A DNA stretch of 13,670 nucleotides, taken from contig JAHLWH010000057.1 in assembly GCA_019058015.1 (NCBI GenBank), forward strand, positions 1-13,670, in the 5' to 3' direction. Positions 1 to 13,670 of this stretch are shown piece after piece. The stretch is from Promethearchaeota archaeon (GTDB lineage Archaea > Asgardarchaeota > Lokiarchaeia > Sigyniarchaeales > SOKP01). The notes under the pieces were generated by a model. It saw nothing but the letters and a program-made list of their open reading frames with translations, had not been told where the DNA came from and ran no database searches. A program made the position numbers and the translations under genes. The first letter of the stretch is position 1, and each line of letters begins with the position of its first letter.

Positions 1-1698
1 ACTTGGGGCGATGCTAATAGTGGTGGGACATTTGGTCCTGAAATTAAAAAATGTGGGTATGATGCAATTTTATTTAAAGGAATTGCTGAAAAGCCCATAT
101 ATATTACAATAATTGGTGATGATAAACAAATTCATGATGCATCAGATATTTGGGGTAAAGATGTTATTGAAGCTGAAGAAAAATTAAAAAAGAAATATGG
201 TAAATATATTAAAACAGCTGGAATAGGACAAGCTGGAGAGAAACTTTCTCTAATTTCAGGAATTGTCAATGATAAAGGTCGTATTGCCGCAAGATCCGGA
301 ATCGGCGCAATAATGGGTTCAAAAAAGCTTAAAATGCTTGTTCTAAAAGGAGATAAACAAATACAATTAGCCAACAAAGAAGATTTAGTAAGAGTTGTTT
401 CTGAATATAATAGTAAAAAAAAGACAGAACCAGGAAAATTCATGAAAGCAATACTTAAAATGGCACCTGGAATGCCAAAATTATTAAGACGGTTTAATAT
501 ATCCTTAAAGGGACCTCCAAAAATGATAACTCAAGTTTATCATATTTTCGGTACAAGTGCTGGAAATTTAATCAGTGCTGAAGTTGGAGATTCGCCCGTT
601 AAGAATTGGAGTGGTATAGGACAATTTGACTTTCCACCAGATGTATCTAAAGAATTATCTACTGTGATAATAAATAGTTATAAACAGAAAGACTATGGAT
701 GTTTGACTTGTCCAGTTCAATGCGGAGGTGTATTAAAAGTTCCTGAACTTGGAATAGATGAGACTTATCTTCCAGAATACGAAACATGTTGCGCTTTTGG
801 GACTCTCTTACTTAATAATGATCTCATGTCAATAATCATACTTAATGAATTATGCAATCGTGCGGGTATAGATACGATATCTACTGGTGTAACTGTAGCT
901 TTTGCTATAGAATGTTTTGAAAATGGTATAATAACTACTGATGATACTAATGGATTAGAATTAAGGTGGGGAAAGTCAGATTCTATTGTAGAACTAGTTA
1001 AAATGATAATAAACCGAGAAGGTATCGGAGATATTTTGGCTGATGGGTGTAAAAAAGCTTCAGAAAAAATTGGAACAGGGAGTCAAAAATTTGCAATGCA
1101 TTCATTAGGACAAGAAATTGCAATGCATGATCCGAAATATTTTGAATCTCTTGGTTATACCTACGCTTATGACCCCACACCAGGAAGACATACAGCAGCA
1201 AGTATAGATTTTATGGATATTGGTCCTATTGGGAAATTTATGAAGGGCTTTTCGTTACCTAAAAAGTGGAAGAAAAATAAGAAATCAAAATATAAGGGAC
1301 AAATGATGGTTACCGGTATTCGACAATTTATAGATTGTTTAGGATTATGTATGTTTGCGACCTTGTTTGGCAATTATCCTGTTAGAGAAATAATTCGATC
1401 TGTTACTGGTTGGGATTTATCAGTTGAGGAAATAATAAAAACGGGTTTAAGAATTCAAACATTAAGACAATCCTTTACAATTCGAGAGGGGGTTAAGATT
1501 GCTCAAAATGATTTACCATCAAGGGTAATTGGAGATCCACCTTTTGAAAAAGGACCTAATAAAGGGGTAACTGTAAATTATAGAGATTTTTACAAGGGTG
1601 TTTGCAAAGAAATGGGTTGGAATCCGGAAAATGGATATCCTTTAAGAGAAACTTTAAGAGAATTGAATTTGGATTATGTGATAAAAGATATATATTAA
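1..1698 (+). CDS. aor: Tungsten-dependent aldehyde:ferredoxin oxidoreductase family protein (5'-partial; runs in from the left edge)
   Basis: Frame 1 is open from base 1 (TWGDANSGGTFGPEIKKCGYDAILFKG...IGQAGE...GRIAARSGIGAIMGSKKLK), so the ATG at 313 is internal. AOR motifs: CxxCxxxC (CLTCPVQC), PEYET, GIDTIS, DxxGxC (DCLGLC, fourth cluster Cys), C-terminal MGWNPENGYP..ETLRELNL. Confidence 0.93.
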   Translation, partial: TWGDANSGGTFGPEIKKCGYDAILFKGIAEKPIYITIIGDDKQIHDASDIWGKDVIEAEEKLKKKYGKYIKTAGIGQAGEKLSLISGIVNDKGRIAARSGIGAIMGSKKLKMLVLKGDKQIQLANKEDLVRVVSEYNSKKKTEPGKFMKAILKMAPGMPKLLRRFNISLKGPPKMITQVYHIFGTSAGNLISAEVGDSPVKNWSGIGQFDFPPDVSKELSTVIINSYKQKDYGCLTCPVQCGGVLKVPELGIDETYLPEYETCCAFGTLLLNNDLMSIIILNELCNRAGIDTISTGVTVAFAIECFENGIITTDDTNGLELRWGKSDSIVELVKMIINREGIGDILADGCKKASEKIGTGSQKFAMHSLGQEIAMHDPKYFESLGYTYAYDPTPGRHTAASIDFMDIGPIGKFMKGFSLPKKWKKNKKSKYKGQMMVTGIRQFIDCLGLCMFATLFGNYPVREIIRSVTGWDLSVEEIIKTGLRIQTLRQSFTIREGVKIAQNDLPSRVIGDPPFEKGPNKGVTVNYRDFYKGVCKEMGWNPENGYPLRETLRELNLDYVIKDIY

Positions 1699-1715
1699 CT
1701 TATTCTGTTAATTTG

Positions 1716-1732
1716 AAAAATAAAGAAAAAAA
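1716..1732 (-). terminator. Oligo-T tract, putative archaeal terminator of the GTPase/longin-wHTH unit
   Basis: The minus strand reads TTTTTTTCTTTATTTTT a few nt after the stop at 1740, in the 41-bp gap between convergent genes. Confidence 0.45.
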
Positions 1733-1739
1733 TTTATGT

Positions 1740-2297
1740 TTACACACCCCAATAAACTGTTCTACCAACTTTTCCTGTTCTTTTAATTTGTTCTGCAGTC
1801 TCAAGATCATTCATGATTTTCCATATTTGGGAATTACTTAAATTGAAATATTTCCTTAAATCAGGAGTCGCCATTTCCATTTCTTTTAAAAGTACATTAA
1901 TAAGTCTTTTAATTTCATCGATATCTTCATATTTGGGCTTTTCCTCAATATCAGTAGAATCATCTTCATCCTCAGATTCCATTTTTATAATTATTTTATC
2001 AGCAATTTTATTTAATTCTTTGATGTTTCTCTCAATACCTTGAGGTTTCATAAATAAACAACATAATTCTAACCCTCTTGGAAAAGCGACAATATAAAAA
2101 TCATCATATAATATTGCTCGAGGTTTTTTTCCATCATTACCTCCACGAAATGCTAGATAGAAATTCGTTGCAAAATCTTCTAAATTAATGTTTGGGGTTC
2201 CTTTGTTAATACTTGCTTTCCATTTTAAGAATGGTCCATTAATCATGTCAAAACCGACTAAAGCAGCACTAACTATTTCATCTTCTACAAACTTCAT
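1740..2297 (-). CDS. uDENN/longin-like domain + acidic linker + C-terminal winged helix-turn-helix protein
   Basis: The N-terminus IVSAALVGFDMINGPFLKW fits the uDENN-longin beta1-beta2 pattern (hydrophobic strand-F[D/H]xxxGP), followed by a helix, three strands and a helix. Acidic linker ESEDEDDSTDIEE. Residues ~126-185 (EIKRLINVLLKEMEMATPDLRKYFNLSNSQIWKIMNDLETAEQIKRTGKVGRTVYW) follow a wHTH pattern. The domain calls are by-eye inference. Confidence 0.7.
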   Translation of the reverse strand: MKFVEDEIVSAALVGFDMINGPFLKWKASINKGTPNINLEDFATNFYLAFRGGNDGKKPRAILYDDFYIVAFPRGLELCCLFMKPQGIERNIKELNKIADKIIIKMESEDEDDSTDIEEKPKYEDIDEIKRLINVLLKEMEMATPDLRKYFNLSNSQIWKIMNDLETAEQIKRTGKVGRTVYWGV

Positions 2298-2846
2298 TTA
2301 TTCTCTTTTCCTCCTTCTAATTGAAGCTTTATCTAATTCATTTTTAATTATATTTATTAACCTAGCTCTTTCGCTAAAATTAATAGCGGTACAAGCAAAA
2401 GTTTTAACTCTAAGTACTTTTTCAACTTTATCTACTTCTATATGTTCCGGTAAATCTTGTTTATTTGCGAGAGCAATGATTTGGCTTTCACTTCCTATAT
2501 TTTTATTAGCTAATTTTATTAGTTTTTTTGTATTTAGAACATTTTGTGGAGTAGAATCAGTCACTATAAAGATGAGATCACTCCCAAATATGAAATTTTT
2601 TAAATTCATTTTCAGATACGCTTTTTGACCTCCAAAATCCCATAAACTAATAATATTTTCTCCAAATTTAACAGTTTTAAAATCAAGTCCTTGTGTTGGC
2701 AAATACAATTTATTTATTGTTTTTTCAGTTAAGAGTTTAAGAATTGTTGTTTTACCGACAGCTGGATATCCGATAAAAGAAATTTTTATTGGCATCTCAT
2801 TTAATTTACGAACTCTTTGAACTTTAAATGAGTTAAAGTTTATCAT
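2298..2846 (-). CDS. Ras-superfamily small GTPase, Arf/Rag-related (Asgard type)
   Basis: G1 GYPAVGKT, G2 PTQG, G3 WDFGGQ, G4 ANKQD, G5 CTA. A GAGG ribosome-binding-like motif lies ~7 nt upstream of the ATG at 2846. An alternative start is the ATG at 2795 (MPIK). Confidence 0.93.
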   Translation of the reverse strand: MINFNSFKVQRVRKLNEMPIKISFIGYPAVGKTTILKLLTEKTINKLYLPTQGLDFKTVKFGENIISLWDFGGQKAYLKMNLKNFIFGSDLIFIVTDSTPQNVLNTKKLIKLANKNIGSESQIIALANKQDLPEHIEVDKVEKVLRVKTFACTAINFSERARLINIIKNELDKASIRRRKRE

Positions 2847-3069
2847 ACAAAAGCCTCAAAATATGTGAATAAATTAATTAAGATCTAAACTATTAATTTG
2901 CGTAATATCCAAGTAATATGATATTCTAAGAAGTAATTTTTTTTCCAACATTATATCTTTATAAAATAGATTCTTCCAAATCCTTTAATAATAAAAAGAA
3001 AGAAGTTATTGATATTATTGATAAAATAATGGGAATTAAAAAAAACATTAATTACAAAGTGATGTCTTA

Positions 3070-4272
3070 ATGAAGAATATTGAAAATTTGTTGAAAACAG
3101 CATTGGAAAAAGGAGAAGGTATCCTCCGTTTGTTTCCCAACTGGGTACCACGGTCATTTACCATTCCTGGAAGGCGTTTAAAATTGCATCCTAATGATTA
3201 TTATTCATTTGGGGCTCATAGGGGAGGGATAGATGAAAGATGGTTTGCATCAACAATAAAAGCTGACAATGGACCTGAAACCCTACCAGACGAAGGATTA
3301 AGTTATATTTATATAGAAGATGGCACTCAAAAAGAAAAAATTCTATTAAAAGATGCAATTGAATGTATGGGCGATAAGATTCTAGGAAAAAAAGTAATGG
3401 AAAAATTCGGTGGATTGACAATGTTTTCAAAATTTTTTGACAATATGGAACCAATACCACTTCACTTACATCAAAGTGATAAGCTTGCGGCTTTCGTTGG
3501 GCAAAAGGGGAAATCTGAAGGTTATTATTTTCCCAAACAACTAAATAATCATTCTGGATACTTTCCCTATACTTACTTTGGTTTAAATCCAGGAACAACT
3601 AAAGATGACGTGAAGTTATGCTTGAAAAATTGGGATGAAGGTGATAATGGGATATTAAATTTTTCAAAGGCTTATAAGCTCAAACTTGGAACTGGATGGG
3701 ATGTCCCTCCAGGAGTTTTGCATGCACCGGGATCACTTCTCACTTATGAACCTCAAAAAGCATCAGACGTATTTGCAATGTTTCAATCTTTAGCAGGGGA
3801 TAAATTTATTCCAAAAGATCTACTTGTGAAAGATGTACCTGAAGAATATAAAAAAGATCTTGATTACATAGTTGATATGATAGATTGGGAAATAAATCTA
3901 GATCCAGATTTTCATAAGAATAGATTTTTAGAACCGAAACCAGTTAAGCCTATTGAAGAAATGAGAGAAGAAGGATATGAGGAATATTGGATTGTATATA
4001 ATTCTGACTTCTTTGCTGCAAAAGAATTAACAATACAGCCAAAAAAATCTATTACTATAAAAGAAAAAGGTGCATATGGATTAATCGTGATTCAAGGGCA
4101 TGGGAAATTTGGAAAATTGGATATTGAATCACCTGCAATAATTAAGTTCGGACAGATGACTAATGATGAATTATTTATTACTTTTAATGCTGCCCTTAGA
4201 GGAATTGAAATAAAAAATGAAAGCAATTCTGATGATCTAGTAATGCTTAAACACATAGGATCTGAAGCTTAA
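3070..4272 (+). CDS. Type I phosphomannose-isomerase-like cupin metalloprotein (substrate uncertain)
   Basis: KFFDNMEPIPLHLH, KSEGYY, VPPGVLHAPG and YEPQKASDV parallel the PMI motifs KxLD..LSxQxH, KxE, GxxHA and EIQxxSD. A GTGAT RBS-like motif precedes the ATG. Confidence 0.7.
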   Translation: MKNIENLLKTALEKGEGILRLFPNWVPRSFTIPGRRLKLHPNDYYSFGAHRGGIDERWFASTIKADNGPETLPDEGLSYIYIEDGTQKEKILLKDAIECMGDKILGKKVMEKFGGLTMFSKFFDNMEPIPLHLHQSDKLAAFVGQKGKSEGYYFPKQLNNHSGYFPYTYFGLNPGTTKDDVKLCLKNWDEGDNGILNFSKAYKLKLGTGWDVPPGVLHAPGSLLTYEPQKASDVFAMFQSLAGDKFIPKDLLVKDVPEEYKKDLDYIVDMIDWEINLDPDFHKNRFLEPKPVKPIEEMREEGYEEYWIVYNSDFFAAKELTIQPKKSITIKEKGAYGLIVIQGHGKFGKLDIESPAIIKFGQMTNDELFITFNAALRGIEIKNESNSDDLVMLKHIGSEA

Positions 4273-4318
4273 TTCTTTTGAAATATAAAATTTATGCACT
4301 TTAATTTTAGAAAATATC

Positions 4319-4900
4319 TTATTTTAATTTTACGACAACAGTATTCGAAGTATTTTGCATAATTCTAAGTCTATTTCCCTTAATATCATAGTTCGCAATA
4401 TACCCAACAAATAAATCAATTAAAAACAGTAAGTTGCTTCCTCTTAAAAGGTTATTAATTGCATACTTTTCCTTGGATGTTGTTTCAAATGAATTCGCAT
4501 CTACTGTTCTTAAGCCTAAAATCCTCTTACCAATAGTCTGTCCTTTGTTATATGTTTCAAATAACCAATAATAACTAAAACCAACAATCCAATTGAATAA
4601 ATCCATAAAGTCTGGAACAAATAAGTCTAATAAAGTCTGTTTTCTGTTTATTGGGAATGGTAAAGAGATTAAAAATCCAATTATGGTGATAAACATCATA
4701 TCAACAATAAATGCAATTAAACGCTCCCAAGATCTTGCAAAAATTACTCCTTTTCCAGGAATTCTAGCGCTTTTTTTAAGGTCAATATAAGATTCTTCTT
4801 TCTTTCGACGAATTCTTTCTTCTTCAGTTATTTCATAACCACAAGCACAAAATTGGACTCCAATACCTAATTGTGCTCCACATTTTGGGCAATATTTCAT
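4319..4900 (-). CDS. Zinc-ribbon + RDD family membrane protein (paralog 2)
   Basis: CPKCG...FCACG ribbon; WERLIAFIVD, KGQTIGKRILGLRTVD and C-terminal TVVV are RDD hallmarks. The ATG at 4900 (MKYCPKCG) is preferred over the TTG at 4909. Confidence 0.88.
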   Translation of the reverse strand: MKYCPKCGAQLGIGVQFCACGYEITEEERIRRKKEESYIDLKKSARIPGKGVIFARSWERLIAFIVDMMFITIIGFLISLPFPINRKQTLLDLFVPDFMDLFNWIVGFSYYWLFETYNKGQTIGKRILGLRTVDANSFETTSKEKYAINNLLRGSNLLFLIDLFVGYIANYDIKGNRLRIMQNTSNTVVVKLK

Positions 4901-5059
4901 AAATTCCAATCTATATTTAAAATTCTATGAATAATTCAATTTTAATTGAAATATGAGTTTTATCATATTCTATTTTCTTTAATTAAAACCATTGATCCAT
5001 CATTGTTATGACGATAATTAATATTATATCTCAAATTAAGATATTTTTTTGAAACTAAG

Positions 5060-5089
5060 AAATAAAAATAAAAAAAAACGAAAAAAGAA
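5060..5089 (-). terminator. Long oligo-T tract, putative terminator after RDD paralog 1
   Basis: The minus strand has consecutive T6, T9 and T5 runs starting just after the stop at 5095, suggesting the two RDD genes are transcribed separately. Confidence 0.55.
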
Positions 5090-5094
5090 TAGTT

Positions 5095-5667
5095 TTAACT
5101 TGTTTTAATAACAACTGTTCTTGAAATGTTCTGTAAAATTCTTAAACGATTATTTTCTTCACCAGAATTTACTAAAAAGCCTATGATCAAATCTAATAAA
5201 AGAAAAATAGTACCTCTCGCGAGATTATTGACGACATATTGACCTGGTTTTGCAACATCGAGTGATTCTTCATCGACTGTCCTTAAATGTAACAAAATTT
5301 TTCCTATAGTTTGCCCTTTATTAAAAGCTTCAAAAATAAAAAAGTATCCAAATCCAATCACCCAATCTATTAAATCATTTATAAACAAATAGTCAATAGA
5401 AAAAACAAAACTCCACCGGAATGGTATAAACAAGCTTATAAGCAAAATAACTATAATATCAACAATATACGCAAAGAAACGTTCCCAAAACCCAGCATAA
5501 ATATGTGGACCTTTTATAATTTCAGCAGGTTTTTGAGTAGTAACTTGAGGTTGAGATACTTCCGCCTTCGATATCTCTCTAGCATTTATTTCATTTCCAC
5601 AGGAGGGACAAGATTTAACACCAGGTTCTAATTTTCCACCACAAGTTGGACAAAAATTGATAGACAT
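5095..5667 (-). CDS. Zinc-ribbon + RDD family membrane protein (paralog 1)
   Basis: CPTCG...CPSCG ribbon; YAGFWERFFAYIVD, KGQTIGKILLHLRTVD, TVVIK. Confidence 0.9.
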   Translation of the reverse strand: MSINFCPTCGGKLEPGVKSCPSCGNEINAREISKAEVSQPQVTTQKPAEIIKGPHIYAGFWERFFAYIVDIIVILLISLFIPFRWSFVFSIDYLFINDLIDWVIGFGYFFIFEAFNKGQTIGKILLHLRTVDEESLDVAKPGQYVVNNLARGTIFLLLDLIIGFLVNSGEENNRLRILQNISRTVVIKTS

Positions 5668-5800
5668 ATTTAATCAATTCTAAATATTTTAGTTATAATG
5701 GATTAATTTTTATATTTTTTATATATTGCACTTTTTAATTAAAACTATCTATTAGTTATTAAAATAAAGTTTTTAAAATGCTTATTATTAGTAAAAAATT

Positions 5801-6841
5801 ATGATTAAAAAAATTCCAATCTCAATTGTGGGAGTAGGCAATTTATGTTCCAGCTTAGTTCAAGGATTATACAGTGAAGGAACGGGTTTACTTCATAAAA
5901 ATTTAGCCGGTTTTAGATTTTCTGATATTGAAATAGTATCATCTATCGATATTGATTCAAGAAAGATTGGAAAGGATCTTTCTGAAGCAATTTTTGCTGA
6001 GCCCAATGTTGCCTTAAAATTTAATTTGGATATCCCTAAAACAAATGTAATTGTGAAAATGGGACATGTCTTAGACGGAATCGCAGATGAGGTAAAGGAA
6101 GATATTGAAATATCTGATAAACAACCAGATGATATTTATGAGGAATTTAAAAAAGGGTTAATTGTTTTATGCTTATTACCATCTGGAGCAGATAAAGCTG
6201 TAAAATTTTATGCTGATAAAGCCTTAAAAGCAAATTGTGGATTTATAAATGCCACTCCAACAAATTTAGCTAACGATTTAGAATATAGTAAGAAATTTTT
6301 GGAGAAAAAACTCCCCCTCATTGGAGACGACATTCAAGACCAAATGGGAGCAACTATATTGCATAAATTAATCCTTAAATTAATGAAAGAAAGAGGAATA
6401 ATTATTGATGAGTCATACGCGTTGGATGTTGGGGGTGGTTTAGAAAGTAAAAACTCATTATTTAGATCTCGGGATATAAAAAGAGCAATAAAATCGAGGT
6501 CAGTAACTGAAGCATTGCATATTGATGCACCTATTATAGCAGGAACTTCGGATTATGTTGAACATATGAATAATAGTAGAAACACTTTCATATGGATTAA
6601 AGGGAAATATTTCAATTCAGCCCCAATCATGATTGATATGAAGATAACAACGGAGGATGGTCCAAATGGAGGATCAGTTTTGTTTGATGTAATAAGAGCA
6701 ACATATGTTGCAATGCTTCAGGGGTCTTCTGGGGTTATCAAGCCTATTTGTGCTTTTGGTTTTAAGAATCCACCAGGTCAAGTTAAAGATCCAAGTGTAG
6801 CAAGTAGAGAATTATCTGAATTTATTTTGGGTAATATTTAA
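5801..6841 (+). CDS. ino1: myo-Inositol-1-phosphate synthase family protein (divergent active site)
   Basis: Rossmann GVGNLCSSLVQG, DIDSRKIGKDLSEAIFAEPN, LPSGA, FINATP, IGDD, SDYV, DGPN, FKNPP. Confidence 0.85.
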   Translation: MIKKIPISIVGVGNLCSSLVQGLYSEGTGLLHKNLAGFRFSDIEIVSSIDIDSRKIGKDLSEAIFAEPNVALKFNLDIPKTNVIVKMGHVLDGIADEVKEDIEISDKQPDDIYEEFKKGLIVLCLLPSGADKAVKFYADKALKANCGFINATPTNLANDLEYSKKFLEKKLPLIGDDIQDQMGATILHKLILKLMKERGIIIDESYALDVGGGLESKNSLFRSRDIKRAIKSRSVTEALHIDAPIIAGTSDYVEHMNNSRNTFIWIKGKYFNSAPIMIDMKITTEDGPNGGSVLFDVIRATYVAMLQGSSGVIKPICAFGFKNPPGQVKDPSVASRELSEFILGNI

Positions 6842-6873
6842 AATTTGAGAGCTTTCAACAATAAAATTAAATT

Positions 6874-8004
6874 TTATTTACTATTGTTACTATTTAAAGA
6901 AGGAACAAATTCAAACGTTTTAAGCAATATTTTTTTTGCATCATCAAAAGCAGATGTATCAATTGCATTATTTAAATCCATATAAGATTTTAATTCATTT
7001 TTATATTTTTCAATAAACTGCTCCATGAATGACTTCGTAGCTTTTTTGAAAACATTGGTACTCTTATTTACTATGAGGAGAATAGCAAATCCATACTCTC
7101 TATTATATTCTAAGATTATCTCTCGATCTTTTAATTTAATCGAAGTAATCTGGTCTTTTGCAGTGCTGAATTCTGAGAGAATATGATTTATTCCGATAAG
7201 GACAGCCCCCTTTATAGTTGATGTTTCTTTTCTCTCGTTTTTTTCAAAATCATAACTAAATAACATTATCCCCGATTTATGAAAAACAACAAATTCATAA
7301 GCAATATTGAAGAATGATAAATACTTAGTATAATATTTTAAAAAAACATAGTAGCTAAAAAGAACTCCAATCCAATTAAACAAAAGAGAAAAACTTGAAA
7401 ATAAATACGGATTTAAATATTGTAGAATTAGATAAAATGTTATCATTAAAATAATCATTGTATTAGGAATTATATAATACACCCTTAATCTTCTCTTTTT
7501 CGTTTTAAATTTTAATACAGATAAAAAATTATAATTAAGTTTTAGAAGAATAAAAATTAAGAGAATGATTCCGCTAATAAGGTAATTAAAACTTATTTCT
7601 ACTACATAGTATGAAAGTGAATCAATTATTAATGTAGAAATAATGAAAGTTTCATCCATAAGAGTAAGTGAAATAATGTAGCCACTTAGGGTAAAAATTA
7701 TTAAATTAAGAAAAATATTAAATCTTTTAAGATCTAAAGTTTCAATTCCAATAACTATCAAAACTCCTGAACATATAAGTAAATTTGAACTAATTCTCCA
7801 TAACAACAGAGTAAAATCTACTTTAAAAATTGCTATTAAACTAAGATATTTAAGTAAAGGATAGATAATTCCATAATTAATAAGAAAAATAGTTGATATA
7901 AAGAGGAATTTAATTTTTAAATTATGAAATCTCTTTATGTGAGAATAAATTGTTATAACTGAGATAACTATACTTAAAATTACTCCGATTAAATAAATGA
8001 TCAT
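6874..8004 (-). CDS. Seven-TM membrane domain fused to a C-terminal cytoplasmic longin domain
   Basis: About 7 hydrophobic ~20-aa segments in residues 1-225. Residues ~233-368 (EFVVFHKSGIMLFSYDF / AVLIGINHILSEF / ITSIKLKDREIILE / FAILLIV / FMEQFIEKY / FDDAKKIL) follow the longin beta-beta-alpha-beta-beta-beta-alpha-alpha pattern. Confidence 0.78.
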   Translation of the reverse strand: MIIYLIGVILSIVISVITIYSHIKRFHNLKIKFLFISTIFLINYGIIYPLLKYLSLIAIFKVDFTLLLWRISSNLLICSGVLIVIGIETLDLKRFNIFLNLIIFTLSGYIISLTLMDETFIISTLIIDSLSYYVVEISFNYLISGIILLIFILLKLNYNFLSVLKFKTKKRRLRVYYIIPNTMIILMITFYLILQYLNPYLFSSFSLLFNWIGVLFSYYVFLKYYTKYLSFFNIAYEFVVFHKSGIMLFSYDFEKNERKETSTIKGAVLIGINHILSEFSTAKDQITSIKLKDREIILEYNREYGFAILLIVNKSTNVFKKATKSFMEQFIEKYKNELKSYMDLNNAIDTSAFDDAKKILLKTFEFVPSLNSNNSK

Positions 8005-8162
8005 CGTTCTTTACGTAATTGGGCTATTTTACAATATTATGATAGATTTCTATATATTAATAAGATATATCATATATTTAAATAAATGCATTTTAAATTT
8101 TTTTATAGTTTTAATCATTTTTAGAAAAAATTAATAAAAATAATAAGATTTTCGAAATATTA

Positions 8163-8199
8163 TTAACTTTTATATAAAAAAAAAGTTAAATTTTTAACT
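8163..8199. promoter_or_regulatory. TATA-like box enclosed by overlapping inverted repeats in a divergent promoter region
   Basis: TTAACTTTT (8163-8171) and AAAAGTTAA (8181-8189) flank TTTTATATAAA. AGTTAAA (8184-8190) and TTTAACT (8193-8199) form a second dyad. Confidence 0.3.
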
Positions 8200-8238
8200 A
8201 AATTGTGAATTGAATTAAAGAAAGCAAAAATACTTATA

Positions 8239-9183
8239 ATGAAAGTAGTAATTACAGGAATATCATCCTTTCTTGCATCAGAATTAGTTCCAATAATTGA
8301 ATCTGATAAAGAGATTACTGAGATTTTAGGATTAGATATAATAGAACCAAAATATACTTCACAAAAGATTAAATTCATTAAAAAAGACATTCGAGATAAG
8401 AGAATTTTTAAAGATTTAAGAGGATATGACGCAATCATACATTTAGCATTTATTGTAAGCCCAATATCTAATAGGAGAGAGATGTATTCTATAAATTTAG
8501 ATGGAAGTAAAAATGTTTTCAATTGCGCAATAAAAGCTGGCATAAAAAAGATTATTCATGCAAGCTCAGTTGCTGCCTATGGTGCCTTCCCAGAAAATCC
8601 GATTCCTATTACTGAAGAACACCCAATTAGATTAATGAAAAAACATTTTTATTATAATGAAACAAAATATTATGTAGAAAAATATCTGGATAAGCTTTCA
8701 AAAAAATACCCAGATGTAATTATTACACGAATTCGTCCCAGTATTTTTTTAGGCCCCTATATTAACAATTTTTTTCGAACCTATTTTCTCGGCAACAAGA
8801 TCTATACATTTTCACCTGATGTTTTAGTACAATTAGCTTGGATTGATGATGTTGCAGAAGCATTTTATTTGGTTTTAAAGAAAGACGTCTCTGGAGCATT
8901 TAATATTGGAGCCGATAATCCTATAAATTCAAGGGAGATTGCTGAAAAATTAGGAATTAATTGCGTTAAATTACCATATCATTTTGGATTATTATTAATA
9001 AACGCTTTATATAAACTTCGTATTCTAAGATCTTTAACACCTGGTTGGATTCGTGCTACAAGATATCCAATAATTGTTGATTCAAGCAAGGCAAAACAAG
9101 TTTTGGGCTGGACTCCAAAATATGATACTTATGGATCTGTAAAAGCATTATATGATGCTCTAAAAGAGAGTAGAGAAATTTGA
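8239..9183 (+). CDS. Extended SDR NAD-dependent epimerase/dehydratase
   Basis: MKVVITG Rossmann start, IIHLAF, NLDGSKNV, SSVAAYG (catalytic Ser), YNETK (YxxxK), RPSIFLGP, DDVAEA, GAFNIG, LGWTPKY. Confidence 0.9.
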   Translation: MKVVITGISSFLASELVPIIESDKEITEILGLDIIEPKYTSQKIKFIKKDIRDKRIFKDLRGYDAIIHLAFIVSPISNRREMYSINLDGSKNVFNCAIKAGIKKIIHASSVAAYGAFPENPIPITEEHPIRLMKKHFYYNETKYYVEKYLDKLSKKYPDVIITRIRPSIFLGPYINNFFRTYFLGNKIYTFSPDVLVQLAWIDDVAEAFYLVLKKDVSGAFNIGADNPINSREIAEKLGINCVKLPYHFGLLLINALYKLRILRSLTPGWIRATRYPIIVDSSKAKQVLGWTPKYDTYGSVKALYDALKESREI

Positions 9184-9188
9184 TAATT

Positions 9189-10250
9189 TTATTTTGATTT
9201 CTTTTTTCCTTCGAGGATGGCCATTCCCATTTCAATCACCTTGTTAAAGGGCTCCTCTCCGTCTTCTCTTAATTGTAAAGTTATCGCCTCCTCAGGACAA
9301 ACTCTATAACATAGTCCGCAACCAAGGCATTTATCCCTATTTACAATAGCAATATCTTCTAAATCAATTGCTCCAACTGGGCATCGGTCTACGCAGAATC
9401 CACAACTAATACATTTCTCAGTATCAATGATGGATTCAAATATTGCATTTAAAAATCTGTGTTTATCATAACCAAATTTAATTATTCCTTTCATAGTAGC
9501 GCAACAACATGGACAACAATTACAAATATTGGATAAATGTTTAGAGTTTGCACTAGCATGAATTAAACCGGCATTATCTGCTTCTTCTAAAATCTTTATA
9601 GCCTCCTCTGCTGTTATTTCTCTTCCTATATTATTTTCAATATAATATTCTGCAGCGACTCCGAAGCTAAGGCATGTTTCTATTGGATATTCACAGCCCT
9701 CCCCATTTAGTCTAGATTCCTTCCGGCAAATGCAATCCGTCACAGAAATTATTCGCGCTTTTTTAATGCTTTCTTTGAGATGGTGATATGGATAAAGTAT
9801 AGTATCAGTGGATATAGTTTCATCTACGGGAATTACCTTAAAACCTGGCACATTACTTGCCCCCATTTCATTTACGTAAGCAGTATCGTAGTATTCCTTA
9901 TAGAGTTTAGCAAGCTCCTTATCGATTTTTTCAACAGAATATTCATATAAACCGATCATGAAAGGTGCAGCATTATAAAGCGTTTTTCCTTCCCGATGAA
10001 CTCGAAAGATAAGCCCTTTTTTCGCCATATGCTCTAATTTATCTTCCAATTCTCTTTCTTCCAGTTTATATCGTTGCGTTATTCGAGCAACTGTTTCTGG
10101 AATGTGTGTCAATAGTGGAACCAATTTTGCTTCATCCTCTGTGAAAAGTTTCTTTAATATCTTAATTTCTATTCCAGATGATGTTTTAGGAAATCCCAAT
10201 GGGAATTGATCTAAAAATTCTTGTAACTTCTCATAAACTTCTTCATTCAA
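9189..10250 (-). CDS. Cys-rich Fe-S protein: N-terminal wHTH-like region, CxCR/CNCC domain and a 2x[4Fe-4S] ferredoxin domain
   Basis: DCICRK, CEYPIETC, ICNCCPCCC, CISCGFCVDRCP, CLGCGLCYRVCP. The TTG start at 10250 overlaps the upstream gene by 8 nt and is preceded by GGTGT. Confidence 0.88.
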   Translation of the reverse strand: MNEEVYEKLQEFLDQFPLGFPKTSSGIEIKILKKLFTEDEAKLVPLLTHIPETVARITQRYKLEERELEDKLEHMAKKGLIFRVHREGKTLYNAAPFMIGLYEYSVEKIDKELAKLYKEYYDTAYVNEMGASNVPGFKVIPVDETISTDTILYPYHHLKESIKKARIISVTDCICRKESRLNGEGCEYPIETCLSFGVAAEYYIENNIGREITAEEAIKILEEADNAGLIHASANSKHLSNICNCCPCCCATMKGIIKFGYDKHRFLNAIFESIIDTEKCISCGFCVDRCPVGAIDLEDIAIVNRDKCLGCGLCYRVCPEEAITLQLREDGEEPFNKVIEMGMAILEGKKKSK

Positions 10251-12057
10251 GCTTTTTTACACCGCGTTTATATTGTAGATTCATACTAAATTTAATGAAA
10301 AAATCAAAAATAAAATTTCCAATAATTAAAAGTGGAAAAAAATACGCAGTTAATAAGCTTCCTAATAAAGTTAAATCTCTGACTTTCCTTTTTTCATGAA
10401 TTATTTTAGGGAATAATTTAGTTATCAATTTTTTTTCATTTTTCTCACTAACTATACCCTTTCGGTTGAATCCTTGTTGATATTGATTTATTCTAACTAA
10501 AGAGCGGAAATCTCTATAAATCCAAATAAACCAGCCAGCTAAATAATCTTTTGAATTAAGTGTGCGAATTGTGTATTCAATGGTGAGAACTTGTTTTTCC
10601 TCGCTAAATTTAACTTGTTTATTCCAACCCGGTTTAAAACCATATTTTGCTCCAGCCCCAAATTCTGTAAATATCCAGGGTTTTTTTGGTGATAAAGACC
10701 TCATAGCATCTGCCATAAAATTAAGTTGATTAACTCTTGCATAATACCATCCAAGATAAACATTTACTGCAGCAATATCAGCCTTCCTATGAGTTAAATC
10801 AATGAAGAACTTATATGAAACATAGGTTACAAGTCTTGTATTATCATACATTTTTACCCATTCCATTAAACGCCTTATAAATCGTGAGCAGTTTGGTTGC
10901 TGTATTGGAATTTCGTTTCCGACACTCCACCAGATAACACTTGGATGATTATAATCCCTCTCAATTAATCTTTTTAACATTTTCGCAGCTAACTTAAATG
11001 TTTTTGGATTTCCGAAATCACAAAAGCCCCAAAGAGGAATTTCCTCTAAAATTAATATCCCTAACTTATCAGCGGCATCCATTAATTTTTCATCATGAGA
11101 ATAATGTGCAGTTCTTAAAGCATTGAATCCGAAAGATTTCATATTCTTAATATCTTCTTCACGCTTTTCATACGTAATAGTTCTCCCGTATGGCATATAC
11201 TCTTCATGTAATGAAGCACCCTTAATTTTAATTCGTTGCTTATTCAAATAGAGATATATTCCCTTAGTTTCAATTTGCCGAATTCCAAATTTAGTTTGAA
11301 AAAGAATTTCTCTTTCATTCCCACTATCTATTGATTTAATTATCAATTTATATAATTTTGGTGAATCTGGAGACCATAACTTAGGATTATTTATCGGGAT
11401 TGCTATATTATCTTGATTTGGTTTTGTTCCAGAAACTATTGGCATATTATCATTTCTTTTATCTGGTTCAATTATTGACCATTTGAAATTTAAAGAACCT
11501 TTAATTCTATATGAAATCCGAATTAGAGACTTTTTTCGTGAAGGTAGTAGTGTCTTAATTCTTACTTTCTCTAATCGATTTTTCTTTAAAATAATTAAAT
11601 TGACATCCCGATAAATACCGCCCCAATTAAACCAATCAAAAAATAGACTGGGAATTCCATCTTTTCTTCTAATATTATCTACTCTAACTGTTAAAAAATT
11701 AGATTTAGCTTTTAATAGAGTTGAGTTTTTTATTTTAAATCTAAAAGGAAGAAAACCTCCTTCATTATCGCCAAGAAATTCATTGTTAAGCCACACTTCA
11801 GTAAAATAATTACTTCCCTCGAATTTAATAAAAATATCCGTATCTTTATTCTGTTGATCAAAATCAAATAAAATATAATGCCAAAAAATACCCTCAAAAT
11901 TCTCGTACTCTTTCAAAGTGTTAAAACTAATAGGGATTTTTATTTTAGTTAGATTTTTTTTAGATTCAAAAGAGTTATAATTAAACCAATTTTCTTTCTT
12001 ACCAATATCTTTTTTATCAACTTCACAAAACCAATTCCCATTTAAAGAGATTTTCAT
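10243..12057 (-). CDS. Glycoside hydrolase family 2, beta-glucuronidase-like
   Basis: SLNGNW, DWFNWGGIYRDV, PKLWSP, FGIR, RTAHY, RDYNHPSVIWWSVGNE (acid/base Glu), NVYLGWY, FTEFGA (nucleophile Glu), and the NxKG motif NRKG (10456-10467) typical of uronic-acid-specific GH2 enzymes. Confidence 0.9.
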   Translation of the reverse strand: MKISLNGNWFCEVDKKDIGKKENWFNYNSFESKKNLTKIKIPISFNTLKEYENFEGIFWHYILFDFDQQNKDTDIFIKFEGSNYFTEVWLNNEFLGDNEGGFLPFRFKIKNSTLLKAKSNFLTVRVDNIRRKDGIPSLFFDWFNWGGIYRDVNLIILKKNRLEKVRIKTLLPSRKKSLIRISYRIKGSLNFKWSIIEPDKRNDNMPIVSGTKPNQDNIAIPINNPKLWSPDSPKLYKLIIKSIDSGNEREILFQTKFGIRQIETKGIYLYLNKQRIKIKGASLHEEYMPYGRTITYEKREEDIKNMKSFGFNALRTAHYSHDEKLMDAADKLGILILEEIPLWGFCDFGNPKTFKLAAKMLKRLIERDYNHPSVIWWSVGNEIPIQQPNCSRFIRRLMEWVKMYDNTRLVTYVSYKFFIDLTHRKADIAAVNVYLGWYYARVNQLNFMADAMRSLSPKKPWIFTEFGAGAKYGFKPGWNKQVKFSEEKQVLTIEYTIRTLNSKDYLAGWFIWIYRDFRSLVRINQYQQGFNRKGIVSEKNEKKLITKLFPKIIHEKRKVRDLTLLGSLLTAYFFPLLIIGNFIFDFFIKFSMNLQYKRGVKKLE

Positions 12058-12111
12058 AATTTATTTATCATCATGAATTTTTCTATATTTATATTTAAGA
12101 AGTAATATGAG

Positions 12112-12213
12112 GGCCCTCTGCGGGAATCGAACCCGCCTCTAGGGATGACTCTGTAATTCTGAAGTAGAAATTACTTCACAGTCCCCAATACTAACCGCTG
12201 TACCAAGAGGGCC
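12112..12213 (-). tRNA. trnH: tRNA-His(GTG) with encoded G-1 and a 29-nt intron at the canonical 37/38 position (intron 12147-12175); CCA not encoded
   Basis: The minus strand folds as G(-1) GCCCTCT TG GTAC AGCGGTTA GTAT T GGGGA CT GTG A [intron] A TCCCT AGAG GCGGG TTCGATT CCCGC AGAGGGC C73. G-1:C73 is the His identity pair. The exon-intron junctions show bulge-helix-bulge geometry. Confidence 0.92.
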
Positions 12214-12344
12214 ATAACTAATAACTACTACATTTAAGAATGTATTCTACTTAAAAAATTTTTTTGGAATGAATAGAAGAATCACTGTATTTATCTTATT
12301 AAATTTAAGAGAAATATACTTAAAAAAAACTTGCGTGAATATTT

Positions 12345-12359
12345 AAAGAAAAAAGAAAA
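12345..12359 (-). terminator. Oligo-T tract, putative terminator after the kce-like gene
   Basis: The minus strand reads TTTTCTTTTTTCTTT directly after the stop at 12363. Confidence 0.45.
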
Positions 12360-12362
12360 TTA

Positions 12363-13220
12363 TTAATATTTCCTTGGAAGTTGCATAATTTCTTTGGCTT
12401 CATCCAAATCTGCGATTTCCCGATCCAATTCTTTTGCTAGGCGAACACATTTTTCTACCATTTGCTTATTACTTTCTGCAAGGACTCCTCTCGAAATATA
12501 GATATTGTCTTCGAGACCGCATCTTACATTACCTCCTAAAAGGATAGCTTGAGTAATTAACCGCCATTGATGTCTGCCAATCCCAGTGACACACCATGTA
12601 GCCCTTGGAATCTTTTCGATAAGATTCTTCATATACATGAGATTTTCCATTGTCGGAGCCGCTCCTCCTAAAACGCCCAGTACAATATTATAATTTAAAG
12701 GATCATGAAAATGTCCTTGTTCTCTTACAAAGAGGATATTATTTATTTGTCCAACATCATATACTTCAAATTCAGGGGCTGTACCCGCTTCTTTAAATGT
12801 ATCTCCAAAATGTCCTAAAGTTTCAAATTTATTTGGAAATATAATTTCCTTTAAAATTGTTGTTCCTCTTGCAAGAGCAAAATTCATTGATCCAGAATTT
12901 AGGGACCCCATCTCAGGTTTGCATATAGGAATATGTCCCAATCTTTGCTCAAGAGTCATGCCAGGAGCCCCCCCAGTAGATAAACATAGAAGTACATCAC
13001 ATTTTTCTTTTACTCTTTTGACAATGTCCTGAAACACTTCAGGAGAAGCAGTTGGTGTGCCATCAGGCATTCTAGCATGTATATGGACCATTGTCGCCCC
13101 TGCTTCATAACAAGCATAAGCGTTATTTGCTAATTCTTCCGGAGTATGTGGAAGCGCAGGATTCTGTGCTCGAGAAGTGAGTGATCCTGTTAATGCGCAA
13201 GTTATAACTAATTTTTCCAA
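12363..13220 (-). CDS. kce: 3-keto-5-aminohexanoate cleavage enzyme / beta-keto acid cleavage enzyme (BKACE, DUF849) family
   Basis: KLVITCALTG, NPALPHTPEE, zinc-binding HIHAR, STGG, PEMGSLNSGSMNF, PEFEVYD, GGNVRCGLEDN. The start is likely the TTG at 13220, because the ORF-track GTG at 13229 lies inside the AGGTGAT Shine-Dalgarno motif (13225-13231). The substrate subgroup cannot be determined here. Confidence 0.88.
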   Translation of the reverse strand: MEKLVITCALTGSLTSRAQNPALPHTPEELANNAYACYEAGATMVHIHARMPDGTPTASPEVFQDIVKRVKEKCDVLLCLSTGGAPGMTLEQRLGHIPICKPEMGSLNSGSMNFALARGTTILKEIIFPNKFETLGHFGDTFKEAGTAPEFEVYDVGQINNILFVREQGHFHDPLNYNIVLGVLGGAAPTMENLMYMKNLIEKIPRATWCVTGIGRHQWRLITQAILLGGNVRCGLEDNIYISRGVLAESNKQMVEKCVRLAKELDREIADLDEAKEIMQLPRKY

Positions 13221-13446
13221 TATTATCACCTTAAAAATTTTTTGATTTAAATTATGATTTTTTTTATTAGATTTATTTATATAACATTGTTTATCCTAAA
13301 AAATCTATATAATTTTTTGAAATTTAAGAAATTAGAATGATTTGTATTTCTATGATTTCTGCAATTTGGACAAATCTGGAATTTTCTTTTAAAGAAGAAG
13401 AAAATACCATCTGCACATGCATATATTTATACGTTTTTCAATTTCG

Positions 13447-13487
13447 AATTATACAAAGATATAAATCTAATTATACAAGGATATAAA
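13447..13487. repeat. Two 19-bp direct repeats (18/19 identical, 22-bp period), each with TTATA-N6-TATAA dyad symmetry
   Basis: AATTATACAAAGATATAAA (13447-13465) and AATTATACAAGGATATAAA (13469-13487). Confidence 0.75.
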
Positions 13488-13670
13488 CTTGTGAAATATG
13501 ATAGAAACTTAATGCAGAGAGTTGAAAATGAAAAAATTTCTGCAAATTCACGATTTATTCAAATTATAAATCTTCGCCCACTTTCTAAATCTCAATGCGT
13601 TCGATTATGAGCTGTATTTGAACATATAAAGAAAAACGTATAGAGAGATGATGCATTACTGTTAAAAATG

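Follow-up and report, generated by a model that had tools for sequence, protein, structure and literature searches.

A translationally coupled gene pair for an Arf-like GTPase and a predicted longin-winged-helix protein in Asgard archaea, preceded by a conserved repeat element

Could a small GTPase of Asgard archaea have a fixed regulatory partner, and could such a pair feed the state of the GTPase directly into gene control? Asgard genomes carry dozens of small GTPases and longin/roadblock proteins, and pairing them is hard; in MK-D1, according to the available text of PMC10933270, GTPase genes generally lie outside operons with longin/roadblock regulators. The question is raised here by two adjacent genes in the window, by which we mean the whole stretch of 13,670 nt that was analysed. 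The preliminary description of this DNA had read them as a GTPase switch linked to a DNA-binding fold, and our analysis supported this overall reading in part: the pair itself, a longin-type order of strands and helices, the linker, and the winged helix were all recovered.

Gene pair and its linkage in related genomes

The GTPase gene (2298..2846, minus strand) encodes an Arf-like small GTPase of 182 aa, and the partner gene (1740..2297, minus strand) encodes a three-part protein of 185 aa. Direct reading of the junction (2295..2300, minus strand) confirmed the earlier claim of a zero gap, since the GTPase stop codon TAA at 2300-2298 directly adjoins the partner's ATG at 2297-2295. Upstream of the GTPase gene lies a divergent intergenic region of 223 nt (2847-3069). 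On the 3' side of the partner stop codon, the oligo-T runs T7 (1732-1726), T3, and T5 (1720-1716) could be read directly (1716..1732, minus strand) within the 41-nt gap to the convergent AFOR gene, whose end is at 1698, and these runs are plausibly an archaeal termination signal. The Rfam search of the locus returned no match, and a bacterial sigma-70 and terminator scan gave a result at the level of shuffled sequence, the models being bacterial and irrelevant to archaea. PADLOC gave only weak and partial matches, so the locus is not a known defence system.

The pair had also been described as a self-contained two-gene unit, with conservation across Asgard genomes as the proposed check. Both points held well in 80 related loci from Asgard MAGs at 58-95% identity, one of which (L067) was left out of the adjacency count because it had only 51 nt of upstream sequence. 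In all 79 testable loci, the partner gene was immediately preceded by the GTPase gene on the same strand, and the reading frames overlapped by 1-14 nt in 71 of them. The stop-to-start distance was -14 nt in 3 loci, -11 nt in 25, -4 nt in 41, and -1 nt in 2, and the rest had 0 nt (3 loci), +1 to +3 nt (4 loci), or +16 nt (1 locus). Orthologous junctions thus mostly overlap by 4 or 11 nt, whereas the two genes abut directly in the window. The stop/start overlap suggests stoichiometric co-production of the GTPase and the partner. Fused or longer forms of the partner were absent among 1020 candidates, a null result of little weight. The two genes form a conserved operon with translational coupling in Asgard archaea of the Lokiarchaeia type.

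Predicted domains of the two proteins

The GTPase matched Pfam Arf with 68.4 bits (cut-off 22.3, E 7e-19), and Roc and Ras also matched. It has a P-loop, switch-I Thr51, a WDxGGQ switch II with Gln74, and NKQD, so that the Ras-superfamily G motifs are combined with the Arf-type WDxGGQ switch II and NKxD of the Arf family; residues G26, G31, K32, T33, T51, W69, D70, G73, Q74, and N128-D131 were invariant in 26 sequences. PDB matches were Arl3, Arl2, and Arf1 (E 2.9e-12 to 1.4e-11). The "Arf GTPase" chains 8oul and 8ouk, which we take to be the ArfR structures, gave E 2e-10 and 3.8e-9, no better than eukaryotic Arl3/Arl2/Arf1, and the PDB search thus gave no sign of closer kinship to ArfR. ArvA/DipA was considered as an identity and rejected, as the GTPase has DFGGQ and not the DTPG Walker B, and the partner had no DUF2073 match. 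The pI of the GTPase is 10 overall, and its C-terminal tail is polybasic. Before strand 1, the window GTPase has 19 residues (net charge +3), but most orthologues have only about 9-10. An N-terminal amphipathic helix released upon GTP binding is named as the defining feature of the Arf family in the accessible part of 10.1101/2024.02.28.582541.

Residues 1-109 of the partner (1971..2297, minus strand) form a longin-like domain in AF2 prediction, with pLDDT of 77 and 75 in two models (medium confidence) and a pTM of 0.68 for the isolated domain. The predicted order was strands 8-17 and 21-29, helix 39-51, strands 61-64, 67-74, and 77-83, and helix 88-110, which is the longin order b-b-a-b-b-b-a(-a); the N-terminal helix of roadblock proteins was absent from the models, and only 7 residues stand before strand 1. 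Foldseek against the PDB gave best E values of 2.5e-3 to 2e-2 for this domain (TMq 0.45-0.63) and no match at E <= 1e-3. The matches were confined to the longin/roadblock superfamily, including delta/zeta-COP, AP sigma/mu, DENND1A/B, Ykt6, VAMP7, a Loki longin (8yqg), a GATOR1 entry, and LAMTOR. Roadblock chains (LAMTOR, MK-D1 roadblock2) scored equal to longins, and chains of FLCN, SMCR8, and C9orf72 were absent among the best 50 matches listed. Searches with Pfam longin families and PDB sequence and profile searches found no significant match over the N-domain, and the PDB searches with the partner gave only insignificant matches (E >= 0.09). Pfam found no DENN or NPRL-type downstream modules, and the partner ends after its 60-aa winged helix.

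We therefore keep one part of the earlier claim of a uDENN/longin N-terminus. The longin-type strand and helix order and membership in the longin/roadblock fold superfamily, as a predicted fold class, are consistent with AF2 and Foldseek, but the preference for NPRL2, FLCN, or SMCR8 was not found, as LAMTOR scores equally well. Likewise, the proposed Foldseek check yielded longin matches, the GATOR1 entry included, but only at the E values above and with FLCN and SMCR8 outside the listed top 50.

The FDxxxGP motif of the domain consists of F16, D17, G21, and P22, which were invariant in 28 of 28 aligned family members, and G21-P22 were also invariant in all 30 sequences of a second alignment. 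Strand b2 starts at residue 21 in both AF2 models, that is, at G21-P22. The accessible text of PMC12290439 describes a GP motif as specific to the GAP longins FLCN, NPRL2, SMCR8, and C9orf72, located at the end of the b1-b2 loop/start of b2, and gives W33-D34 and G38-P39 for C9orf72. The aromatic-Asp pair stands five residues before GP in both proteins, and so the FDxxxGP noted earlier has the same place and spacing as the GP motif of GAP longins, as far as that text describes it. The a1-b3 loop is also conserved (R51, G52, G53, K57, K58, P59, R60). R51 (invariant) and R60 (at least 90% conserved) of this loop are candidate arginine fingers in 26 core orthologues, and both are substituted in several distant family members.

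The linker (residues 110-125; 1923..1970, minus strand) had been described as acidic, and this agreed with a net charge of -7 in the window protein, a mean of -7.0 over 26 orthologues, and predicted disorder (pLDDT <50 for residues 110-123 in AF2). Residues 126-185 with the stop codon (1740..1922, minus strand) make up a basic winged helix-turn-helix. These C-terminal 60 aa are basic, the mean net charge of the winged helix is +5.6, and AF2 predicted helices at 126-139, 144-151, and 155-167 and wing strands at 172-177 and 180-184. N155, I158, and W159 in helix 3 and R173, K176, G178, R179, and W183 in the wing are invariant. Fold matches include ZitR, AdcR, and SqrR, and the best Pfam E values among family members were 7.3e-8 for HTH_11, 1.1e-7 for the ArsR-type HTH_5, and 1.3e-7 for HTH_DeoR. 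HTH_27 was matched by 15 of 28 family members, and the GntR, TrmB, and MarR families were also matched, while the window protein's own Pfam matches for this domain stayed below the cut-off (18.2 vs 27 bits). With three helices, a b-hairpin wing, and HTH sequence matches at the family level, the domain has the features of a DNA-binding-type winged helix, which is what the preliminary description had proposed for the C-terminus. The protein atlas returned only the protein's own Promethearchaeota clusters, one of them auto-named "putative winged helix-turn-helix transcriptional regulator."

Upstream repeat element and the proposed mechanism

The 2847-3069 intergenic region, which had been pointed out as the place to look, was found to contain a conserved, operon-specific repeat element (2891..2919, minus strand). 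Its three 7-bp units lie at 2919-2913, 2908-2902, and 2897-2891 with 11-bp spacing and the consensus ATAWTAY, the third unit being more AT-rich, and they are direct repeats, not a hairpin. The element, which lies some 50 nt before the GTPase start codon, is a new finding of this analysis. The matrix match in the window (2890-2921, 29 bits) ends 43 nt before the GTPase ATG, and in related loci the end is mostly about 51 nt before the start codon. The element was present (at least 14 bits) in 71 of 78 testable upstream regions, always on the coding strand. The search covered +/-6 kb per locus, and elsewhere in these 823,716 nt (loci and window, both strands), there was no match of at least 14 bits except one in L008, a reverse-strand match overlapping the same site.

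The scoring matrix was trained on the same sites as it finds. In two-fold cross-validation, 38 loci were held out in each fold, and the best match within the whole 12-kb locus coincided with the expected site in 28 of 38 loci in fold 0, which thus missed 10, and in 37 of 38 in the other fold. Identical training on control regions also yielded "motifs," and these were coding sequence of conserved neighbour genes, whereas the element is non-coding DNA with a period of 11 bp rather than 3 bp. In 55 non-redundant sequences, mean pairwise identity was 0.70 in the motif vs 0.34 in the 40-nt flank, and relative entropy was 0.97 vs 0.08 bits per position. A TATA-box-like AT-rich block (2867..2881, minus strand), with its centre some 28 nt before the GTPase ATG, matches a second, weaker conserved block of the orthologous loci and may serve as a promoter element. 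We read the repeat element as a candidate operator that the partner's winged helix may bind. Another factor could bind the element.

The observed gene coupling and conserved operon-specific DNA element, together with the predicted fold class and motifs, would fit a GTPase and its cognate longin regulator or sensor of GAP type, which would control its own operon via the winged helix. We hold this reading, the most likely of those considered, tentatively, at somewhat less than an even chance, and what we infer in it is the protein-protein binding, the GAP or sensor activity, the DNA binding, and the sign of regulation. The longin domain, probably dimeric, would dock on the switch face of the GTPase and would either stimulate GTP hydrolysis or read the nucleotide state. 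The winged helices would bind head-to-tail to the three 7-bp units, one helical turn apart and just upstream of the TATA-like box, and through this the state of the GTPase would act directly on the transcription of its own operon and perhaps of further genes. When the GTPase was modelled in complex with residues 1-112 of the partner, GTP, and Mg, the score was 0.02 vs a mark of 0.32, which speaks neither for nor against binding. With its constant gene pairing and the conserved repeat ahead of the operon, the locus looks like a testable direct link from a GTPase to gene control. If the state of the Arf-like GTPase is read by a longin tethered to a winged helix, GTP/GDP cycling would switch a transcription factor in one step, through the GP-motif longin and a phased triple-repeat operator; this stronger claim is possible but, in our estimate, doubtful.

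Operon coupling and the GP-motif longin evidence would serve equally a pure GTPase-regulator module, in which the longin is a GAP or GEF, the winged helix serves protein-protein contacts or dimerisation, like the winged-helix-like C-terminal regions of NPRL2/NPRL3, and the upstream element is another transcription factor's site or an unusual promoter. Such a module would also suit the sub-cut-off HTH matches of the window protein, and Asgard families of NPRL2-like longins with a small NPRL2-type C-terminal domain are reported in the available part of 10.1101/2020.10.19.343400. However, family members match DNA-binding families (HTH_11, ArsR, DeoR, GntR, TrmB, MarR) with E to 1e-7, the C-terminal domain is basic, polar and basic residues of its helix 3 and wing are invariant, and the phased direct repeats stand exactly where an autoregulator would bind, so we consider the pure regulator module unlikely. 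Another explanation is a one-component transcription factor whose N-domain senses a small molecule or another protein, the GTPase being a co-transcribed product that works elsewhere, e.g., at the membrane, which its very basic character and polybasic ends could bind. The full-length model has weak fold matches to CodY, CRP, and CprK (sensor plus winged helix), and the N-domain also exists by itself or joined to different C-terminal domains, just as the winged helix also follows different N-termini. But the CodY and CRP matches are at TM only 0.2-0.25, the overlapping frames suggest that GTPase and partner are made in stoichiometric amounts, and longin/roadblock domains are GTPase-binding platforms, as in MglB, Ragulator, TRAPP, DENN, and SRX. 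The invariant GP motif is also tied to the GAP activity of C9orf72/SMCR8 on Arf1 in the accessible text of PMC12290439. Weighing both sides, we find a one-component factor quite improbable.

The layout, with genes for an NTPase and a DNA-binding adaptor behind phased direct repeats, also resembles that of the partition loci parMRC and TubZRC, in which iterons lie upstream of the genes for an NTPase and an adaptor, and by this analogy the repeats might be a centromere-like site for the winged helix in a DNA-anchored positioning system, with the GTPase as switch or motor partner. Archaeal Dip/Arv GTPase systems position the division machinery, according to the available text of 10.64898/2026.05.19.726155. 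However, only three repeat units beside a TATA-like box are more typical of an operator, the DTPG motif that marks DipA is missing from the GTPase, and the partner does not belong to DUF2073. We also know of no polymerisation of Arf-like GTPases, and we give a positioning system very little probability. Equally improbable to us is that the two genes have no functional link and are neighbours only through the synteny of related genomes. Other neighbours are indeed conserved (a 269-aa gene in 72/80 loci, DUF2070 in 58/80, and an RsmB-like gene in 56/80), so adjacency alone partly reflects genome relatedness, and although the submitters' labels suggest several phyla, the sequences are 58-69% identical, so the true taxonomic spread may be one class. 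But the pair is kept in every testable locus, which is more than for any of these neighbours, with overlapping frames in most, and it survives rearranged flanks, as in the window and L001-L003, where both flanks are without the otherwise conserved neighbours.

The locus supplies a fixed Arf-like GTPase/GP-motif longin pair and a concrete candidate DNA site. Two small proteins and a 40-bp probe now suffice to test directly whether longin chemistry of the GAP type is older than eukaryotes, which GTPase a GP-motif longin acts on, and what output the switch has. Should the winged helix bind its site under GTPase control, this would be a GTPase-to-transcription coupling of a kind that our literature searches did not find. 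In a direct GTPase-DNA switch we would see a prokaryote-style forerunner of the longin GAPs FLCN, GATOR1, and C9orf72, and the Asgard GP-motif longins would gain their first assigned client GTPase.

Comparison with known systems

Among the eukaryotic longin GAP complexes, C9orf72-SMCR8 acts on Arf1, and FLCN-FNIP and GATOR1 NPRL2-NPRL3 act on Rag GTPases; as for C9orf72-SMCR8, the GTPase client to be expected in this locus is Arf-like and has a catalytic Gln. However, the partner is only 185 aa, without DENN, TINI, or large C-terminal modules, carries a prokaryotic DNA-binding-type winged helix at its C-terminus, shares an operon with the GTPase, and shows neither significant sequence similarity to these proteins nor a fold preference for them. 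Unlike them, it is probably a homodimer rather than a heterodimer.

Closer in organism and in kind of domain are the Asgard longins already reported, namely NPRL2-like longins with a small C-terminal domain and signalling-domain fusions (10.1101/2020.10.19.343400, available part) and GP-motif longins of FLCN/SMCR8 type, alone or fused to signalling domains (PMC12290439, available part); the latter source also raises the question of whether ArfR or Rag GTPases are clients of these GP-motif longins. The preliminary remark that such a system was not known to have been characterised was thus overstated with regard to the NPRL2-like longins. We found no published account of the tight coupling to an Arf-like GTPase, of the DNA-binding-type winged helix, or of the candidate operator, and the accessible portions of these two sources, compared by text only, describe no Arf-like GTPase operon, DNA-binding winged helix, or cis element.

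MglA-MglB resembles the pair in that genes for a small GTPase and a small regulator of the roadblock/longin superfamily stand side by side, and the MglB dimer docks on the switch face (PMC10933270, available text). But MglB is a roadblock protein with an N-terminal helix and without a DNA-binding domain, and MglA is not Arf-like. The ArvA/DipA-ArvB/DipB-ArvC/DipC system of Euryarchaeota has an Arf-resembling archaeal GTPase whose partner gene follows immediately downstream in 93% of genomes, and DipB stimulates the GTPase (PMC10927574 and 10.64898/2026.05.19.726155, in the parts available). DipA has a DTPG Walker B and a DUF2073 (SepF-like) partner, whereas a WDxGGQ GTPase and a longin-winged-helix partner are found here. 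In regulators of the PhoB/OmpR type, winged helices bind 7-bp direct repeats head-to-tail with 4-bp spacers and an 11-bp period, and flexible linkers connect them to a dimerising N-terminal switch domain. The switch in PhoB/OmpR is a phosphorylated receiver, whereas here it would be the longin domain read out by the GTPase.

Gene order and its conservation

The gene of the small GTPase (182 aa, window 2298-2846, minus strand) is followed by that of its partner (185 aa, 1740-2297, minus strand), and the GTPase TAA (2300-2298) abuts the partner ATG (2297-2295) with zero gap. The abutting junction, like every other feature named in the preliminary description, was found where it had been placed, so the observation was confirmed, and the interpretation built on it was partly supported. 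A 223-nt divergent intergenic region (2847-3069) lies upstream of the GTPase gene, and downstream of the partner gene, runs of T7, T3 and T5 (1732-1716) occupy most of the 41-nt gap that separates it from a convergent aldehyde:ferredoxin oxidoreductase gene.

GTDB species genomes were scanned (128 relatives) and 80 loci were retained; the relatives were 58-95% identical, and the phylum labels given by the submitters (Loki/Promethearchaeota, Thor, Hermod, Hod, Odin) may make them look more widely spread than they are. The conservation across Asgard genomes that had been proposed as a check was borne out: the GTPase gene lies directly upstream of the partner gene, on the same strand, in 79/80 loci, and the remaining locus, L067, offers just 51 nt of sequence on the upstream side. 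Stop-to-start distances in the 79 loci were -14 (3 loci), -11 (25), -4 (41), -1 (2), 0 (3), +1 to +3 (4) and +16 (1), which means that the reading frames overlap in 71 of them, and this suggests that the two genes are translationally coupled. Other conserved neighbours were a convergent 269-aa gene (72/80), a DUF2070 membrane protein (58/80) and an RsmB/F methyltransferase (56/80), and the window and loci L001-L003 have kept the pair although those neighbours were lost on both sides. The two genes very probably form a functional unit.

The 269-aa gene (6580-7389, minus strand, in locus L024) is missing from the window. Its equivalents share 51-95% identity and end 20-70 nt past the end of the partner gene, and its sole Pfam match is a weak one to DUF3786 (E 0.0021). 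Together with the DUF2070 and RsmB/F methyltransferase genes it makes up a wider conserved neighbourhood that the window clade has lost. One contig (L015, DATKTW010000082.1) is labelled as a Nanopelagicaceae bacterium yet contains both the gene pair of Asgard type and the upstream repeat element, so it is likely mis-binned. Elsewhere in the window, 4319-4909 and 5095-5667 (both minus strand) are tandem paralogues encoding membrane proteins that each combine a zinc ribbon with an RDD domain and share about 42% identity, and a 101-nt tRNA at 12112-12212 (minus strand), detected by Rfam (47.5 bits) and missed by ARAGORN, is probably an intron-containing archaeal tRNA.

The GTPase and the domains of its partner

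The GTPase matched Pfam Arf with 68.4 bits (cut-off 22.3), followed by Roc and Ras, and its nearest solved structures by sequence were Arl3, Arl2 and Arf1 (E about 1e-12); the PDB chains named 'Arf GTPase' (8oul, 8ouk) were no closer than the eukaryotic Arls. The P-loop, switch-I Thr51, an Arf-style switch II with Gln74 and NKQD were invariant across 26 orthologues. The protein is strongly basic (pI 10, net +15) and has a polybasic C-terminal tail. An N-terminal amphipathic helix is described as the defining feature of Arf/ArfR proteins in the available text of the ArfR preprint (10.1101/2024.02.28.582541), but such a helix is doubtful here, because strand 1 is preceded by only about ten residues in most orthologues. 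Judged by its sequence, the GTPase is Arf-like, not ArfR.

The partner gave no Pfam family above cut-off and no match in PDB sequence and profile searches. Its family is compact and strongly conserved, with 490 relatives at E <= 1e-3 (90% clusters) and only 29 representatives, many of them fragments, at 50% clustering; all named representatives come from Asgard MAGs. An AF2 model built on a 28-sequence alignment had a pLDDT of 77 for the full protein, and the N-domain alone reached pLDDT 75 and pTM 0.68. Strands were predicted at 8-17 and 21-29, a helix at 39-51, strands at 61-64, 67-74 and 77-83, and a helix at 88-110; then come an acidic linker (110-125, net -7, predicted disordered) and three helices with a hairpin wing (126-185). 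Since only seven residues stand ahead of strand 1, the modelled N-domain has the longin rather than the roadblock order.

A longin of the NPRL2/FLCN/SMCR8 type had been expected. Foldseek matches of the N-domain in the PDB stayed within the longin/roadblock superfamily, weakly (best E 2.5e-3 to 2e-2, TMq 0.45-0.63; none at E <= 1e-3), and LAMTOR roadblocks appeared alongside delta/zeta-COP, AP sigma/mu, DENND1A/B, Ykt6, VAMP7, a Lokiarchaeal longin (8yqg), CPLANE and one GATOR1 entry. Thus the predicted structure supports the fold class and not the specific kinship. It is a motif, not a fold match, that singles out GAP longins: a GP dipeptide where the b1-b2 loop ends or b2 begins occurs in C9orf72, SMCR8, FLCN, NPRL2 and a class of Asgard longins and is missing from longins that are not GAPs, for instance adaptins, TRAPP and DENND proteins, and C9orf72 has an essential W33-D34 ahead of G38-P39 (PMC12290439). 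By its residues the partner has the matching FDxxxGP: F16, D17, G21 and P22 are invariant in 28/28 sequences, with spacing identical to that of C9orf72, and strand 2 of the model begins at residue 21. The loop before strand 3 (R51, G52, G53, K57, K58, P59, R60), which varies little or not at all among core family members, would share the sheet edge with this motif, so R51 or R60 is a candidate arginine finger; both are replaced in distant members.

For the winged helix, the window partner itself stayed below the Pfam cut-offs, with 18.2 bits for HTH_34. Of 28 family members, 15 matched HTH_27, and the best E-values were 7.3e-8 (HTH_11), 1.1e-7 (ArsR-type HTH_5) and 1.3e-7 (DeoR). The full model matched ZitR, AdcR and SqrR, the domain is basic (mean charge +5.6), and polar and basic residues are invariant in helix 3 and the wing. 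On these grounds it is of the ordinary prokaryotic DNA-binding kind, with DNA binding itself predicted.

These domains also occur in other arrangements. Among P0256, P0267, P0260, P0266, P0258 and P0265, the GP-motif N-domain either stands by itself, with a polybasic tail, or is joined to another kind of C-terminal domain, and the partner-type winged helix follows N-termini of other types, one of them membrane/zinc-ribbon. Locus L005 carries a second, truncated N-domain copy (3503-3916, plus strand; residues 1-138, 53% identity) about 270 nt downstream of its full pair. A 376-aa multi-pass membrane protein in the window (6874-8004, minus strand), without a Pfam family, may be a second GTPase-platform protein, since its C-terminal 150 aa points weakly, at 0.81 in the atlas, to clusters of Roadblock/LAMTOR2/Fuz_longin.

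A repeat element upstream of the GTPase gene

Inspection of the upstream regions of the related loci revealed a shared block, and an iteratively refined 32-column matrix carried much information at columns 3-9, 14-20 and 25-31 and little in the spacers, which means three ATAWTAY-like 7-bp units with an 11-bp period, the third more AT-rich. In the window the units lie at 2919-2913, 2908-2902 and 2897-2891 (minus strand). The element reached at least 14 bits in 71/78 testable upstream regions, always on the coding strand and mostly with its end some 51 nt ahead of the start codon; in the other seven (L006, L012, L013, L023, L031, L052, L062) two similar units were seen by eye at the same distance. 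Both strands of 823,716 nt held no further match at this threshold, except an overlapping reverse match at the same site in L008. Because the matrix had been trained on the very sites scored, cross-validation was run, and in 28/38 and 37/38 loci the highest-scoring match anywhere in the held-out locus was the one at the expected position. In 55 non-redundant sequences, identity was 0.70 in the motif versus 0.34 in the adjacent flank, and relative entropy 0.97 versus 0.08 bits per position. Control trainings on other regions also gave motifs; these were coding sequence of conserved neighbour genes, whereas the element is intergenic.

A weaker AT-rich block (2881-2867, minus strand, in the window) follows downstream, about 17-28 nt from the element, with its centre some 28 nt ahead of the ATG; it resembles a TATA box serving a leaderless or short-leader transcript. 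On the other side, a divergent 400-aa ORF (3070-4272, plus strand), without a Pfam family and conserved only in L001-L003, starts 149-180 nt from the element, so it could share the regulator of the GTPase operon in this clade.

Proposed mechanism and known systems

The preliminary description knew of no characterised system of this type, an overstatement as far as the longins are concerned. NPRL2-like longins, some of them fused to two-component domains, have been reported from Asgard archaea, and one family, present 'in most Thor and a few Loki MAGs', has a small C-terminal domain of the NPRL2 type (10.1101/2020.10.19.343400, available text). GP-motif Asgard longins have been reported as well, with their client GTPase left open in the text available (PMC12290439). 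MK-D1 GTPases are described, in the accessible part of another paper, as generally outside operons with such regulators (PMC10933270), and the available text of the ArfR preprint does not mention neighbourhoods or operons. Full-text literature searches turned up no report on this gene pair, none on a longin-winged-helix regulator that comes with a GTPase and none on the element. The operator-like element adds interest to the gene pair.

The best reading would be that the GTPase has a longin protein of its own as regulator or sensor, and that this protein doubles as an autoregulatory transcription factor. The longin domain is predicted to bind the GTPase, which we consider probable, and for the predicted binding of the winged helix to the repeats we hold the chances to be even; the overall picture is offered tentatively. 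For the acidic linker, a role in masking the winged helix is conceivable, as is one in binding the strongly basic GTPase. The site lies upstream of the putative TATA box, and in archaea this position more often goes with activation. PhoB/OmpR regulators recognise direct repeats of 7 bp spaced by one helical turn, and they have winged helices, flexible linkers and a dimerising switch domain, and the geometry of element and partner, with repeats, a linker-tethered winged helix and a putative switch domain, recalls them by analogy.
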